Source of the DNA: a virus
Taxonomy: Duplodnaviria; Caudoviricetes
Strand: one strand, 5' to 3'
Virus record (IMG/VR): IMGVR_UViG_3300036818_000078
Location: 1-60,043 of that record
DNA length: 60,043 bases
Shown one piece after another: positions 1-60,043 of the stretch. Under the pieces are notes generated by a model. The model was given only the letters and a program-made list of their open reading frames with translations, was not told where the DNA came from and made no database searches. Made by a program: the position numbers and the translations under genes. Positions within the stretch are counted from its first letter, which is position 1; each line of letters starts with the position of its first letter.

Positions 1-127
1 GGAGTTCCCTTGGCTATCCCCTTTAGTGACGACACATCTCCTGCTCTCAAGACGGCTATAGCGCAATTGTGGACATGGAGCAACTGGCAACAGAAGAAAG
101 CAGTTGAAGTTCGCTACGGAGCAGCAC
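1..127. repeat. 127-nt terminal direct repeat (identical to 59917-60043); circular assembly overlap
   Basis: Sequence GGAGTTCCCTTGG...GGAGCAGCAC at 1-127 recurs at 59917-60043; reading frame of the portal gene is continuous across the join. Confidence 0.95.
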
Positions 128-1317
128 TCGGGTCTGTGCTGGTGGAAGTCTCCGACGATTGGGAACGAGGCAAGGTGTGCTTAGAAGTCGTGTGGCCTGG
201 ACATGTGTGTGATCTCAAACTTGATAGTGCAGGAAACATCAAATCATATGCGATAGAGTACTACACCTATGAAGACAATGCAGGTCAGTACAGGTACAAG
301 AAGACAGTTGATCAGGACTATTTCAAGTATTTCAAGAATGATGAACCTTTTGACTACGGTGATGGGAGCGTGGTAGAAAATCCATACGGCTTCGTTCCCG
401 CTGTCTGGATTAAGCATAGCGATATGGGTGGCGACCATGGTGCTCCTGTCATATCCGGTTCTATGGGCAAAATGGACGAGCTGAACAACCTTGCATCACA
501 CGTGCATGATCAAATCCATAGGGTCATTGGCTCGCCTGTCATGATATCTACCTCAACAGCCATTGGGAAGAATATCTTTGATCGTGAGAAGCGCGGACCA
601 ACATCCGACTTTGCAGAACCCGCTGCTGACCAGGAGGGTTTGTTTATGCTTAGAGGCCCTGCCGATGCGAAGGTTGCATCTCTAGCAGGTAACCTTAATC
701 TTGCAGACGCTTTTACTCACATGCAGCAACTCGTCACAGAGATAGAAGGCGATCATCCTGAACTCTCGTTCTATCGTGAGTTGCGCACCATGTCGCAAGT
801 CACTGGACCTGGCGCAAATCGCATGATGGGAGACGTTGAGGGATTGATGCTAACAGCCCAGGCCGCGTATGATCAGCAGAATATCTCACTGTTTAGGATG
901 GCAGTAGCCGTTGCTGGTTTCCGTGCGAGCAGTGGTACATGGGGGCCACTCAACGATCAACAGAAGAAATTCTTACCGTTCAATCTCGACTCATACGAGC
1001 GTGGGGATCTTGAGATAGCAATCATGCCTCGTCCGCTTCTCACGTCAACGAAACTAGAGCGTGCTCAGGAAAATCTCGCCGTATGGACAGGAGTCGCTGC
1101 AGCAGTCAAGGCTGGCGTGCCTCTCGAACTTGTGCTTGTGGAAGAAGGGTGGACTGATGAGGAGATAGCCAAGCTTCAGCAGCTCAAACAGCAAGAGGCA
1201 GCGGACGCACAAGCGCAATTTGAGCAGCAGCAAAAGGTGATGGCACAAAATCAACCTCCTGCTCAAAATGGGAACAATGGACAGAATAACGGACAATTGC
1301 AAAATATAGGGGGATAG
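1..1317 (+). CDS. Portal protein, C-terminal part (N-terminus at 59566-59916; ~555 aa in total)
   Basis: Directly follows terminase large subunit across the circular junction, in frame; SPP1-like portal features (NPYGFVPAV, MDELN..AS), Q/N-rich tail. Confidence 0.8.
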   Translation, partial: GVPLAIPFSDDTSPALKTAIAQLWTWSNWQQKKAVEVRYGAALGSVLVEVSDDWERGKVCLEVVWPGHVCDLKLDSAGNIKSYAIEYYTYEDNAGQYRYKKTVDQDYFKYFKNDEPFDYGDGSVVENPYGFVPAVWIKHSDMGGDHGAPVISGSMGKMDELNNLASHVHDQIHRVIGSPVMISTSTAIGKNIFDREKRGPTSDFAEPAADQEGLFMLRGPADAKVASLAGNLNLADAFTHMQQLVTEIEGDHPELSFYRELRTMSQVTGPGANRMMGDVEGLMLTAQAAYDQQNISLFRMAVAVAGFRASSGTWGPLNDQQKKFLPFNLDSYERGDLEIAIMPRPLLTSTKLERAQENLAVWTGVAAAVKAGVPLELVLVEEGWTDEEIAKLQQLKQQEAADAQAQFEQQQKVMAQNQPPAQNGNNGQNNGQLQNIGG

Positions 1318-1320
1318 AGC

Positions 1321-1593
1321 ATGTCTAATGTACAAGCGTATATAGCCACAATAGAAGGTGGAAGCTTTGGGTTACGTGACTTTCGCGATGAAATGCCTGG
1401 AGTGTGGTTTGGTGTCAAGTATGGGCAATCTGACGGCTTTGGAGCTTTGATAGCAATCACATGGGATGAGGTTGAAGACTTCATGGTTCAAAACAAGGTT
1501 AATGACATCAGGGATCTAAATGGTCAAAAATGCATTATAGTTGATGAAGGTGGATTAGTACGTTTTATTAGCCTGTTTCGCCCGAAAGGATAG
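1321..1593 (+). CDS. Hypothetical protein
   Basis: 90-aa ORF, tightly packed, purine-rich RBS upstream. Confidence 0.6.
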   Translation: MSNVQAYIATIEGGSFGLRDFRDEMPGVWFGVKYGQSDGFGALIAITWDEVEDFMVQNKVNDIRDLNGQKCIIVDEGGLVRFISLFRPKG

Positions 1594-1596
1594 AAC

Positions 1597-1914
1597 ATGA
1601 TAGTAAAAATGTGCAAAGGCTGGGTAAAAATTGGAGAGACTCTTTATCCAATAGACATAGATGATTTGGATATAGGGGTAGCGCATATAACCTATAACGT
1701 TGATATGCCACCTAACACAACAGTCACTATTGATCCACAAGAGTTGTATAGACTTACAGCGCATGCAAATTATGTGGCACCTGAATACATGTACAAAGCA
1801 CCACCATTAGACCCAGGACCTCCTGAGATGAGCGACAATGATGCATTTGACCTTATGGTCAGCATTAGAGAGGAGAGGCCATGGCAAATCCTACGGGACG
1901 ACGGCTCCGCATAA
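1597..1914 (+). CDS. Hypothetical protein
   Basis: 105-aa ORF with AAAGGA RBS, co-directional packing. Confidence 0.6.
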   Translation: MIVKMCKGWVKIGETLYPIDIDDLDIGVAHITYNVDMPPNTTVTIDPQELYRLTAHANYVAPEYMYKAPPLDPGPPEMSDNDAFDLMVSIREERPWQILRDDGSA

Positions 1915-2186
1915 GCAGCAAGAGGCCGGATTCAGCAGTGAGTTGGGACGTTTTCCTGACCGATGCTGAAACAGGGGAGCCCATTGACGGTGTTACGCGT
2001 ATAGTTCTCACAATAGATGCAGGACAGAATCTCAACGAAGCATTGGTGACATATTGCGAGATTGAGGGTGGATCTGTATTGTGTGAAGATGGAGAGCCTG
2101 TAAAATTCTCAACAAAAGCTGAAAATGTTGAGATAGACGATTTGACAGCATTCGAGATCATGGACAGCATTAGAAAGGAGAGATAA
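1881..2186 (+). CDS. Hypothetical protein
   Basis: 101-aa ORF with GAGGAG RBS upstream of ATG 1881. Confidence 0.6.
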   Translation: MANPTGRRLRISSKRPDSAVSWDVFLTDAETGEPIDGVTRIVLTIDAGQNLNEALVTYCEIEGGSVLCEDGEPVKFSTKAENVEIDDLTAFEIMDSIRKER

Positions 2187-2255
2187 CCCCTACCAATCTC
2201 ATGCATATCATCATCAGTACAACCTATTGACAAACAGTTGAAAGGACGTTAGACT

Positions 2256-2870
2256 ATGACTATACCTCAGAATACCAATCCAAATCCCCAGGCGGGAAAT
2301 GGAACGGACCCTCAGCCCCAGGCGGGCAACTCGACACCCCGGGCGGGTAACGAGCCTCAAACTACTGTTTCACTTACTATTGCTGAAGATTTGCAACGAC
2401 AAATAGCTGAATTGCGAGCTGAGAATGCAAAGCACCGCAATAAGGCGAAAGAGCAAGAGCAAGCAGCACAGGCCGCTGAACAACAACGTTTGCGAGAACA
2501 AGGTGAATTCAAACAACTTGCAGAACAATCATCGGCACGTGTGAAAGAGCTAGAGCCTGTACAGGAACGCTATACAGCACTCTCAGGACTTCTTGCAGAC
2601 CAGATCAAGGCCCAAATCAAGGACTGGCCGAAGGAAGTCAGGGATTTGCTCCCAGGTGATGACACACCTATAGAGGTTCGCTACTCTCAGGTTCAAAAGC
2701 TTCAAACTCTTGCGACTCAATTGGCAAGCCAAGCTCAGCAACAGCAACGTGCAAGTCTTCCTGGCAACAAACCAGGGCCGCAACCTAACCAGAACAACGA
2801 GCAAACGCGAGAACAGCAAATCAACGACTATCGCGTAAGGCGTAGGCAAACAGGTTCTTACAACCTGTAG
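2256..2870 (+). CDS. Capsid scaffolding protein
   Basis: Position before capsid genes; coiled-coil, Q/E-rich, 'ELRAENAKHR' and 'QGEFKQLAE' scaffold-like motifs. Confidence 0.75.
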   Translation: MTIPQNTNPNPQAGNGTDPQPQAGNSTPRAGNEPQTTVSLTIAEDLQRQIAELRAENAKHRNKAKEQEQAAQAAEQQRLREQGEFKQLAEQSSARVKELEPVQERYTALSGLLADQIKAQIKDWPKEVRDLLPGDDTPIEVRYSQVQKLQTLATQLASQAQQQQRASLPGNKPGPQPNQNNEQTREQQINDYRVRRRQTGSYNL

Positions 2871-2934
2871 TAACAATTTAGTGTGTTTATCTTTTTGACC
2901 GCTCTTTACAAGCGGGGAAGGATGATACAAGCAT

Positions 2935-3333
2935 ATGGCTGCAATAAGCAAGGTGGGAAATCCTTCCTTAGCTTCCATGAATTTAGACCCAGGCGCCCAA
3001 AAGCTTCCTGCATTGATTGCTGGAGAGGCGCTTGCGGCTGGTGATGCGTGCTATGTCAAGTCTGACGGCTTGGTATGGCGTGCCATCGGTACAGCGGCCA
3101 ACGCAGCGGCAAAAGTGCGTGGCTTTGCCCCTACCCTCATCAACGTTGGTGAACCTGTCTCCCTCATTTTCAACGTTTCCATGAACTACGGCTCCGGTCT
3201 TACCCCCGGTATTGACGTTTTTCTTGGTGCTGCAGCGGGCGGTCTTGATACCGCAGCGACCACAGGTGGAACCGCTCCTATCGGATTTGCAGAAGACGCA
3301 ACACGTCTTTATCTTTTCCAGAGTAGATATTAA
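2935..3333 (+). CDS. Capsid decoration/cement protein
   Basis: Small A/G-rich protein ('AGEALAAGDACYV') between scaffold and capsid genes. Confidence 0.65.
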   Translation: MAAISKVGNPSLASMNLDPGAQKLPALIAGEALAAGDACYVKSDGLVWRAIGTAANAAAKVRGFAPTLINVGEPVSLIFNVSMNYGSGLTPGIDVFLGAAAGGLDTAATTGGTAPIGFAEDATRLYLFQSRY

Positions 3334-3347
3334 AGGAGATATAGATC

Positions 3348-4406
3348 ATGGGTTTTGGTACCAATACCTCCTTTGATACGCTAGCGTTTGCTCGCAACAC
3401 AACGGTAGCGCAATTTGGAGAAGACAGAGCATTCGACGCGATAGAAATGGCATTTGAAGCGCATAATCAGCAGATGAATGAGATGCTCGAAGAGCTATCT
3501 GAGCCAACAACCGATCAAATTAGGGCCTATGGTGGCCCGGACACCATGGCGATGGAAGAGCTAGATGAGCATGGCACGCCAGAAGCTCAGAAGATTTCTG
3601 CAGGTGTGACGGTTGGGTTTCCGTGTCGATACTACGGCATCGGATTGCAGTGGACTAGGCTGTACTTCCGTTCTGCCATGGCTAACGAGCTTGCAGCCCA
3701 AGCAACGGCCGCTATGGATGCGGATAACAAGATGGTTAAGAGGGACTTGGCAAGGGCCGTTTTCACCCCTACCAACTACAACTTCATTGACCGCTTGCAT
3801 CCGAAGAAACTGACCTTGCCAGTCAAGGCCCTCATCAATGCGGACAGCTCAGCTATCCCGCTTGCTCCTGATGGAGCGTCATTCAACGCGGCCACACATA
3901 CCCATTATTTGGGTACATCATCCTTTGCTGCAGCCGACTTGATAGCAGGCATATCCACCGTCAATGAGCACTTTCTTTCAGGCAAGATCCAAATCTTCAT
4001 CAACATTGCGCAAGAGTCAGCAGTACGTGCATTTTCAGGGTTTACCGCAAGGCTTCCTGTCACTGTTATCGGGGCTATCACTGCTCAGCAGACGGTTGCA
4101 GAGTTGGATGTCTGGAATGTAACCAATCGCTGTATCGGTGACTTCAATGGGGTAGAGATATGGATCAAGCCATGGATACCAGCGAACTATGTACTGTTCC
4201 TGCACAGTGGTACAGGTGACAAGGTTCTGGTAAGGCGCTCGATCACTGGTGAAAATAGTGACCTCCAGTTACTTTTCGACCTTGAAGAGTATCCATTGCG
4301 CTCTAAGGCCATGGCCCGCGAGTTCGGCTTTGGAGTATGGAACCGTGTAGCTGCAGCTTGTCTTCTAACGAATAACGCTACTTACTCCGCTCCGACTATC
4401 AACTGA
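3348..4406 (+). CDS. Major capsid protein
   Basis: 352 aa, strong RBS AAGGAG, synteny, C-terminal 'REFGFGVWNR' pattern typical of HK97-fold capsid proteins. Confidence 0.8.
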   Translation: MGFGTNTSFDTLAFARNTTVAQFGEDRAFDAIEMAFEAHNQQMNEMLEELSEPTTDQIRAYGGPDTMAMEELDEHGTPEAQKISAGVTVGFPCRYYGIGLQWTRLYFRSAMANELAAQATAAMDADNKMVKRDLARAVFTPTNYNFIDRLHPKKLTLPVKALINADSSAIPLAPDGASFNAATHTHYLGTSSFAAADLIAGISTVNEHFLSGKIQIFINIAQESAVRAFSGFTARLPVTVIGAITAQQTVAELDVWNVTNRCIGDFNGVEIWIKPWIPANYVLFLHSGTGDKVLVRRSITGENSDLQLLFDLEEYPLRSKAMAREFGFGVWNRVAAACLLTNNATYSAPTIN

Positions 4407-4415
4407 TGAGGTGAT

Positions 4416-4748
4416 GTGATGACAAAGAAAGATGACGACACTCAGCAGCCTAATCCACCTTTGGGAGGGACGGATCAAGCACCTACTCCCTCTGCAGAAG
4501 GGGAAGAGCAGCCACAGAACACCGCTGGTTTCCAAGTGGGGGAATTTGGAGAGCATCCAACGACAAGTGATCATCGGACCCTTGTTGATGCTCTTAAAGA
4601 GGCTTTCACAAAGGACATGGGTCCGATAATTCCCAAGATCGGTATGGATGAAACTATACCGAACGGGAAATATATCGTGCGTGGTCAGCTTGTGAACGCG
4701 CACGGCGAGCCTATCGATGAAAAAGGCAACAAGCTCAAAAAGGACTGA
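4416..4748 (+). CDS. Hypothetical head-associated protein
   Basis: ORF after the capsid gene with GAGGTG RBS. Confidence 0.55.
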   Translation: MMTKKDDDTQQPNPPLGGTDQAPTPSAEGEEQPQNTAGFQVGEFGEHPTTSDHRTLVDALKEAFTKDMGPIIPKIGMDETIPNGKYIVRGQLVNAHGEPIDEKGNKLKKD

Positions 4749-4750
4749 TT

Positions 4751-5188
4751 GTGGATAGAACCGCAGCTAACGCGCTTTTAAATCAACAATATAGAGAGTT
4801 GACTGTAGATGCTAAGTTCACATCTCAAAACATAACAGATGCGTACTCAGCGGCTATTGACATGTCTTTGAGGCAACTTGGCTATCAGGAAAGCGATCTA
4901 GCGACTGCTGATGTTATTCAGTCAAATGTGCTCAAGTACATTGCACTGCTCAACTACTACGCTCTCAAGCGGTTCTCTACTCTGCTCTCGATCAAGTTCG
5001 ATGTGAAAGCTGGCAGTGGCGCTGTAGAGGCTGCTCGTTCACAAGCATTCAAAATGGTAGCAACCCTTATGGAGCAAGCTGCAGAGGAGTTGACACAATA
5101 CGGCATCTTTGTAGGCAGCTCGCAAGGCTTCCAAATCGGGACTATGACGCTCGACTTCCAAGAGCCTAGTGTATTGAGTGAGTTTTAG
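4751..5188 (+). CDS. Putative head-tail adaptor
   Basis: Helical 145-aa protein in the adaptor position of the neck module. Confidence 0.55.
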   Translation: MDRTAANALLNQQYRELTVDAKFTSQNITDAYSAAIDMSLRQLGYQESDLATADVIQSNVLKYIALLNYYALKRFSTLLSIKFDVKAGSGAVEAARSQAFKMVATLMEQAAEELTQYGIFVGSSQGFQIGTMTLDFQEPSVLSEF

Positions 5189-5190
5189 AG

Positions 5191-5481
5191 GTGAGTATGG
5201 CAGATCAAGTACCAAGTGTGGGAAAAGTTGTTCACTATGTGATGTCTGATGGGAGATATCCAGGGGAGCATAGACCAGCGATTATTGTCAAAGTCTGGGA
5301 TACAGATCCTAAGCCTGACTCTCTAGTGCAGCTCCAAGTCTTCACAGACGGGCCAAATGACTACTTGATAGATGTTCCTGGTCATAACGGAGTTGCATGG
5401 CGTACATCGGTTCACCATGACGAAACAGAAAAGAAGCCTGCTACTTGGCATTGGCCCGAGTATGTCCCTGCTAAGGAATAA
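5191..5481 (+). CDS. Conserved phage hypothetical protein
   Basis: 'PSVGKVVHY...PAIIVKVW...TWHWP' pattern recurrent in phage genomes. Confidence 0.6.
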   Translation: MSMADQVPSVGKVVHYVMSDGRYPGEHRPAIIVKVWDTDPKPDSLVQLQVFTDGPNDYLIDVPGHNGVAWRTSVHHDETEKKPATWHWPEYVPAKE

Positions 5482-5484
5482 AGC

Positions 5485-5850
5485 ATGCCAATTTTTACAC
5501 CAGACGATATGCAGACCTTTGCGGATATCGTCACTGATCTCGCAATGGATAAGCCCTGCACAATAACGAGAACTCCTGAGACCGATGGCCCGTACGGGAC
5601 GCAGGCAGGCACTCCTATTGTCGTCATTGAGACGGTTTGTCTGATGAAAATGTTGCCTACTCCTTTCTTACTGCAAACTCACGATGACAAGCTGGGAGTG
5701 ATTGCCAAATGGACTCTGGGCTTTCCTTTGGGGACCAACCCATTAGAGGGTGATGTGGTCAATGTCGAGGGGCAAAGGGTGCTGATATCGCTTGTGAAGG
5801 AAGAGTCCTTTGCTGTCATGGATGAAGTCCTTGCAAGTGAGGTGGAATGA
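5485..5850 (+). CDS. Putative head closure (stopper) protein
   Basis: Beta-rich 121 aa, 'CTITR...DGPYG', 'GDVVNVEG', synteny. Confidence 0.55.
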   Translation: MPIFTPDDMQTFADIVTDLAMDKPCTITRTPETDGPYGTQAGTPIVVIETVCLMKMLPTPFLLQTHDDKLGVIAKWTLGFPLGTNPLEGDVVNVEGQRVLISLVKEESFAVMDEVLASEVE

Positions 5851-6251
5851 TGGCCGACGAATGGAACAATTGGTTAAGAGTTGCTGAAGCCATGACACCA
5901 GCATGTAGGGAAGCTGTCACTAATACGGCAAAAGCAGGCGAGATACACGTCAAAGCGCAAATTGTGATGAATGGGCAGGTACTCACAGGCAACATGCTCA
6001 AAAGCGTGTATTCAAGCACACCAGACGGGAGCACGTACCAAGATGTTGATAGAGGATTGCCTGAAATCACACCTGAGAACGAAACAGAGGCAATTCTAGC
6101 GGTATCAGCAGATTATTCTGTGTTTCCCAATTATGGGACTACTCATCAGTCTGCAAAACCGTTCTGGGAGCCAGGACTAGACCAGATGGCTGGTGATTTT
6201 GAGACTCAAATGGGGATAGTAGCTCAAAAGCTAGAAGATGCAGGAAGATAA
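5847..6251 (+). CDS. HK97 gp10-like tail completion/neck protein
   Basis: 'VLTGNMLKS' and 'YGTTHQSAKPFWEP' match the gp10 family signature. Confidence 0.7.
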   Translation: MMADEWNNWLRVAEAMTPACREAVTNTAKAGEIHVKAQIVMNGQVLTGNMLKSVYSSTPDGSTYQDVDRGLPEITPENETEAILAVSADYSVFPNYGTTHQSAKPFWEPGLDQMAGDFETQMGIVAQKLEDAGR

Positions 6252-6689
6252 ATGAGTGTAGCAGAGGCGGCTTTAGGTCTTTCGTTCTTTCTCACGACGC
6301 TTGAAGCTGACTCAACGCTCACCAGTCTTTCGCCGGGTGGGATCAGAGTAGGGGCTATGCCAATAAGGTCAACTTATCCTGGCACGGTCATTGCATTCCA
6401 GAGTGGACTTGATGTGATTTATGTAAATGCCAGAAGATCATCAGTGAACGCACTCTATCAGGTAAAAGCAGTCGGAAAGATGGATGATCGGCAGGCGGTA
6501 GTGGACTTGGCAAGCCAAATTGACATTGATCTAGGAGGTGACCAAGGGCTCAAGAATGTCTTCATCCCAAATGGGTACATAGGCTCTTGCTACAGGGAAT
6601 CGCCACTACTCTTGATCGATACTGACAAATCAGGTGTGCAATTCATGCATTTAGGTGGATTATATAGAGTTAGAATACAGCAAAGGTAA
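6252..6689 (+). CDS. Tail terminator protein
   Basis: 145 aa immediately upstream of the tail tube gene. Confidence 0.6.
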   Translation: MSVAEAALGLSFFLTTLEADSTLTSLSPGGIRVGAMPIRSTYPGTVIAFQSGLDVIYVNARRSSVNALYQVKAVGKMDDRQAVVDLASQIDIDLGGDQGLKNVFIPNGYIGSCYRESPLLLIDTDKSGVQFMHLGGLYRVRIQQR

Positions 6690-6698
6690 GGTGACCAA

Positions 6699-7985
6699 AT
6701 GAGCTTTACACCGGAACCAAGCACCATAGGAGTTACAAATCAGGTAGGGGTTGAAGTAACGCCAGGGACGGCAGTTCCGGCGAACAAGCGTATCGACAAC
6801 ATCTTGTATAAGTTCGGGCCTAAAGGCGATTTCAAGAAGACAGCAGGCACAGGGCGCAAGTATCCTAGTGTACAGCAATTAAATGCTGAATGGGTGGAAG
6901 GCTCGTTTACTGGCAGCATGGACTACAATAGCATGCTCTACCCATTTACAGGTGCCATGGGAGTGACCACGCCAGTTGCTCACGGCGCGTCAGCAACTGC
7001 CAAGGACTGGATCATCGATGCGAGCTTGTCAGGAGCAAAGCAGCCACAGACTCTCTCATTTGAGCAAGGCGATCCGGCGATCAGGGCTCACAAATTCGCG
7101 TATGGCCTTACCAGAAAGATCGGTTACAAGCTCGATAGGCAGACTGACGCCTCTATTTCTGGTGATATCCTTGCACAGATCGTCACCGATGGTATCACGA
7201 TGACAGGCAGCCCAACGGCTGTGGCGCTCTCTCCAATCGTTGGCCAGCACTTCAATTTCTATCTTGATCCAACATTTGGCGCTCTTGGCACAACCCAGCT
7301 TTTGAAGGTGCTCAAAGCTGAATTCAACATGGATACTATCTATGGTCCTGCATGGTACCTCAACCGCTCTCTTTCCTCATATTCTGCTCATGTTGATCTT
7401 AACCCGAACTCTACATTCAAGTTTATGGTAGCGGCCGACGCCACTGGCATGGCCCTGCTCAATACGATGAGAGATGGCACGACACGGTTTGTACGAGTTG
7501 AGGCGCAAGGTCCTGTTATTGACAACAACCAGACGGTGACGATTGGAGGCGGTGCAACCACGGGTAACTTTACCCTCTCGTACAAAGGGCAGACCACCGC
7601 AAACATTCCTTATTCAGTCGGTCTTACTGCTGCTACGGTTCAAACTGCTTACCAGCTTCTATCAACCGTATTGACTGGTTGTACAGTTTCAGGTCCGAAT
7701 GGCGGGCCATATGTTTTCACGTATGTAGGGGCTCTTGCTACCGATACAACAGCCATGACCGCTACAAATGTCAGCTTGACGGGTGGCACACCAACAATTG
7801 TCGTTACCCAGACGCAAGCCTACTTACGGTTCGCACACGACATGGCACTGAAGATAGGACAACCATCCGAATGGCAGGACGACAACGGCGTGTATGCCAT
7901 TGAATGGGACTGCGACATCTTTGAGGATAGCGGCTGGGGCCATGCACACCAGGTGACTCTTACCAACCTTATCACGGCTCTTTAG
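6699..7985 (+). CDS. Major tail (tube) protein with inserted beta domain
   Basis: 'VGVEVTPGTAVP' N-terminus; T/G-rich insertion 'QTVTIGGGATTGNFTLSYKGQTTANI'; precedes tail chaperones. Confidence 0.75.
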   Translation: MSFTPEPSTIGVTNQVGVEVTPGTAVPANKRIDNILYKFGPKGDFKKTAGTGRKYPSVQQLNAEWVEGSFTGSMDYNSMLYPFTGAMGVTTPVAHGASATAKDWIIDASLSGAKQPQTLSFEQGDPAIRAHKFAYGLTRKIGYKLDRQTDASISGDILAQIVTDGITMTGSPTAVALSPIVGQHFNFYLDPTFGALGTTQLLKVLKAEFNMDTIYGPAWYLNRSLSSYSAHVDLNPNSTFKFMVAADATGMALLNTMRDGTTRFVRVEAQGPVIDNNQTVTIGGGATTGNFTLSYKGQTTANIPYSVGLTAATVQTAYQLLSTVLTGCTVSGPNGGPYVFTYVGALATDTTAMTATNVSLTGGTPTIVVTQTQAYLRFAHDMALKIGQPSEWQDDNGVYAIEWDCDIFEDSGWGHAHQVTLTNLITAL

Positions 7986-7994
7986 GACGGAATT

Positions 7995-8360
7995 ATGCCA
8001 ATCAAACTATCACAGCTCGCAGCGAAAGCGGCTCCGCTCACTCTATGGTTCGATAACGACCCTCTAGAACTTGAGTACTACCCAAACAAAATCACCGATG
8101 AGATGATTATGGGATGGAACGAGGCAAAAGCGAAAGGCGAGCGTGGTACTGCTGAATACGTGCAAGAGAATAACGAGACGTTTCTCAGTTTCATCAAGTC
8201 TTGGGATTTACTTGAAGATGACGATATCACCACAGTACCGCTCATACCTGAAAGAATGATAAGTGTACCTGTTAGCATCAAGGGATACATCCTAGATGCC
8301 ATCATGGGAGAGATCCAATCGGGGGAAGCGGGCAAGCCCAAGATCAAGAAGAGAAAATAA
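7995..8360 (+). CDS. Tail assembly chaperone (G-like)
   Basis: Between tube and tape measure genes; 'IKSWDL' motif; slippery GGGGGAA at 8321-8327. Confidence 0.75.
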   Translation: MPIKLSQLAAKAAPLTLWFDNDPLELEYYPNKITDEMIMGWNEAKAKGERGTAEYVQENNETFLSFIKSWDLLEDDDITTVPLIPERMISVPVSIKGYILDAIMGEIQSGEAGKPKIKKRK

Positions 8361-8563
8361 TGCTTGGGCGCTATCTCGCAACAGACGGACTCATGGGGGA
8401 AGTACCTGATTGGTATGTGGTGGGAAAAGCAGCAAAATATTGGGGCGTGCCACCATGGGAGATGATGAAACAGTCGATATTTTGGAGGGAAAAGGCACTG
8501 ATTGCTATGTCAGCAGAAGCAAGCGCAAGAAAGCAAAAAGAGAAGCTGAACGGAGGACAATAA
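8360..8563 (+). CDS. Tail assembly chaperone extension (T-like; probable -1 frameshift product)
   Basis: In the -1 frame of the upstream ORF and open from 8321 through ATG 8360; 'WGVPPWE' motif. Confidence 0.65.
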   Translation: MLGRYLATDGLMGEVPDWYVVGKAAKYWGVPPWEMMKQSIFWREKALIAMSAEASARKQKEKLNGGQ

Positions 8564-11560
8564 TTGTCGGTCACAGTGAGCCAACTTGCTACAAAAATAG
8601 TGATTGAAGGTGCTGTCCAAGCTAAAGCTGATTTGGTAGCTATGGATACCAATTCAAGATTGGCTCAAGCCGGGATGAAAATGCTGCAAAATGCGTCTGC
8701 GGATGCGATTAGTAGTCGGTTGTCTGCTGAGATAGACAATGCTCAAGGCGGTCTGATGGACCTTGCGTCGCGTGCCAATGCTGCTGGTCTTGATATCTCC
8801 AAGCTGTCCACTCTGCAAGCCAAAGCCGCAGAAAGTGCTGCAAGGTTGGGAGTAGCTGAGTCTCAATATGCTTCTGCTCAGCAAAAAGCCAACGAATTGA
8901 TCCAAAGCGGGACGGCTTCTGCTGAACAAATTGCGCTAGCTCAATCAAAAGCTGCTTTGTCTGCTGAAAAGGTCAATGTTGCTGAAAATGCCGTGTATGT
9001 CGCAATGGAGAAAGTCAACACGGAGTCCAATCGCCTTAACGTTGCGCTCAAAGAGAATGCAGACGCGGCTATTAGCACGGCAAGCGCAATGGATATCGTG
9101 AAGAGTGCGATGGCAAATGTCGGCGAGGGCATGCAGTCCGCTATCAATTGGATGAGCGATTTTGCTAGTAAAGCCGTTTCTTCTGCAGGCGAGTTTGTTT
9201 CTAGCTTCAATAGCGTCTCGGACGAGATGACCATGGTATCTGACAAAATGGTGACAACTGAAGCAACGGCAAAGGAGTCCTCTGGCGGTTTCCTCTCTGG
9301 ATTTAAGAATGCAGCAGGCGGTATTCTCGACTTTGGCTCCAAGGTTGGCTTTGCTCTAATGGGTGTGCAGATGGGTGTGCAGATGGTTTCCGGGGCTGTC
9401 ACTGCTGTTATAGGCCCTGCTGAAGCCTATCAAGAAGTCCTCAAACAGACAAATGACGTATTGAAGAGTACACAAGGCGCTGCTGGCATGTCAGCACAAG
9501 CGATAGCTGATCTTGCTACCTCCCTCTCTCACTCCACATTTTACTCACGTGATGCGGCACAAGCAGGCGAAAACTTGCTCTTGACCTTCACGGGAATAGG
9601 CAAGGATGTATTCCCGCTCGCAACCAAGACCATGCTCGATATGTCTAAGGCCATGGGTCAAGATGTGAAGAGCACGGCTATTCAGATGGGTAAGGCCCTA
9701 AATGATCCTGCCAAGGGGCTCACGGCCTTAACCCGTGTGGGTGTGACCTTCACAGACTCTCAGAAGAACATGATCAAGAGTATGGTAGCGGCTGGTAACA
9801 CGGCTGGTGCTCAAAAGATCATGCTGCAAGAGCTTCAAAGGGAGTTTGGTGGCTCGTCTGACGCAACGCAGACGCTGGCAGGTAAATGGGAGATACTGAA
9901 AAATAGATTTGAGGAAGTCAAAGAGAATATCGGGAATTTCCTCCTGCCAATCCTCAGCAATCTTGCAAGCTTCGTGATTGACCGCATCATGCCTGCTCTC
10001 GATGATTTTGGAAATTGGTTCTCAAACATCGCTATGCCAGTGCTGACGGCCTGGGGCCATGCTCTTCAGGTCTATGTCATCGACAAATTCAATGATCTAA
10101 AGACATTTATGGATAAAAACGTTATGCCTAAGCTAGTAGAGTTCTGGAGTTATGTCACGACAAAGATCGTACCTATTTTAATCGTTTGGGGACATAACAT
10201 ACAGGTATACGTTATAGACAAATTCAATGATTTAAAAGCATTTATTGAGAAGAACGTCATGCCTGCCATCTCTACATTTTGGGGATACGTTCAAACGAAG
10301 ATTGTACCTATTTTAGTATCGTGGGGACATAACATACAGGTCTATGTCATTGATAAGTTTAACAATCTTAAAACGTTTATAACGTCTCAAGTTCTACCTA
10401 GGTTGGCTGAATTCTGGTCATTCGTTCAAACGAAGATTGTGCCTACACTGCAGGTGTGGGGAAACAATATCAAAATATGGGTTATTGATAAACTATCCGA
10501 TCTTTGGTCGTTTATTAAGACAAAAGTTATGCCTAGCCTGTCCGATCTTTGGTCATTCATCACAACTCAGATAGTGCCTGTGCTCGTTTCGTGGGGGACC
10601 ACTATCAAAACGTGGGTTATCGACAAGCTATCTGATCTTTGGAGCTTCATCACCACAAAGGTTATGCCCAAGCTCGTAGAGTTATGGTCATTTGTTCAAA
10701 CTCAAATCGTGTCTGCCTTCAGCAATTGGGGTCAGAAGATAGCAGATGTGCAGACAAACATAAGCAACTTCAAGACGTTTATTGATACACAAGTGATACC
10801 AGTGATAAAAATGTTGTGGCAGTGGATTAATGATCATATCGTGCCTGTATTTCAGTCATTATGGGATATAGCAGTCAAAGTTAGCGGGAGCCTCGACAGT
10901 CTAAAGACAAGCACAGGCCATTTGATGGATTCATTAAAGCATCTATGGGATGTTGTCTCACCTATTCTTACTCCTGCTCTGGAATTTCTTGCATATACAG
11001 CAGGAGTGGAAGCCGGAGGCAAATTTGATGGATTGAAGCAAGCCATTGACGTTTGCGGTGATGTGCTCAATATGTTTGTAAAAAACGTGAGTATGGGAAT
11101 TGATGCATTAGCAACGCTGATTGACTGGCTTGCAACGGCTATTGGGTGGGTAAATGATTTTGACGCGGCTATCACCAATGCAGCAGCCGATTTACTGAAT
11201 ATGGTTGGCATCCAGGCATCACATGTGGATAGTAGTGGCAAGCCTATAGCCCCATCTGGTGGTACAGGCGGCGGCGCTGTCAAAAGTTTTGCCTCTGGCA
11301 TAGAAAACTTCGGAGGTGGATTTGCCTATGTACATGCAGGCGAGATCCTTACCTACCTGCCGAAGGGATCGAATGTGTATAACCCGTCCCAATCAGCAAA
11401 TATATTGAACGGAGCAGGGCTTGCCTCTACAGGATCAGGGCTTCAGCAACAGACTGTCCACATCCATAACTACATCGATGGCAAGCAAATCACCAACAAC
11501 GTCGGACCTCGCATCATCAAGTCAGCCCGCACGAACGGGCCATTGCGAGGCAAGCTATGA
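8564..11560 (+). CDS. Tape measure protein
   Basis: 998 aa, Ala-rich helical; 'AIQMGKALNDP..GLTALTRVGV' motif; periodic W/F repeats; C-terminal 'FASG...VHAGE'. Confidence 0.9.
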   Translation: MSVTVSQLATKIVIEGAVQAKADLVAMDTNSRLAQAGMKMLQNASADAISSRLSAEIDNAQGGLMDLASRANAAGLDISKLSTLQAKAAESAARLGVAESQYASAQQKANELIQSGTASAEQIALAQSKAALSAEKVNVAENAVYVAMEKVNTESNRLNVALKENADAAISTASAMDIVKSAMANVGEGMQSAINWMSDFASKAVSSAGEFVSSFNSVSDEMTMVSDKMVTTEATAKESSGGFLSGFKNAAGGILDFGSKVGFALMGVQMGVQMVSGAVTAVIGPAEAYQEVLKQTNDVLKSTQGAAGMSAQAIADLATSLSHSTFYSRDAAQAGENLLLTFTGIGKDVFPLATKTMLDMSKAMGQDVKSTAIQMGKALNDPAKGLTALTRVGVTFTDSQKNMIKSMVAAGNTAGAQKIMLQELQREFGGSSDATQTLAGKWEILKNRFEEVKENIGNFLLPILSNLASFVIDRIMPALDDFGNWFSNIAMPVLTAWGHALQVYVIDKFNDLKTFMDKNVMPKLVEFWSYVTTKIVPILIVWGHNIQVYVIDKFNDLKAFIEKNVMPAISTFWGYVQTKIVPILVSWGHNIQVYVIDKFNNLKTFITSQVLPRLAEFWSFVQTKIVPTLQVWGNNIKIWVIDKLSDLWSFIKTKVMPSLSDLWSFITTQIVPVLVSWGTTIKTWVIDKLSDLWSFITTKVMPKLVELWSFVQTQIVSAFSNWGQKIADVQTNISNFKTFIDTQVIPVIKMLWQWINDHIVPVFQSLWDIAVKVSGSLDSLKTSTGHLMDSLKHLWDVVSPILTPALEFLAYTAGVEAGGKFDGLKQAIDVCGDVLNMFVKNVSMGIDALATLIDWLATAIGWVNDFDAAITNAAADLLNMVGIQASHVDSSGKPIAPSGGTGGGAVKSFASGIENFGGGFAYVHAGEILTYLPKGSNVYNPSQSANILNGAGLASTGSGLQQQTVHIHNYIDGKQITNNVGPRIIKSARTNGPLRGKL

Positions 11561-14500
11561 CAGCAACCGCAATCGCTATCACCATAGCAGGAAGCTCATA
11601 CAACGTCTGGGAGGGCTCACTCAGCTTGCCTGACCAGATAGAGCAACGGTCAAAATGCTCATTCATGGTACATGATCCCTCAGCCTCTTTCCTCTTCAAA
11701 AAAGGCCAGCGAGTTATTGTGAATGACACATTAGAGGGCTTACTGTTCGATGGGCGCATAACCGACATTGTAAGAGATCCGGGTGTGGGTACAGACATGT
11801 ATCACACTATCACTTGCGTTGATAGAATAGCAGACCTCGACGGACAAACGTCAAATAAGCTGTATGTCAATCAATACGCTGGTGTTATTGCAGTTGATCA
11901 AATAAAAGACCAATGGGTAAACGGCATTCTTGCCACATTTGCGCTAGATACAGACACGACACAAGCCAACTTCAAGGAAGGTAACCTGAGTGGGACGGTT
12001 GCTTCTGCTAATGTAGACGACGGGAATTTGGAGTTAGCCCCGGCTGGCGCTGCGCTCAATATTGTCGAGAGTACAACTAGCAATTTCAGCACAGGCACGC
12101 TCACGAACACCACAGCGGCCAGTAACACGCTCGCACCGACTGCGACTAGTAGTATCAAACTTGTTGGTACAGAGTCCCTGACCGATAGCGGAAACGCTTA
12201 TTCCTACATTCAGATATTCCAAGGTGGTGGCATTGTCGTTGTTGGAAGTCGGTACCTTGCATACGATGTCTGGATTGCAGACGGCTCACCATCGGGTCAA
12301 GCGGGCGTTGACATGGTGTTCACAGATGGAACCAAACTCAGAGATACGGTACAGGATTATAGATACTATGACTCACAAAATATTCCACCACATCCAAATC
12401 AGGAGATAGGACAGTTTGCTAAGGGACAGTGGTATCATCGGACCTTTCTGCTTGATAACTTTTCAGGTAAAACGATTGCATACGTTACCGTCGTATTGGA
12501 AGGGAATGTACAAGGAACCTACACAGCATACTTCAAAAACATCAATGAGGTGAATAGCAGTGGTACAGTTATTAATTCATTCTTTAATGGCACATTTGGT
12601 GTAAATCCACCTAGAATGTTGTTCAATAGCGGCTATTCACACGTATCTTGCACACTTGTCAATACGTACGACTGTTCTATAGCTAACCGTGTTAGTTCAT
12701 CATATAGTATGAGTCACGTAAATATACTCAAAAGCACCTTCATATCATGGCTAGCAACTGAGCCCGCTAATACCTCTGTACAGATTGAATATTCTATTGA
12801 TGGGGGAAACAGCTATACCGTCTGTACAAATAATAGCCCACTTCCAAATCTGCCTGCAGGCTTGAATGTAGCAGGAAAAAGCATTCAGTTCAGGCAAACA
12901 TTCCTACAATCAGAGAAAGCCCTACCTGACGATATGCCCTTCCTCAAAAGCATGCACGTCTCTCTTGTACCCTCGTATACGGCCACAAAAACAGATGCGG
13001 TGTGGAGCGGCACGACGAATGCAGAGTGGAACAATGTCGGTATGACCTTTACGAATACACAGGTCCCAGGCGTGCTCTTGACGCTATTCCAGTCGGTCAG
13101 AGAATGGTCTACTGCTGATCTCTCAGGCATGACATTGTATGGAGCGGGAGCATCAGGCCCGGGGCCTACAACTGTCAAGCTGTTCTGCAATCGTGGGAAT
13201 CTATGGGTTGCAACGGGCGTGTCGATGGAGGGCCATGCTCGAGCGGACTTTGTAGGATCATGGCAAAATGGCAGGATAGATTGTGATGTCTATTTTGATC
13301 GTACAGATGCTTTTGCATCAATTGAGTACAGGCGTACGAATGATAGTAACTATGATGCTAATTACGCATATGCTGCTCAATTTGCGCTCAACACGGTATC
13401 TTTGCAACGTGGATCAAACAGCTCTGCAAGTTCAACGGGCGTACGAACTCAAGTAGCTACTGCTGCTACTGGCCTTACAACGGCTGACTGGCATCATGTC
13501 ACCATCATCTTTAACGGTTCCAATCATCAAATATGGGTAGATGACGTTGTACTCATTAATGCAACGGATAGCACATACACGGCATCAGGACATGTTTCAT
13601 TTAGAGCATCAAATGCAAACGTGTCATCGGGGTATCAGGGCCAATTTAACAATTTTGGCATAACTGTTGTAGGGCTCAGCGGGACCTTCCTCAATCCATC
13701 CACATCATTGACGAGCTTAGGGACCTATCTCAATAGCGTGATTAGCTGGCAAGATGAGAGCATCAACGGACAAAATACAAGCCTGCTAGTCGAGAGCACA
13801 ATCAATGGCGGAAGTTCGTTCCAGACGTGTACGAATGGCGGGCCCGTCAACACCAACTTTACCCCTGGCCAGTCGCTATCAGGTATCTCTTTCCAGCTCA
13901 GAGTCACGCTGGCCACAGCAAGTGCTAGTGCGATGCCACAACTGCAAAGTCTCGTAGCGCGAGTCTTGGGAGGATTTAGTAGCACAGGAACGCGGATCCA
14001 CAAAGCTCTACTCCTGACAAACGTCGATGTGTGTGGATCCACGATTGTGGCTTGGAACGCTCTTACACCAGTAGGCACAAGCGTAGCAGTGGCTACGAGC
14101 TTGGATGGCATAAGCTATACCAGCATCGCAAATGGTGGATCCATAACAGGTATCACTCAACAACCCGCGCCCACCGTTGACAGCTTCAATCTCAATACAA
14201 GCGGCTCGTATATCATGACCTTCCAAGCAGGTGGGAATATTGGTGTGTGGAATTTTGATACAGTCAACTCGCGAGTAACCGTAAATAGCGGACTAGCTAC
14301 CGTTCTGCTCAACTCTACGATATCGGTCAAAGATGTGGATGTGTATATGGATGCAGACGCTCTCAATCAGGATGGATTGGTATGGAGATGGCAGGATGCG
14401 AGCAACTTCTATGAGCTATTGGTATTCGATGCCTCTTCTGATACAGGAACAACCAATATTCTCAAATTGTTCAAAATTGTCTCAAATGTCACGACGCAAA

Positions 14501-16122
14501 TAGGCTCAAATATCGCTATCAGCTTTAAGAGAGGACAACAAATTCGATTTAGAGTGCTGATGGTGGGTACATCTATTCAAGTATGGATGGATGGGACGCG
14601 GCTTATCAATACGACGGATGCGGCGCTCGCAGGTCCTGGCAAGGTTGGTTTGATGCATGTCAGTGGCACGGGAATAAATGGTGGAAGCTTCCATCTGCTC
14701 AGGATACAGCCACAAGGGGACAATCTTACAGGAAAGCTGGTCTACGTCAAGGAAACTTTGACCAGCACAGATCCGATCAGCACACCACAAATCACCAACA
14801 CGACCACGCTGGTCACCAATCCCAACATCGGCATGGGGAGCCTTGTTCCACTTGCAGATTATAGGAACACATACAAAACGGACAATATCAAAGATCTTGC
14901 TAAGAGGTCTAACTACTACTGGAATGTGAAACAAGACGGCTCTTTCATCTTCCTTCCAAGAACGGCTGTTCCTGCGCCATGGGTCCTGTCCTCTAGCAAT
15001 CCACCTGACATTCTTGATGAAGGATTGAGCCTAGAGGATAGTGCAGACGCTTACAGGAATAGACAGACACTCATCAATGTGCAATCCACTATTGTATCTG
15101 TAGAGCCACTAACAGGGAATGGAACAGACACGACGTTCACATTAGGCTTCCCTGTTGTTTCTATGACTTCTATGTCACTAAATGGGCAAGTCAAGACATT
15201 TGGGTTGAAAGGGACAACGGGAGCGGATTTCTACTATGCCGTAGGGGATAGCGGGATCACTCAGGATGCAAGCGGCGATGTGCTGCAAAAGGACTTTGAC
15301 CAGTTGGTCGTGAGCTACGTCGGCCAGACGACCACGACCGTTACGCGGGACAACACAGGCCAGTTTCCAGGGACAACTTCACAGAGAGACTACCTAGACC
15401 AGTCGGGTCTATCCATCCCTGTACAAATTGTCCTCAATCAGGCATCGGCTGTGGTCTCAGCGAGCGGGAATAGCGACGATCTAGACGTGAGCCTGGTCAG
15501 GCGCATAGCGTTCGATGCCAACATCACAGCACAGAGCGGGACGTCACCAACGGTCAGATTTTTCATTGATCGCAAGGCTACCGATGGAAGCTATGTCCAA
15601 ATCTATGACAGTGGTGTGATATCTGCCCTCACTCAGGTCTCTACCACGATAGGCCCTAAATGCACAGTGACTGAGGTCCTAGGTACAACAGTTCGTGCGA
15701 GGTGGACTATCGGAGGATCTGCAGGCCCTACCAAGACCTTCTCTCTCTCCATCCAAGGCCGTGTAGACCCTGCCATCGCTGGCATCGGGATAGTAGAGGC
15801 TGTGGAAGATGTGAGCAGTATGAACCTAGACGTGCCTGGGGCTCAAGCTCTAGGGGACTCTCGACTGCAACAGTTGGGAGTGATAGGGCAAATACTCAAG
15901 TTCAAGACAGAGCGGACGGGGCTCGCAGCGGGTCAATACCTCACTGTGTTGCATCCTGTGCTCAAACTCAACGACGCGGCCATGCTTATCACGCAAAGCA
16001 CACGCACACAGAAGTCTTTTATTGACTCAGGTTCACCATCGCAGTGTTATCGTTTTGATGTAACTGCAACATCAGGGCCTTCTTTGGGCGATTGGGAAGC
16101 TACTTTGAATAGCACACTATAA
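11557..16122 (+). CDS. Large tail hub/minor tail protein with lectin-like (ConA/LamG-type) insertions
   Basis: 1521 aa after the tape measure gene, S/T/N/G-rich beta protein; 'WHHVTIIFNGSNHQIWVDD' and 'FRVLMVGTSIQVWMDG' beta-sandwich motifs. Confidence 0.75.
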   Translation: MTATAIAITIAGSSYNVWEGSLSLPDQIEQRSKCSFMVHDPSASFLFKKGQRVIVNDTLEGLLFDGRITDIVRDPGVGTDMYHTITCVDRIADLDGQTSNKLYVNQYAGVIAVDQIKDQWVNGILATFALDTDTTQANFKEGNLSGTVASANVDDGNLELAPAGAALNIVESTTSNFSTGTLTNTTAASNTLAPTATSSIKLVGTESLTDSGNAYSYIQIFQGGGIVVVGSRYLAYDVWIADGSPSGQAGVDMVFTDGTKLRDTVQDYRYYDSQNIPPHPNQEIGQFAKGQWYHRTFLLDNFSGKTIAYVTVVLEGNVQGTYTAYFKNINEVNSSGTVINSFFNGTFGVNPPRMLFNSGYSHVSCTLVNTYDCSIANRVSSSYSMSHVNILKSTFISWLATEPANTSVQIEYSIDGGNSYTVCTNNSPLPNLPAGLNVAGKSIQFRQTFLQSEKALPDDMPFLKSMHVSLVPSYTATKTDAVWSGTTNAEWNNVGMTFTNTQVPGVLLTLFQSVREWSTADLSGMTLYGAGASGPGPTTVKLFCNRGNLWVATGVSMEGHARADFVGSWQNGRIDCDVYFDRTDAFASIEYRRTNDSNYDANYAYAAQFALNTVSLQRGSNSSASSTGVRTQVATAATGLTTADWHHVTIIFNGSNHQIWVDDVVLINATDSTYTASGHVSFRASNANVSSGYQGQFNNFGITVVGLSGTFLNPSTSLTSLGTYLNSVISWQDESINGQNTSLLVESTINGGSSFQTCTNGGPVNTNFTPGQSLSGISFQLRVTLATASASAMPQLQSLVARVLGGFSSTGTRIHKALLLTNVDVCGSTIVAWNALTPVGTSVAVATSLDGISYTSIANGGSITGITQQPAPTVDSFNLNTSGSYIMTFQAGGNIGVWNFDTVNSRVTVNSGLATVLLNSTISVKDVDVYMDADALNQDGLVWRWQDASNFYELLVFDASSDTGTTNILKLFKIVSNVTTQIGSNIAISFKRGQQIRFRVLMVGTSIQVWMDGTRLINTTDAALAGPGKVGLMHVSGTGINGGSFHLLRIQPQGDNLTGKLVYVKETLTSTDPISTPQITNTTTLVTNPNIGMGSLVPLADYRNTYKTDNIKDLAKRSNYYWNVKQDGSFIFLPRTAVPAPWVLSSSNPPDILDEGLSLEDSADAYRNRQTLINVQSTIVSVEPLTGNGTDTTFTLGFPVVSMTSMSLNGQVKTFGLKGTTGADFYYAVGDSGITQDASGDVLQKDFDQLVVSYVGQTTTTVTRDNTGQFPGTTSQRDYLDQSGLSIPVQIVLNQASAVVSASGNSDDLDVSLVRRIAFDANITAQSGTSPTVRFFIDRKATDGSYVQIYDSGVISALTQVSTTIGPKCTVTEVLGTTVRARWTIGGSAGPTKTFSLSIQGRVDPAIAGIGIVEAVEDVSSMNLDVPGAQALGDSRLQQLGVIGQILKFKTERTGLAAGQYLTVLHPVLKLNDAAMLITQSTRTQKSFIDSGSPSQCYRFDVTATSGPSLGDWEATLNSTL

Positions 16123-16136
16123 GGAGTATAAACGAC

Positions 16137-16508
16137 ATGAGTAAGGTAGTTCTACTCAATCAAGCGGCGGCCATGAAAACGTCAAATAGTGATACAGGCA
16201 ATATTCCATGGGGGAATGCATCAACGATTGCAGTAGACGTTATTGTGACTAATCAGCAAGGGACAAGCCCAACACTTCAGATACTTGTAGACCGTCTAGG
16301 TGCCGATGGAGTCACCTATTTCAATATGTACGACAGTGGCGCTATTTCAGTGAGTACTGCTAGTACAACACCTGTTGTGATTAAGCAGAGTATAGGCCCA
16401 GGATGTACAAAAACTGAGGAGATTGGATCGAGCGGACGTGTGAGATGGGTTATTGGTGGGAGTGCAACACCTGGAGCCCTTTTTGCAATCTCGATTCAGG
16501 GGGAGTAA
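16137..16508 (+). CDS. Small tail-tip protein, paralogous to a domain in the upstream protein
   Basis: AAGGAG RBS; shares LNQA, GTSPT, YDSG, IGP.CT, RW.IGGSA, SIQG with the upstream protein. Confidence 0.7.
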   Translation: MSKVVLLNQAAAMKTSNSDTGNIPWGNASTIAVDVIVTNQQGTSPTLQILVDRLGADGVTYFNMYDSGAISVSTASTTPVVIKQSIGPGCTKTEEIGSSGRVRWVIGGSATPGALFAISIQGE

Positions 16509-16518
16509 AGGAGGATTT

Positions 16519-16992
16519 ATGGCTAGATATGCATTGCGATTCGGGGGACCTGTCTTATTGCCTGATTTGGTTATTCCTCCTGCAAATATCACATTGTATA
16601 TGCGCGGGAAGGGTGCTCCTAATGCAGCCAGAGTAAGCATAGTATCAATAGATTATTTCTCTCCTGTATTTGTAGGAGATATTGGCAATCCACTTTGTAT
16701 GCAAGTTTTGCACAAAGACGGATCGATTGTCAGCATATTAGGAGCAACAATATCTATGGAGCTGCAAAGCGTTACAAATCCTGCAACAATTAAGGTATGC
16801 ACGGCTCCATGGGTAATAAATCCTGCTGATGATGGCAGAGCTTTTTATCCTTATCGATCAGGGGACTTAGATACAGCGGACTCATGGAAATTATGGATCA
16901 AAATGCTTATCAAAGGAGAGTCTGTCCATCTTGACGATGGAGCAGGAAGCCCTAAAGTGCTTGTGATTGAGCCCTTACCGTTAGGAGTTTAA
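16519..16992 (+). CDS. Putative baseplate upper (BppU N-terminal-like) protein
   Basis: GGAGG RBS before ATG 16519; 'GD..NP...DG....LGATI...GRAFY....GDLDTA' pattern. Confidence 0.5.
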   Translation: MARYALRFGGPVLLPDLVIPPANITLYMRGKGAPNAARVSIVSIDYFSPVFVGDIGNPLCMQVLHKDGSIVSILGATISMELQSVTNPATIKVCTAPWVINPADDGRAFYPYRSGDLDTADSWKLWIKMLIKGESVHLDDGAGSPKVLVIEPLPLGV

Positions 16993-17019
16993 CCCTTTAG
17001 GGGAGAAAGAGAAAAGACA

Positions 17020-18009
17020 ATGCCAGTAACAGGCAAGACTATCCTAGATGCTGCTGATATCCCACAGAATAGTGTGATTGTTCCTGGGAATCCCGCGCCC
17101 GTGCTCATGCGTGGATCGACAAATGTATCAACGGACAACAACGACAATACAACCACGCCTGTAAGCTTCAATCTTGAGCAAATTGGAGAGATAATTTTCA
17201 CACTTGGACAGAAGATCAAAGACCTTTCCATTTCTGTAGCGATTGCTACTGATCAAATTGTCTCTATTCAGCAATCTGATCTGTCTGCAACGGGCGTGAT
17301 TAATGCTGCTCAACCTCTTATTGGCACACCAGTTGCAGGTGCGTCGGTCACTCTTGTACTCGGACAAGGTCAATCATCCTGGAAAGCTCAGCTTCTCGCA
17401 GGAGGCGGCGGGTTCACATCAGCTACCACGATTGTTGTAGACGGCTCTCCTGATGGTGGTACGACATGGTATAGCAAATCATTCAAGGTAGCTGGTGTTA
17501 CTCCAAATAATCCACAGTCAAGCATTGTTGGTCCTGGGCCTCTCGAATTGACAGGCAACGCGGCGTCTCTCACACACATCAAAGTGCGATGCTCTGTCCT
17601 CAATTCGACCGAGACGATCAATGCCAGGATCGATGCAAGCGCGGCTATTGGTGATGTGGGACTGATGGGGTCCTTACCCGCAGGACAGAACCTTGTGGGC
17701 TACGTTGAGGACATCGAACAGCAGGGCTACATTGCGCTTACATCGCCACCTGCTACAACGAATGTAGGAACCGTAACTACTTTGACCTTTTCTCAGCAAG
17801 TAAATAGAGTGGAAATCACGAATGGAGGTCCTGCTACCATAAACTACTCTTTTGATAGCGATCCGTGTACTGCTGGTTCTTTTTATCTTGTTCCTGGTGC
17901 CTATTTAAACAAGCCGAAAAAAGTAACTACCGTTAATATCCTTACAGCAACAGCTCAAAATATTAACGGAAGCACAGCAGGCAATATCGGCGTGAAAGGA
18001 TCACTGTAA
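17020..18009 (+). CDS. Tail fibre-associated structural protein
   Basis: T/S/G-rich beta protein in the tail-tip module ('SPDGGTTW'). Confidence 0.55.
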   Translation: MPVTGKTILDAADIPQNSVIVPGNPAPVLMRGSTNVSTDNNDNTTTPVSFNLEQIGEIIFTLGQKIKDLSISVAIATDQIVSIQQSDLSATGVINAAQPLIGTPVAGASVTLVLGQGQSSWKAQLLAGGGGFTSATTIVVDGSPDGGTTWYSKSFKVAGVTPNNPQSSIVGPGPLELTGNAASLTHIKVRCSVLNSTETINARIDASAAIGDVGLMGSLPAGQNLVGYVEDIEQQGYIALTSPPATTNVGTVTTLTFSQQVNRVEITNGGPATINYSFDSDPCTAGSFYLVPGAYLNKPKKVTTVNILTATAQNINGSTAGNIGVKGSL

Positions 18010-19979
18010 TGAGTGGAACAACTTTAGTAGTACAACGCAATTCTACCGTCATTAACGCTTCAGATTATGCGGGCGGTCGTATTCCTGACGGGGTAACCGA
18101 CTTTACTACAGTAATTCAGGCAGCACTCAATCAAGCTCATACCAATGGTGGTGGTACCGTCCTTGTTCCATTTGCAGGGAATGGGAATTATGTAATTAGC
18201 TCACCACTTGTCATTTATAGCAATACCACTCTGACCGTAGATCCAGGCGTGACAATAACAATGTCTGCAGGTGGAAACACCAACCTACTCAAGAACGCCT
18301 CAACCATTCCCTCTAGAACAGTTGCAGATGCTGTTACAACCGCAGCTTCTACAACAGTCACATCAGCAACCGCAAACTTTCAGGCTGGCGACGTGGGTAA
18401 AGCTGTGGGCGTACTTGGAGCGGGACCAAATTACGGACTCTCAACAGCTCCAGGATCACTGTATGGCACGATTGTCACCGTCAATAGCACAACAAGCGTG
18501 GTTCTGTCCGTTGCTGCAACAAGCTCTAAAACGAATGCAACACTAGCAGTATTTCCTGCTAGAGATACCAATATCACGGTTGTGGGCGGTTCATGGGATC
18601 GCGGTAATGCGGACTCTGTGTATCAATCACTCAATAGCCATAGCTTCTTCTTTCGTCGTGTCGATGGTCTGTTTTTCTCACAGGTCAAACAAATCAGCAA
18701 TGGTAGCCAAGGAATCGGTGGTCGATACGGATACTCAATTGCAGATGTCACAAAAGTTTTTGCTGAGAAGCTCGACTTTAACGTGGCAGGTGGAGGTATT
18801 CAGTTTGCAGGCCCTGCTCAGTACGTGACAATTCGTGGAATGACAGGCTTTTCCGGTGATGACCTGGTTGCTTTTGTCGCGACAGATGGACAAACGCAAG
18901 TCGGATCACTGCTGGGGGATGTGAACGGATCAATGACCGACATTCTTGTCGAAAACCTTCAGTGCAACAATGCCTATACTGCTCTCAAGATTGCATCGGG
19001 TATCGGCTCAAATAATGTCGCAAATACGATATCTAGGTTCAAAGCGCGTGATATCTTCGGCTCTACGATTTTCGGTCCTGTCAACATTGTTGATTACGCA
19101 GGTGCAACTACGTTTAGTGGTGAGATTGAAAATGTAAGCGTGGCACCCGGGGCGAATCAGCCGCTTATCAAGATTGCAGCAACAAATGCAGGAGAGGTTA
19201 TTCTAAAGGGTTTTAAATTTCCTAACCTGAGTACACCTAATACGGGCGTTATTAAGGTAGACCAACCCGTCACAAGCTTGATCATTAAAGATCTTGAGTT
19301 TATGTCTGCAAGTGCGACATCAGGCGCGATCATTCAGGTAAATACCACCTCTATAGCAAATCTCGTTATTGACGGTGCCCATACGCCGCTTAATCCAAGC
19401 GGTACCATCCACCTCATTCAGTTCAGCACAGCAAGCACTACAGTTACATCAATGCGACTGAGTAACATCTATCGAACATCGGGCGGGAATACAGTCAATG
19501 TAGTTGCTGCGAGCTATACATTTACAGATGTGCAATTTAACAATGTATATGAGTCAATAGCATCTTTGTTTGTTGCATCAGCAGATAGTGCCAACACAGT
19601 CAATATAGGGGCAAGCAACTGCCGATGTACCGGAGCGTTGATCATCCTGCAATCGCCTGCCAATATCGCATTAAACAATGTCAAGCATAGTCAGTCAGGC
19701 GGTGCTGTTCGTGCCAATTCCGCAGCTGCAACTCCCGTGCGTGTGCTTGGAGCAAACGTAGCGGTATCAGGCGGTACACTTTTTACTCGTACCGCAGCAC
19801 AAGCTCTGTCCGCAAATGGGTTGACCTTACTGCAAGATATATCACTCCTGACACCAACCGATCAGGATATTGTCAATAACAGCAATGGTGCTCTCAGTTG
19901 TGGTGCGGGATTGTGCATTTTCCACACGGGTGGTACAGGGAATGGATGGAAGAATCTGTACTCAGGGGCCACGTATTAG
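18009..19979 (+). CDS. Tail spike with pectate-lyase-like parallel beta-helix (putative depolymerase)
   Basis: 'DY.GG..PDGVTDFTTVIQAALN....GGGTVLVP..GNYVISSPL' Pectate_lyase_3-like start; 'SGDDLVAF' and repeated beta-helix rungs. Confidence 0.8.
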   Translation: MSGTTLVVQRNSTVINASDYAGGRIPDGVTDFTTVIQAALNQAHTNGGGTVLVPFAGNGNYVISSPLVIYSNTTLTVDPGVTITMSAGGNTNLLKNASTIPSRTVADAVTTAASTTVTSATANFQAGDVGKAVGVLGAGPNYGLSTAPGSLYGTIVTVNSTTSVVLSVAATSSKTNATLAVFPARDTNITVVGGSWDRGNADSVYQSLNSHSFFFRRVDGLFFSQVKQISNGSQGIGGRYGYSIADVTKVFAEKLDFNVAGGGIQFAGPAQYVTIRGMTGFSGDDLVAFVATDGQTQVGSLLGDVNGSMTDILVENLQCNNAYTALKIASGIGSNNVANTISRFKARDIFGSTIFGPVNIVDYAGATTFSGEIENVSVAPGANQPLIKIAATNAGEVILKGFKFPNLSTPNTGVIKVDQPVTSLIIKDLEFMSASATSGAIIQVNTTSIANLVIDGAHTPLNPSGTIHLIQFSTASTTVTSMRLSNIYRTSGGNTVNVVAASYTFTDVQFNNVYESIASLFVASADSANTVNIGASNCRCTGALIILQSPANIALNNVKHSQSGGAVRANSAAATPVRVLGANVAVSGGTLFTRTAAQALSANGLTLLQDISLLTPTDQDIVNNSNGALSCGAGLCIFHTGGTGNGWKNLYSGATY

Positions 19980-19995
19980 GAGGAATTATGGCAGT

Positions 19996-20247
19996 CTACA
20001 TGTCTGCATTCTCAGCTTTGCGTTTCGCACGACGTGCAGCATTGTATTCCCGTCGCCACGCAAGATTGTTCTTTTGCCAATCGCTATTGCGCTGCTTGAT
20101 CTTGTCGGGATCTTCTGCATATTGGAGGTCATCGCGGCGTTTATCGCCTGCCTTAGCTTTCTCAGGATTGTCCTTGCGCCACTTGGTGTGAGCGGCTTTC
20201 TTGTTCTGACGGCGCTCTTCATCGGTAAGTTTTCGAGGTCTGCTCAT
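19996..20247 (-). CDS. Small basic protein resembling the N-terminal arm of HNH endonucleases (possible remnant)
   Basis: 'KWRKDNPEK...DPDKIKQRNSDWQKNN...RREYNAARRAKRK' with no HNH catalytic domain following. Confidence 0.45.
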   Translation of the reverse strand: MSRPRKLTDEERRQNKKAAHTKWRKDNPEKAKAGDKRRDDLQYAEDPDKIKQRNSDWQKNNLAWRREYNAARRAKRKAENADM

Positions 20248-20373
20248 AGCGCAAGTGTAGCAAATCTCGACAATTGAGGCAATATGCCAAGATGTTTCAC
20301 CGTGCGAGAGGGATAGTTGAGCAGACGCACACGCTGGTATAGAATGACACATCATAAGGAGAATGAAAACGAC

Positions 20374-21795
20374 ATGATTTTTACACGTGAGCAGTGGTGT
20401 AGGGACGTGCTAAATCTCTTGGGTAACACGTCTCCTTCTGAACTGCTGATTAATTTTATGGTGGGATGGACTTGCTCTGAAACAAAAACAGATTCAGGAG
20501 CATTATTTAACTTGCTCAATTCTACACATGAAGCTCCTGAATCTACTGATTTCAATGCAACTGGTGTGCAGAACTATATCTCGTATGAGCAAGGCATACA
20601 AATGACTGTAGAGACACTAAACGGCAAATATTATCCTAGTCTTCTATCAGCATTAAAAAATAATACGATAACAAATCCTCTTAGTCTTGATATTCTTGCA
20701 AATTTGCATATGTGGTGCGGAGGCTGCGGATATGGAGAGAACTTTGTTCATCTTGGAGAGTTGCATAGAAACGATACATTTGGAGGTATCATGCAAATTA
20801 TTCCGTTGTTCAACAATAACTGTTTTAAAGGTGCGAACAATCCACGTTACATCATCCTGCACGGGACAGCAGGGGGCGCTAGTGCTTTGAACATCGCCCA
20901 ATACTTCAAAGGAACTGAAGGAGGCAATAACCCTACTAGTGCTCACTATGTCATTGATCAGGCAGGTGTCATTTATCAATGCAATAGTGAGGATGATGGT
21001 GCGTGGGCAAATGGAGTAGTTTCAGCAGGGCATGATCCATGGTGGAATGTGAACGGTAATCCCAATCCTAACAACATCACCATCTCAATTGAGCATGTAA
21101 AACCTGATACAGCGAACGCTACTCCGCTCACTCCTGCCCAGCAGGCTGCAAGTTTTGCGCTCGTAGCTGATATTTGCGAGCGGAGAGGAATACCTAAACG
21201 CCCTGCCGATGCATTAGGCGGAGTGACCGGACACTTTTCAATAGATCCTGTGAATCGCGCACGCTGTCCAGGTCCGTACAATTGGGACGCTTTGTGGGAG
21301 CATTTAGCAGGAAATCAACCGGAGGATATACCAGTGACCATCGATTTAACAAACGCTACTGTTGCATCACACTTTACCGGAGATGCTAATCAGTGGACAT
21401 GCAAAGATACGAAATTTACTCTGCATGGTGAAATCCTGACTTTCTATCAATCCTTTGGAGGTAACTCGCTATGCGGGCTTACACACCTGGGATTGCCTCT
21501 ATCAGCAGAAACGCCCATTCTCGGCAAACTAGGGACGGTCTACCAACGCTTTGAGCGTGGCGTACTTGCATTCGATCCCAACAAATTAACCGATAATCCG
21601 CCAGGATCGGGCCGTGTGTACTTGCTCCATATCGATAGCGGGCTGGGCCAAGACCCTCGAGTCGCCATTCTACAGGCACAGGTAGACAATCTCAAAAATC
21701 TGCCAGTGGTAGCCAATTTAGAACAAATTACCACTATCGGACAACGTATTCGTGATGACGTCGATCTTGTTGTAAAGCTTGCTACAGTCATTTAG
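20374..21795 (+). CDS. Modular endolysin: N-terminal lysozyme-like domain + Amidase_2 + LGFP-like C-terminal domain
   Basis: Amidase_2 motifs 'IILHGTAG', 'SAHYVID', 'ISIEH', 'GH......RCPG'; C-terminal 'LGLPLSAE...VYQRFERGVL'; start chosen after AAGGAG. Confidence 0.85.
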   Translation: MIFTREQWCRDVLNLLGNTSPSELLINFMVGWTCSETKTDSGALFNLLNSTHEAPESTDFNATGVQNYISYEQGIQMTVETLNGKYYPSLLSALKNNTITNPLSLDILANLHMWCGGCGYGENFVHLGELHRNDTFGGIMQIIPLFNNNCFKGANNPRYIILHGTAGGASALNIAQYFKGTEGGNNPTSAHYVIDQAGVIYQCNSEDDGAWANGVVSAGHDPWWNVNGNPNPNNITISIEHVKPDTANATPLTPAQQAASFALVADICERRGIPKRPADALGGVTGHFSIDPVNRARCPGPYNWDALWEHLAGNQPEDIPVTIDLTNATVASHFTGDANQWTCKDTKFTLHGEILTFYQSFGGNSLCGLTHLGLPLSAETPILGKLGTVYQRFERGVLAFDPNKLTDNPPGSGRVYLLHIDSGLGQDPRVAILQAQVDNLKNLPVVANLEQITTIGQRIRDDVDLVVKLATVI

Positions 21796-21811
21796 GAAAG
21801 GAAGTGATACT

Positions 21812-21910
21812 ATGCTGCATTTTCTTATGAATTGTCTTAACCCGCTCGCTGTCCTCATGCTGTTTACGGGAAGGGACATGTACCAAATGAGCTTAAATAC
21901 ATGTCCCTGA
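21812..21910 (+). pseudogene. Short ORF (32 aa), possible truncated paralog of the membrane protein at 22830
   Basis: GGAAAGGAAG RBS; MLHFLMNCLNPLAVLMLF resembles MPFLLKLVEPHAVTALF. Confidence 0.35.
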
Positions 21911-21915
21911 AAGAT

Positions 21916-22704
21916 CTAAAGGATATTGGTGTAGGCATGAGAACCAAAGATACGTATCGAAGCCTCGTTATAGGCACAAGCAGCTTCTTCGGCGGTATCA
22001 AAAGCACCGAGGTAGATGTGTTTTCCCTGGTGTTTAATTTGTGCTACCCAGTGGTTTCGCCTTTTCTCCCAAATTACACCGCGATAACCGCTTGTATTGC
22101 GTTTGTAAAGTCGTCCTACGGTGCTTTCAACCTGGATATCTGGCAAACCTTCATTGATGCGTGCAAAATCCTGATAATAATGCAATGCCGCCTTGTTGTA
22201 TTGAATGGCAGCTTCTTCTGGAGTGTCGTAAAGTCCCAAATGAATGAATTTGCCGTCAACAGAAATAGTTGCCCTCCATTTGTTTTGATGAGAAAAAACA
22301 CCCTTGTAAGGGCGTGTGCTAGAAATCTTGCCACGATTCATAACATTTTGTGCAATTGTAGCAAGTCGCAAGTTTTCTCTCCGATTATTCAGCGTATCCA
22401 AATCCTGATGATCCGTGACTTCTTGCGGATGAGGAAGCAAAGGGCGTCCGAGTTTGCGCTCCAAGATCGTACGATGCAAGCTAATGCGCCCATGCTGTTG
22501 CGATATGCCACTACCATGGCGTACGGCATATCCTCTTTGCACATGCCACTTGTATTGAGCCAAATCGCGATCTATTTCATCAATCAAGGCAAATTTGCCT
22601 TGAGAGAGTGGGATGAGAATTGTAGGAATATTGTTCTGAGGGGAGCTGAGTGCGTCAAAAACAAAGGTGTGCTGAGTGAGGTTTTCTGGTATACTGGTGT
22701 CCAT
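21916..22704 (-). CDS. HNH homing endonuclease with two AP2 domains
   Basis: 'IPLSQGKFALID', 'LHR.I', 'TDH...DTLNNRRENLR', and two AP2 motifs 'KWRATI...HLG.YDTPEEAA..YN'; own RBS and TTGAGA/TGGTATACT promoter upstream. Confidence 0.9.
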   Translation of the reverse strand: MDTSIPENLTQHTFVFDALSSPQNNIPTILIPLSQGKFALIDEIDRDLAQYKWHVQRGYAVRHGSGISQQHGRISLHRTILERKLGRPLLPHPQEVTDHQDLDTLNNRRENLRLATIAQNVMNRGKISSTRPYKGVFSHQNKWRATISVDGKFIHLGLYDTPEEAAIQYNKAALHYYQDFARINEGLPDIQVESTVGRLYKRNTSGYRGVIWEKRRNHWVAQIKHQGKHIYLGAFDTAEEAACAYNEASIRIFGSHAYTNIL

Positions 22705-22829
22705 AGCAAGAGTTCCTTTCTTGTTATCACGGCTCCGGCTATTCCAGTAGCGCGGGGCCAAAACCATGTCAATTTGACCTCTTCAGTATACCACAAATCG
22801 GCTTCTCAAGCAAGTTTAGGAGGTGTCAC

Positions 22830-23006
22830 ATGCCTTTTTTATTAAAACTAGTAGAACCTCACGCGGTTACGGCTTTATTCGTAGCGGCTTCCTGCCTCTT
22901 CGGTTTTGGCTATCCAGGCTATCAAGCTCGCAATTGGGCATGGGTACTTTGGCTTATCATTGGCATTCTTGCCATAGTTTCTTGGGTCATGCTCGTATTC
23001 TCTTGA
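22830..23006 (+). CDS. Small two-TM membrane protein (holin-like), not in ORF track
   Basis: AGGAGGTG RBS; 58 aa MPFLLKLVEPHAVTALFVAASCLFGFGYPGYQARNWAWVLWLIIGILAIVSWVMLVFS. Confidence 0.6.
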   Translation: MPFLLKLVEPHAVTALFVAASCLFGFGYPGYQARNWAWVLWLIIGILAIVSWVMLVFS

Positions 23007-23038
23007 CGTCTCTGTGCTCTTTGCAGTAAAGGCGATGT

Positions 23039-23329
23039 ATGACAGATCAGTATGGAAGAGATCCGCGTGTGGACAAACATGAACAGATCCTTGACAAGCT
23101 CGTAGAGCAGCAAATAAGGATAGAAGAGATATTGAAAGTACAGATCAGGCGTGCTGATATTCAAGAAGCAGCACTAAAAGACAAGGATGATGCTGACCGG
23201 AAACGGGATTTGAAGTTAGCGGAAACGCTCGCGACAATGGGCCAATCTATGACCATGATCAAATGGGTAGCGGGACTCATAGGTGGCACTCTTATCCTCA
23301 ATTTTGCTCAGCATTTTCTACCTAAGTAA
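23039..23329 (+). CDS. Coiled-coil protein with C-terminal TM (XhlA-like lysis accessory)
   Basis: Coiled coil followed by 'IKWVAGLIGGTLIL'. Confidence 0.6.
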   Translation: MTDQYGRDPRVDKHEQILDKLVEQQIRIEEILKVQIRRADIQEAALKDKDDADRKRDLKLAETLATMGQSMTMIKWVAGLIGGTLILNFAQHFLPK

Positions 23330-23341
23330 GGAGGTGAGTGC

Positions 23342-23653
23342 TTGACACTTACTGTAGTAGATATCACTCCTATCATATTCTGCTTGATAGGGATAGTTAT
23401 ACCGCAATTCTACAGCAACACAAAATATAAGGCTGCTGTGATTGTTGTATGTATGTTTATTGTTTCGTTCGCTGGCGCTTGGATTATGCAGGTATCATTC
23501 AAACAACCATTTAGTATGATGTTTTCGCGTCTATTCTCGTTGATAGGAATATCACACGTCGTGTTTAGTACATCGCAGTCGGCCATGTATTGGAAAGTCG
23601 TACTCCAAAGAGTAGGATTTTACAAGAAAGAAGAGGAAGAGGAAAAACCATGA
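23342..23653 (+). CDS. Putative holin (3 TM)
   Basis: Three hydrophobic segments, charged C-terminus, AAGGAGGTG RBS, lysis cassette. Confidence 0.55.
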   Translation: MTLTVVDITPIIFCLIGIVIPQFYSNTKYKAAVIVVCMFIVSFAGAWIMQVSFKQPFSMMFSRLFSLIGISHVVFSTSQSAMYWKVVLQRVGFYKKEEEEEKP

Positions 23654-24045
23654 ACGTACCTATTGTCAACGTTATTATCGATCAATTTGCTTTGTACATC
23701 CTACCACCACTCATAGCATTTGTGTGGACTACTGGCGTTGTATACGCTCGCAAGGCTGGTGAGAAGCTTCCATCAAATGTGCGTAAAGTACTCTGGGACT
23801 ATGCGAACACAGTAGTCAAAAGCGTCATGCAGAAGGCCAATGAGGACTGGACGGATGAGCAGAAGAAGACCTATGCAGTAGGTGAGATACGACTGCTTCT
23901 CAATAAAGTAAGCAGGAAAGTGAGCGCCATGGTACCGGACGAGCTGATAGGCCATGTTGTTGAGCAAGTCATCTTCGAGATCAAGAAGGCGATTCCCCCT
24001 GTAGACCCACCTACACAACCTGCAATCAGGAGAGCAAGCCTATGA
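23650..24045 (+). CDS. Putative LL-H-like holin
   Basis: N-terminal TM; 'VVKSVMQ...EQKKTYAV...IGHVVEQVIFEIK' pattern. Confidence 0.55.
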   Translation: MNVPIVNVIIDQFALYILPPLIAFVWTTGVVYARKAGEKLPSNVRKVLWDYANTVVKSVMQKANEDWTDEQKKTYAVGEIRLLLNKVSRKVSAMVPDELIGHVVEQVIFEIKKAIPPVDPPTQPAIRRASL

Positions 24046-24392
24046 GCCTGCAATCAGCTCAACAGGATATCATCGATGCACAGGCTGCGCTCCTAGCCCT
24101 AGGGACAATCACACCAAGCAACTTTGATCAGGCACGTGTGCAGATAGCAAAATGGAATAATGCCCAGCTCGAGATACAGAAGTATCAGAACGAGCAGTTT
24201 CGCCCCGACGCCTTCAGCTTGATCAATCAAATTCAGTCGGCAGCAGCAAATAGTGACAAGGTGAGCGTCATTTCACTCTTCTTGCGCAAATTTGCCGAAT
24301 ATGCTGCAACACAGACGCAAGCTTTAGAGCCGACGCATCCTACTGTAAAAAGTATTGTAGATGCTATGGGGCCAATGGGCACGGGGAATTAG
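24042..24392 (+). CDS. Hypothetical protein
   Basis: 116-aa ORF overlapping the upstream stop, AGGAG RBS. Confidence 0.55.
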   Translation: MSLQSAQQDIIDAQAALLALGTITPSNFDQARVQIAKWNNAQLEIQKYQNEQFRPDAFSLINQIQSAAANSDKVSVISLFLRKFAEYAATQTQALEPTHPTVKSIVDAMGPMGTGN

Positions 24393-24403
24393 GAGAGGGA
24401 TGA

Positions 24404-24486
24404 CGGAGGATACAGGAGTCGAACCTGCATAGGTTTTATCCTAGACGGTTTAGCAAACCGCTTCAATACCGTTATGACAATCCTCC
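24404..24486 (-). tRNA. tRNA-Ser(GCT)
   Basis: GGAGGAT/ATCCTCC acceptor stem, GCGGT-TTGCTAA-ACCGT anticodon arm, long variable arm, GGTTCGACTCC T-arm; no encoded CCA. Confidence 0.85.
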
Positions 24487-24488
24487 AA

Positions 24489-24560
24489 GGCCCCTAACAG
24501 GACTTGAACCCGTAACATGCGCTTTACAGGAGCGCTGCTCTACCATTGAGCTATAGGGGC
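24489..24560 (-). tRNA. tRNA-Thr(TGT), with C at position 33
   Basis: GCCCCTA/TAGGGGC acceptor, AGCTCAATGGTAGAGC D-arm, GCGCT-CCTGTAA-AGCGC anticodon arm, GGTTCAAGTCC T-arm. Confidence 0.85.
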
Positions 24561-24563
24561 AAA

Positions 24564-24644
24564 CGGTAGAGACACGAGTCGAACGCGCTAGGCTGTTACA
24601 CCCGACTGTTTTCAAGACAGTTTCCCACCGTTGGGCTCTCTACC
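24564..24644 (-). tRNA. tRNA-Ser(TGA), atypical D-arm
   Basis: GGTAGAG/CTCTACC acceptor, ACTGT-CTTGAAA-ACAGT anticodon arm, long variable arm, GTTCGACTC T-loop. Confidence 0.75.
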
Positions 24645-24692
24645 AAGGCAAGTATAGCACCTTTTGCAAGGGGAATCTAACAGGAGAACAAA

Positions 24693-24857
24693 ATGTACAT
24701 TGTCGTAACAGAAGTGGAAGATGAGCAGAAGATGAGCACTATTGCTACTCTTCTCTACAAAGAAGGCACTTTCATTGTGTGGAAGTTTTTTGGACATCCT
24801 GACGATATAGAGCGTCTTGGCATCGCTATCAAAGGAATGGTACTCATACAGGTATAG
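24693..24857 (+). CDS. Small hypothetical protein (54 aa), not in ORF track
   Basis: CAGGAG RBS, ORF MYIVVTEVEDEQK...GMVLIQV ending just before the RBS of the protease gene. Confidence 0.45.
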   Translation: MYIVVTEVEDEQKMSTIATLLYKEGTFIVWKFFGHPDDIERLGIAIKGMVLIQV

Positions 24858-24869
24858 AAGGAGATTAAT

Positions 24870-25616
24870 TTGACACAACACGCATATGGTAGGCTGCCTG
24901 ACCTGGAAGATTTTAGAGATCACACGTTTCAAATGGCACCTAGTGTTGCGCTGCCACCACTAGTCGATTTGAGGCCACAGTGTCACGCGGTTGAGGATCA
25001 GTTGAATTTGGGAGCCTGCACATCTTTCGCCGCTGGCGAGGCTATCAGAATGGCTAGAGAGAAACAGGGGCTACCTGACTTTGTGACCTCGCACCTTTTT
25101 CTCTACTATAATTCTCGCTCTAAGAGCACAAAGTCCGTTGACGCGGGAGCGACGATCAGGGATACCATCAAAGCTGCAGCAACCTTTGGGGACTGTGCGG
25201 AGACCGACTGGCCGTATGATATCTCCAAGTTTGCGAGCAAGCCTCCTGCTCAAAGCTATACCGATGCCAAGACAGATAGAGCGATTAGCTACTTGAGAGT
25301 TGCGCAGAGCTTGACGCAGATCAAGAATTGCCTAGCTCAGGGATTTTCACTAGACATCGGCTTTACTGTATACCAGTCATTCGAGAGTCAACAAGTAGCA
25401 GATACGGGAATAGTGCCTATGCCAAGCAAGAGAGAGTCAGTCTTGGGAGGACATAGTGTGCTTGTTGTGGGCTATCGTGACTCTGATAGCCGTTTTATAT
25501 GCAAGAATAGCTGGAGTGCGTCATGGGGAGACAAGGGATACTTTTACATGCCATATGCCTACTTGCAGGATAGTGGACTTTCAAGCGATTTCTGGACGGT
25601 GCGAGCCATCGGATAA
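24870..25616 (+). CDS. Papain-family (C1A) cysteine peptidase
   Basis: 'DQLNLGACTSFA' (Gln/Cys), 'GGHSVLVVGY' (His), 'KNSWSASWGDKGYF' (Asn). Confidence 0.9.
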   Translation: MTQHAYGRLPDLEDFRDHTFQMAPSVALPPLVDLRPQCHAVEDQLNLGACTSFAAGEAIRMAREKQGLPDFVTSHLFLYYNSRSKSTKSVDAGATIRDTIKAAATFGDCAETDWPYDISKFASKPPAQSYTDAKTDRAISYLRVAQSLTQIKNCLAQGFSLDIGFTVYQSFESQQVADTGIVPMPSKRESVLGGHSVLVVGYRDSDSRFICKNSWSASWGDKGYFYMPYAYLQDSGLSSDFWTVRAIG

Positions 25617-25633
25617 GCTTGTGTAACTTTTTG

Positions 25634-25670
25634 ACAAAAAGAGAGGGTAGAATTGTATCTACCCTCTCTT
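25634..25670 (-). terminator. Intrinsic terminator between convergent late and early blocks
   Basis: AAGAGAGGGTAGA-attgta-TCTACCCTCTCTT hairpin with A-tract on the left. Confidence 0.7.
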
Positions 25671-25792
25671 GCTGCATTAATCACGGAAAAACATCCAATG
25701 TAAAAGTTTTGCCATTCCGAAGCAGCCGATCATGAACAGGAAAATGAAAAGAATAGCACCTGCAAGAGGCAAGATTTCCATATCATTTTCTC

Positions 25793-25996
25793 CTATGGCA
25801 AGATGTCAATTCGTGGCTGTTTGTCCAGAGGGAGTGAACGGCTCCCATTGGCATACTGGATCTGCCAATCTAATTGAAACTTTCCATTTTCAAGCTTTAT
25901 AGTGTTCTGGATGACAGTGCTAGCACTGTCATCCAGCTCTCTTTGATAGCCGATGCACTTTTGCCCGACTATTTTCTCAACTTGATTTTCCATCAT
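25793..25996 (-). CDS. Hypothetical protein
   Basis: GAGGG RBS before MMENQVEK; contains a 30-bp palindrome. Confidence 0.45.
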   Translation of the reverse strand: MMENQVEKIVGQKCIGYQRELDDSASTVIQNTIKLENGKFQLDWQIQYANGSRSLPLDKQPRIDILP

Positions 25997-26261
25997 TCCC
26001 TCTTTCTTGCCATTCTCGACAAATACGCTGTACTTCTTCTGCTGACTCAAATCCCAGGACTTGAGCAATCTTCTCTGCAAAGATGAGCCGGGGGATATTC
26101 TCCCCTTTCTCCCATCTCTGGACTTGATAGGAGCCCGTTGTACCAAGGGAAAAAGCTTTGGCACCCTTGACTAAAGACAGTCCTTTAGCAAGGCGAGCTG
26201 CTTTGAGAGGATGGATATCTTCAGGCACCACTCGCTTCCTTTGCTCTCCATCGATACTCAC
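25977..26261 (-). CDS. XRE-family HTH protein
   Basis: 'LKAARLAKGLS....A......QVQRWEKGENIP...AEKIAQVLG'. Confidence 0.8.
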   Translation of the reverse strand: MSIDGEQRKRVVPEDIHPLKAARLAKGLSLVKGAKAFSLGTTGSYQVQRWEKGENIPRLIFAEKIAQVLGFESAEEVQRICREWQERGNDGKSS

Positions 26262-26487
26262 CGTATTGTCCCCCTACGAATTTCGCGCCGTCCTCACGTA
26301 CAAAGCCTTTCATGCGACGGCACATAGCATCCGCTGTCGTGTAGGGGACATGTGCAAGAGACGCAATTTCCTTAAAAGAATGACGATGATCTTTATCACT
26401 AATTTCAAGACTCAAGATGACTTCCCGTGTCTTTTGCTCTCTTTCTTTCTCTGCTGACATTTTCAATTCCTTTTCTGCTAAACACAT
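26221..26487 (-). CDS. Putative HTH DNA-binding protein
   Basis: 'SFKEIASLAHVPYTTA' helix-turn-helix-like segment. Confidence 0.5.
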   Translation of the reverse strand: MCLAEKELKMSAEKEREQKTREVILSLEISDKDHRHSFKEIASLAHVPYTTADAMCRRMKGFVREDGAKFVGGQYGEYRWRAKEASGA

Positions 26488-26502
26488 TTATCAACTACTC
26501 AT

Positions 26503-26531
26503 AGTATAGCGCAATTGCGCCTATCTGTCAA
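26503..26531 (-). promoter_or_regulatory. Sigma70-type promoter with palindromic spacer
   Basis: Minus strand TTGACA-17 nt-TATACT; spacer contains GCGCAATTGCGC. Confidence 0.75.
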
Positions 26532-26643
26532 GGGCTTTTGGCACCAATTTAGGGCTCAACAAAAAGGCATTGATATGCATGAGTTCATCAGCTATACTTC
26601 TGGTAGAGATATTTACTATACATGAGCTTGTCAGGAGGGCCAT

Positions 26644-27078
26644 ATGGACAATCCGCTTATTTTACCATCAATCGTCATTGGTTTATCGTACATCGTCCTA
26701 GGTGTGTTGTTATTCTTTTGTGCTAAAATGCTTCTCTCGTCTCCTTGGCTACGGTTTTTCACGCTGAGGGCAATTGTCAGCACTGCTGCAGACTCACTTG
26801 AGATGCACTCTCCTGACGATCATCCGCAGAGAAAGAAACAGAAGACAGACCGCTTGACACATGCAATTATCGAAGATGTGAGCCATGAAACAAACAATGC
26901 GCTCACGATTGATGCGCTAATTGATGCGTCAATGCTTGCAAATGACACAAACCCACATCTACGGGCGATACGCTTGAGTGAGAAGGATACTGAAGAACTG
27001 AGGATACAGAGTATGAAGTCGCTTGGGATAAGGCAACGGGCGGGAATGACAAGCGGGACAATGAGAAGCTTGCATTAG
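26644..27078 (+). CDS. Membrane-anchored hypothetical protein
   Basis: AGGAGG RBS; N-terminal TM segment. Confidence 0.6.
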   Translation: MDNPLILPSIVIGLSYIVLGVLLFFCAKMLLSSPWLRFFTLRAIVSTAADSLEMHSPDDHPQRKKQKTDRLTHAIIEDVSHETNNALTIDALIDASMLANDTNPHLRAIRLSEKDTEELRIQSMKSLGIRQRAGMTSGTMRSLH

Positions 27079-27145
27079 GATTGAGCCAGTTGAGGACATG
27101 AAAAAGCCGCTGTCCGTTGTGGAAGCGGCTTGATTGTTGTGTGAT

Positions 27146-27460
27146 CTATCTGCCAAGGATAGCCTTCATAGCGTCTAGGTTAGAGGCAACGTTCACAATT
27201 TTGAGATAATCGCACTTCTGCCCGCCTCTACCATCTTCAACGCCCATGTTTACCTCATGCCCATTAAATGTGATGTTCCTGTGGATACGGGTCCCTGACG
27301 GACCCCCGTCTGCTGAGTGGAATTCTCCCATTTGGCAATTCGGGGGAAGCTTTGTGAACTCCCCAAATTGACCATCATACGAGATTTCAGCACCATTCTT
27401 TACTAAAAGATCAATAGCCGCTTGGGATACATTTCCGAATAATCCGTCTAACTTAATCAT
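27146..27460 (-). CDS. Hypothetical protein
   Basis: 104-aa ORF in leftward early operon. Confidence 0.6.
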   Translation of the reverse strand: MIKLDGLFGNVSQAAIDLLVKNGAEISYDGQFGEFTKLPPNCQMGEFHSADGGPSGTRIHRNITFNGHEVNMGVEDGRGGQKCDYLKIVNVASNLDAMKAILGR

Positions 27461-27511
27461 GTTAAAACTCTCTTTCTCGACTTGAGGACGTGCCTCACGA
27501 TTTTGTGGGAA

Positions 27512-27733
27512 CTAATATACTGCACTAAATCCCTGATCCAGAAGATGCTGACGGACCTTCTGCATTGTCTCACTCTTTGTGCCCTCAGGGAATTGGACAC
27601 AGGGATAATTGAGAGACTCATCTACTGTCAGCCCTACCACATCTGACGGTAGAGCCGCTTGAACCTCATCAATCGTGGCATACTGCCCTTTATTCTTTGC
27701 AGAATACGGGACTTTCCAATACGGACCGCTCAT
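27512..27733 (-). CDS. Hypothetical protein
   Basis: GAAGGA RBS, 73 aa. Confidence 0.6.
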   Translation of the reverse strand: MSGPYWKVPYSAKNKGQYATIDEVQAALPSDVVGLTVDESLNYPCVQFPEGTKSETMQKVRQHLLDQGFSAVY

Positions 27734-28018
27734 GATTTGTTCCTTCCAACTATCAAGCTCACAATTGGCTTGCTGCTACCAGCATCCGAAGATACTGGCA
27801 ACGGCCAGACAACTGGGACTAATCGATCAACTGACCGACTTGATACTCAGGATTGTGCACAACGGCTATTACATATTTCTGTAATTTTGGGTCCCAGACC
27901 GCTACCGCCCCATACGCATGCAGGACCGCATGCGCAATCGTGAACGCGCAAGGCAGACTAGCAGGGCCGTTGACCCGCATCAGCTCATCGCACTTGAGCT
28001 GAAACCAAACGAGCGGGA

Positions 28019-28420
28019 CTACTTGCACCTTTTGACGATATCAAAGACATAATACTTGAAGAAATCCTCATCTGCGGCATAAGAGCCGTCATCCTGTGGA
28101 ATGAAGAAAACATTCATCCCATCTCTTCCCAGGCGAGCTTCCCACTTTGCAATAAATGCTTCACGGGAAACACCATCTAGGAAGATATCAGGGACCTCAT
28201 TAGGGAAGATTTTGAGATCAACCACATGATCATATCTTTTCCCATTGATACGCTGATTGCGTATTTTTCGATCTTCAGAGATCTCACGATCGAATCGATG
28301 CGCCCCAATAGAGAGAGAGACGGAGACCGTCGCCAGCTTTTGTGGGACATGTGACCTAACCGCAGGCACATTTTCCTCAACCATATTAGGCGTCAATAGC
28401 TCGTCGGATAACCAACCCAA
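28019..28420 (-). CDS. Hypothetical protein
   Basis: 133-aa ORF in leftward operon; start uncertain. Confidence 0.5.
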   Translation of the reverse strand: MGWLSDELLTPNMVEENVPAVRSHVPQKLATVSVSLSIGAHRFDREISEDRKIRNQRINGKRYDHVVDLKIFPNEVPDIFLDGVSREAFIAKWEARLGRDGMNVFFIPQDDGSYAADEDFFKYYVFDIVKRCK

Positions 28421-28501
28421 TTTCGAACTCGCTTTCTTGTGCTATCAACACTGCCTGAATATCAGGCAGTGTTGATCCCGCCACCAAGGACGGGAGACTA
28501 A

Positions 28502-28714
28502 CTACTCTTCTTCTGAACTACCTACGCGCTCATCAATTTCCTGCTGGGACATGCCCTCTTGCGCCCATACTTCACTATCCACACTGTAGAGGACAGGGAC
28601 ATCTTGTCCTGCTTTCCTGATAGACCCTGAAAACCCATCAGGAGTTGCAATTTCGTGTCGCTGTGTGACTCCCTCATCATCTGAGAGGAGGACCTCACGA
28701 ATAATATGCTTCAT
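28502..28714 (-). CDS. Hypothetical acidic protein
   Basis: GAAAGG RBS, first gene after the promoter at 28776-28805. Confidence 0.6.
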   Translation of the reverse strand: MKHIIREVLLSDDEGVTQRHEIATPDGFSGSIRKAGQDVPVLYSVDSEVWAQEGMSQQEIDERVGSSEEE

Positions 28715-28775
28715 CTCGACTGCCTTTCTGAGATTGCTCTCAGCTCCTGCAAGAACAACTCTTGCTTACATATCT

Positions 28776-28805
28776 AGTATAGTACATTGCTATACGGTTT
28801 GTCAA
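28776..28805 (-). promoter_or_regulatory. Sigma70-type promoter with GTATAG-N7-CTATAC operator
   Basis: Minus strand TTGACA-18 nt-TATACT; inverted repeat at 28777-28795. Confidence 0.7.
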
Positions 28806-28844
28806 GGGGATTTTGGACCAATTTCCGAATCCCCTGAGAATTGC

Positions 28845-29183
28845 CTACTTTGCTCTAGGAGTGTAGGGAGCCTCGGCCCATTCCCCATTGACGAACCTGC
28901 CAACCTTCTCGACATTCTCCTGCTCTTTCCAGAGCTCAAATTGCTCTTTGGAGAGATGCTCATCGTTGCCTTGCCAGGCTATGAACTCGCGTCCGACGCG
29001 CTCGACTCTGACTTCGTACTGATCTTGCTGCATTTGGCTTTCCCTTTCTTGCTTGACCGCTAGCCAATATCTGTCAAGCGCTATTAATACAACCTGCGTT
29101 TTGGTCTGGCCTTTCCACTTGGCAAGATCACTTAATTGCTGATCTGACCCTTCAGGCATATCCCTAATGTTGAATTGGCCCAT
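28845..29183 (-). CDS. Ribbon-helix-helix DNA-binding protein
   Basis: AGGAGG RBS; 'QFNIRDMPE....LSDLAKWKGQTKTQVVLIALDRY' RHH pattern. Confidence 0.65.
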   Translation of the reverse strand: MGQFNIRDMPEGSDQQLSDLAKWKGQTKTQVVLIALDRYWLAVKQERESQMQQDQYEVRVERVGREFIAWQGNDEHLSKEQFELWKEQENVEKVGRFVNGEWAEAPYTPRAK

Positions 29184-29193
29184 AGGGGACCTC

Positions 29194-29607
29194 CTAAGAA
29201 TACTGAGTGTATCGCCCGTCAGGCAATTCAATGAGATCAAAATCTGCAATCTGTGTACATAGAGTAGTCAGAAGACTCTGCACTCTGCGAGGCTTGAGGT
29301 TTAACACCGTCTCACCGTTGCTTGCCTCAACTAAAGCGTTGAACATTTCTTCTGCTGTGAATGGCTCGGTAGCAGCCGCCGCTGTTGCTCTTGCACTTCT
29401 CAGCATATCGAACTCACCGCTGACCTCTTGACGGATACCTTGTAACATTTCCTCTTTCCTCTCCAGAAGCTCTTTGGCATCATCAGAATAGATCTGATTA
29501 GAAGGCTTCAAGACATTTTTGTGAGTAGCTAACCATTGGAGGTACGAAGCAGGAACCTCGTTCACTTTCTCGTTTTTGTGTTTGCCGAATGTGAAAATTG
29601 CTCTCAT
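29194..29607 (-). CDS. Protein with N-terminal 'FGKH..G..' (DUF3820-like) domain
   Basis: 'FTFGKHKNEKVNEVPASYLQWL'. Confidence 0.65.
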   Translation of the reverse strand: MRAIFTFGKHKNEKVNEVPASYLQWLATHKNVLKPSNQIYSDDAKELLERKEEMLQGIRQEVSGEFDMLRSARATAAAATEPFTAEEMFNALVEASNGETVLNLKPRRVQSLLTTLCTQIADFDLIELPDGRYTQYS

Positions 29608-29646
29608 TTCCGTATCTCCTTTGTTTTGTATCTCTCATCTACAAGT

Positions 29647-29675
29647 AGTATAGCAGATATCTATACGTCTGTCAA
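29647..29675 (-). promoter_or_regulatory. Sigma70-type promoter with GTATAG-N7-CTATAC operator
   Basis: Minus strand TTGACA-17 nt-TATACT; inverted repeat at 29648-29666. Confidence 0.75.
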
Positions 29676-29793
29676 GCAATTTACTATACGATTTAGACCA
29701 CTTTCAGAGATTGCTAGAATGTCGTTCATGCCCGTCATGCATCTCGTTGTGGGCAAAAAGTTAGCTGCTAGTCCACCATCTAGCAGCTTGGGA

Positions 29794-30072
29794 TTACATT
29801 CTCTCATTTAAGAATTCTTCTATCTCTTTGAGGGACTTGAAACTTTGCGCTCGTCTCTCTTCGACTGCATTATCATCAGGAGAGACATACGGAGCAATCC
29901 AGTATCTTGGTTCCTGTGGATACTGGTGCCCAACAGGGATAAACTTGCTTGTGCTGCTCATCCAATTCCAGCCAGCCTTCGCTAGCTTTTGATTGATGCG
30001 ATCTTTAATCTTGGGACCCGATCCAGAACGAGCGCCACCCCAATTTTTGCTATCCTCCACTCTTCTACCCAT
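29794..30072 (-). CDS. Hypothetical protein with 'WGGARSGSGPK' motif
   Basis: GG.R.G.G.K motif common in small phage DNA-binding proteins. Confidence 0.6.
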   Translation of the reverse strand: MGRRVEDSKNWGGARSGSGPKIKDRINQKLAKAGWNWMSSTSKFIPVGHQYPQEPRYWIAPYVSPDDNAVEERRAQSFKSLKEIEEFLNERM

Positions 30073-30506
30073 TAATTTACCCTATCACCTTTCTCATTGT
30101 ACTGTGGCAATTGTCCCTTTTTGATAAGAGTCGCACGAACAAAGATCTGTAGAGGGTCAACACGGATTCCCATTCCCCTATACCCAGCTTTCAGAAGCAT
30201 ATTCTCGACATCATTGGAACCGCTAAATGAAACGCCTGATTTTACCAACTCATCTGCCAAGATCTCAGTAAGCCTATCGCCCTTCTCATCAGGTAGATAG
30301 GAGAATACTTTGGCAGACTCTTCAATCTCTTGCCTGACAGACTGACGGCGACGGGTCAACTCTTGGATTGCCAACTCTGTCCAATTGACTCCATTGCGAA
30401 TGATTGGTTTGGGATTGTAGTCGGAATCTTGCATCCAGACCAAATACTCCTTTGGAAGATCCTTGATATCGGTGCCTCTGTGCTTGCCAAATGGGATAGT
30501 TGCCAT
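30072..30506 (-). CDS. Protein with N-terminal DUF3820-like domain (paralog of 29194-29607)
   Basis: 'IPFGKHRGTDIKDLPKEYLVWM'. Confidence 0.65.
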   Translation of the reverse strand: MATIPFGKHRGTDIKDLPKEYLVWMQDSDYNPKPIIRNGVNWTELAIQELTRRRQSVRQEIEESAKVFSYLPDEKGDRLTEILADELVKSGVSFSGSNDVENMLLKAGYRGMGIRVDPLQIFVRATLIKKGQLPQYNEKGDRVN

Positions 30507-30553
30507 AATTTTGACCTCTCTTCTTGTTTTCGTACCTCAATTGGTATAGTTGA

Positions 30554-30582
30554 ATTATATTTCATTCAAGATGAATTGTCAA
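30554..30582 (-). promoter_or_regulatory. Consensus sigma70 promoter
   Basis: Minus strand TTGACA-17 nt-TATAAT, perfect consensus. Confidence 0.8.
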
Positions 30583-30784
30583 TAGTTCAAGATAGCAATA
30601 TTTGACAGCATGTAAAACCCGTTATGCATCTCTAATGGATGTATATCGATATGATGATACCTAGTGCTATGAGCAGCACAAATACCAGTATTGGGATAAA
30701 TCTATTCATCAATTTCTCCTGTAAATTGAGCACAAAAAAGAGGCTACCTGATTTGTCGATAGCCTCTCTTCAATGAGCTTGGCC

Positions 30785-30979
30785 CTAGACGGATGCTGCT
30801 ACGTTTACGCCTTCTAGGATCTTATCAAGCTCACTACGCTTGACTCTGTAGGATTGCCTCTTGCCTTTGTGTGGCAAACTGACGGCTGTAAGTACACCGT
30901 TCTTAATCCATCTCCTACAAGTTGTGGCATCACAGCGTAAAATCTGGGCAATCTCACTCACAGTCAACAAATCGTTCAT
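30785..30979 (-). CDS. Excisionase-like HTH (HTH_17) protein
   Basis: 'LLTVSEIAQILRCDATTCRRWIKNGVL...YRVKRSELD'. Confidence 0.8.
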   Translation of the reverse strand: MNDLLTVSEIAQILRCDATTCRRWIKNGVLTAVSLPHKGKRQSYRVKRSELDKILEGVNVAASV

Positions 30980-31034
30980 TACTCTCTCCTTTGGTAAAAG
31001 GTCACTAAAGATATGGTTACACTTAATGCCCTAA

Positions 31035-31063
31035 AGAGTACCATCTATCCCGATCAATGTCAA
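31035..31063 (-). promoter_or_regulatory. Sigma70-type promoter for the excisionase-like gene
   Basis: Minus strand TTGACA-17 nt-TACTCT with extended TG. Confidence 0.6.
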
Positions 31064-31399
31064 GCATTCCGGTACTCGTCAGGTGCTCATGACAAGCTCA
31101 ACTATTCACCAAGTCCTCTAGCTGCTCATCGCAGAGCTTTACAATATCTGCTAAAGCTCTGACGTATATTTCGGCCTTAAATAAATCTGATTGATGCTGT
31201 GATGCCTCATCTACAGCTTCTTGTGCCAGTTTGCAAATTTTCTCTACGAGATCAATCATGGTCAAAGTCCTTTCGTGTTGAATGCCTCTCAGTCGCAACA
31301 GGATGCGATTTAGGGCGATTAGAAATCTGCCTATCCACTCATCAGTAAAACATCCTACAAGGACAGTCAGGTCGAGCGTGTCAACGAATAGCTAGAGAT

Positions 31400-31702
31400 T
31401 TACGTCCCGTTCGCAGTCTCGAACTTGAAAATGCATGTGCAACACCATATCCCTAACCTCTCATGCCATACAAACTTCTCTACACTCTTTAAACACGTCC
31501 TACGTCCACAATAGCCGTGCTTTTGACAATAGATGCTACCTCCTGGGCTCAAGAGAGTTGCAGGCTCGCTACACTTGCAGCATGGTCCGAGTGGACTTGC
31601 AATCGTCGGCGGGTTGCCAGTCGGCGGTATCTTCGCGCCTGCTACTGTGTGAGGCGTGGCGAATAGCTGCTCTTGGATCATGATTTCGCCCATTCTTGCC
31701 AA
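31400..31702 (-). CDS. Cys-rich (zinc-binding) hypothetical protein
   Basis: CCKC, CQKH..C...C, CCTC motifs. Confidence 0.5.
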   Translation of the reverse strand: MARMGEIMIQEQLFATPHTVAGAKIPPTGNPPTIASPLGPCCKCSEPATLLSPGGSIYCQKHGYCGRRTCLKSVEKFVWHERLGIWCCTCIFKFETANGT

Positions 31703-31856
31703 TTCTCAAGTTTCAGCTTCTCTACAATCTTTCGTTGATCTTCGTTCAACTCATGCCTCTCAGCACGTCGCACAAACTCAGCAGGCTCAAATGCTGAGCG
31801 CTCGAGTGCAAAGCGGCAGGTGGAGCACAGGCAGTAGCGACCATGGGGTGAGATGT

Positions 31857-32717
31857 TCATACGGCCTCCAGGTCCCATAAACTAGCTTGCGCCGACGGAT
31901 AATTTAGTAGCAGCAGCTCAGTAGCATAGTCGTGTTTCTCATTCGTTTTCTGCGCGTGCTTGGGTGTCTCCCAGGTTATCCGTCTCCATTTGTCGGCCGG
32001 ATATAAATCATCTAGCGCAGGATGAGGATAGTAGGACAGGACGACAAAAGCCGACGATTTATTCAGCAGGTCGGCTAGTCGCTCGTGGTCTGCCATCGTA
32101 AAAGATTGGTTGTAGTAGTGCTCAGTGCCGATGTAAGGCGGGTCAGCATAGATGAGCATACGAGGCTTGTTGTAGACCTTAAAGACTGCAGCAAAGTCCC
32201 GATTGTCGATCATAACAAGCTTGAAGCGTTCTTGAACCTGCTTGAAGAGATCAATAGCGCTGTGATAGGAATGGACAGGTCCGCTTTTCGTATTCTTGAT
32301 GCCAGACGACCAGCCCTTGGGTTGTGGGTCTATATGGGCACTAAAGTTACTCCTGAGCACATAGAACCATCTGGCTGCACGCTCCAGTGGCTCCAGGTCG
32401 GTCCCATCCCAGAGGCTATAGTGATATCGGTAGTAGACCTCTCGACTGTATGGCAAACTTCTGCAGCGTTCCTCCAGGGCCTCTAGATTGTCTCTGCATT
32501 GCATCCAGAAATTGACCAAATCTCCATTGATATCATTGTAGGCTTCTACATGCCGATATGGTTTCTTTTGCATGAGCACGTGAGCGGCGCCGCCAAACAG
32601 TTCGCAGTACGTGTCGTACGCCGACGGCGAGGGAAACTGTTTGATGATATGCCTTGCTGAATAGTGCTTCCCTCCCATCCAAGGTAACGGGCTCCTGCTC
32701 TGATTCATAATTGCCAT
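31857..32717 (-). CDS. dam: DNA adenine methyltransferase (Dam/D12 class)
   Basis: 'PLPWMGGK', 'ELFGGA', 'YNDIN', catalytic 'YADPPY'. Confidence 0.9.
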   Translation of the reverse strand: MAIMNQSRSPLPWMGGKHYSARHIIKQFPSPSAYDTYCELFGGAAHVLMQKKPYRHVEAYNDINGDLVNFWMQCRDNLEALEERCRSLPYSREVYYRYHYSLWDGTDLEPLERAARWFYVLRSNFSAHIDPQPKGWSSGIKNTKSGPVHSYHSAIDLFKQVQERFKLVMIDNRDFAAVFKVYNKPRMLIYADPPYIGTEHYYNQSFTMADHERLADLLNKSSAFVVLSYYPHPALDDLYPADKWRRITWETPKHAQKTNEKHDYATELLLLNYPSAQASLWDLEAV

Positions 32718-32998
32718 TATCCTGTCATCTCCAGTGCAACTGGTAGCAGCCAGTCGATATACGCTAGCATCACTACATAATGTGCCGACGTTCGTAGCTC
32801 AGGACGGCGTGCATCCCTGCCTACAAATTGCGCTACAAAACGTTTGAGAGCCTCGTAACACTCCCATCGGTACTCAGCACTGCCATACTCGAGCGCAGTG
32901 TCTAGGATCGCTTCTATGCGATTTGGCTCGAGCTGGTAGATCTCAGCTAAGTGTGACTCGTGCTCAATCGCGTCAAGTGCTCTTTGTCTTGTGATCAT
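32717..32998 (-). CDS. Hypothetical protein
   Basis: 93 aa, AAGGA RBS, coupled to the methylase start. Confidence 0.6.
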   Translation of the reverse strand: MITRQRALDAIEHESHLAEIYQLEPNRIEAILDTALEYGSAEYRWECYEALKRFVAQFVGRDARRPELRTSAHYVVMLAYIDWLLPVALEMTG

Positions 32999-33081
32999 TT
33001 CAGTCCTTGAATATCCCGTGGCTATATGAGATGGAGTATGTAATCTGCATGTCTCATCCCATATAGCTATGTCACGCGCTA

Positions 33082-35178
33082 CTAATTTACCTGTCCTAAT
33101 TTACGTTGCATCTCTTCTAGACCAGCTTGTATTTTTCGCACTTCATTGCTTCCATACAGGGACTGCAGTCGAATACTGTACTCTTTGCGGGATATTTGAC
33201 CCGTGGGGAGATCACTCTCAGGGACAAACCACTGTACCGTTCCAAGTGGGGCCAATTTCTCAGGATCTGCCTGTTGCAATTTCAGATAGGTATCTCGAAA
33301 TTCCTGCATAAGAGAAATCGGTAACGGTTCGTTGTTTTGCGTAGACACTGTAGACGCCGTAGACGCTCCACCTGTTTTTATGCCTTCCGATGGCTCCACA
33401 GGCTCGTCTAGCTGTCCGTCTATGCCGTAGACGCTCCGTAGACGCTCCTGATTTCCGTAGACGTCTACAGCGTCTATAGTGTCTACGCTGTCTACAGCGT
33501 CTACAGCGTCTACGGAGTTTGCATTTTTCTCTTTCTTTGTTTTAGGGGAGGGAATCAGAGTTATATACCCACCTTTGATACCTGCTTCCTTATCTTCTTC
33601 CACCCACTTAATCTCATCATCATTCTTCATTTTATAAAGGAGTTTACGTATCTTCTCACTGTCATCAGTACCATCTACCAGCACTGCTATATCTTTAGGC
33701 ATCATTGGTGTTAGAGCAACGTCTAGGAAGTCAATGATGGCCCGACGCTCTTGACTGAGGGTATAATAGAGGGCTGTTTGTCCATCTCCTAATACCTTCC
33801 AGAAACCATTATTAAAGGCTATAGCTAGGTTTACCTCTTCTTTGTAGTCGCGTCCAGATGCGTAGACGGTGCCCTCAGCATCACCACGTCCGCGTTTTAT
33901 ACTGATAAAGCCGTCAGCACACGCTGTAACACCTGTTGTGGCGTTCAGTTCGTCAAACGGGTCGTCTGCGTTTGCTTTGCGTAGGTGGAATTGGATGAGG
34001 ATACAGATCCCGTACTTGTCTGCAAGCTCTTTGATACCTGCTAGGGCCTCGTACTCAGCATCATAGCCTGTTTCACCATTGCGACTCTTCACACGGGGTT
34101 TGACTTTAACCCACGGGTCGACAATGACAAGGCGCGTCCTTGGATGAGCGATAATCCACACCTCAAGTTTTGCTATGCCATTGCTGTCCAATCGGGGCCA
34201 CTTGGTTTCAATGTGTAGATCCTTTGGTGCGATGCTTCCAGGTCCCAGCAACTGACCGATACGATCTTGCAGACGGCGCTCTGTATCCTCTAGAGCTAGA
34301 TAGAGGGCCTCGCCTTGCTTTACCTGATATTTGCCTAGGGCTATTCCGCCAGAGGCCACCGCCATGGCTATGTTGAGATCTAGCCATGATTTACCAATCT
34401 TCTGTTTCCCACCAAGGACAATCAGTCCCATCGGCAGGAGTTCAGGCACTGCATATTCAATTGGCGGGAATTGCTTCTTCATCAAGTCGTATGCTGAGAT
34501 AGGGGCTGGCTCTCCTATCCTCTTGCGCTCATTTTCCTCTTTAGCTGATCGGAGCAAGTTGGTAAACTCGCGCATGGGGAATTCATGATGCCATATATCG
34601 AAGGCTGCTAGACGGATACGATCCTGCTCTATGGTATCCATCTCGGCTATCTCACCAGCTAGGGCATAGAGATCTTGCTTGTTGCCACATGTCAGAGCGT
34701 CCATAACCCGCTGATTCTCTATATTCCAGACGGGATCTGGCCTCACTGCCTGTACAGGTGCTGGTTGTTTCTTCTCTGTTCTTACCTCTTTAGGTGTGTA
34801 GGCATCGGGCTCAAATACTAGCCTGAAATCCTTCCATCCCTTCCCATGGCAACTATTATGGCTGCAGCTCGCACCTACACGCCCGTCAGCTTGTTCATAT
34901 AGACATGCGCTATTATCCGTATGAGATGAGTCCCAAATACATGCTTTAAGGTGATAACGCCTTCCACCATTATAGGGATCTACAGATTTATACTGTATCT
35001 GATATTTCTGTATGAAGCTTTCCATTGTGAACGTCTCACGTATCCATTGCGTCGGTTTGTGACCGTTGCTTGAGACATCTGCTTTTTTTGCATAGGCAGC
35101 CACAGCCTCTAGTAAGTGGCGCGGGACGGGTTGCCTCTTAAAATTCAAGTATTCGTGAGAATCTATGGGGGCGCTCAT
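33082..35178 (-). CDS. Replicative helicase, RepA/AAA_25 type, with N-terminal primase-accessory zinc domain
   Basis: Walker A 'GKQKIGKS', 'LYLALED', Walker B 'LVIVD', 'HLRK'; N-terminal 'CIW..SH...CSHNSC..KGW'. Confidence 0.85.
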   Translation of the reverse strand: MSAPIDSHEYLNFKRQPVPRHLLEAVAAYAKKADVSSNGHKPTQWIRETFTMESFIQKYQIQYKSVDPYNGGRRYHLKACIWDSSHTDNSACLYEQADGRVGASCSHNSCHGKGWKDFRLVFEPDAYTPKEVRTEKKQPAPVQAVRPDPVWNIENQRVMDALTCGNKQDLYALAGEIAEMDTIEQDRIRLAAFDIWHHEFPMREFTNLLRSAKEENERKRIGEPAPISAYDLMKKQFPPIEYAVPELLPMGLIVLGGKQKIGKSWLDLNIAMAVASGGIALGKYQVKQGEALYLALEDTERRLQDRIGQLLGPGSIAPKDLHIETKWPRLDSNGIAKLEVWIIAHPRTRLVIVDPWVKVKPRVKSRNGETGYDAEYEALAGIKELADKYGICILIQFHLRKANADDPFDELNATTGVTACADGFISIKRGRGDAEGTVYASGRDYKEEVNLAIAFNNGFWKVLGDGQTALYYTLSQERRAIIDFLDVALTPMMPKDIAVLVDGTDDSEKIRKLLYKMKNDDEIKWVEEDKEAGIKGGYITLIPSPKTKKEKNANSVDAVDAVDSVDTIDAVDVYGNQERLRSVYGIDGQLDEPVEPSEGIKTGGASTASTVSTQNNEPLPISLMQEFRDTYLKLQQADPEKLAPLGTVQWFVPESDLPTGQISRKEYSIRLQSLYGSNEVRKIQAGLEEMQRKLGQVN
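33341..33513. repeat. Iteron-like GTAGAC/GTCTAC repeats (candidate replication origin)
   Basis: Six GTAGAC (33341, 33350, 33359, 33427, 33438, 33457) then six GTCTAY at 9-nt period (33463-33513). Confidence 0.7.
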
Positions 35179-35839
35179 CTGTGTTATCTCCTTTACATGC
35201 TAATGTTCCGTACAATTTGATAATGCGGGACGGGTTAAACAGCGTCTGGTCTACGTGTATTCCCTCTTCATCGAACCGTGTCGCTAGACCTTCTAGAATA
35301 TGTTTGATGAGCGGGGTTTCAGTCGTGGGGAAATCGATTTGATAGAGTAGATGAGACCCGTTACCACTGTCCGCTAAAATAGGCTCAGGCCATCCCTCTG
35401 CTCTGAGTGCATCGCGTATCTTGCGACTATGCGCAATGGATTTTTGATGCTCTTCTTCAGTAGAAGAAATGTTTGTGACACGATCAGGGTCACTATCAAT
35501 AGCCAGCCACTGGTAGCCGATGATATACTTATCAGGTGTGCTATAATCTTTCTTCTGAGGAACAAGCTTGTTTTTTGCTCTGTGAAGTAGGTCAGGGTGG
35601 CACGGTTGCAGTGTTATATAGATGCCAGTTGCCTGACGAAGTGTAGATATCTCTTTGAGTAGATCGTTGATATTATCGAAGTAGCCACCCATCGTCTGGA
35701 GATAGCGGCTATTCTGCTCTCTGGAAGCGTTAAGCGCTCGTATCTCGACAATCTGGCCGGGCGCTGTGAGGAGGTGATAGGCCCGCTTTACCTCTTGAAT
35801 ACTTACCAGTTTTGAGGATATATCGCGGATGTTTGTCAT
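35138..35839 (-). CDS. AEP-type primase domain protein
   Basis: 'IDSD', 'DSGNGSHLLY', 'VD...FNPSRIIKLYGT' motifs of archaeo-eukaryotic primase-like phage proteins. Confidence 0.75.
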   Translation of the reverse strand: MTNIRDISSKLVSIQEVKRAYHLLTAPGQIVEIRALNASREQNSRYLQTMGGYFDNINDLLKEISTLRQATGIYITLQPCHPDLLHRAKNKLVPQKKDYSTPDKYIIGYQWLAIDSDPDRVTNISSTEEEHQKSIAHSRKIRDALRAEGWPEPILADSGNGSHLLYQIDFPTTETPLIKHILEGLATRFDEEGIHVDQTLFNPSRIIKLYGTLACKGDNTDERPHRFSRILEF

Positions 35840-36023
35840 AGGTACACACTTTCTATGCATACCCAAATCCCTTGTACTTCACCTTGACAAATTTTAGGCA
35901 AGGCGCATATACTAGAGATAGGGTAGCGTCGTCTAAGGCTTATCTCTTCCGGGCGGCAATCCATCAGGGATAAGTCTGCTGCTACGAAATTGTTAGTTGT
36001 CCTCAGCCAGTCCTCAACTGGCT

Positions 36024-36218
36024 TTATTTTTTGTCTTCTGTCCTGGTGTTTCTGTCGATGTAACGGTCTAGTGCCTCTGATCTCACTCGAAATCGCCCTC
36101 CAACTCTGACTGCCTCCAGCTTCCTTTGTGCGATGTATCTCTGAACAGTGGATTTCGATACTCTGAGTATCTCGGCGACTTCTTCCAGTGTGAGCAGTGT
36201 ATCTGCCATAACGATCAT
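36024..36218 (-). CDS. Excisionase-like HTH (HTH_17) protein
   Basis: 'LLTLEEVAEILRVSKSTVQRYI...LEAVRVGGRFRV'. Confidence 0.85.
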   Translation of the reverse strand: MIVMADTLLTLEEVAEILRVSKSTVQRYIAQRKLEAVRVGGRFRVRSEALDRYIDRNTRTEDKK

Positions 36219-36362
36219 GTGACCATCTCCTTTCCTCATGTGCTTGCCTTAGTATACCATGCTTTGATGGGATTTGGGAAACTTTTCTTGTTATGCCTGT
36301 ATAGTAGCTAAGCTCGCAATTGTGCGTAGCAATTCCTTGTGTAACATCCATAGAACGTGTGT

Positions 36363-36833
36363 TCATGTTGTTGTCTCCTTTGCACGTTTGTATCGCTCTT
36401 TCCGCTGTTTTTGCTCTTTCTCTCTTATCTCGAGACAAGTGTTGTATCTCTCCATCCGATACTTACGCCTCTTCTCTCTTATCTCAGGCCTCTTGTTATA
36501 CTCTCTCTGACTCTCGTTATAACAATCCCTGCATACGCTGCGGACACCATACTTGCCACCTTGATGGCTGTGCCAATACTCAGCAGTAGCGTCCAAGGTG
36601 CGTCCACACGGGCCGTTGCAACGTTTTTGCGGCGTGACCTCTTTCGGACGCGCCTGTTTCTCCTTTGTGCTCATAGCACGCGCACGTATGCTGTGCAGGT
36701 GCTTGTTAACGGTACCATACCCTATGCCAAGCCTTGCAGCTATCTCGTTGTATGATAAGCCAAGTTCGTGCAATTCCTGTATCTCGGCTTCTCTAGGTGA
36801 AAGCAGGGTCTTGTCTGGTTTGGTGCTACCCAT
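36363..36833 (-). CDS. LuxR-type HTH fused to a CxxxC/CxxC zinc domain
   Basis: 'LSPREAEI....GLSYNEIAARLGIGYGTVNKHLHSI' plus 'KRCNGPCGR...CRDC'. Confidence 0.75.
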   Translation of the reverse strand: MGSTKPDKTLLSPREAEIQELHELGLSYNEIAARLGIGYGTVNKHLHSIRARAMSTKEKQARPKEVTPQKRCNGPCGRTLDATAEYWHSHQGGKYGVRSVCRDCYNESQREYNKRPEIREKRRKYRMERYNTCLEIREKEQKQRKERYKRAKETTT

Positions 36834-36836
36834 GGC

Positions 36837-37100
36837 TCAACCTTTCTCTACCAATCTGCTGTATCCTGTGCGCCAATAGTGCCTAGGTTTTGGCTTCGTC
36901 TCAATAAGTACAATGCCATCGCCTCCCCATATCTCTAGCCCTGGTTCTGGTACCCAAGTGTAAGGTTTTTCAATCGTGAGCTGCTTCTGTCCAGGCAGTG
37001 ACCATGTGTGATCCCTGCTACTCCATCTGGGTTCTAGATCTAAAATGAGATACCCGTCTACTGTTTCCGTAACCTCTCGTATCTTTGCGTCAATGCTCAT
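36837..37100 (-). CDS. Hypothetical protein
   Basis: GAAAGG RBS, packed operon. Confidence 0.55.
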   Translation of the reverse strand: MSIDAKIREVTETVDGYLILDLEPRWSSRDHTWSLPGQKQLTIEKPYTWVPEPGLEIWGGDGIVLIETKPKPRHYWRTGYSRLVEKG

Positions 37101-37103
37101 GGC

Positions 37104-37325
37104 TCAACCTTTCTGTATCTGTACCCAATCGATCAGTCGGCAGTACTGGCAAATCCGCTGCTCAACTGAATAGCAACCGTGCCAATAGCAAATAGGTGTC
37201 TCACACTTCGCACACGTGCCTTCTGCTTTTCGTATGCAAAATGTCTGATGGCAGCATGGGACCATGCATTCGGGTCTTGATGTCCCGTTGTAGATCAAAT
37301 ATCGTTCGATTATGCTCTCGTTCAT
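37104..37325 (-). CDS. Cys-rich zinc-finger-like protein
   Basis: Multiple CxxC and C..H motifs; AAGGAG RBS. Confidence 0.55.
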   Translation of the reverse strand: MNESIIERYLIYNGTSRPECMVPCCHQTFCIRKAEGTCAKCETPICYWHGCYSVEQRICQYCRLIDWVQIQKG

Positions 37326-37336
37326 ATTTCTCCTTA

Positions 37337-37669
37337 CTAGTGGCTATCATCGTGCCTTTTGCCCCATTTACAGCGTGTTATCATCATCTCTAGATAGTCG
37401 TCACATCTTTCTATGCTGTCTTCCTTGACCCAGTAGGAGCATAGTCCACACGTTCTCTCATGCTCTTCCATGGTCTCTTTTAAGCGTTGTAGTATGCGTG
37501 AAATATTGTCTGTAGTGACATCTGAAGCTTCATACCTTTCTATGTGCATGCTGTTTCTAACACTAGCCAGACGTTCGCATTCTGCTTGTCCGTGGTGGCC
37601 TTTCAGTACCAAGCGACCGCAAATAGGGCAACGCTCTAGAAGTACCCCGGGTCCGTCGTGGTCGTTCAT
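37337..37669 (-). CDS. Hypothetical zinc-binding protein
   Basis: CPIC and CGLC motifs; ATGA overlap with upstream gene. Confidence 0.55.
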   Translation of the reverse strand: MNDHDGPGVLLERCPICGRLVLKGHHGQAECERLASVRNSMHIERYEASDVTTDNISRILQRLKETMEEHERTCGLCSYWVKEDSIERCDDYLEMMITRCKWGKRHDDSH

Positions 37670-37938
37670 CTTTTCCTCTTTTTGTCGATGGCGATAATGC
37701 CTTGTGTATCCATGTCGCTTATTGCCACAACTCGCTCCGTCTCCAGTGTCGAGAACTCATAGCGATTGAGCTGTTCAATGATACTGTTGCCGGCAGTATT
37801 GATAGCAATGAGCTGCTTTACAACGTCATACCTGTGCTGGTCACTGTGCGATGCGATATAGCGACCTACACGCTCTTTGATGCCTTGCGACTGCTCTGCA
37901 ATACGTTTCGCTAGAAATAGCATCTCTTGTTCGTTCAT
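37666..37938 (-). CDS. Hypothetical protein
   Basis: AAGGA RBS, 90 aa. Confidence 0.55.
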   Translation of the reverse strand: MNEQEMLFLAKRIAEQSQGIKERVGRYIASHSDQHRYDVVKQLIAINTAGNSIIEQLNRYEFSTLETERVVAISDMDTQGIIAIDKKRKR

Positions 37939-38104
37939 GATTTATCATCCTTTGCTGGCTCTATCTCTCTTCGCGTATCATTCCGAATACGCTCTGCAAA
38001 CATCACAAGAAACTCTCGGATAACTTCTACATCCAAGCCTTGATATTCGATCTCGTTAAAAAGCTCTTGCGCATCTTCTTCAAATTCAATCATGCTCTTC
38101 TCTC

Positions 38105-38509
38105 CTAGTGTGCAGGATAGTTAATAGCGGTATTAGACTTTGTTGCGAGCGGTGTTGTCTGTGCTTGCTGCGGCTGCTTCGCTTTTTGCTCCTCGAGATA
38201 AGCAGGATATGCGGTGAGGACACAACTCTTGCTTTGTGCGACTTTCTCCAGCCTTGACTTGCAGGCATTGATGTGGAATTGTGCCTCGTCTGGTGTCAGG
38301 GCTTCGAATTCGTCTCTCCCAAATGCGAGAGAATCATTCCAATATCTCGTGCCGAATTGCTTCTCAACACGCAATGCCACCATGAAACGTAAAAGGTGCG
38401 AGAGGGTTGTATCAAGGCGCAATCCTGACTGTCTAATCATTCGCTCAAATGTTGCTATCTCCATCATTGTGACCTTCTTCTTTTGATTGCAAATGCATGA
38501 AGGTGACAC
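38105..38509 (-). CDS. Hypothetical protein (true start probably near 38467)
   Basis: ORF in leftward operon; GAAGG precedes MMEIATF. Confidence 0.5.
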   Translation of the reverse strand: MSPSCICNQKKKVTMMEIATFERMIRQSGLRLDTTLSHLLRFMVALRVEKQFGTRYWNDSLAFGRDEFEALTPDEAQFHINACKSRLEKVAQSKSCVLTAYPAYLEEQKAKQPQQAQTTPLATKSNTAINYPAH

Positions 38510-39002
38510 GGTACAATTCGTCGTCTACATGTTTGTGTATGTGGATCATGCCTGCTTTTTCAAGATGCGAAACAAGCTCTACCACGTTTTGATCTTCAGC
38601 AGTCAGGAACAACCCTAGATGTTGGTAGAATTGTCCCTTTATAAGCAATACTGCATATTGGAAGTACGATGTGCATCCTAAGCAGTCGTTCTGAAAGAAG
38701 TGCTGCTCGAGAGCACGGTAGAATGCTCGCGCTTGTACCATCTTGATGCCTTTGAGAGCACTGATAATCTCTTTAGGTGGCACGCCTTTCTGCTCTTGCT
38801 CAACACCATAGCCTTTGTATCGTGCATAGGTTACGGCTTCCTCTCTTGTTGACACTTCCGCTTTACGAAGGATAACAGGTAGATATTCACTAACTAAGAT
38901 GCTTTCCTTGACATGCATTCTCATAGCACACTCTGTATCAGAGTATCCTTGTGCTAATAATTGCATGTAACGCTCGTCTGAGAATGGGATGTTGACTGCC
39001 AT
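38445..39002 (-). CDS. LuxR-like HTH-containing regulator
   Basis: 'FSDERYMQLLAQGYSDTECAMRMHV.....ILRKAEVSTREEAV.YA...G'. Confidence 0.65.
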   Translation of the reverse strand: MAVNIPFSDERYMQLLAQGYSDTECAMRMHVKESILVSEYLPVILRKAEVSTREEAVTYARYKGYGVEQEQKGVPPKEIISALKGIKMVQARAFYRALEQHFFQNDCLGCTSYFQYAVLLIKGQFYQHLGLFLTAEDQNVVELVSHLEKAGMIHIHKHVDDELYRVTFMHLQSKEEGHNDGDSNI

Positions 39003-39022
39003 AGGGAATTCCTCTACTTCGA

Positions 39023-39484
39023 CTAATGAACGCAAATAACGATGTCGGTCGATCTATCGTTGTAGACTCTCACGTTAGCACTCATCTCGCATCCTGCTAT
39101 GCCAATAAATGCAAGAGTACCATTGAATGGGGTACCATATTTCTCTAGTACATCCGCTGAGATACGGAAATACATGGCATACGATATACCAATGGATATT
39201 GGGTCTACACCGTACATCATTTGATGAATGGAGATAGAGTCTAGACATGCAGACAGCGTGCTTTGTCGGCTATGGGGGGGATAGTGGGAAGCTGCATGTC
39301 TATCGTCGGGGGAAAAGTGGGAACGTCCTGGGCCTGACATTTCAATGTTGGCCTGCTGCTGCGCGAGGTCTAGTTCGTTCGCTGCGAAAGACCTGAGCGT
39401 GGCTTTTATGCGTGCAACAAAGTTGTCTCTTCTCTCGTGAGAAGATTCGGAGAAGTCAGGCGAAAAATAATTAAATTCATTCAT
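39023..39484 (-). CDS. Hypothetical protein
   Basis: 153-aa ORF, first gene of the leftward block. Confidence 0.5.
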   Translation of the reverse strand: MNEFNYFSPDFSESSHERRDNFVARIKATLRSFAANELDLAQQQANIEMSGPGRSHFSPDDRHAASHYPPHSRQSTLSACLDSISIHQMMYGVDPISIGISYAMYFRISADVLEKYGTPFNGTLAFIGIAGCEMSANVRVYNDRSTDIVICVH

Positions 39485-39657
39485 GTCGCCCTACCCTTCG
39501 TTGTAGTGGGGAACAATCTCTACAATTGACACTGAAATAGGATGAAAACCGATACTTCACTTTGCGATTTTGTGCTATTATATGGATGAGATGGTCACTC
39601 ACAAAATATGTTTTGGTAGCATAAGAGCAAGCGCAACTCTCATCATAATCTCAACTG

Positions 39658-40239
39658 ATGAGTGGTGTCAAGGCTTTTGTAGCCGAGATTTTGGAGGAAA
39701 CAGAATTGGATGGACAGCAAGAAAAAGGCGTTCCTAGCGTAGAGGATGAAATTGTCTACGAAAGAGCACGTGTACTCTTCGGGCTCATCTTGAGGCTGCT
39801 TTGCGGACGTGCAAATATTACACAAGACTACTTGGAGGAGCAAGGCAAAGCCTACCGTGATGTTCTCATTGCGGAGGGCAAGCTTCCGGCCAAGTATCCG
39901 GTCGGGGCTCTCGATCAGGAGGCAATTTCTCGTGTCTGGACAGGCGAGCGTGAGCCCTCCTCACGCCCTCAAGTAGGCATTTGGCTTGATGTGATCGAAA
40001 ATACGTTCAATAGTGAGAAGTATCTTGAGATACGCAAAAAGTACAAATTGCAAGCATACGACTTGCCTCCTGATCTCAAAGTGGACATGTATCACTTGGC
40101 AGGCTTCGGAGCACCTGACGAGATTGTAGCATCCTACAAACGTCGGCTTTCGATGATTAAGAAAGGAGCGCTTCCTAGATTTTGGAACAATTCAAAGAAA
40201 CGAGCATTTAGGGAAAAAACCGATGAATTAACCAATTAG
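39658..40239 (+). CDS. Hypothetical protein (possible degenerate HTH regulator)
   Basis: 193-aa ORF divergent from the leftward block; 'QEAISRVWTGEREP' resembles an XRE recognition helix. Confidence 0.55.
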   Translation: MSGVKAFVAEILEETELDGQQEKGVPSVEDEIVYERARVLFGLILRLLCGRANITQDYLEEQGKAYRDVLIAEGKLPAKYPVGALDQEAISRVWTGEREPSSRPQVGIWLDVIENTFNSEKYLEIRKKYKLQAYDLPPDLKVDMYHLAGFGAPDEIVASYKRRLSMIKKGALPRFWNNSKKRAFREKTDELTN

Positions 40240-40439
40240 AAGTCGAACAAATCTTTGACCGGACAGCCTAGGGCCTGGGCTATCATCGCAAGGCGGTCAA
40301 ACTCAGGAGCATCCTCTGCATGTTCCCATCTGTAGACAGTATTTGTAGATACGCCTATCTTTTCAGCCAGTCTCTCTTGAGACATCTTCTTTTCTTTTCG
40401 TAGTTTCCTAATGCGATTGCCAAATAGATTTCTAAGCAT
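40236..40439 (-). CDS. XRE-family HTH regulator
   Basis: 'FGNRIRKLRKEKKMSQERLAEKIGVSTNTVYRWE...P....LAMIAQALG'. Confidence 0.9.
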   Translation of the reverse strand: MLRNLFGNRIRKLRKEKKMSQERLAEKIGVSTNTVYRWEHAEDAPEFDRLAMIAQALGCPVKDLFDF

Positions 40440-40634
40440 GTAGCACCTTAAAATACGTTTAGTGCTACCATTATCCCGTTTTTTAGCTTTATTTCCACCA
40501 CGCTCAGGGTGGATTTTTCATATCAGGGGAGTAGAAATCAATTGATGTAAGGTTACTTCTGTCCATTTTCGCTCGTTTTACCTTTGAGTAAATATCTATG
40601 AGAATAGTATCATAGTGAAACGAGGAGAAACACC

Positions 40635-40847
40635 ATGCATGGTTTACATACTAATGAGTTTTTCACACCTGTCACACAAGCCTATCTCATATGTCCTAAG
40701 TGTGGTACGATGTGTTGCATAGATCATGAATTTCGGCATGGTCTGCTCCCTGTAAAGCGGCAGGCGATTCTGAGAGCAAGTGGCTGCGGAACGGTACTAG
40801 CATCTCAGGAAACAGAAAAGCTTATGAGCATAATGAAAGAAAGATGA
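40635..40847 (+). CDS. Small zinc-ribbon-like protein
   Basis: GAGGAG RBS; CPKCG motif. Confidence 0.5.
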   Translation: MHGLHTNEFFTPVTQAYLICPKCGTMCCIDHEFRHGLLPVKRQAILRASGCGTVLASQETEKLMSIMKER

Positions 40848-41218
40848 ATATGAACAGTTATCCAAATCAACCAAATCCTGAGTACCAAGGTGGCTACCAG
40901 CAACAGCCTCCACAGCAGCCCTATTATCCCCCTCAGCAGGCGGGATATCCCTATCAGCAACCTGTGCCACCTCAATATCAACCCTATCCGCAGCAGATGA
41001 TGTATCCGCAGCAGCAAATCAATGTGAATGTCGGATACCAGCGACCACAGCAGATCTCTATGCTCGTCCGTTTCATCTATTTCTGCTTCGTCGGATGGTG
41101 GATTGGTATGCTCTGGCTGGGGATTGCACTCGGCTTCTGCTGCTCGATCATCGGCCTGCCTATCGGACTTATGATGCTCAACAGACTCGGGGCTGTGATG
41201 ACACTCTCTCGCAGGTAG
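40844..41218 (+). CDS. Q/P/Y-rich membrane protein with YccF-like hairpin
   Basis: Low-complexity N-terminus then 'YFCFVGWW......SIIGLPIG'. Confidence 0.7.
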   Translation: MNMNSYPNQPNPEYQGGYQQQPPQQPYYPPQQAGYPYQQPVPPQYQPYPQQMMYPQQQINVNVGYQRPQQISMLVRFIYFCFVGWWIGMLWLGIALGFCCSIIGLPIGLMMLNRLGAVMTLSRR

Positions 41219-41228
41219 TGTCTAGACA

Positions 41229-41266
41229 AAAAGGGACCGGGTTGTATGAGTAACCCGGTCCCTTTT
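41229..41266. terminator. Bidirectional intrinsic terminator
   Basis: AAAAGGGACCGGGTT-8 nt-AACCCGGTCCCTTTT between convergent genes. Confidence 0.85.
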
Positions 41267-41274
41267 CTTGTGTG

Positions 41275-42135
41275 CTATTTCTTGTGTAATTTTTGCCATT
41301 CTGCATACGCTTTTTTATATGGCTGTAAAAAATGCTTTTGTGAAGTTGAAACATCTACCTCATAGATTGTCCTCTTGGCCTTAGGGTTTATCTCGCTAGG
41401 GACTATGTTTATCACTTTCCCCCCAGCAGTCTCTAAGAGCTTCATGCCGTCTGGTGTCCCTCCGTTGGCATAGATTTTTGCTATCTCTACTCCTTTTTCT
41501 CCCCACTTCTGTAGAGTTATGCCTACAAACCTCATTAAAAGCACCTTTGCATAGTTAGTTCGTCGGTCTGGTGGAACGCATGGATTAGACATAAAGTCAA
41601 TGATAATGCACTCTAACGGTCCCCCTGGCTCAAACCTTGTGATTGACTCCTCTCCAAATAGCCAACCTCGTTTACCTGCAATGAATTCAAGGGTTGCCCC
41701 ATGAGTAAGAGGGACAAAATTAATTGAAGCTGCGAGGCTTCCACAGTTTGATAGCTTTTTGTCATACAGGTGGTAGGTGCTTTCAGGACTAATCCTTGCT
41801 AACCGTCTGGTGTGCTCTATAGCTTGTGGGGTGACTGCCAGCTTTCCGAAGACAAGGTGTGCAAGTTGGTTTTCAGCATCCATATCGCTTATAGTTGCTT
41901 GTCTGTACTCAAAGTCCCTAGACTCTTCAAAGAAGAGAGCAGCTTGTATTTGTGCAAGCTTGCTATCAATCTCACTTTTGAGGTAAACACCTTTACCGTG
42001 CCCAGGCAGCATTATCCTGTTAACCCTACCTGTTTTTACCCAAGTGTGAAAAGTATTGTCATTTAGTCCTAAAACAGCTCTAGCTTGTGCTGCTGTATAG
42101 TACAGGTCTTTAACATGCGGTTGGTTTTGACTCAT
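41275..42135 (-). CDS. MerR-like/HTH_17 N-terminus fused to a GNAT-like domain
   Basis: 'YYTAAQARAVLGLNDNTFHTWVKTG' plus 'YRQATISDM...KIYANGGTPDGMKLLETAG'. Confidence 0.6.
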   Translation of the reverse strand: MSQNQPHVKDLYYTAAQARAVLGLNDNTFHTWVKTGRVNRIMLPGHGKGVYLKSEIDSKLAQIQAALFFEESRDFEYRQATISDMDAENQLAHLVFGKLAVTPQAIEHTRRLARISPESTYHLYDKKLSNCGSLAASINFVPLTHGATLEFIAGKRGWLFGEESITRFEPGGPLECIIIDFMSNPCVPPDRRTNYAKVLLMRFVGITLQKWGEKGVEIAKIYANGGTPDGMKLLETAGGKVINIVPSEINPKAKRTIYEVDVSTSQKHFLQPYKKAYAEWQKLHKK

Positions 42136-42196
42136 AAAACCACCTCCTTTCACTAAGTATATAGGACTTATTCCCGTTTGTAAATAGGTTAGACAG

Positions 42197-42281
42197 ATTA
42201 GACAGCAAATTTATTGACAACCCCGATTTCTTATGGTACTGTTAAAACAGTCTAACAAATTAGACAGCAAATTTATTGACA
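42197..42281 (+). promoter_or_regulatory. Promoter with 23-bp direct repeat
   Basis: ATTAGACAGCAAATTTATTGACA at 42197 and 42259; TTGACA(42214)-17 nt-TACTGT. Confidence 0.65.
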
Positions 42282-42311
42282 GTTCTCTACTTCTAGGGAG
42301 AAAGGACTTTA

Positions 42312-43193
42312 ATGCAGCAGTTGATTACAGCCACCACGCCCATAGAAAAAGACAAACCCTATGTCTACAAGCTATCTTATTCTGATGGGATAGTGTTCTA
42401 CATAGGAAAAGGCACGAATGAGAGAATACATGATCATGAATGGGAAGCAAGCTGGAAAAATGAAAGGTTGCACAACCTTCATAAATCACGTGTTATTCGC
42501 AAGATATGGGAAGAAGGTGGACAAGTCATAAAGCATATTCTAGCCTATTTTGAAACAGATCAAGAGGCATTGGAATATGAAGTGTCCTTGATCTTCTTCA
42601 TGAGAGGGCATGGACATCTAGCAAACAGTACGGATGGAGGGGAAGGAATTAGGGGCCTTGTCTTCTCAGAGAAACACCGTGAAAGGTTAAGTGGAGCAGC
42701 AAAAGGGCGCACACACTCTGAAGAAGCTAAGGGAAAGGTAAGCAAAGCAAATAAGGGGCGTATTCATTCTGAAGAAACCCGCAAAAAGCTAAGTGAGCAA
42801 CGCAAGGGACGTGTATTCTCAGAAGAAACCTGTAGAAAGATAAGTGAGTCAAACAAGGGACGAAATATACCAGAGGCTCAACGCGGAAGGATAAGTGAGT
42901 CAAACAAGACTCGTATTGTATCTGAGGATACCCGCAGAAAGATGAGTGAAGCACGTAAAGGGCGTAAAGGCCATGTTCCGTCTGAGGAGTCCCGTAGGAA
43001 GATGAGCGAAGCGCACAAAAACCCGCCTGAAGACCTTCGCAAGAAATGGAGTGAACAGCGTAAAGGTCGTGTCCAATCTGAAGAAACCCGTAGGAAGAAA
43101 AGTGAGACCTTAAAAGGTCGCATTATTTCTGAAGAAACCCGTAGGAAAATGAGCGAAGCGGCTAAAAATCGCACAAACGTGAAAAATAATTAG
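42312..43193 (+). CDS. GIY-YIG homing endonuclease with ~10 NUMOD3 repeats
   Basis: 'YVYKL...FYIGKG...R...H', 'NSTDGGEG', tandem 'HSEETRKKLSE' repeats. Confidence 0.9.
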   Translation: MQQLITATTPIEKDKPYVYKLSYSDGIVFYIGKGTNERIHDHEWEASWKNERLHNLHKSRVIRKIWEEGGQVIKHILAYFETDQEALEYEVSLIFFMRGHGHLANSTDGGEGIRGLVFSEKHRERLSGAAKGRTHSEEAKGKVSKANKGRIHSEETRKKLSEQRKGRVFSEETCRKISESNKGRNIPEAQRGRISESNKTRIVSEDTRRKMSEARKGRKGHVPSEESRRKMSEAHKNPPEDLRKKWSEQRKGRVQSEETRRKKSETLKGRIISEETRRKMSEAAKNRTNVKNN

Positions 43194-43223
43194 TCATCTT
43201 ACAGATGAGAAGAAAGGAAAAAA

Positions 43224-44483
43224 TTGACAATGAGTCATAACACGCCTCACCAGCCATCGGCTAACAATCTTGCCATTGTAGGATCGATAAAGGCTTTTGC
43301 CGTCTTTATCATCGTAGCTGCAGTAATTTATTCCGAGATACTGTTTCTTGGGATTATCGGGTCTCTCTTTCCATCAGGTCCTCTTGCAATCGGCGCTATG
43401 ATCGGCGCGGTTACCACAGGGATGAGTGTGCTTGCTTTGTGCCTAGGAAAATCACACTGGTTCCGACCTGGAATGCAGTTAGTTGTAGCGTGGATTTTTA
43501 CCGTAGTTGAGGTAGGGGTCCTTATAGCAAACGACATACTAGCGTACCAGTTGCACACAGGGGCTCAACTAGATCAGTTTACAGGTACTTGGAAGTTGTT
43601 TTGTGTAGCTACTCCGGCCCTCTCGTTAGTTGGGTGGATTCTCCTTTTCTTCTTCGATCCTAATCGAGCGATCATGCACAAACGTATGGAGCTAGAGGAT
43701 AGGCAGGCTAAAGGAAAAGTAGACCTTGACACAGCGGTACATGAGAAGGCTATGCATTTTCACTATCGCGCTATCAGCATGGTTGGTAGTGGCATGGAAC
43801 AGCAAATGGAAGCGTTGATGCCAGAGTACACACAACTAGCCGCTCGTCAAAAGCTAGCTGCTATTGCCAGTGACCTCACAGGTACCCACATCTCACACAA
43901 TCAATTGAGTAGCGGGACCTCACAGCAGTCCCTACCAGCACCCAGCCGTATCGTTGACGCTGACCCTGCGGAAGAAGAGGATGAAGTAGAGGAAGCGGCT
44001 AGCCGTGGTCATGTGCTAGACAAATACAACGTGCAAGAAACAATTGACAACGAAGTCAAGCCACTCGAACGTAAATCCTGGCGCGATAAGATCAAGGATA
44101 CTATCGATTTCAGTACACCAGATGTTCCACGGCAAAGAGGAAACGAGACCGCTGTTATCACTGATGATAAACCGATCACTGAAGAGAGAGCTGGACAGGA
44201 GACTCGTACACGTCGGCTAGGTGGTGACAAGGACTTTACTGATCAAGAGGAAAGTATTGACACGTCAGAGCCTCCAGAGAATTATCTCGACTGGTCTCCC
44301 AAGCAATGGAAACAGGCCAAGGCACAGCTCACTAAAGAGCAGTATGACGAACTTTTTGATGACGCTTTTCCTCCAGAAGGCTTGAAGCCAACTCCAAAGA
44401 AAAGGCCAGCTTCCAAGAGACCAGCTTCTAAAAAAAAAGTGACTCGGCGCAAGGTGATAGGGATGGGAAAGCAGGGCGGATAA
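43224..44483 (+). CDS. Multi-pass membrane protein with acidic/basic cytoplasmic tail
   Basis: Four N-terminal hydrophobic segments, coiled coil, disordered C-terminus. Confidence 0.75.
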   Translation: MTMSHNTPHQPSANNLAIVGSIKAFAVFIIVAAVIYSEILFLGIIGSLFPSGPLAIGAMIGAVTTGMSVLALCLGKSHWFRPGMQLVVAWIFTVVEVGVLIANDILAYQLHTGAQLDQFTGTWKLFCVATPALSLVGWILLFFFDPNRAIMHKRMELEDRQAKGKVDLDTAVHEKAMHFHYRAISMVGSGMEQQMEALMPEYTQLAARQKLAAIASDLTGTHISHNQLSSGTSQQSLPAPSRIVDADPAEEEDEVEEAASRGHVLDKYNVQETIDNEVKPLERKSWRDKIKDTIDFSTPDVPRQRGNETAVITDDKPITEERAGQETRTRRLGGDKDFTDQEESIDTSEPPENYLDWSPKQWKQAKAQLTKEQYDELFDDAFPPEGLKPTPKKRPASKRPASKKKVTRRKVIGMGKQGG

Positions 44484-44698
44484 GTGATGAGTTAGCCCAT
44501 GCGATTAAGTGGCTTCCATGGGCTGACGCAGGTTTCCCAACTCCTACCCATCTCTACAAAAATCCAAGGGAAATGAAACGCGAAAAGCATAGGCCAAAAC
44601 CGGAGATTGAAATTGAAGCGCGAAGACTTTTAGGACAAAAAATTGACGCTGATTGAGGCGAAAATCCGTCAATTGTTCTCAGAAAGGAGCATTCAAGA

Positions 44699-44863
44699 AT
44701 GCCTGCTCAGTGGCATAGATGCCAGTCTTGTACAAAGGTAAAAGCCGACACAAGATTGTACTTACAGAACAACAAAACCATTCGTTATTGCAAGGCTTGT
44801 AGTTTCAAATTTGCGGACATTAAACCAAAGATAAACCAGCGAGTACCCGAGCGATTTAGATAG
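44699..44863 (+). CDS. Small CxxC-CxxC zinc-ribbon protein (54 aa), not in ORF track
   Basis: GAAAGGAG RBS; MPAQWHRCQSC...YCKAC. Confidence 0.5.
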   Translation: MPAQWHRCQSCTKVKADTRLYLQNNKTIRYCKACSFKFADIKPKINQRVPERFR

Positions 44864-44879
44864 CTTTAAGGAGGTTAAA

Positions 44880-45017
44880 ATGTCCCCCAATTGTTGCAAC
44901 AATTGCACTCGAACGAACTGTACTTTGACCAAAGTTTTAGTAGGATGTTTAAAGGTGAAACTTTGTGATAAATGTCTTGCAAAGTGGCGTGCAAAAAACA
45001 ATTTTAGAGCGAAGTAA
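44880..45017 (+). CDS. Small CxxC-CxxC zinc-ribbon protein (45 aa), not in ORF track
   Basis: AAGGAGG RBS; MSPNCCNNC...LCDKC. Confidence 0.5.
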   Translation: MSPNCCNNCTRTNCTLTKVLVGCLKVKLCDKCLAKWRAKNNFRAK

Positions 45018-45101
45018 AAAGCGTCGGGAGACATGTGGGCGTCCTGGAAAAACATCCCACATGTCCCTGCTCGATCCGTTGCTGAAAGGAGCATTTTTAG
45101 T

Positions 45102-45611
45102 ATGCGATATGTGTCAAGTTTTGTGTGTTTGGCTTTTGTATTCTCCGTTCTTAGTGCGTCAACAAGTAGCTGCGAGCGGCCTATAACCGATGGCTCATAT
45201 AGCCTCAATTCTTCCACCAGTCAGTCAGGAACAGACTACAGGTCCATGGCCCGTCAGGACGCTATCGATAATGGCATTGATCCCGCCTTGTATGAACGCC
45301 AGATAAATCAGGAAAGCGGATTTAACCCGAATGCAGTGTCTAGTGCTGGCGCAATTGGCATCGCTCAAATCATGCCCTCAACCGCTTCTAGCTGGCATGT
45401 AGACCCCTGGAACGCTGCAGACTCTCTCAGAGTAGCCGCTGATCATATGCACTGGTATTATCAGCATTATGGCTACGATTATGCTAAGGCACTAGCAGCA
45501 TATAATTGTGGCCCAAATTGCGTTGGCGGGGCGCTAGCTGGTTGCAGTTCTTTCTGGCGTCGATGCATTCCCGCTGAGACGAAAAACTACATAGAAAATA
45601 TCATGAGCTAG
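45102..45611 (+). CDS. Lytic transglycosylase (SLT domain) with N-terminal signal/anchor
   Basis: 'QESGFNPNAVSSAGAIGIAQIMPSTA', 'ALAAYN.G', 'ETKNYI'. Confidence 0.9.
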   Translation: MRYVSSFVCLAFVFSVLSASTSSCERPITDGSYSLNSSTSQSGTDYRSMARQDAIDNGIDPALYERQINQESGFNPNAVSSAGAIGIAQIMPSTASSWHVDPWNAADSLRVAADHMHWYYQHYGYDYAKALAAYNCGPNCVGGALAGCSSFWRRCIPAETKNYIENIMS

Positions 45612-45768
45612 GAGCAAAGGTTTATGAAGTACTTGCTCATATACCGATGCGGGGGAAAACACATGAGTACTACTTTCCAAAGCTTACACAGTGTGTTTAT
45701 CTCATCGGTAACTTAGTTAGGCATTCTGGTGTGAAGCACTGGACTATTCTTGAGAGGACAAAAAACAG

Positions 45769-46017
45769 TTGGGTAGAAATATGCACACAACCATAAAACG
45801 AACTGCGAAATGTCGGTCTATTCCCAGACGGGCCACACGTCGCAAGAGCAGGCAGTTACCGCATATTCTCAAGCATTTTACGTTTGTCATCATATGCCTG
45901 TCAATTTTTCTGTTTGTTCTATCAAGCGTGTTTTATAGCTCAGCACTGGTGTTTGATGCCATTGTGTTACTTGTAGGTTGCGCTGTTGTAGATGGGCTCG
46001 CTTTAGTCCTGCAATGA
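45769..46017 (+). CDS. Small two-TM membrane protein
   Basis: Basic N-terminus followed by two hydrophobic segments. Confidence 0.55.
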   Translation: MGRNMHTTIKRTAKCRSIPRRATRRKSRQLPHILKHFTFVIICLSIFLFVLSSVFYSSALVFDAIVLLVGCAVVDGLALVLQ

Positions 46018-46036
46018 AAGTCTGAAAGGATCATGT

Positions 46037-46073
46037 AAAAGCTCTGTGTTGGGATGTCAACACAGAGCTTTTT
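46037..46073. terminator. Intrinsic terminator
   Basis: AAAAGCTCTGTGTTG-6 nt-CAACACAGAGCTTTTT. Confidence 0.85.
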
Positions 46074-46139
46074 GTTGAACGTAAATTCGTTGACGACTCT
46101 GCGATGATTGTCCTAGACATCATTGGACAGGAGCGGACA

Positions 46140-46781
46140 ATGCACTTCTATAACGCTATACAAGCAGCCAAGTACATCGGCTGCGATCCTAAGACGGTAC
46201 GCCGTATGCTCAAACGAGGCGAGCTGACAGGGGAACGCACTGAAAGAGGCTGGCTCGCAATTCCAGGGGGTCAGGTTGAGTATGCGAAGATCAAGTGGGA
46301 AGAGGAGCAAGCCAAATTTGCACGCCCATGGCTGTCTAAGGAGTCATCAGGAGAAGTGCCCAGGGACGCATTGGACACATTAGGTAGGGACGACATGGAC
46401 ATCATCAGGAGAGTAGAGGCACTCGAGCAAAAAGTAGCTGAGCTAGAGAAAGCCTTGTCCAATGCGTCCCTACACGTCCCTACACAGTCTATGCCACAAC
46501 CAGCCACTTCTGATATCCCTCCCAAGACAAAGCCCTCAGCTCGCAACGTCGCCACAAGCAGCCCTATTCCTGATGGTTGGGTCCTCTGTAGTGACTTCTT
46601 CGAGGCACGCGATATCAAAGAGACGACCTGTAGACGCTGGCTCAAAGACGGACTTCAAGGTGAGTACTTCGAGTTCGAAGAAGTACCACGCCCAGGCCGA
46701 GTTGACAAGTATCGCTATTTCAACTCAATTCAACAGGAGAAAGCGCTCGAGCTACTCAGGAAGTACGGCAAGTTGAGCTGA
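46140..46781 (+). CDS. HTH_17-type DNA-binding protein with coiled coil and second HTH-like domain
   Basis: 'QAAKYIGCDPKTVRRMLKRGEL...GWLAIP'. Confidence 0.7.
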   Translation: MHFYNAIQAAKYIGCDPKTVRRMLKRGELTGERTERGWLAIPGGQVEYAKIKWEEEQAKFARPWLSKESSGEVPRDALDTLGRDDMDIIRRVEALEQKVAELEKALSNASLHVPTQSMPQPATSDIPPKTKPSARNVATSSPIPDGWVLCSDFFEARDIKETTCRRWLKDGLQGEYFEFEEVPRPGRVDKYRYFNSIQQEKALELLRKYGKLS

Positions 46782-46928
46782 TCACTTGGCCCCGTACGAG
46801 TCTCGAATACGCAAGAGGAACGTATTCACAGCAGCCTCCGCAGCACGTCTATTAATCTCTTTCTTCTCTTCATCAACAGTCCAGAAGCAGCGAGCCTTTT
46901 TTGAGATAATCATAGTGGTCCTTTCCTG

Positions 46929-47216
46929 CTACCAGCAAATCTCAATGAGATATTTCCCCTCTGGTATCTCTTGCCTTGCACAGAGAGCAAAGAGCAGCCA
47001 ATACACAGAGACGTTATAATTCTCGGTTTCAAAACGTTTTACATCTCTTTCTATCCACTCATCAAAATCTGCTATCCTGACATCGAAAACCTGAGCACTG
47101 TCATTAGACCAGCCCTCTGCTATTTGGTAGTCAGGCTTGTTGAAACACTCTTGAATAAGCTGCTCTGCCTCACGATATGATAGGACGTTGTATGCCTCTT
47201 GTTTGAGTTGTCTCAT
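46929..47216 (-). CDS. Hypothetical protein
   Basis: GAAAGGA RBS; ends 'IPEGKYLIEICW'. Confidence 0.6.
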   Translation of the reverse strand: MRQLKQEAYNVLSYREAEQLIQECFNKPDYQIAEGWSNDSAQVFDVRIADFDEWIERDVKRFETENYNVSVYWLLFALCARQEIPEGKYLIEICW

Positions 47217-47330
47217 GTGGTTATCCTTTCTCGGTCGGTTGGTGTATACTAGTCACAACGGTTTAAGCACGATGAAATAGCCCTAGTCGATTTTAACCCA
47301 CTTCAACTTGAGCTTCATCGTGCCAAGATT

Positions 47331-47984
47331 TCATCTTTTTTTCAACCATCGCTTAATACGTTTCACATCAGCAGTCTTAATGAATACACGGGTATCCCCA
47401 AAAAACTCATGTGTTTTAATGCCTAGCCTTTTTGCCCATCTACATAAAGTAGCCCTATTCACTTTTAATTCAATCGCTACTTGAGTTAGCCACTGATATG
47501 GAGCTGAACGTGGAATTGGTGGTCTTGGGACATATGGTATCACTTGGTTACTGGGTGAAGTTCTTAATTGTGGCTCATCTGGTTTTGCTGTACGGGATAG
47601 CAGATAGCTCCTCACGCGTTCAACTGTTTCCGGTCCAAGCACTCTAACCAGATCGTCATCAATGCGGTTTCTCTTTTTGACATTGCAATTCACACAAGCA
47701 GGCACACAATTATTAACATGTGTGCCCTCATGCATAACAGGTACAAAATGTTCTAATACTTCGTACGGTCTGAATAGGCAGTATGCGCACATGCCGTTAA
47801 AGTCTGCTACGGTTTGCTCCCATTCAGCAAGAGTTAGAGTCCCTTGCTTTCCCATGCGTCTAGCAATACCGACATGCGCTCTCACTCTCTGATAATCTGT
47901 GGTCTGCATGCTATAATATTCTCCTAAGTAGTCTAAGGGGTGCGTCATCAGTTTCCAGGCTAGGGCGCACCCCGGGCTATGCAA
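47331..47984 (-). CDS. HNH endonuclease with C-terminal HTH
   Basis: 'CAYC....LEHFVP...G.H..NCVPACVNCNVKK'; 'VAIELKVNRATLCRW'. Confidence 0.85.
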   Translation of the reverse strand: MHSPGCALAWKLMTHPLDYLGEYYSMQTTDYQRVRAHVGIARRMGKQGTLTLAEWEQTVADFNGMCAYCLFRPYEVLEHFVPVMHEGTHVNNCVPACVNCNVKKRNRIDDDLVRVLGPETVERVRSYLLSRTAKPDEPQLRTSPSNQVIPYVPRPPIPRSAPYQWLTQVAIELKVNRATLCRWAKRLGIKTHEFFGDTRVFIKTADVKRIKRWLKKR

Positions 47985-48183
47985 CGCTTTCCTCTACGAA
48001 CAAATCCCCAACCTTAGTACCTAATGCCCTGGCTATTCTTTCCAGTGCATCAAGCTTAACCTCGGTTGTATTATTAGTCCAATAGCGGGTTAGTAAAGGC
48101 AGTGTAACCTGACTCCTAAGCTGCAATTGAGAGCGATTAAGTCCCTGGGCCTCTGCTATTTCTTTTATGCGTAGTCTCAACAT
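47977..48183 (-). CDS. XRE/Cro-like HTH repressor
   Basis: 'LRLRIKEIAEAQGLNRSQL...LDALERIARALG...GDL'; divergent from the early rightward operon. Confidence 0.8.
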   Translation of the reverse strand: MLRLRIKEIAEAQGLNRSQLQLRSQVTLPLLTRYWTNNTTEVKLDALERIARALGTKVGDLFVEESVA

Positions 48184-48276
48184 GTTGTATCTCCTTTCTT
48201 GTTGATACAAAGAGGATACCACACAAACGTATTTTTGTCAACGTCGTATTCTTGTCAATATTCGTCTATAAACGTA

Positions 48277-48305
48277 TTGACAACGACGTTAGTCTAGGGT
48301 ATACT
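48277..48305 (+). promoter_or_regulatory. Rightward early promoter in a divergent switch region
   Basis: TTGACA-17 nt-TATACT; AACGTCGT/ACGACGTT inverted pair and AAACGTATT direct repeats nearby. Confidence 0.75.
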
Positions 48306-48347
48306 ACTAGTAGATCAAGAACACCACTACTCAGGAGGACAAGGACA

Positions 48348-48830
48348 ATGGCAACACGAAAAGCAATCAAGCAGGTTCAGGTACTTGCGAGATACGCCCA
48401 CAAAACAGACGGTCAACTAAACGGCATTGTAACGTATTGTGTACGTAGTTCAAACGGCAAGGACTTCTACTACACAACACTGGTAAGCGGACATGCGACG
48501 GGCTGTAGCTGTCCTAGCACACGCCCTTGCTACCATATGACTGGTCTAGAATGCAAAGAAGCTGGTCGTCCTTTCGCTTCCAAGTCGTTGCCAGTATGGG
48601 CCATGTGGTTGGTAGAGGCTGGTGTGCTGGCTGCTCCTAAGCACGTTGTAGAGATGCCTGCACAGGAGATTGTGCCACCAATTGCAATGGAACTCCCAGA
48701 GGAGCTGAGAGGGCGTGGGAAGAAGGCGATATCAACGGATCTCACACACAAGGGTACGTTGAACGGTGCTCAGCAGTCAGCGGGGCTGTTGAGTATGCTA
48801 CCGTCAAGGAAGAAATCGGAGGTAGCATAA
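48348..48830 (+). CDS. SWIM zinc-finger protein
   Basis: 'VRSSNGKDFY...GCSCPS...PCYH'. Confidence 0.75.
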   Translation: MATRKAIKQVQVLARYAHKTDGQLNGIVTYCVRSSNGKDFYYTTLVSGHATGCSCPSTRPCYHMTGLECKEAGRPFASKSLPVWAMWLVEAGVLAAPKHVVEMPAQEIVPPIAMELPEELRGRGKKAISTDLTHKGTLNGAQQSAGLLSMLPSRKKSEVA

Positions 48831-48831
48831 G

Positions 48832-49833
48832 ATGGGGGATGCATTAAAACGTTGCAATGTATGTTGTAGAGAGTACCCTGCTACAACAGAGTACTTTCAC
48901 AGAACTAAGGCTATGAGAGATGGGTTTTTCAAGCAGTGCAAAGAATGCAGAGGCAAAGCAGCCAAGTCGTATCACGCAAACCTTGCGCAACGTGAGTCAA
49001 TCCCATTGACTGATGTGCCTTCTGAAAAACGGTGCAATAAGTGCCACAATAGTTTTCCTTTGACAACAGACTTTTTTAACCGCAATAAAACCAATAAAAA
49101 CGGTTTTGCTAATCAGTGTAGGAGTTGCACAGGTAAGGAGAGAAGAAGAAACGCTGTTGTGAGATATAGCAGAGAAGGGTACAAGCTATGTAAGGAATGC
49201 GAAAAAGAGTACCCCGCTACTACTGAATACTTTTACCGTGATAAAAAGGGAAGAGAAGGGTTGCACGGCTACTGCAAAGGGTGCCAAAGCGCAAAGAGAA
49301 CTTTTACTCTTCCTGATGATACTACAGGAATGCATAAATACTGCACGAAGTGTCAAAGAGAACTACCTGCTACTACGGAGTACTTTCATCGCAATAATAT
49401 TGGAAAAGGAGGTATCAACGGTGAATGTAAGGCATGTAAAAAAGCTCATCAACAAAAACCAGAGGTAAAGAGGCGAATTTCTTCTCAAAGGCGTGTTTAT
49501 CGAAACCTCCCTGGTGTGCGAGAGCGACTGCGTGTTTACAGTCACAACAGACGTGCCATCAAGAAAGCCATCCCAGGTACTTATACCTCTGCTCAAATCC
49601 AAGATCAACTGAAGAGGCAAAAGCACAAGTGCTACTACTGTCATAAGCGGTTTCAGAAGATCAAGGATAAACATATCTACCACATAGAGCACACGTTCCC
49701 ACTCAGCAGAGTAGCAGGGACCGACATTCCTGCTAACAGCATCGACTACCTCGTGTTAGCATGTCCGCATTGCAATCACAGCAAGAGTGATAAATTCCCA
49801 TGGGAATGGGCAGAAGGTGGCAGATTGTTATAA
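48832..49833 (+). CDS. HNH endonuclease with four N-terminal zinc-binding repeats
   Basis: 4x 'CxxC..EYPATTEYF.R....G....CKxC'; C-terminal 'CYYC...HIEH.FPLSR...N...ACPHCNHSK'. Confidence 0.9.
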   Translation: MGDALKRCNVCCREYPATTEYFHRTKAMRDGFFKQCKECRGKAAKSYHANLAQRESIPLTDVPSEKRCNKCHNSFPLTTDFFNRNKTNKNGFANQCRSCTGKERRRNAVVRYSREGYKLCKECEKEYPATTEYFYRDKKGREGLHGYCKGCQSAKRTFTLPDDTTGMHKYCTKCQRELPATTEYFHRNNIGKGGINGECKACKKAHQQKPEVKRRISSQRRVYRNLPGVRERLRVYSHNRRAIKKAIPGTYTSAQIQDQLKRQKHKCYYCHKRFQKIKDKHIYHIEHTFPLSRVAGTDIPANSIDYLVLACPHCNHSKSDKFPWEWAEGGRLL

Positions 49834-49891
49834 GCAAACAAAATCAGCGCCTAGTCGTAAAGCGAAAGCTAGTTAGAAAGGACATTCTAAA

Positions 49892-50125
49892 ATGAACGAT
49901 TTTGAGGTCAAACTCATGAACATGGACGATGATGAGTATGAGGCATTTCTAGCAGAGTCGGCGCGTTACTGCGTCGAGAATGGACTACCGATGGCAGGAG
50001 AGGCCATGACGCAAGAGATGCAGGACTTGGAAGAGATTGAGAACAAGGACTGCTGGTCGCAAGAGCAGGGCATGCAGGCTCTTGAAGAGGCGATGTGGAA
50101 GAAGTATCAGGAGGACATCTCATGA
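49892..50125 (+). CDS. Small highly acidic protein
   Basis: GAAAGGA RBS; D/E-rich 77 aa. Confidence 0.6.
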   Translation: MNDFEVKLMNMDDDEYEAFLAESARYCVENGLPMAGEAMTQEMQDLEEIENKDCWSQEQGMQALEEAMWKKYQEDIS

Positions 50126-50414
50126 ACGCTTTCATCACGCAGCCTATCACGGCTATCCCTCCTGTACATGTTCTCACAGTGACATGCATGTGTTGCTGGT
50201 ACAGGATGCATCCGACGGCGGAGTATCCAAAGAATTGGAGTAGCACTCTGTGTACGGAGCATAAGGAGTGGTACAGGCAGAGGAAGTCCGGTGGGAAGGC
50301 TGGAAGATAACAGACAGCCTTCCCTAAGATCGAGCGAGATGCCGACCTTCGAACTCCGGCATCTCTAGTGAAATAGTAGCATAATTATTCAAGTAAGGAA
50401 AGCGAGTAAGGATC

Positions 50415-51329
50415 ATGGCATTCAAAAAAGCGGTAAAGTACGGTAGTTTTCTCAGAATGGCAATAGCAGGACCTGCAGGCAGTGGGAAGACTTGGACAGC
50501 TCTTACTCTTGCATCTGTGCTAGCTGGCGAGGGTGAAATTGCAGTTATCGATACTGAGCATGGAAGTGCTTCAAAATATGCAGATCAATTCTTGTTCGAC
50601 ACTCAAGAGTTGACCAATTTCAACCCAAACAACTACATGGCGGCTATCAAGGAAGCAGAGCAGGCAGGCTATGCGGTACTCATCATTGATAGCCTCTCGC
50701 ACGCCTGGACAGGTTCCGGTGGTCTTATGGAACAAAAGGATATCATTGCTAAGCAGAAGTATAGCAACAATGGTTTTTCAGCTTGGTTAGACGCTGGCAA
50801 GATTCAGAATAATCTCGTCAACACCATTCTGAGCAGCAAAATGCACATTATCGTTACTGTCCGCTCTAAGATGGAATACGTTGTCGAGCCTATTAATGGC
50901 AAGCAGACACCTCGTAAAGTCGGCCTAGCACCTGTACAGCGCGACGATCTCCCATATGAGTTCGATGTGTTCGCAACGATGGAAAATGACAATACCATGA
51001 TTGTTGACAAGTCTAGGTGTCCGCAACTATCGGGTCAAGTCATTGCAAAGCCAGGTGCTGAGGTTGCAACGGTGCTCAAAGCATGGCTTGACGGTGAACC
51101 TGCACCAGAGTTGCCTGCGCCAGCCCTAGCACAGGAACCCACTCCGATACCTGCTAGGACTGTCAACCCAGACGGCCCTGCTACAGAGCAGCAAATAGCC
51201 ACTATCGGCAAGCTTCAAAAACAGTTGGGTGAGGAGCCTGCAAACCTAGAAGGGCTTGGATTTGAAGACTGTGCCGCTCTGTTGAGAGAGTACAACCAAC
51301 GGCTGCAAGAGAAACGAAAGAGCGCATAG
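50415..51329 (+). CDS. AAA_24 ATPase, Sak4-like single-strand annealing protein
   Basis: 'GPAGSGKT', 'IDTE.GS', 'IIDSLSHAW', 'YEFDV', 'KSRC'. Confidence 0.85.
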   Translation: MAFKKAVKYGSFLRMAIAGPAGSGKTWTALTLASVLAGEGEIAVIDTEHGSASKYADQFLFDTQELTNFNPNNYMAAIKEAEQAGYAVLIIDSLSHAWTGSGGLMEQKDIIAKQKYSNNGFSAWLDAGKIQNNLVNTILSSKMHIIVTVRSKMEYVVEPINGKQTPRKVGLAPVQRDDLPYEFDVFATMENDNTMIVDKSRCPQLSGQVIAKPGAEVATVLKAWLDGEPAPELPAPALAQEPTPIPARTVNPDGPATEQQIATIGKLQKQLGEEPANLEGLGFEDCAALLREYNQRLQEKRKSA

Positions 51330-51609
51330 CAAGTAGTCGGGCTGCTCTCTCACGAGGGTGGCCCAGAAAGTGAGTTCGAGATGAGATATCTTATCCTCAA
51401 ATGGTCCATTGAATTGCGAGCCTTGCGTGTTCGCATTATCAGCAGGATTGTAGGTTATCCTACGGGATGTTACGCATGTGGCGATCCATCGTGCTATTCC
51501 TGCAACCTCGTGTATGAGGACGAATAGCGCAAGTAGAGGCTAGGTGGGTTGGCTCAAGTGCCTAAGTGCGTCAAATAGACCAACCCACTGCCATATCATA
51601 GCCAACCTG

Positions 51610-51641
51610 GAGCCTGATGTCAAAGTCAGGCTCTTTTTTTT
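51610..51641 (+). terminator. Intrinsic terminator
   Basis: GAGCCTGA-8 nt-TCAGGCTC followed by T8. Confidence 0.85.
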
Positions 51642-51814
51642 GTGCCCAGAAACAGCTCAATATTTCCGTAAGAAGTTACACAAGGTATCACTTGTCTCAC
51701 CTCTTGTCATCCTATCTTGATGTGTATCTCATCCTATGGTAAACTTGTTCCATCAACGAATATGTCTTCAGGACATAAAGGTAGCACATCGGATGACGTA
51801 ACACGGAGGTAGCA

Positions 51815-52108
51815 ATGTCAGTTGATCAACCGGAAGACGAGCAAGTAGAACGTCCCAAGTCCAATAGAGGCTTTGCATCCATGTCTAAGGAACAGAGAAG
51901 AATTATTGCATCAAAGGGAGGCAAGGCTGCTCATGCGCTTAAAAGAGCACACCAATGGACCCATGACGAGGCGGTGGCAGCAGGAAAGAAAGGTGGTGGC
52001 AGAACATCAGTGACGTATGCAAAACGGGCTGCATTAAGGCATGGTGGCTTTACAGATGAGGAGATACAAGAAAAGCTAGACAGTCTCAACAAGGCTATAG
52101 AGGAGTAA
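51815..52108 (+). CDS. KGG-repeat stress protein
   Basis: 'RGFASMSKEQRRIIASKGGKAAH...AHQWT.DEA..AGKKGG'. Confidence 0.85.
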   Translation: MSVDQPEDEQVERPKSNRGFASMSKEQRRIIASKGGKAAHALKRAHQWTHDEAVAAGKKGGGRTSVTYAKRAALRHGGFTDEEIQEKLDSLNKAIEE

Positions 52109-52109
52109 A

Positions 52110-52481
52110 GTGATGAGTGAGAATATTTACCCATTTCAACATAGCCCGTATGAAGACGGTCCTTCACCTGTCAACCCGTTCAAAGATGTCCTTGACATGA
52201 TACGGGATTCACAAGTGAAGGCTGCGAGAATAGTGGAAGCTACAAAGGAGCAAGAGGCAGAGATTATAGAAGCAGCAACACAGAAAGAGGAGTTACACAA
52301 GCATGATTACCGCGTGACAGGCGGGATGTATTTCGCTATACGATACTGCATAAGATGTGGTAAGTCGTGGCGATTGCCACTACGCTATGACGACTTTGAA
52401 GATCCTCCTGTAGCAGAGTGGGAGACGATTAGCGAGCCTGTAGACTTGAGTGTGCCTATTTTACCAGACTATGAGGGATAG
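52110..52481 (+). CDS. Hypothetical protein with H..CxxC motif
   Basis: GAGGAG RBS; 'HKHDY...YCIRCG'. Confidence 0.55.
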   Translation: MMSENIYPFQHSPYEDGPSPVNPFKDVLDMIRDSQVKAARIVEATKEQEAEIIEAATQKEELHKHDYRVTGGMYFAIRYCIRCGKSWRLPLRYDDFEDPPVAEWETISEPVDLSVPILPDYEG

Positions 52482-52484
52482 ACA

Positions 52485-52742
52485 ATGAGCGAAGATATCA
52501 CACAAGATCCTGAGTATCGCAAAGGATACGAGAGAGGCATTGAAGCATACAGAAGAGAACAGTCTCTAGAGGTGAAAGGGTTTCATGCTGGCTACAACGC
52601 ACTCAAGACACCTAAGACTGTAGAGAGTAAAGCTGTCCCTGACAACTCAGAACGAGGCTGGCCGTCTCTCTCAACTCTTGAGGAGAGAATTGACGAACTT
52701 GAGAAGAGACTGAATAAGCTTGAGTGGTACACTGAGGAATAG
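52485..52742 (+). CDS. Hypothetical protein
   Basis: 'YRKGYERG', 'GFHAGY' repeats and C-terminal coiled coil. Confidence 0.55.
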   Translation: MSEDITQDPEYRKGYERGIEAYRREQSLEVKGFHAGYNALKTPKTVESKAVPDNSERGWPSLSTLEERIDELEKRLNKLEWYTEE

Positions 52743-52748
52743 AGCCGT

Positions 52749-53405
52749 ATGAATGATCCATGGCAGGCTATCAGAGAGCATAATGCTCAATTGCGTCAAT
52801 CCCAATCTAGCAGATTGCAGCAAGTCTCCGATGCGCAGGACCTCAAAAAGAAAGAATTTGAATATCAGCAGGCTATCAGAGAGCAAGCGCGGCGTGAATT
52901 GGAGCAGCGTCAAGCAGAAGCAAGGCGCATTGTAGCGCAACAAGCTACAGACCGCAAAGCTCATAATGAAGCATCTCGCAATGCCCTACTGACTCAATCT
53001 GCTCAAGATTTGAGGATTGCACACCAGAGGAGTCACGACGCACGCCTCGTAGCCAAACAGAACTTACAGGAAAGGCAACAGGTTGTGAGGAATGGCAGTC
53101 CAATTGAAACCGCATTCTTTGAGGCATGGTGTGTAGCATATCCAGATATCACGCTTATTCGTCAACATCAGGTTCTCAAGTATCGACTAGACTTTGCTCA
53201 TCTAGACACAAAAATAGCTATTGAGTTAGACGGTCATAGTTTTCATAGTAGCAGGAAAGACCGCAATAAGGACTACAAGCGACAAAGAGAGATAGAAACT
53301 TTTGGTTGGTCTTTTGTTCGGTTCACAGGCAGTGAGATATTTCAAGATGTGGGTAGCTGTGTAGAGATAGTGGCAAAGCGCATTAAAGAGCATATGGCGA
53401 GGTAG
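52749..53405 (+). CDS. DUF559/Vsr-like endonuclease with N-terminal coiled coil
   Basis: 'SPIE...QHQV.KYRLDFA.....IAIELDG..FH.....D..RQREIE..GW..VRFTGSEI'. Confidence 0.85.
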   Translation: MNDPWQAIREHNAQLRQSQSSRLQQVSDAQDLKKKEFEYQQAIREQARRELEQRQAEARRIVAQQATDRKAHNEASRNALLTQSAQDLRIAHQRSHDARLVAKQNLQERQQVVRNGSPIETAFFEAWCVAYPDITLIRQHQVLKYRLDFAHLDTKIAIELDGHSFHSSRKDRNKDYKRQREIETFGWSFVRFTGSEIFQDVGSCVEIVAKRIKEHMAR

Positions 53406-53903
53406 GCATGGTCAGGTGAGGTAGCGTCAGGTTCGGTCTGGTTAGGTTTGGAGCAGCATGGTCAAGCTAGGTTTGGCAAGGTAGGCGGGGCACGGTAGGC
53501 ATGGTGTGGATTGGTACGTTGTTGCGGGGTGATGCGTGGCTTGTCTAGGTTAGGTATTGCAAGGTTGGAGCGGTGTGCCAAGGTGAGGAAAGGTCAGGAC
53601 TGGTGAGGTTTGGTACGGCGTGTCTGGGTGAGGATTGGCATGGTTGGTGAGGTTGGGTTGGGCTAGGCAGTGCGCGGTGATGCTAGGCCCGGTAGCGCAT
53701 GGCCCGGTAGCGCATGGCAAGGTTCGGACTGGTTCGGTGCGATTCGGTTCGGCATGGTCCTGTAAGGCATGGTTGGCAAGGTATCGTATAGCGCGGTACG
53801 GTTCGGTATTGCAAGGTATGGCGCAGCATGGTAGGCAAGGGCAGGCACGGTAAGGTTGGGCGGGGCACGGACAGGTATGGCAAGGTACGGTATGGCAAGG
53901 TTT
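53396..53903 (+). repeat. GGY-NN pentamer array (candidate non-coding guide RNA array, VIPR-like)
   Basis: Manual parse: 96 pentamers plus 7 GGTW tetramers; 67 pentamers begin exactly GGY and the other 29 differ by one base; last two bases vary freely; ends in a T-rich tract. Confidence 0.85.
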
Positions 53904-53941
53904 TATTTGTTTTCGATTAGTTCAAGGAGAGGTCTAACAGC

Positions 53942-54493
53942 ATGATACGTTCATTTCAGGTTCAAATCACAGGGATTACACCAGTGATCATTAATCGCTT
54001 TCATGAAGAGGCTGCTGAAGAGGCAACTAGTAGTATGAGGTCAGCACGCAAAGAGCGACCAGCCCCACAAGAAGACGCGGCTAGCCGTCTCTATCAGAAT
54101 GGGAATGGCCCGTTCTTGCCTGCTGAGAACGTCAGACAAAGCATCATTGAAGCTGCAAAACGTTTCAAGCTTGGGAGACGGGCTGCTACAACCGACGTAG
54201 CTGCAGCGGTATTCATATCACCTTTTGAGCTTCCACTAGAAGGTGAGTGGCATGTGGACAGTAGAGCAGTCGTTATTCCTGCAACGGGTGGGCGTATCTT
54301 GCGACACAGGCCGATGTTCGATGAATGGAGTGTCAAATTTCAGCTCCAAATTGACACAGACACAGGCATTGATGAGAAGCTTATAAAAGAGGTATTAGGG
54401 AGTGCAGGAAAGCTAGTAGGAATAGGTGATTTTAGACCAGCTCGCAAGGGACCGTATGGCAGATTTAGTATAGACTCTTGGGAGCAAGAGTAG
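53942..54493 (+). CDS. Stand-alone RAMP/Cas7-like protein (Vipr-like)
   Basis: AAGGAGAGG RBS; RAMP-like 'ITGITPVII', 'PFLPAENVRQSIIEAA', and terminal Gly-rich loop 'GIGDFRP..KGPYGRF'; no other cas genes in the genome. Confidence 0.7.
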   Translation: MIRSFQVQITGITPVIINRFHEEAAEEATSSMRSARKERPAPQEDAASRLYQNGNGPFLPAENVRQSIIEAAKRFKLGRRAATTDVAAAVFISPFELPLEGEWHVDSRAVVIPATGGRILRHRPMFDEWSVKFQLQIDTDTGIDEKLIKEVLGSAGKLVGIGDFRPARKGPYGRFSIDSWEQE

Positions 54494-54783
54494 AGATGAA
54501 ACGCTTTGGGCTACCCACATACCCAATAGCTGATGGTATGCTCGTCAGGAAAAGACCACCTGACGAGCTACAGTGGCTTATAGACCACGGTTTCTTCGTG
54601 TCCTGGAGTTATCATCACCTCATTGTAAAGCTTCCTAATGGGATTTACAGGCTTTACCGCAACACGCAGCCAGTAGGACAAATTGAAGCGGAAGCAGCCA
54701 CGCTTGACGAACTGATACGGGACAACAGCGTGCCGATTGCGATGTACCAATGGCATGATGACAGAGGTGAGGATTTGGCATGA
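54478..54783 (+). CDS. Hypothetical protein (start probably ATG 54496)
   Basis: ORF directly downstream of the RAMP-like gene. Confidence 0.5.
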   Translation: MGARVEMKRFGLPTYPIADGMLVRKRPPDELQWLIDHGFFVSWSYHHLIVKLPNGIYRLYRNTQPVGQIEAEAATLDELIRDNSVPIAMYQWHDDRGEDLA

Positions 54784-54905
54784 GTGAGCCTGTAAAAGAC
54801 GCCTTCCTCATCCTCTTCATCATTATCCTCACTGCCGTGTTTATCTACCTTATCATGATGTCAGGTGCTCTAGAGCCATATGATGATGAAAGTGAGAATG
54901 AATGA

Positions 54906-55160
54906 ATGATAGGACGATTGAAGCGCGTAGTGAGAAGACACTATATCATCACCTATTTAGTAGCAGTTCTCATCATCATAGGTCAATTCTGCTGTCAAGC
55001 CTATCTCGTATTCACAAATAGCGATAAGACGCTCTACCTTGCTATTCCAACTCTTCTTACAGCTTGGATACTAGCAGCAGCAGAGCAAATAAGGACATTA
55101 GAGACGATAAGAAGAGAAGCGTACCTTGCTGCGATTAGGAGGATCAATAGGCTCAACTAG
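54906..55160 (+). CDS. Small two-TM membrane protein
   Basis: Two hydrophobic segments. Confidence 0.55.
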   Translation: MIGRLKRVVRRHYIITYLVAVLIIIGQFCCQAYLVFTNSDKTLYLAIPTLLTAWILAAAEQIRTLETIRREAYLAAIRRINRLN

Positions 55161-55323
55161 GGAAGCATCTCAAGTATATCCGTATGCATGAGATAGAAGG
55201 CAGAATTGGCAGATTGAATGCATGAGATGAGATTGAAAGTATGGGAATTTGACAAACTGCTGAGATGTGAGCTATACTGATGTCTGTAAATTTGCGTTTA
55301 ACGACACCAGAAAGGGAAAAGCT

Positions 55324-56241
55324 ATGTCTCAATCTCTCGACACTACGGATTTCTCAGCCTCTTTGCAAAACGCTACAGGTCAGTTATCAAAGAGATCTAA
55401 GCGCATTTATGAGAATGATGCTAAGGTCTTTGCAAAATGGCTTCTTGATTATAATCTAATACCTGATGTGTTTAGCCGTTCTCATGCCATTGCTTACAGA
55501 GCATACCTAGAAGAAACTTACCAGAAAGCAACGGCTAAACGGATGTTATCGGTAGCACGTCGTATCTTTGCAGAGCAGGTTATGAGTGGCAAGAGATCTG
55601 ATAATCCATTCCAGGATGTAAAAGGGTTCACCGTTGCAAACGAGACGACACATACAGCATTGACGAAAGAGCAAGCTAAAGAATTGCTAGATGCTATTGA
55701 CCAATCAACGCTTATTGGGAAACGTGATTATGCTTTAGTCTCTCTTTTGCTACGAACTGGGATCAGGCGTTCTGAATGTGCTGCTCTCGACATTGGGGAT
55801 TTGCAGAATGAGCAGGGCCATACTATAGCAGTCATCCGTCATGGCAAAGGAGACAAAAGGCGCATTATCAAAATCCCTGTTGATGTCTTTCGATCAATCC
55901 AAGTATATATCAAAAGCGTTGATAGAGTGCGTGATCCATTAGATGCTCCGCTCTTTGCTGGTTTTGATCGGTGGCTCCGCTCTACTGGTGAACGCATTAG
56001 CGATAAGCTGATAGAGCGAACGGTCAAATATTATGGCAGGCTCATAGGGGTACCGAAGCTTACACCGCATGGTCTGCGAGCAACATTCATCACGTTGGCT
56101 CTTGAGGCAGGTGCTACCCTCTTGCAAGTCCAATATGCAGCAGGCCATGATGACCCGCGTACTACAGAGCGCTATCAAACGCGAAAGCTGAATTTGGATG
56201 ATAATGCAGTAGACAAGCTAGCGTTCTTGAGCAGGGAGTGA
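55324..56241 (+). CDS. Tyrosine recombinase/integrase (XerC/D-like)
   Basis: R 'TGIRRSE', K 'HGKGDK', 'HGLR', 'AGH', Y 'TTERY'; TTGACA-18 nt-TATACT promoter at 55249-55278. Confidence 0.9.
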   Translation: MSQSLDTTDFSASLQNATGQLSKRSKRIYENDAKVFAKWLLDYNLIPDVFSRSHAIAYRAYLEETYQKATAKRMLSVARRIFAEQVMSGKRSDNPFQDVKGFTVANETTHTALTKEQAKELLDAIDQSTLIGKRDYALVSLLLRTGIRRSECAALDIGDLQNEQGHTIAVIRHGKGDKRRIIKIPVDVFRSIQVYIKSVDRVRDPLDAPLFAGFDRWLRSTGERISDKLIERTVKYYGRLIGVPKLTPHGLRATFITLALEAGATLLQVQYAAGHDDPRTTERYQTRKLNLDDNAVDKLAFLSRE

Positions 56242-56737
56242 AAGAGGGATAAATCAACCTCACCAGATGGCCCACAACTGCCTTTGCCAAGACCAAACGA
56301 TACAGAGTACCTAGAGCACTAGATGGCCTCTGAAGCTTATCCTAGTGTCATATGGTAGAGGTGATATTGTGAGCCCGCTTCACAGGCGGATCTAGCAATC
56401 TCATCTATTTGTACTGATGAGATACTTGTCATGGTGTGTGGACAAAGTGTGAATAGTATTCTATACTAGAATTGATGAGAGAGCAGGGGAATTTCTCCTA
56501 TTCCTTTGGGGAGTGAACGCCTCTTCCATTCAGTTAGACCGTCTCTTGTTTTTATGTCAAACTGTTCTCTCTTCTTATTCGGTATTTACGCATGTCGAAT
56601 GTGTGAATATAAAAGGTGAGGAAGTACCTCACTTGTACCTTGTTCTATATCCTAACCAGCAACTTATCGAGCATACCAATGAGATTGGGTGAGCCGAGCA
56701 TCCAAGTGCTCGGCTCTACTCACAGGAACATCAATCT

Positions 56738-56905
56738 GGAGAGTGGCGGAAAATGGTAGACGCTCTCATCTTTAGAGATGCATCTTTAGGGATGACTTAG
56801 CTTTGAGGCCAACCAGTCGGGGTCAAGCAGAAGCAAGAGGTAGCAACTCGACCGACGAACGAGCAAACTATCTTATGTGAGGTGCAAATCCTCACCTCTC
56901 CACCA
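56738..56905 (+). ncRNA. tRNA-like RNA with expanded central domain
   Basis: GGAGAG/CTCTCC-A-CCA acceptor, Leu-type D-arm GGCGGAAAATGGTAGACGC, T-like arm GTGAGG-TGCAAAT-CCTCAC, 168 nt overall. Confidence 0.6.
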
Positions 56906-56918
56906 AGAAGGAAGATTT

Positions 56919-57140
56919 ATGGATGATGAAATAAAGATAGGCGAAATAGAGAACGATGCGATTGCATTGACGCTCTACTTCCCATCAGATGAATTTCAGA
57001 AGATGAAAAGCATTCTTGAAGAGTATGACAAGAGAAAGATGGATGAGTACGATGTTATGCCCAAGCTCATGTATTGGGCTTATAAGTCTATCAGATCGAA
57101 TATCCACTCAATAGACTTGCAAAATAAGCTCAAACCGTAA
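56919..57140 (+). CDS. Hypothetical protein
   Basis: GAAGGA RBS before ATG 56919. Confidence 0.55.
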   Translation: MDDEIKIGEIENDAIALTLYFPSDEFQKMKSILEEYDKRKMDEYDVMPKLMYWAYKSIRSNIHSIDLQNKLKP

Positions 57141-57150
57141 AGGGACTGAC

Positions 57151-57777
57151 ATGAACGACGAACGCAAACCATGGGATCAACTAGAGGACGAAGGCGAGTC
57201 GTCGCTCTGGTATGGCCGATTTAGGGCCTACTTGCTCATGGGTTTCAAGCGTTCTGTCAATGCGGTATTTCAACAGGAATTGGAGGAAAGAGGAGGCGAT
57301 TGGAGGGATGAAGCATATGGCAGTTGGTACGATTATGCGAAGAAGTATAGATGGGATGATCGTGTAGCAGCATATGATGCACATTGGATAGAAGAACAAG
57401 ATAAGCTCATTGCACAAGAGCGAGAGGTGGTTATACGCACTGGATTTGCTTTACAGCACAAGCGCATTGAAGCATTAAACAGCACATTAGAAGAACTTCT
57501 TGAGATGAAAAAAGATCATGATAAAGTGTGGTTACCTGATGTAAAAGCAATAGGAAACGGGCCAAATGCAGAGCGTGTTGATCTTGTAAATTTCAATGCT
57601 CCGCTCTTTACGCTTATAGAGAAGTACGCAAATAGTATAGCTGCTGAAATGGGCGAAAGAGTCAAGAGGAAAGATATCACCGTAACAGAGTTGCCACCTA
57701 ACGTGTACCTATTTGATCCAGATGATGATGGAAGTGTTATACAAGCAAAAGAAGGTGAGGAAGATGAGAGAGCATAA
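57151..57777 (+). CDS. Putative terminase small subunit
   Basis: 'PWDQ...GES...Y..F..Y..MG..RS...W...YRW..R..AYD' motif, upstream of the large subunit. Confidence 0.6.
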   Translation: MNDERKPWDQLEDEGESSLWYGRFRAYLLMGFKRSVNAVFQQELEERGGDWRDEAYGSWYDYAKKYRWDDRVAAYDAHWIEEQDKLIAQEREVVIRTGFALQHKRIEALNSTLEELLEMKKDHDKVWLPDVKAIGNGPNAERVDLVNFNAPLFTLIEKYANSIAAEMGERVKRKDITVTELPPNVYLFDPDDDGSVIQAKEGEEDERA

Positions 57778-58183
57778 ATACAGAGCATGGCACAAACGAG
57801 AGAAGAAAATGCATGAAGTGATGTGTATTTACTTTGGGGTGAAATACGGCATGGCTCCTAGTGATCGCGCTGACTTGGTAAGCCTGGAATATAAGAGTGA
57901 ACACTACCGTGTAGGTGAACAGGTTGAGCTCATGCAGTACACAGGACTCAAGGATTGCAAAGGGCAAGAGATCTACGAGGGAGATATCGTTAAAGATCTT
58001 CAGTACATTGGTCAGATTTTAGGTGAACATGAGGTTAAGTATGATGAAGATATGCAACTTAGGCCATTTCACGAAATAGACGGGTATGATGGGGAAATAT
58101 GGATGGATGGAAGAAGGTATGAAGTCATAGGCAATATTTACGAACGTCATAAATTGGTGAGGGAGGAAGATGGTAGCCAGTAA
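57764..58183 (+). CDS. YopX-family protein
   Basis: 'MREHKYRAW', 'LMQYTGLKDCKGQEIYEGDIV', 'EVIGNIYE'. Confidence 0.9.
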   Translation: MREHKYRAWHKREKKMHEVMCIYFGVKYGMAPSDRADLVSLEYKSEHYRVGEQVELMQYTGLKDCKGQEIYEGDIVKDLQYIGQILGEHEVKYDEDMQLRPFHEIDGYDGEIWMDGRRYEVIGNIYERHKLVREEDGSQ

Positions 58184-59564
58184 GCCGTACCTCACCACCA
58201 ACTATAACAAGCTCAAAGTCTCCAAGGACAATCGCCCCTACCGTGCGTTTGGGGGAGCCCTCGAAGCATGGAAGTCTGGTGATAGAGAGGCATTATTCTC
58301 AGGACCAGCAGGAACCGGCAAGAGTAGATTGATACTGCAAAAAATCCACTTCTGTGCTCAAAAATACCCCGGCATGCGTGCTATCATGTGTCGCAAAACG
58401 CGCAAAAGTCTAGCACAATCTGCCATGGTGACATACGAGAAAAAGGTGTTACCTGCTGGCTGGCTAGAGAATAGATATGTTCACTTCAACACCACAGATC
58501 AGCAGTATGAGTACTGCAATGGCTCAATTATAGCCGTAGGTGGCCTAGACGACCCTTCCAAAGTGATGTCTTCTGAATGGGACATGATCTATCCTCAAGA
58601 GGCTACAGAACTGCTAGAAGACGACTGGCAAGCATTAGTTACAAGACTGCGTAACAACGTCATGCCATACCAACAAATTCTAGGGGACTGCAACCCAAGT
58701 TACCCTACACACTGGCTCAAACAGCGCTGTGAGCGCGGCACAACACGTATGATCCTCTCCAAGCATGCAGACAACCCAAGCCTGGACAAGGACTATCTCA
58801 AGTCTCTCAAGAACTCTCTACACGGTGTGATGAAGCTACGCTTATTCGATGGCATATGGGCTGCAGCAGAGGGACTGGTATACGACAATTGGGACCCGGC
58901 TGTCCACATTGTCACGAAAAAGCAGCTCACAGACTGGAATATCTTTCATCCTGACGGCACGCTCAACCGACTCAAGATCAAAAGTGTTGTAGCTGGTGTT
59001 GACTGGGGGTTTACCAATCCAGGTTCAATTGGCATTTATGTGATTGATAATGACAATAGAATGTACATGATGCGAGAAGTGTACAGAACAAGACGACTTA
59101 TTGGTTGGTGGGTAGAGCAAGCACAAGCGTTACATAAGGAGTTTAACGTTGATGAGTGGATATGTGACCCGTCTGAACCTGCTTACATCAGTGACTTTTG
59201 CAATGCAGGTTTGAACGCGTTTGGAGCAAACAACGAAATCAGGCCAGGGGTTGACGCAGCACTCGAGCGTCTTGATGTACGTGCCGATGGGAGAGCAGGT
59301 TTCTACATGTACGAATTTGCGCTCCAAGACAGGGATGAGTTGCGAGACAATAGTCACCAACCCGTCTCCTTTGAGAATGAGATCAATGCCTATGTATGGC
59401 CTCAATTAAAAGACGGACAACCTGTAAAAGAAGTACCTGTAAAACTGAACGACCATTCAATGGATCAATGGAGATATACGTGCAAACACTTACATGTAGA
59501 CTCTGGTATCACAGAACTTGATAGTAACCTTGTAGAGTCGTTATACAGCTATGTGGGGTACTGA
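58170..59564 (+). CDS. terL: Terminase large subunit (PBSX/Terminase_3-like)
   Basis: Walker A 'GPAGTGKS', Walker B-like 'IYPQEATE', 'CNP...HW', nuclease 'GVDWGFTNP' and 'NDHSMDQWRY'. Confidence 0.9.
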   Translation: MVASKPYLTTNYNKLKVSKDNRPYRAFGGALEAWKSGDREALFSGPAGTGKSRLILQKIHFCAQKYPGMRAIMCRKTRKSLAQSAMVTYEKKVLPAGWLENRYVHFNTTDQQYEYCNGSIIAVGGLDDPSKVMSSEWDMIYPQEATELLEDDWQALVTRLRNNVMPYQQILGDCNPSYPTHWLKQRCERGTTRMILSKHADNPSLDKDYLKSLKNSLHGVMKLRLFDGIWAAAEGLVYDNWDPAVHIVTKKQLTDWNIFHPDGTLNRLKIKSVVAGVDWGFTNPGSIGIYVIDNDNRMYMMREVYRTRRLIGWWVEQAQALHKEFNVDEWICDPSEPAYISDFCNAGLNAFGANNEIRPGVDAALERLDVRADGRAGFYMYEFALQDRDELRDNSHQPVSFENEINAYVWPQLKDGQPVKEVPVKLNDHSMDQWRYTCKHLHVDSGITELDSNLVESLYSYVGY

Positions 59565-59565
59565 T

Positions 59566-60043
59566 ATGGGATTTATGTCACAAATGTGGAACGCTGGCCG
59601 CGCGTGGGTAGCCGCTCGCCGTGCCTATGACGAGCCAGGACTTGGTGGTCAATATCGTTCGTACTACAGGAGGATGTCAGAATATGACTTGCTTTGGAGT
59701 TACTACAACAGCTCAGCTTTTGACAAGGCTGCCAGATTCCTCAATAGTCAGGCCAGCGGAACCTATGGGCCTTTCCTCTGGGACCGATATAAGGCAAATT
59801 ATAATCTGTACAGAAACATTCGTCTCATATACAACCCTACAACGCGACTCGTCAACTTCTATGCTGGACAGATCTATCCAGGTATACTCTCTGAAGACGG
59901 CTCAAAACTACCCGATGGAGTTCCCTTGGCTATCCCCTTTAGTGACGACACATCTCCTGCTCTCAAGACGGCTATAGCGCAATTGTGGACATGGAGCAAC
60001 TGGCAACAGAAGAAAGCAGTTGAAGTTCGCTACGGAGCAGCAC
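59566..60043 (+). CDS. Portal protein, N-terminal part (continues at position 1)
   Basis: ATG 1 nt after the terL stop; MGFMSQMWNAGRAW...; 117 codons to 59916, in frame with ORF 10-1317. Confidence 0.8.
   Translation, partial: MGFMSQMWNAGRAWVAARRAYDEPGLGGQYRSYYRRMSEYDLLWSYYNSSAFDKAARFLNSQASGTYGPFLWDRYKANYNLYRNIRLIYNPTTRLVNFYAGQIYPGILSEDGSKLPDGVPLAIPFSDDTSPALKTAIAQLWTWSNWQQKKAVEVRYGAA

Follow-up and report, generated by a model that had tools for sequence, protein, structure and literature searches.

A probable VIPR locus, with a GGY-NN repeat array and a minimal RAMP protein, on a complete temperate soil phage

What kind of system is formed by a small RAMP-like gene and the array of GGY-NN repeats that precedes it on a phage genome? 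The original prediction proposed an RNA-guided system and matched it to a recently reported phage architecture named VIPR. That architecture is in print. VIPR (Viral Interference Programmable Repeat; PMC13142463, bioRxiv 10.64898/2026.04.26.720920) is a new way of recognizing DNA by RNA guides, one whose code is non-contiguous, and has been proposed as the ancestor of CRISPR RAMP effectors. A companion cryo-EM study (10.64898/2026.04.26.720927) assigns one protomer to each repeat, with the GGY triplet sequestered and the NN dinucleotide presented. The locus described here is, with a probability of roughly 90%, a VIPR system on a complete temperate siphovirus-like soil phage, including array-encoded gapped guides and target repression.

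The window, meaning the whole stretch of 60,043 nucleotides analysed, is the genome of this phage (about 60 kb; 60,043-bp record). Direct terminal repeats and a CheckV completeness of 100 mark it as complete. Terminase, capsid, tape measure, endolysin and integrase genes are present, and the structural genes and the integrase place the locus in a viral genome. Cas1 (PF01867) and Cas2 (PF09827) give 0 matches across the whole record, with positive controls detected, and neither a CRISPR-like repeat family nor any other cas gene was found in it. The predicted absence of a CRISPR array and of cas1/2 is thus borne out over the whole record. The locus comprises the following features.

52749..53405, plus strand: gene for a 218-aa protein with an N-terminal Q/R/E-rich region and a C-terminal DUF559/REase_MTES_1575 (Vsr-like) nuclease domain (Pfam)
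53396..53903, plus strand (that of vipr): predicted vrRNA array of 103 GGY-NN units (96 pentamers and 7 tetramers), 508 nt (dynamic-programming parse, array caller)
53904..53941, plus strand: T-rich spacer and ribosome-binding site AAGGAGAGG ahead of vipr (sequence)
53942..54493, plus strand: vipr, encoding a minimal RAMP of 183 aa with an RRM core, a thumb hairpin at about 103-126 and a G-loop at 160-174 (homology and predicted fold)
54496..54783, plus strand: ORF of 95 aa, starting 3 nt past the vipr stop codon (ORF)

VIPR arrays are recognized as tandem GGY-NN (YNNGG) repeats of at least 4 units with hypervariable NN, beside vipr and on its strand; the array has all of these features. Base autocorrelation across 53396-53903 peaks at 0.48-0.50 at lags 5, 10 and 15, compared with about 0.17-0.30 off-period. 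The array caller scores it at 175, against 7.5-10 in five shuffles of the window, and calls no second array on either strand of the window. The 96 pentamers and 508 nt of the original prediction are both reproduced by the parse, which adds the seven tetramers. The entropies of unit positions 1 to 5 are 0.86, 0.37, 1.40, 1.88 and 1.90 bits. The dinucleotide does vary almost freely, as had been claimed, with 15 of the 16 possible dinucleotides present. To call the GGY triplet near-constant was an overstatement: 83 of the 103 units start with GG and none deviates at more than one scaffold position, but exact GGY is found in only 74. The 29 units that deviate at one position count against a VIPR reading, since in SUSP1 perturbation of GGY abolished silencing (10.64898/2026.04.26.720920). 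The description of the array as non-coding is nearly right, the exception being its first 10 nt, in which the upstream ORF (52749-53405) ends. The T-rich tract (53899-53915) and the 183-aa gene predicted to follow the array are both present, with the ribosome-binding site between them. The array lies upstream of vipr on the same strand, at a distance of 38 nt.

Arrays of this kind accompany the gene in its relatives. The comparison set holds 177 related loci, duplicate records included, with arrays called at a score of at least 20. A same-strand array is present in 116 of them and a minus-strand array in none (0/177). Within 300 nt of vipr, a same-strand GGYNN array occurs in 111/177 (33 upstream only, 46 downstream only, 32 on both sides), so the expected flanking of homologues by such arrays is found. 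The family is large. A tblastn search returns 130 phage records, mostly Felixounavirus-type coliphages, of which 93 cover at least 80% of the query, and a clade profile matches 6,830 cluster representatives at E <=0.001 and 2,533 at <=1e-10, among 1.84 billion. Contigs from two soil runs, each belonging to a different study, contain short pieces of the window's array with zero differences; no array variants were found. The few related-array pairs hold 41 differences (27 in NN, 9 in Y, 5 in GG), a number too small to carry weight. No guides common to the window and its relatives were found above the null among 7,432 units compared.

These data bear on a non-functional origin of the repeats, as a guide-less G-rich pentanucleotide microsatellite that lies beside a RAMP gene by chance, or as a coding region for a repeat protein. 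Short-period G-rich repeats can arise by slippage, and there are ORFs of 56-72 aa that overlap the repeats. Slippage would duplicate the NN positions too, yet their entropy is close to the maximum, and adjacency and strand are conserved across relatives at 25-88% protein identity. Beyond the final 10 nt of the gene upstream, the array is overlapped on neither strand by an ORF of more than 72 aa, and any reading frame through it is broken by seven 1-nt phase shifts. An origin by slippage or coding is contradicted by the NN entropy and by the conserved same-strand adjacency (111/177), and we regard it as barely credible.

The 183-aa protein is homologous to SUSP1 Vipr, whose structure is solved, and has a minimal Cas7/Csm3-like RAMP fold. 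Its sole sequence match in the PDB is 36pp_D, 'SUSP1 Vipr protein' (phmmer, E 2.3e-9), a homology that bears out the suggested VIPR match. A profile of 37 relatives matches the same chain at E 6.4e-13, and the vipr product matches phrog_4652 at E 1.4e-22. The homologue in phage HK3, which equals the SUSP1 chain in text and numbering over residues 57-188, is 30% identical over residues 2-178 (BLASTP, E 3e-17). The AF2 model (pLDDT 86, pTM 0.80) has, in its secondary-structure order, one RRM core, a thumb and a G-loop; a second RRM is absent. In libraries that do not contain the solved Vipr, Foldseek ranks Csm3 and type VII Cas7 highest (E about 1e-6, probability 1.00), and the best VIA-align match is Csm3 6ae2_B (Z 11.1, rmsd 2.5 over 138 residues), the 19 best rows all being CRISPR RAMP backbone proteins. 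The RAMP/Cas7-like nature claimed for the protein is supported at this level. In the family alignment, the RAMP hallmark motifs that had been pointed out coincide with columns that do not vary (P14, P60 and the loop G160/G162/D163/R165/P166...G170/P171/G173).

The residues that hold GGY in SUSP1 have counterparts. D177, W178 and R179 correspond to D163 (invariant), F164 (aromatic) and R165 (invariant), R138 to R123 (invariant) and E71 to E62; these equivalents are invariant or nearly so in 37 relatives. K33 of SUSP1, a backbone contact beside the skip base, corresponds to R33, in a column that is R or H in most alignment rows. H17, which contacts G1 in SUSP1, aligns to a gap beside the invariant N18, a point against the VIPR reading.

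In several respects the locus resembles type II VIPR (SUSP1, Pseudomonas fulva prophage; PDB 36pp). It has a single small RAMP, same-strand GGY-NN repeats and hypervariable NN, it is phage-borne without cas genes, and the D-aromatic-R of the G-loop, the thumb R and the helix-1 E are conserved. It differs from type II in that its protein is only 27-30% identical to SUSP1-type Vipr. In HK3, a SUSP1-like phage, vipr and the gene downstream of it are flanked on both sides by the intergenic stretches expected to contain vrRNAs, whereas the window has one uninterrupted 508-nt array upstream; the HK3 gene downstream of vipr has no counterpart in the window. Like class 1 Cas7 backbones (Csm3, Cmr4, type VII Cas7, Csf2), the protein has an RRM core, a thumb hairpin and a glycine-rich loop, and is predicted to polymerize along guide RNA with a fixed period. 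In VIPR each period spans 5 nt, of which 3 bases are buried, compared with 6 nt and 1 flipped base in class 1 Cas7. Guide information in VIPR is non-contiguous, unlike that of class 1 CRISPR, and the window differs further from class 1 systems in having no CRISPR repeats or spacers, cas1/cas2 or other cas genes. The locus shares the Cas7-type RAMP backbone fold yet is not CRISPR-Cas. A complex that targets RNA rather than DNA, in the manner of Csm3 and Cmr4 backbones, would be in line with the top structural matches, all RNA-targeting backbones of types III and VII. The nearest sequence relative of known function, SUSP1 Vipr, instead binds dsDNA on either strand, and RNA targeting appears highly improbable.

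Where single guides begin and end is suggested by the register of the array. This register is constant throughout except at seven 4-nt units (GGTA or GGTT; at 53401, 53480, 53494, 53563, 53642, 53771 and 53830), each of which produces a phase shift of -1. The segments delimited by these shifts, with boundaries inferred from sequence by the register parse, comprise 16, 3, 14, 16, 26, 12 and 14 units.

53405..53484, plus strand: predicted vrRNA 1, 15 pentamers and a closing GGTA (4-nt unit at 53480)
53484..53498, plus strand: 3-unit remnant between the tetramers at 53480 and 53494
53498..53567, plus strand: predicted vrRNA 3, 13 pentamers and a closing GGTT
53567..53646, plus strand: predicted vrRNA 4, 15 pentamers and a closing GGTT
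53646..53775, plus strand: predicted vrRNA 5, 25 pentamers and a closing GGTT
53775..53834, plus strand: predicted vrRNA 6, 11 pentamers and a closing GGTA
53834..53903, plus strand: predicted vrRNA 7, 14 pentamers, ending GGCAA GGTTT

The next guide starts with a G that also serves as the fifth base of the GGTA closing predicted vrRNA 1. The 3-unit remnant is probably not a working guide. Predicted vrRNA 5 contains a 15-nt tandem duplication (53685-53714) and may represent two guides with a lost boundary. An array end similar to that of predicted vrRNA 7 is found in two close relatives (L099, L101). The window and 17 non-redundant close relatives together hold 71 four-nt units (GGTT 29, GGTA 22, GGCA 10, GGCT 5, others 5). 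These are mostly preceded by xGCAT or xGCAA, their spacings cluster at 11-20 units, and the boundary consensus is xGCA(A/T/C) followed by GGT(A/T). Alternative 4-nt inserts without GG (CTAA and the like) occur in three relatives (L019, L020, L114).

The legend of Fig. S18 of the VIPR preprint describes staggered vrRNA arrays, whose vrRNAs come from positions that overlap by 1 nt (10.64898/2026.04.26.720920), the end of one guide being the start of the next. GGTW followed by GG yields the same arrangement. Judged from sequence, the 4-nt units fit this published 'staggered vrRNA array' and would mark off about six full guides within it. Published vrRNAs have about 9-16 repeats and are set apart by a tail, by a ribozyme or by a 1-nt stagger; one 3-unit and one 26-unit segment lie outside that range, which speaks against the VIPR reading. 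So do the missing accessory signals. In SUSP1 every vrRNA terminates in a pseudoknotted tail, whereas no tail was detected in the window: Rfam gives 0 matches over 52500-55500 for a structured 3' tail, ribozyme or hammerhead. A promoter and terminator scan found no sigma-70-like promoter and no intrinsic terminator (hairpin) flanking the array. A look-up of sequencing runs that contain the stretch gave no RNA run, a further point against.

By homology to SUSP1, the following mechanism is proposed. (i) The array would be transcribed, probably by read-through from the DUF559 gene, the stop codon of which falls inside the first array units. (ii) The transcript would give rise to about six full guides, each 12-16 units long except for one of 26, which overlap by one base ('staggered'). 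(iii) Vipr protomers would polymerize, one per pentamer. (iv) GGY would be buried by way of G-loop residues D163-F164-R165, thumb R123 and helix-1 E62, and the NN pairs would be exposed. (v) The filament would bind dsDNA and read it as NN-x-NN-x, with a 1-nt skip. (vi) Once bound, the filament would repress transcription in a competing phage, satellite or prophage. The original prediction had each subunit grip one GGY and display NN. Polymerization, burial of GGY and presentation of NN are seen in the SUSP1 cryo-EM work, but there two adjacent protomers jointly hold each GGY (10.64898/2026.04.26.720927). Only for type II systems, about 27-30% identical to the window protein, have the 1-nt skip rule and DNA targeting been demonstrated, which counts against the proposal.

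Targets were sought in two ways. Each punctuation-defined guide was scanned under the 1-nt-skip rule on both strands of the window and the 177 loci (2.3 Mb). For self-targets as for targets in relatives, the highest scores equal those of shuffled guides. The VIPR preprint likewise reports no self-target for its systems (10.64898/2026.04.26.720920). Seven exact 9-unit seeds, with no mismatches tolerated, were scanned against IMG/VR and match 2, 3, 4, 0, 3, 0 and 2 loci, in total 14 loci in 8 sequence families. The best-looking match belongs to guide 7, of which units 1-10 agree at 20/20 positions in four related small contigs, in frame within a 102-aa ORF of no known family and with the skip base at the wobble position. 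The last four units match at 0/8 positions in those contigs, and no other guide converges there. Guide 6 matches at 20/24 positions in L198/L199, yet at 2/6 outside the seed. All seed matches, those of guides 6 and 7 included, are rejected as chance because informative positions off the seed match at 30/132 (23%), the chance level. The local scan and the exact-seed IMG/VR scans thus yield no natural target above chance, which weighs against the VIPR reading and would suit an array that acts as a decoy or sponge, redirecting a competitor's Vipr instead of guiding the phage's own Vipr against rivals. Satellite-borne solo vrRNAs are used in this way, as a third VIPR preprint shows (10.64898/2026.10.15.759431). 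The present array is not solo: an intact vipr follows it on the same strand 38 nt downstream, and an adjacent same-strand array is found in 111/177 relatives. A decoy role is therefore very unlikely.

The flanking genes raise the question of whether the VIPR system has a further output. The 218-aa protein matches PF18741 (E 1.2e-13) and PF04480 (E 5.3e-12). On sequence grounds its gene is a candidate VIPR accessory (vap-like) gene. A nuclease recruited to, or acting at, the Vipr-vrRNA R-loop might cut or nick the target, which would then not only be silenced. In the window this gene abuts the start of the array, and homologues lie directly upstream of the array in 8 relatives (L018, L019, L098, L099, L100, L101, L107, L108; about 6 non-redundant), loci in which 8 other window neighbours tested have no homologue. 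A weaker DUF559-like match (E 5e-8) falls between two arrays in L071/L072, where Vipr is only 36% identical to the query. The putative catalytic residues D148, E159, D161 and H166 are invariant in 6 DUF559 sequences. Weak matches were obtained to the anti-phage proteins Hhe and ProA, each of which ends in a DUF559 domain. As reported in the VIPR preprint, types III and V likewise have a predicted nuclease gene linked to vipr and array. They are enriched in host defence islands rather than phages, a point against such an output here, where a complete temperate phage carries the system. The legend of Fig. S21 gives HNH as nuclease domain, that of the window is DUF559/Vsr-like, and the term DUF559 has 0 occurrences in the main text (10.64898/2026.04.26.720920). 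The gene is absent from seven close relatives with downstream arrays (L020, L102, L106, L109, L110, L112, L114) and is therefore dispensable for Vipr. It could also be selfish, because the same phage carries at least 3 further homing-type endonuclease genes; the second PADLOC match of the gene is 'homing endonuclease'. On balance, a nuclease output on the VIPR chassis is possible but unlikely. The fuller proposal, that this phage-borne clade carries a co-inherited, probably co-transcribed DUF559-array-vipr cassette with a tail-less, phase-shift-punctuated array and a nuclease effector, its guides directing the cutting of rival DNA and not silencing alone, is tentative and somewhat more doubtful.

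On the other side of vipr, the 95-aa ORF has no match in Pfam, PHROG, PADLOC or NCBIfam, and it does not resemble the gene that follows vipr in phages HK3 and DSL-LC04. It is present in only 1/177 related loci (L110), where it is non-adjacent. Its model is confident (pLDDT 85), with no PDB match at E <=0.001. Familyless, unlike the HK3/DSL-LC04 gene and not conserved with vipr, it is rejected as a vap gene, and its membership in the system is doubtful.

The kind of system found here is already described in the 2026 preprints, and the coupling to a DUF559 nuclease is possibly the only new point. What the locus contributes is a temperate phage genome, complete and of environmental origin, with a compact VIPR and about six predicted guides. 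It also offers a sequence rule for guide ends, a 4-nt GGTW after xGCAW, that is usable for automatic guide calling in staggered arrays. The DUF559 link, if functional, would qualify the picture drawn in print, in which nucleases occur only in host-resident VIPR types. If guide-directed cutting of rival DNA proves true, target destruction would reside in viruses themselves, and not only in VIPRs captured by their hosts.

In the 2026 preprints on the Viral Interference Programmable Repeat (VIPR) system (e.g. PMC13142463), Vipr is a RAMP protein of about 20 kDa and the guide RNAs (vrRNAs) consist of 9–16 YNNGG repeats. Each repeat is bound by one protomer; two neighbouring protomers sequester GGY and leave NN exposed (10.64898/2026.04.26.720927). 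The complex binds dsDNA, skipping every third target base (10.64898/2026.04.26.720920, 10.64898/2026.04.26.720927), and transcriptionally silences rival phages, prophages and satellites (VIPR preprints, including 10.64898/2026.10.15.759431). Seven types and the accessory genes vap1–6 are described there, and a further preprint recovers VIPR arrays with a genomic language model through their 5-nt period. The locus in the window has all the defining VIPR features that are open to sequence analysis.

Direct terminal repeats of 127 bp (1–127 and 59917–60043) and a CheckV completeness of 100 show that the window is an entire phage genome, about 59.9 kb long. Genes for the small and large terminase subunits, major head protein, tape measure protein, endolysin and a DNA methyltransferase are present, as are several homing-type endonucleases. 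A run of plus-strand genes contains the VIPR locus, which has a recombination module on one side and an integrase on the other. Principal features are as follows.

24402–24560 (−): adjacent tRNA-Ser(GCT) and tRNA-Thr(TGT)
42312–43193 (+), 47331–47984 (−), 48832–49833 (+): three homing/HNH/endonuclease VII-type genes
50415–51329: recombination module, AAA_24/Sak4-like
51815–52108 (+): 97-aa protein with a KGG stress-induced repeat motif (PF10685, E 4.7e-7), phage early region
52749–53405 (+): 218-aa protein with a C-terminal DUF559/REase_MTES_1575 domain (E 1e-13 and 5e-12)
53396–53903 (+): GGY-NN array
53401, 53480, 53494, 53830 (+): 4-nt units GGTA, from the register parse
53563, 53642, 53771 (+): 4-nt units GGTT, from the register parse
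53942–54493 (+): vipr, 183 aa
55267–56241: tyrosine integrase

Several repeats occur elsewhere in the genome. The gene at 42312–43193 carries six coding repeats of 51–55 nt (42742–43156). Two 27-nt direct repeats, 96% identical and ending TTGACA (42193–42219 and 42255–42281), sit in the divergent intergenic region between this gene and that at 41275–42153 (−), and are possibly paired operators or promoters. Five tandem 9-nt repeats, GTCTACAGC-like, lie at 33463–33525 within a 698-aa ORF (33082–35178, −).

The array has a strong 5-nt period, with a base autocorrelation of 0.48–0.50 at lags 5, 10 and 15 and about 0.17–0.30 at other lags. Dynamic programming resolves it into 96 pentamers and seven tetramers (103 units, 508 nt) in a single register save at the tetramers. 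GGY is exact in 74 of the 103 units and GG opens 83; 29 units miss the scaffold at exactly one position and none does worse. Over the three scaffold positions the entropy is 0.86, 0.37 and 1.40 bits; it reaches 1.88 and 1.90 bits at the N pair, where 15 of the 16 dinucleotides are seen. A purpose-written caller scores the array at 175, against a best of 7.5–10 in five shuffles of the window, and finds no second GGY-NN array on either strand of the window. Contigs from two soil-metagenome runs of different studies contain identical pieces of the array, and one of these runs may represent the sample of origin. Upstream, the 218-aa ORF runs 10 nt into the array and has its stop codon within the array start. 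The array ends 38 nt before the vipr ATG, and this start codon follows a T-rich stretch and a AAGGAGAGG site. The original observation of 96 pentamers in 508 nt, followed by a T-rich tract and a 183-aa gene, is reproduced. A sequence scan detected neither a sigma-70-like promoter nor a hairpin terminator flanking the array, so that read-through from upstream genes would be the simplest assumption.

The 183-aa protein matches no Pfam, NCBIfam or PADLOC model; in PHROGs it matches phrog_4652 (E 1.4e-22), whose function is unassigned there. Its sole match among all PDB chain sequences is 36pp_D, 'SUSP1 Vipr protein' (E 2.3e-9; 6.4e-13 with a profile of 37 relatives). Searching with tblastn returns 130 phage records, mainly Felixounavirus-type coliphages, at about 27% identity across 97% of the query. 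A phage HK3 protein, 30% identical to the window protein (E 3e-17), equals the SUSP1 chain in text and numbering over residues 57–188. The cryo-EM preprint (10.64898/2026.04.26.720927) names D177, W178, R179, R138, E71, K33 and H17 as the GGY-holding residues of SUSP1 Vipr. By alignment, D177, W178 and R179 correspond to D163, F164 and R165 of the window protein, thumb R138 to R123, helix-1 E71 to E62 and K33 to R33; H17 aligns to a gap beside N18, invariant in the window protein family. The AlphaFold2 model (37-sequence alignment; pLDDT 86, pTM 0.80) combines an RRM core with a long beta hairpin (about 103–126) and, ahead of the final strand, a glycine-rich loop. In libraries without the solved Vipr, Foldseek against the PDB ranks Csm3 and type VII Cas7 best (E ~1e-6, TM ~0.5), and VIA-align against 48,161 representatives places Csm3 (6ae2_B) first (Z 11.1, rmsd 2.5 over 138 residues), its best 19 rows all being CRISPR RAMPs. 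These matches bear out the RAMP/Cas7-like fold proposed earlier, and the homology to SUSP1 Vipr, with the array features, supports the VIPR interpretation. The locus is not CRISPR-Cas: as first noted, no match to Cas1 or Cas2 (positive controls were detected) and no CRISPR-like repeats occur anywhere in the 60,043-bp record.

A word-indexed search gives 193 Vipr relatives at E ≤0.001, with identities from 100% to 47% among the 120 matches listed. Among 1.84 billion cluster representatives, a search by profile gives 6,830 at E ≤0.001 and 2,533 at E ≤1e-10. Arrays were called in 177 fetched loci (17 genome, 80 IMG/VR and 80 metagenome, some being duplicate records) at a score of at least 20, twice the best shuffle. 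An array lies on the vipr strand in 116 loci and on the opposite strand in none of the 177. In 111 it is within 300 nt of vipr (upstream only in 33, downstream only in 46, on both sides in 32), which agrees with the expectation that GGYNN arrays flank the homologues. Of the 66 loci with no adjacent array, nine have a truncated flank; non-canonical VIPR repeat motifs, which the present caller would miss, are reported in the literature. Very long downstream arrays occur at 4559–6143 in L114/L115 (about 320 units, 1.6 kb) and at 4548–5739 in L020 (about 240 units), all fetched loci.

The register of the window array moves by one base at each of the seven 4-nt units. The preceding unit ends GCAA, GCAT or GCAC, except at 53401, which follows GGCGA. 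Across the window and 17 non-redundant close relatives there are 71 such units (GGTT 29, GGTA 22, GGCA 10, GGCT 5, others 5), most commonly preceded by xGCAT (19) or xGCAA (15), and interruption spacing clusters at 11–20 units. Three loci (L019, L020, L114) have 4-nt non-GG inserts, e.g. CTAA, in place of GG tetramers. Where GG follows a 4-nt GGTW, the result is equivalent to two pentamer series sharing one base, and the window array fits the staggered vrRNA form described in the VIPR preprint (Fig. S18). It would comprise a 2-unit leader and segments of 16, 3, 14, 16, 26, 12 and 14 units, at boundaries predicted from the tetramers; a 15-nt tandem duplication lies inside the 26-unit segment. 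An Rfam search of the array region (52500–55500) found no structured tail, ribozyme or other family. Two relatives share the vipr-proximal guide (L099, 2539–2618; L101, 440–519): NN is identical in the first 13 units, three units differ at the Y position only, and the remaining guides differ. This pattern suggests selection on NN together with turnover of distal guides.

Targets were sought with NN pairs joined by one wildcard, following the published 1-nt skip. No guide match in the phage itself or the 177 loci exceeds shuffled guides, and the VIPR preprint (PMC13142463) likewise reports no self-targets in its systems. Seven exact 9-unit seeds against IMG/VR hit 14 loci in eight sequence families, where 30 of 132 off-seed informative positions match (23%), the random expectation. 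In four small contigs related to one another, the first ten units of guide 7 (predicted vrRNA 7, 53834–53903, +) match 20 of 20 positions, and the match is in frame with a 102-aa ORF that belongs to no known family; this is the most suggestive target candidate, and no further support for it was found. Guide content is unique: the window array shares no 8-unit run with the relatives' arrays (7,432 units) beyond the null.

Homologues of the upstream DUF559 nuclease are likewise placed, their stop codons falling at the start of the array or within it, in eight loci (L018, L019, L098–L101, L107, L108), of which L099, L100 and L108 are near-identical to one another. None of the eight other window neighbours tested has a homologue there; among all 177, only the 95-aa ORF downstream of vipr (in L110) and the integrase (in L083, weakly) are matched. 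With an HMM of six full nuclease sequences, a short DUF559-like ORF is detected as well in L071 (1783–2109) and L072 (3542–3868), between two GGYNN arrays and just upstream of a vipr whose product is 36% identical to the query, bringing DUF559-type genes to 10 of 177 loci. Nuclease residues D148, E159, D161 and H166 are invariant. A functional coupling of the nuclease to VIPR is possible but less likely than not. Against it, the gene is absent from close relatives having arrays downstream of vipr, and the phage abounds in selfish endonucleases.

The 95-aa ORF (54496–54783, +) begins 3 nt past the vipr stop and has 14 metagenome homologues; it is not conserved beside vipr. The product matches neither a Pfam nor a PHROG family, and its confident AlphaFold2 model (alpha/beta, pLDDT 85) resembles no PDB fold at E ≤0.001. 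In L114 a DEAD/Helicase_C_2 helicase gene precedes vipr by about 600 nt, a single small ORF separating the two.

The window locus is a further instance of the system type introduced in the 2026 preprints, in the staggered-array form already described. The boundary consensus, stated explicitly, and the recurrent phage-borne DUF559 nuclease cassette may be new points.

Follow-up and report, generated by a model that had tools for sequence, protein, structure and literature searches.

We read a 508-nt tract of degenerate GGYNN pentamers in the genome of a soil phage as an array of guide RNAs belonging to a VIPR system that the phage carries, with the tail-less "staggered" architecture, a reading to which we give a probability of about 0.8. 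The tract lies in a virus record of 60,043 nt (IMGVR_UViG_3300036818_000078), the whole of which is called the window here. VIPR (Viral Interference Programmable Repeat) combines a phage protein, Vipr, with a guide termed vrRNA (10.64898/2026.04.26.720920). It was first described in 2026, as RNA-guided DNA recognition that is proposed to pre-date CRISPR, in three bioRxiv preprints dealing with its discovery (10.64898/2026.04.26.720920), its cryo-EM structure (10.64898/2026.04.26.720927) and competition (10.64898/2026.10.15.759431). According to these, Vipr is a small RAMP-like phage protein and vrRNAs consist of 9-16 GGYNN (YNNGG) repeats; one protomer per repeat sequesters GGY, while NN pairs with dsDNA and every third target base is skipped. 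The preprints establish the system in SUSP1 and P. fulva, where it acts against rival phages and satellites by transcriptional silencing. With regard to the window, it is very likely that the locus belongs to VIPR, and likely that the one-base register slips within the tract are borders between guide units.

Structure of the array

On the plus strand, the distribution of G between positions 53396 and 53903 autocorrelates with a 5-nt period (coefficients of 0.57, 0.52 and 0.48 for lags of 5, 10 and 15 nt). For parsing we used a purpose-written seven-state HMM for GGYNN positions, in which 4-mers and 6-mers carry equal penalties. It divides the tract into 103 units, namely 96 GGYNN pentamers, seven 4-mers (GGTA or GGTT) and 0 6-mers (Table 1). 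A sequence-only reading of the same DNA had already placed both ends of the array and seven -1 slips at GGTA/GGTT tetramers, and the HMM returns identical ends and recovers every slip at exactly the same position. The phase of the 50 GGT sites in the array, which runs 1>0>4>3>2>1>0>4, changes by -1 at each step and never goes up. The 96 pentamers have G at their first position in 84% of cases, G at the second in 95% and a pyrimidine (C or T) at the third in 91%. The runs between the 4-mers comprise 1, 15, 2, 13, 15, 25, 11 and 14 pentamers, the counts from 15 onwards being those of the earlier reading, and the units range in length from 10 to 125 nt, the typical size being 65-75 nt with the 4-mer in addition. 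The array strand is G-rich with a GC skew of about +0.5, and an HMM scan of the 60-kb record detected no second array of this kind. The repeats share the strand of vipr and stop 38 nt upstream of it, so that vipr is flanked by tandem GGYNN units, at least four of which define a VIPR locus.

Table 1. Predicted array, borders and units in the window, together with the adjoining genes.
Feature	Positions	Strand	Basis or remark
218-aa ORF, C-terminal DUF559 / REase_MTES_1575 endonuclease-like domain	52749..53405	+	PF18741 E 1.2e-13, PF04480 E 5.3e-12
vrRNA array	53396..53903	+	HMM: 96 GGYNN pentamers and seven GGTW 4-mers
Border 1, GGTA	53401..53404	+	single leading pentamer GGCGA before it
Unit 1, 15 pentamers, ending GGCAA	53405..53479	+	HMM parse
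Border 2, GGTA	53480..53483	+	HMM parse
Unit 2, 2 pentamers	53484..53493	+	HMM parse
Border 3, GGTA	53494..53497	+	HMM parse
Unit 3, 13 pentamers, ending TGCAA	53498..53562	+	HMM parse
Border 4, GGTT	53563..53566	+	HMM parse
Unit 4, 15 pentamers, ending GGCAT	53567..53641	+	HMM parse
Border 5, GGTT	53642..53645	+	HMM parse
Unit 5, 25 pentamers	53646..53770	+	HMM parse
Border 6, GGTT	53771..53774	+	HMM parse
Unit 6, 11 pentamers, ending AGCAT	53775..53829	+	HMM parse
Border 7, GGTA	53830..53833	+	HMM parse
Unit 7, 14 pentamers, ending GGCAA-GGTTT (= internal border motif)	53834..53903	+	HMM parse
T-rich spacer, Shine-Dalgarno-like AAGGAGAGG at 53924-53932, without structured tail	53904..53941	+	sequence, folding, site scan
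vipr, 183-aa RAMP-like protein	53942..54493	+	phrog_4652 E 1.4e-22; PDB 36pp_D match

The pentamer before each tetramer had been described as NGCAH-type, which applies strictly to six of the seven (the first is GGCGA), against 14 of 88 among the other pentamers (Fisher p 2.7e-4). The same motif had been reported at the array end and inside the 25-pentamer run, and we find it at both places. Within unit 5 it takes the form GGCAA-GGTTC at 53716-53725, in phase at pentamers 15-16, and a 15-nt tandem duplication is located at 53686-53718. Unit 5 possibly represents two units, with the border between them having lost its slip.

Tandem Repeats Finder returned only short rows of period 10 and period 15, the degenerate 5-nt array being absent from its list, and Rfam gave zero matches between 52500 and 55000 at E up to 1. 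Folding of the array RNA was no better than that of shuffled sequences (z +1.58; 98 of 100 shuffles fold at least as well), and the same comparison gave no RNA structure between the units. A scan of 52400-55300 for promoters and terminators detected no such site in the array or adjoining it. A protein-coding reading of the array was rejected, as the array contains only short overlapping ORFs, on both strands, and its period is 5 nt.

The Vipr protein and the neighbouring genes

The assignment to VIPR is based on the protein encoded directly downstream. In a PDB search, a profile of 40 homologues, taken from the 120 relatives listed, matched 36pp_D, the "SUSP1 Vipr protein", with E 4.8e-13 as the sole match at E up to 10, and the single 183-aa sequence found the same entry with E 2.3e-9. 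The protein matches no Pfam family, and its 193 database relatives at E <=0.001 (among 542 candidates) bear "hypothetical protein" as their sole name. Felixounavirus homologues span 97% of the query in tblastn, at an identity of only about 27-28%. In the alignment with the VpaE1 homologue, R123, D163, F164 and R165 correspond to R138, D177, W178 and R179 of the SUSP1 family. The cryo-EM preprint reports that D177, W178 and R179 of the G-loop and R138 of the thumb hold G1, G2 and Y3 in SUSP1 (10.64898/2026.04.26.720927). Across the 40 homologues, R123, D163 and R165 never vary and F164 is conserved to at least 90%; for H17, the alignment gave no counterpart that could be assigned confidently. 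Judged by these aligned positions, the window Vipr keeps the GGY-holding residues, and by analogy with SUSP1 it would coat the vrRNA with one protomer per pentamer.

Upstream, the stop codon of the 218-aa ORF falls inside the first border motif, and the array begins in the last codons of this ORF. A DUF559 homologue is found directly upstream of the array in 12 loci (7 non-redundant), all of them in the close clade, which makes the DUF559-type ORF a candidate accessory gene of VIPR. A Pfam scan of the 9 neighbouring ORFs yielded zero Cas families, and Tandem Repeats Finder revealed no direct repeats with spacers in the tract; a CRISPR array was rejected for these two reasons.

The border motif as a terminal signature in distant relatives

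In more distant Vipr loci, units are closed by longer elements that start with the same letters as the border motif. In L065, GGCAAGGTTCGN recurs every 8-9 pentamers as a unit closer, in L048 units are closed by GGCAAGGTTCC followed by an A/T-rich stretch, and L068 and L136 have unit tails of about 25-40 nt that appear hairpin-like by eye. A set of 131 distinct arrays from 68 loci outside the clade of the window allowed us to quantify this similarity. An NGCAW pentamer is present among the last four units in 97 of these arrays, and accounts for 153 of 519 terminal versus 489 of 3300 interior units (p 5e-15). In 26/131 arrays (24/68 loci) the strict form GCAW-GGWW begins within the final 15 nt, compared with an expectation of 4.7% per interior 15-nt stretch (p 4e-10), whereas it is found in the first 15 nt of only one of the 131. 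Based on this terminal enrichment, the motif is therefore the usual 3'-terminal signature of vrRNA tracts in the Vipr family. Seen in this light, the arrays in the clade of the window resemble a head-to-tail series of vrRNAs whose tails have shrunk to nothing.

Proposed separation of the guides

The array probably shares one transcript with its two neighbours, the DUF559-type nuclease gene upstream and vipr downstream; no promoter- or terminator-like site lies in the array or adjoining it. On the transcript, Vipr protomers would bind one per GGYNN, holding GGY and exposing NN, and dsDNA would be read with one skipped base per pair. At each junction of GGCAW-GGTW with the following GG the register drops by one base, so that the final G of GGTWG also opens the first pentamer of the unit that follows, and because of this drop a filament phased on one unit could not run into the next. 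The transcript would thereby be split into seven units, five of 11-15 pentamers, a vestigial one of 2 and one of 25. Since GGY-phased filaments could not continue across a 4-nt unit, each unit would assemble its own complex of about 11-16 protomers, which would read about 33-48 bp. The 9-nt motif would serve as the conserved 3'-terminal vrRNA signature, standing alone here, where other clades add a tail of 12 to 40 nt. Host RNases may trim the junctions, and the register break itself may be what separates the units.

Whether the RNA is physically cut at the slip junctions is, in our estimate, an even bet. The transcript could instead persist as one long RNA that carries several filament segments; the slips would then be no more than hinges, or breaks in phase, between guides that stay tethered. 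Such an arrangement would fit with the Rfam and folding results, which point to no processing enzyme, ribozyme or hairpin at the junctions, and also with the sRNA-seq data of the discovery preprint, which confirm only ribozyme-interspersed and single-vrRNA architectures and do not include the staggered one (10.64898/2026.04.26.720920). However, the legend of Fig. S18 in the same preprint speaks of "boundaries of individual processed vrRNAs", the vrRNAs described there are <100 nt, and the stand-alone vrRNA arrays of relatives end with the same terminal motif as the units in the window. Taken together, we regard an uncut transcript as rather unlikely.

Register slips in related loci

To compare the slips between loci, we used 11 non-redundant loci (the window, L001, L002, L003, L119, L120, L122, L123, L125, L127 and L129), in which Vipr is 61-70% identical to that of the window, itself counted among the 11; L004, L006-L008, L118, L121, L124, L126 and L128 were left out as duplicates. 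Their 17 arrays contain 1502 pentamers and, as irregular units, 85 four-mers versus 6 six-mers (binomial p 6e-19). Median length of the 76 internal runs is 16 pentamers, with a CV of 0.42, and 5000 random placements produced no case of equal regularity by either measure. The sequence context is conserved in the nearest sub-clade, too: 22 of 29 four-mers in six loci besides the window have NGCAH before them, compared with 65 NGCAH among 466 other pentamers (p 1.2e-12), and GG follows directly at 29/29 four-mers there and at 7/7 in the window. The resulting logo reads GGCAt-GGTt-GG and holds little information beyond. Moreover, of the 16 clade arrays that have a slip, 9 open with one or two pentamers and then a 4-mer, which puts a border at the very start of the array.

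The sequence-only reading had interpreted the slips as boundaries and had named tetramers randomly placed in homologous arrays as the finding that would speak against this. The regular spacing and the conserved context, with the same NGCAH-GGTW in the nearest sub-clade, support borders instead. The further proposal that the motif itself is the boundary signal needs to be modified. Slipped and in-phase copies of NGCAH followed by GGTW number 6 and 6 in the window and 22 and 20 in the sub-clade; because the combination is about as frequent in phase as slipped, its letters are not the whole signal. What tells a border apart is the register break and not the letters alone. The motif varies over the clade: in the more divergent members L001, L002, L003 and L129, NGCAH precedes only 8 of 48 slips, and in L003 the context is GGA(A/T/C) followed by GCTNN. 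Runs of 2, 25, 32, 36 and 37 pentamers do not fit with one unit per run. With respect to the shortest, internal runs of <8 pentamers make up only 6 of the 76 in the clade, and unit 2 of the window with its 2 pentamers is probably vestigial.

Comparison of closely related arrays adds a second line of evidence. L120 and L122 have flanks that are 98% and 93% identical; their homology ends 4 nt past the first slip, the arrays are then unrelated across two versus three units, and the 93% identity resumes 5 nt before a slip and extends through vipr. Between L125 and L127, identical or near-identical units begin 5, 5 and 7 nt before slips while the neighbouring units differ, and one common block ends 3 nt before a slip. 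As far as these alignments go, sister arrays differ by whole units in a unit-wise mosaicism and homology breaks within 7 nt of the slips, in a sample of six breakpoints from three array pairs in which the common 9-nt motif pulls the alignment ends towards the slips.

These comparisons also bear on the idea that the 4-mers are mere scars, left by neutral deletions in a degenerate repeat, and do not act as borders. The repeat is indeed degenerate, with G at position 1 in only 84% of the window pentamers, and the flanking motif is also found in phase. Nevertheless, scars of this kind would hardly be expected to yield such an excess of four-mers over six-mers, a spacing that no random placement equals, a context conserved in independent loci and homology breakpoints at the slips, and we consider this explanation very unlikely.

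With the slips taken as borders between guides, a more far-reaching picture can be drawn, which we offer tentatively. The structured vrRNA tail may have been reduced in this clade to the 9-nt GGCAW-GGTW plus a one-base register break, and the phasing of the Vipr filament, rather than a ribozyme, a hairpin or a dedicated nuclease, may measure and separate the guides. The shared 9-mer may in addition provide microhomology for swaps of guide cassettes between related phages, and the DUF559-type neighbour may point to a phage-borne, nuclease-coupled VIPR. With their 85 slip borders, the tail-less arrays of the 11 loci pose the question whether a one-base break together with a 9-nt motif is able to partition a transcript into separate guide complexes.

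Linkage of arrays to Vipr genes

The association between protein and array extends well beyond the window. In the first viral scan, all five homologue loci had 5-nt G-periodic arrays beside the gene and on its strand. Over all loci parsed with the HMM, counting arrays of >=8 units, 158 arrays lie on the strand of the gene versus 15 on the opposite one. A search of both strands of five complete virus records (411 kb) gave 8 arrays of >=8 units, every one of which adjoins vipr. Felixounavirus VpaE1 (SUSP1 family, type II) served as a control and has five separate tracts of 13-19 pentamers with 0 slips; the tails behind them, each about 40 nt long, resemble one another.

It could be argued from the strong one-strand G skew, and from the fact that GGNNN runs could in principle form two-tier quadruplexes, that the tract is no guide array. 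It would then be a DNA-level element, such as a G-quadruplex or R-loop former or a site of packaging or replication, or else a CRISPR-like array whose spacers are contiguous. However, every related locus shows a close and specific linkage of the arrays to a Vipr homologue, with both on one strand, and neither direct repeats with spacers nor a Cas domain in the 9 neighbouring proteins is found; we consider this reading very unlikely.

Relation to known systems

With the type II VIPR of Escherichia phage SUSP1 and the P. fulva prophage, the locus shares the small RAMP-like protein with its G-loop (GDFRP here, GDWRP there) and thumb arginine, GGYNN tandem repeats that flank the gene on the strand of the gene, the location on a phage and units of about 9-16 or more repeats. 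In contrast, the preprints describe for type II separate tracts that are each closed by a conserved ~40-nt tail with a pseudoknot, and a DNA-binding vap as the adjoining gene, whereas the window has one continuous 103-unit tract without tails, in which the sequence between units consists of 4-mers only and -1 slips form the borders, next to a DUF559-type nuclease gene.

A closer counterpart are the "staggered" arrays, whose vrRNAs overlap by 1 nt according to the legend of Fig. S18 (10.64898/2026.04.26.720920). In the window, seven -1 steps are each followed by GG and there are no +1 steps. We read the array as staggered because a GGTW 4-mer plus GG equals a pentamer GGTWG that shares its last G with the next GGYNN; equating the 1-nt overlap of the legend with a -1 slip is our own interpretation. 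The delimitation of VIPR guides is known only for arrays with tails or ribozymes.

The earlier reading had proposed that the locus encodes several guides and that the borders resemble CRISPR repeats. The former is borne out, as vrRNAs are the guide RNAs of VIPR (10.64898/2026.04.26.720920). The latter is a loose likeness: conserved border elements do lie between the guides, but GGY is interleaved inside the guide and only NN reads the target. Similarities exist with the crRNA of Class 1 CRISPR on its Cas7 backbone, namely a RAMP filament on a guide RNA with periodic thumb insertions, and an array of several guides with conserved elements at their borders. Unlike in Class 1 CRISPR, the period is 5 nt and not 6, conserved bases are found within the guide, and the target is read with gaps (two bases read, one skipped). 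Direct repeats of 23-50 nt, a Cas6-type hairpin and adaptation genes are not in view in the window.

Both the VIPR system and the staggered architecture have already been presented in the preprints of April to October 2026, and the window is a further locus, from a soil phage. The surprise for a specialist is therefore modest. Our searches of the main texts of the preprints brought up no statement on the border motif GGCAW-GGTW, its identity with the terminal signature, the spacing of ~16 pentamers or the exchange of units, which the supplements may cover. The observations made from the sequence alone were accurate and amounted to the rediscovery of a real system.

Target searches

For annotation, units delimited by slips can be converted into target patterns, which would indicate what a phage silences. 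Our scan under the NNx rule covered about 1 Mb of phage sequence, with skip-0, skip-2 and shuffled guides as controls, and yielded no target that stood out from these controls. The guides of the window and L001-L005 gave 2 segments at score 14 in 622 kb of loci, compared with 1-5 for shuffles. For 36 guides against the five whole records (411 kb), the top fractions of 0.78 equalled those of the skip-0, skip-2 and shuffled controls. With 77 clade guides against 998 kb in 12-repeat windows, two matches reached 21/24 and nine 20/24, the control maximum being 20. The best match of a full unit is that of the last unit of L122 to the ORF just downstream of vipr in L120 (27/36; 26/36 in its own copy of this ORF), which we treat as a weak lead because it is below the 80% of the discovery preprint (10.64898/2026.04.26.720920).

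As regards the phage itself, the sequence is listed in 2 soil-metagenome DNA runs and in no RNA run; seven short contig pieces from the DNA runs match the window exactly and show neither variants nor joints. The TerL of the record has only matches of <=37% identity, to actinophage terminases.

Nuclease gene upstream of the arrays

Besides the array itself, the window carries a gene for a DUF559 / REase_MTES_1575-type endonuclease (see table). By tblastn, 12 of the retrieved loci likewise encode a homologue of this endonuclease directly upstream of their arrays; these represent 7 non-redundant loci (L001, L002, L119, L120, L122, L125 and L127), and all belong to the close clade, whose Vipr proteins are 61-70% identical to that of the window. 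The gene may be the accessory (vap) gene of the window's clade. According to the discovery preprint, predicted nucleases are restricted to the host-defence VIPR types III and V (10.64898/2026.04.26.720920); in contrast to these, the nuclease-adjoined element of the window is phage-borne. Elsewhere in the window, a 333-aa ORF contains several Cys-x2-Cys repeats with a conserved TTEYF(H/Y)R stretch after the motif, and in the ORF listing its C-terminal part, with paired Cys and His, appears HNH-like by eye.

Array units, their delimiters and possible growth

In other Vipr clades, represented by L065, L048, L068 and L136, the units are delimited in different ways. The delimiting elements or tails of all four loci start with GGCA(A/T)GG, which suggests that tail length is graded across Vipr clades.

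Features of the window and of other loci with Vipr homologues
Locus	Positions	Feature
Window	52749-53405	DUF559 / REase_MTES_1575-type endonuclease gene, directly upstream of array
Window	48832-49833	333-aa ORF with Cys-x2-Cys repeats
Window	53686-53718	15-nt block, 2.2 copies
L125	2491-2595	First long unit: ~8-pentamer block, nearly three copies
L129	3618-6010	One array, 483 units over 2.4 kb
L065	3645-4601	12-nt GGCAAGGTTCGN after every 8-9 pentamers, +2 shift
L048	89-657 and 1579-1900	Delimiting elements of ~20 nt
L068	3590-4167	Tails of ~25-40 nt, hairpin-like by eye
L136	2820-3144	Tails of ~25-40 nt, hairpin-like by eye
L120	3422-3475	ORF segment matched by last array unit
L122	1334-1387	ORF segment matched by last array unit

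Whole-pentamer blocks are duplicated in tandem within units of the window and of L125, which hints at local duplication as a way in which units grow. The longest array in this analysis by a wide margin, that of L129, includes 25 four-mers and 3 six-mers, units that depart from the 5-nt register. On the strand opposite vipr we saw 15 arrays (L014, L019, L021, L024 and L069, minus strand), and some of these overlap plus-strand arrays, as at ~3590-3860 of L024, where both strands carry one. A convergent or palindromic layout of arrays could explain them.

Possible self-match of the last unit

Under the NNx rule, by which the two N bases of each pentamer read the target and one target base is skipped, the last array units of L122 (27/36 and 26/36) and L120 (23/32 and 22/32) match an ORF lying a short way downstream of the vipr gene in their own loci, with the skipped base falling on the third codon position. 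Because all these values lie under the 80% match level used in the preprint (10.64898/2026.04.26.720920), the matches may be due to chance or to weak self-regulation.
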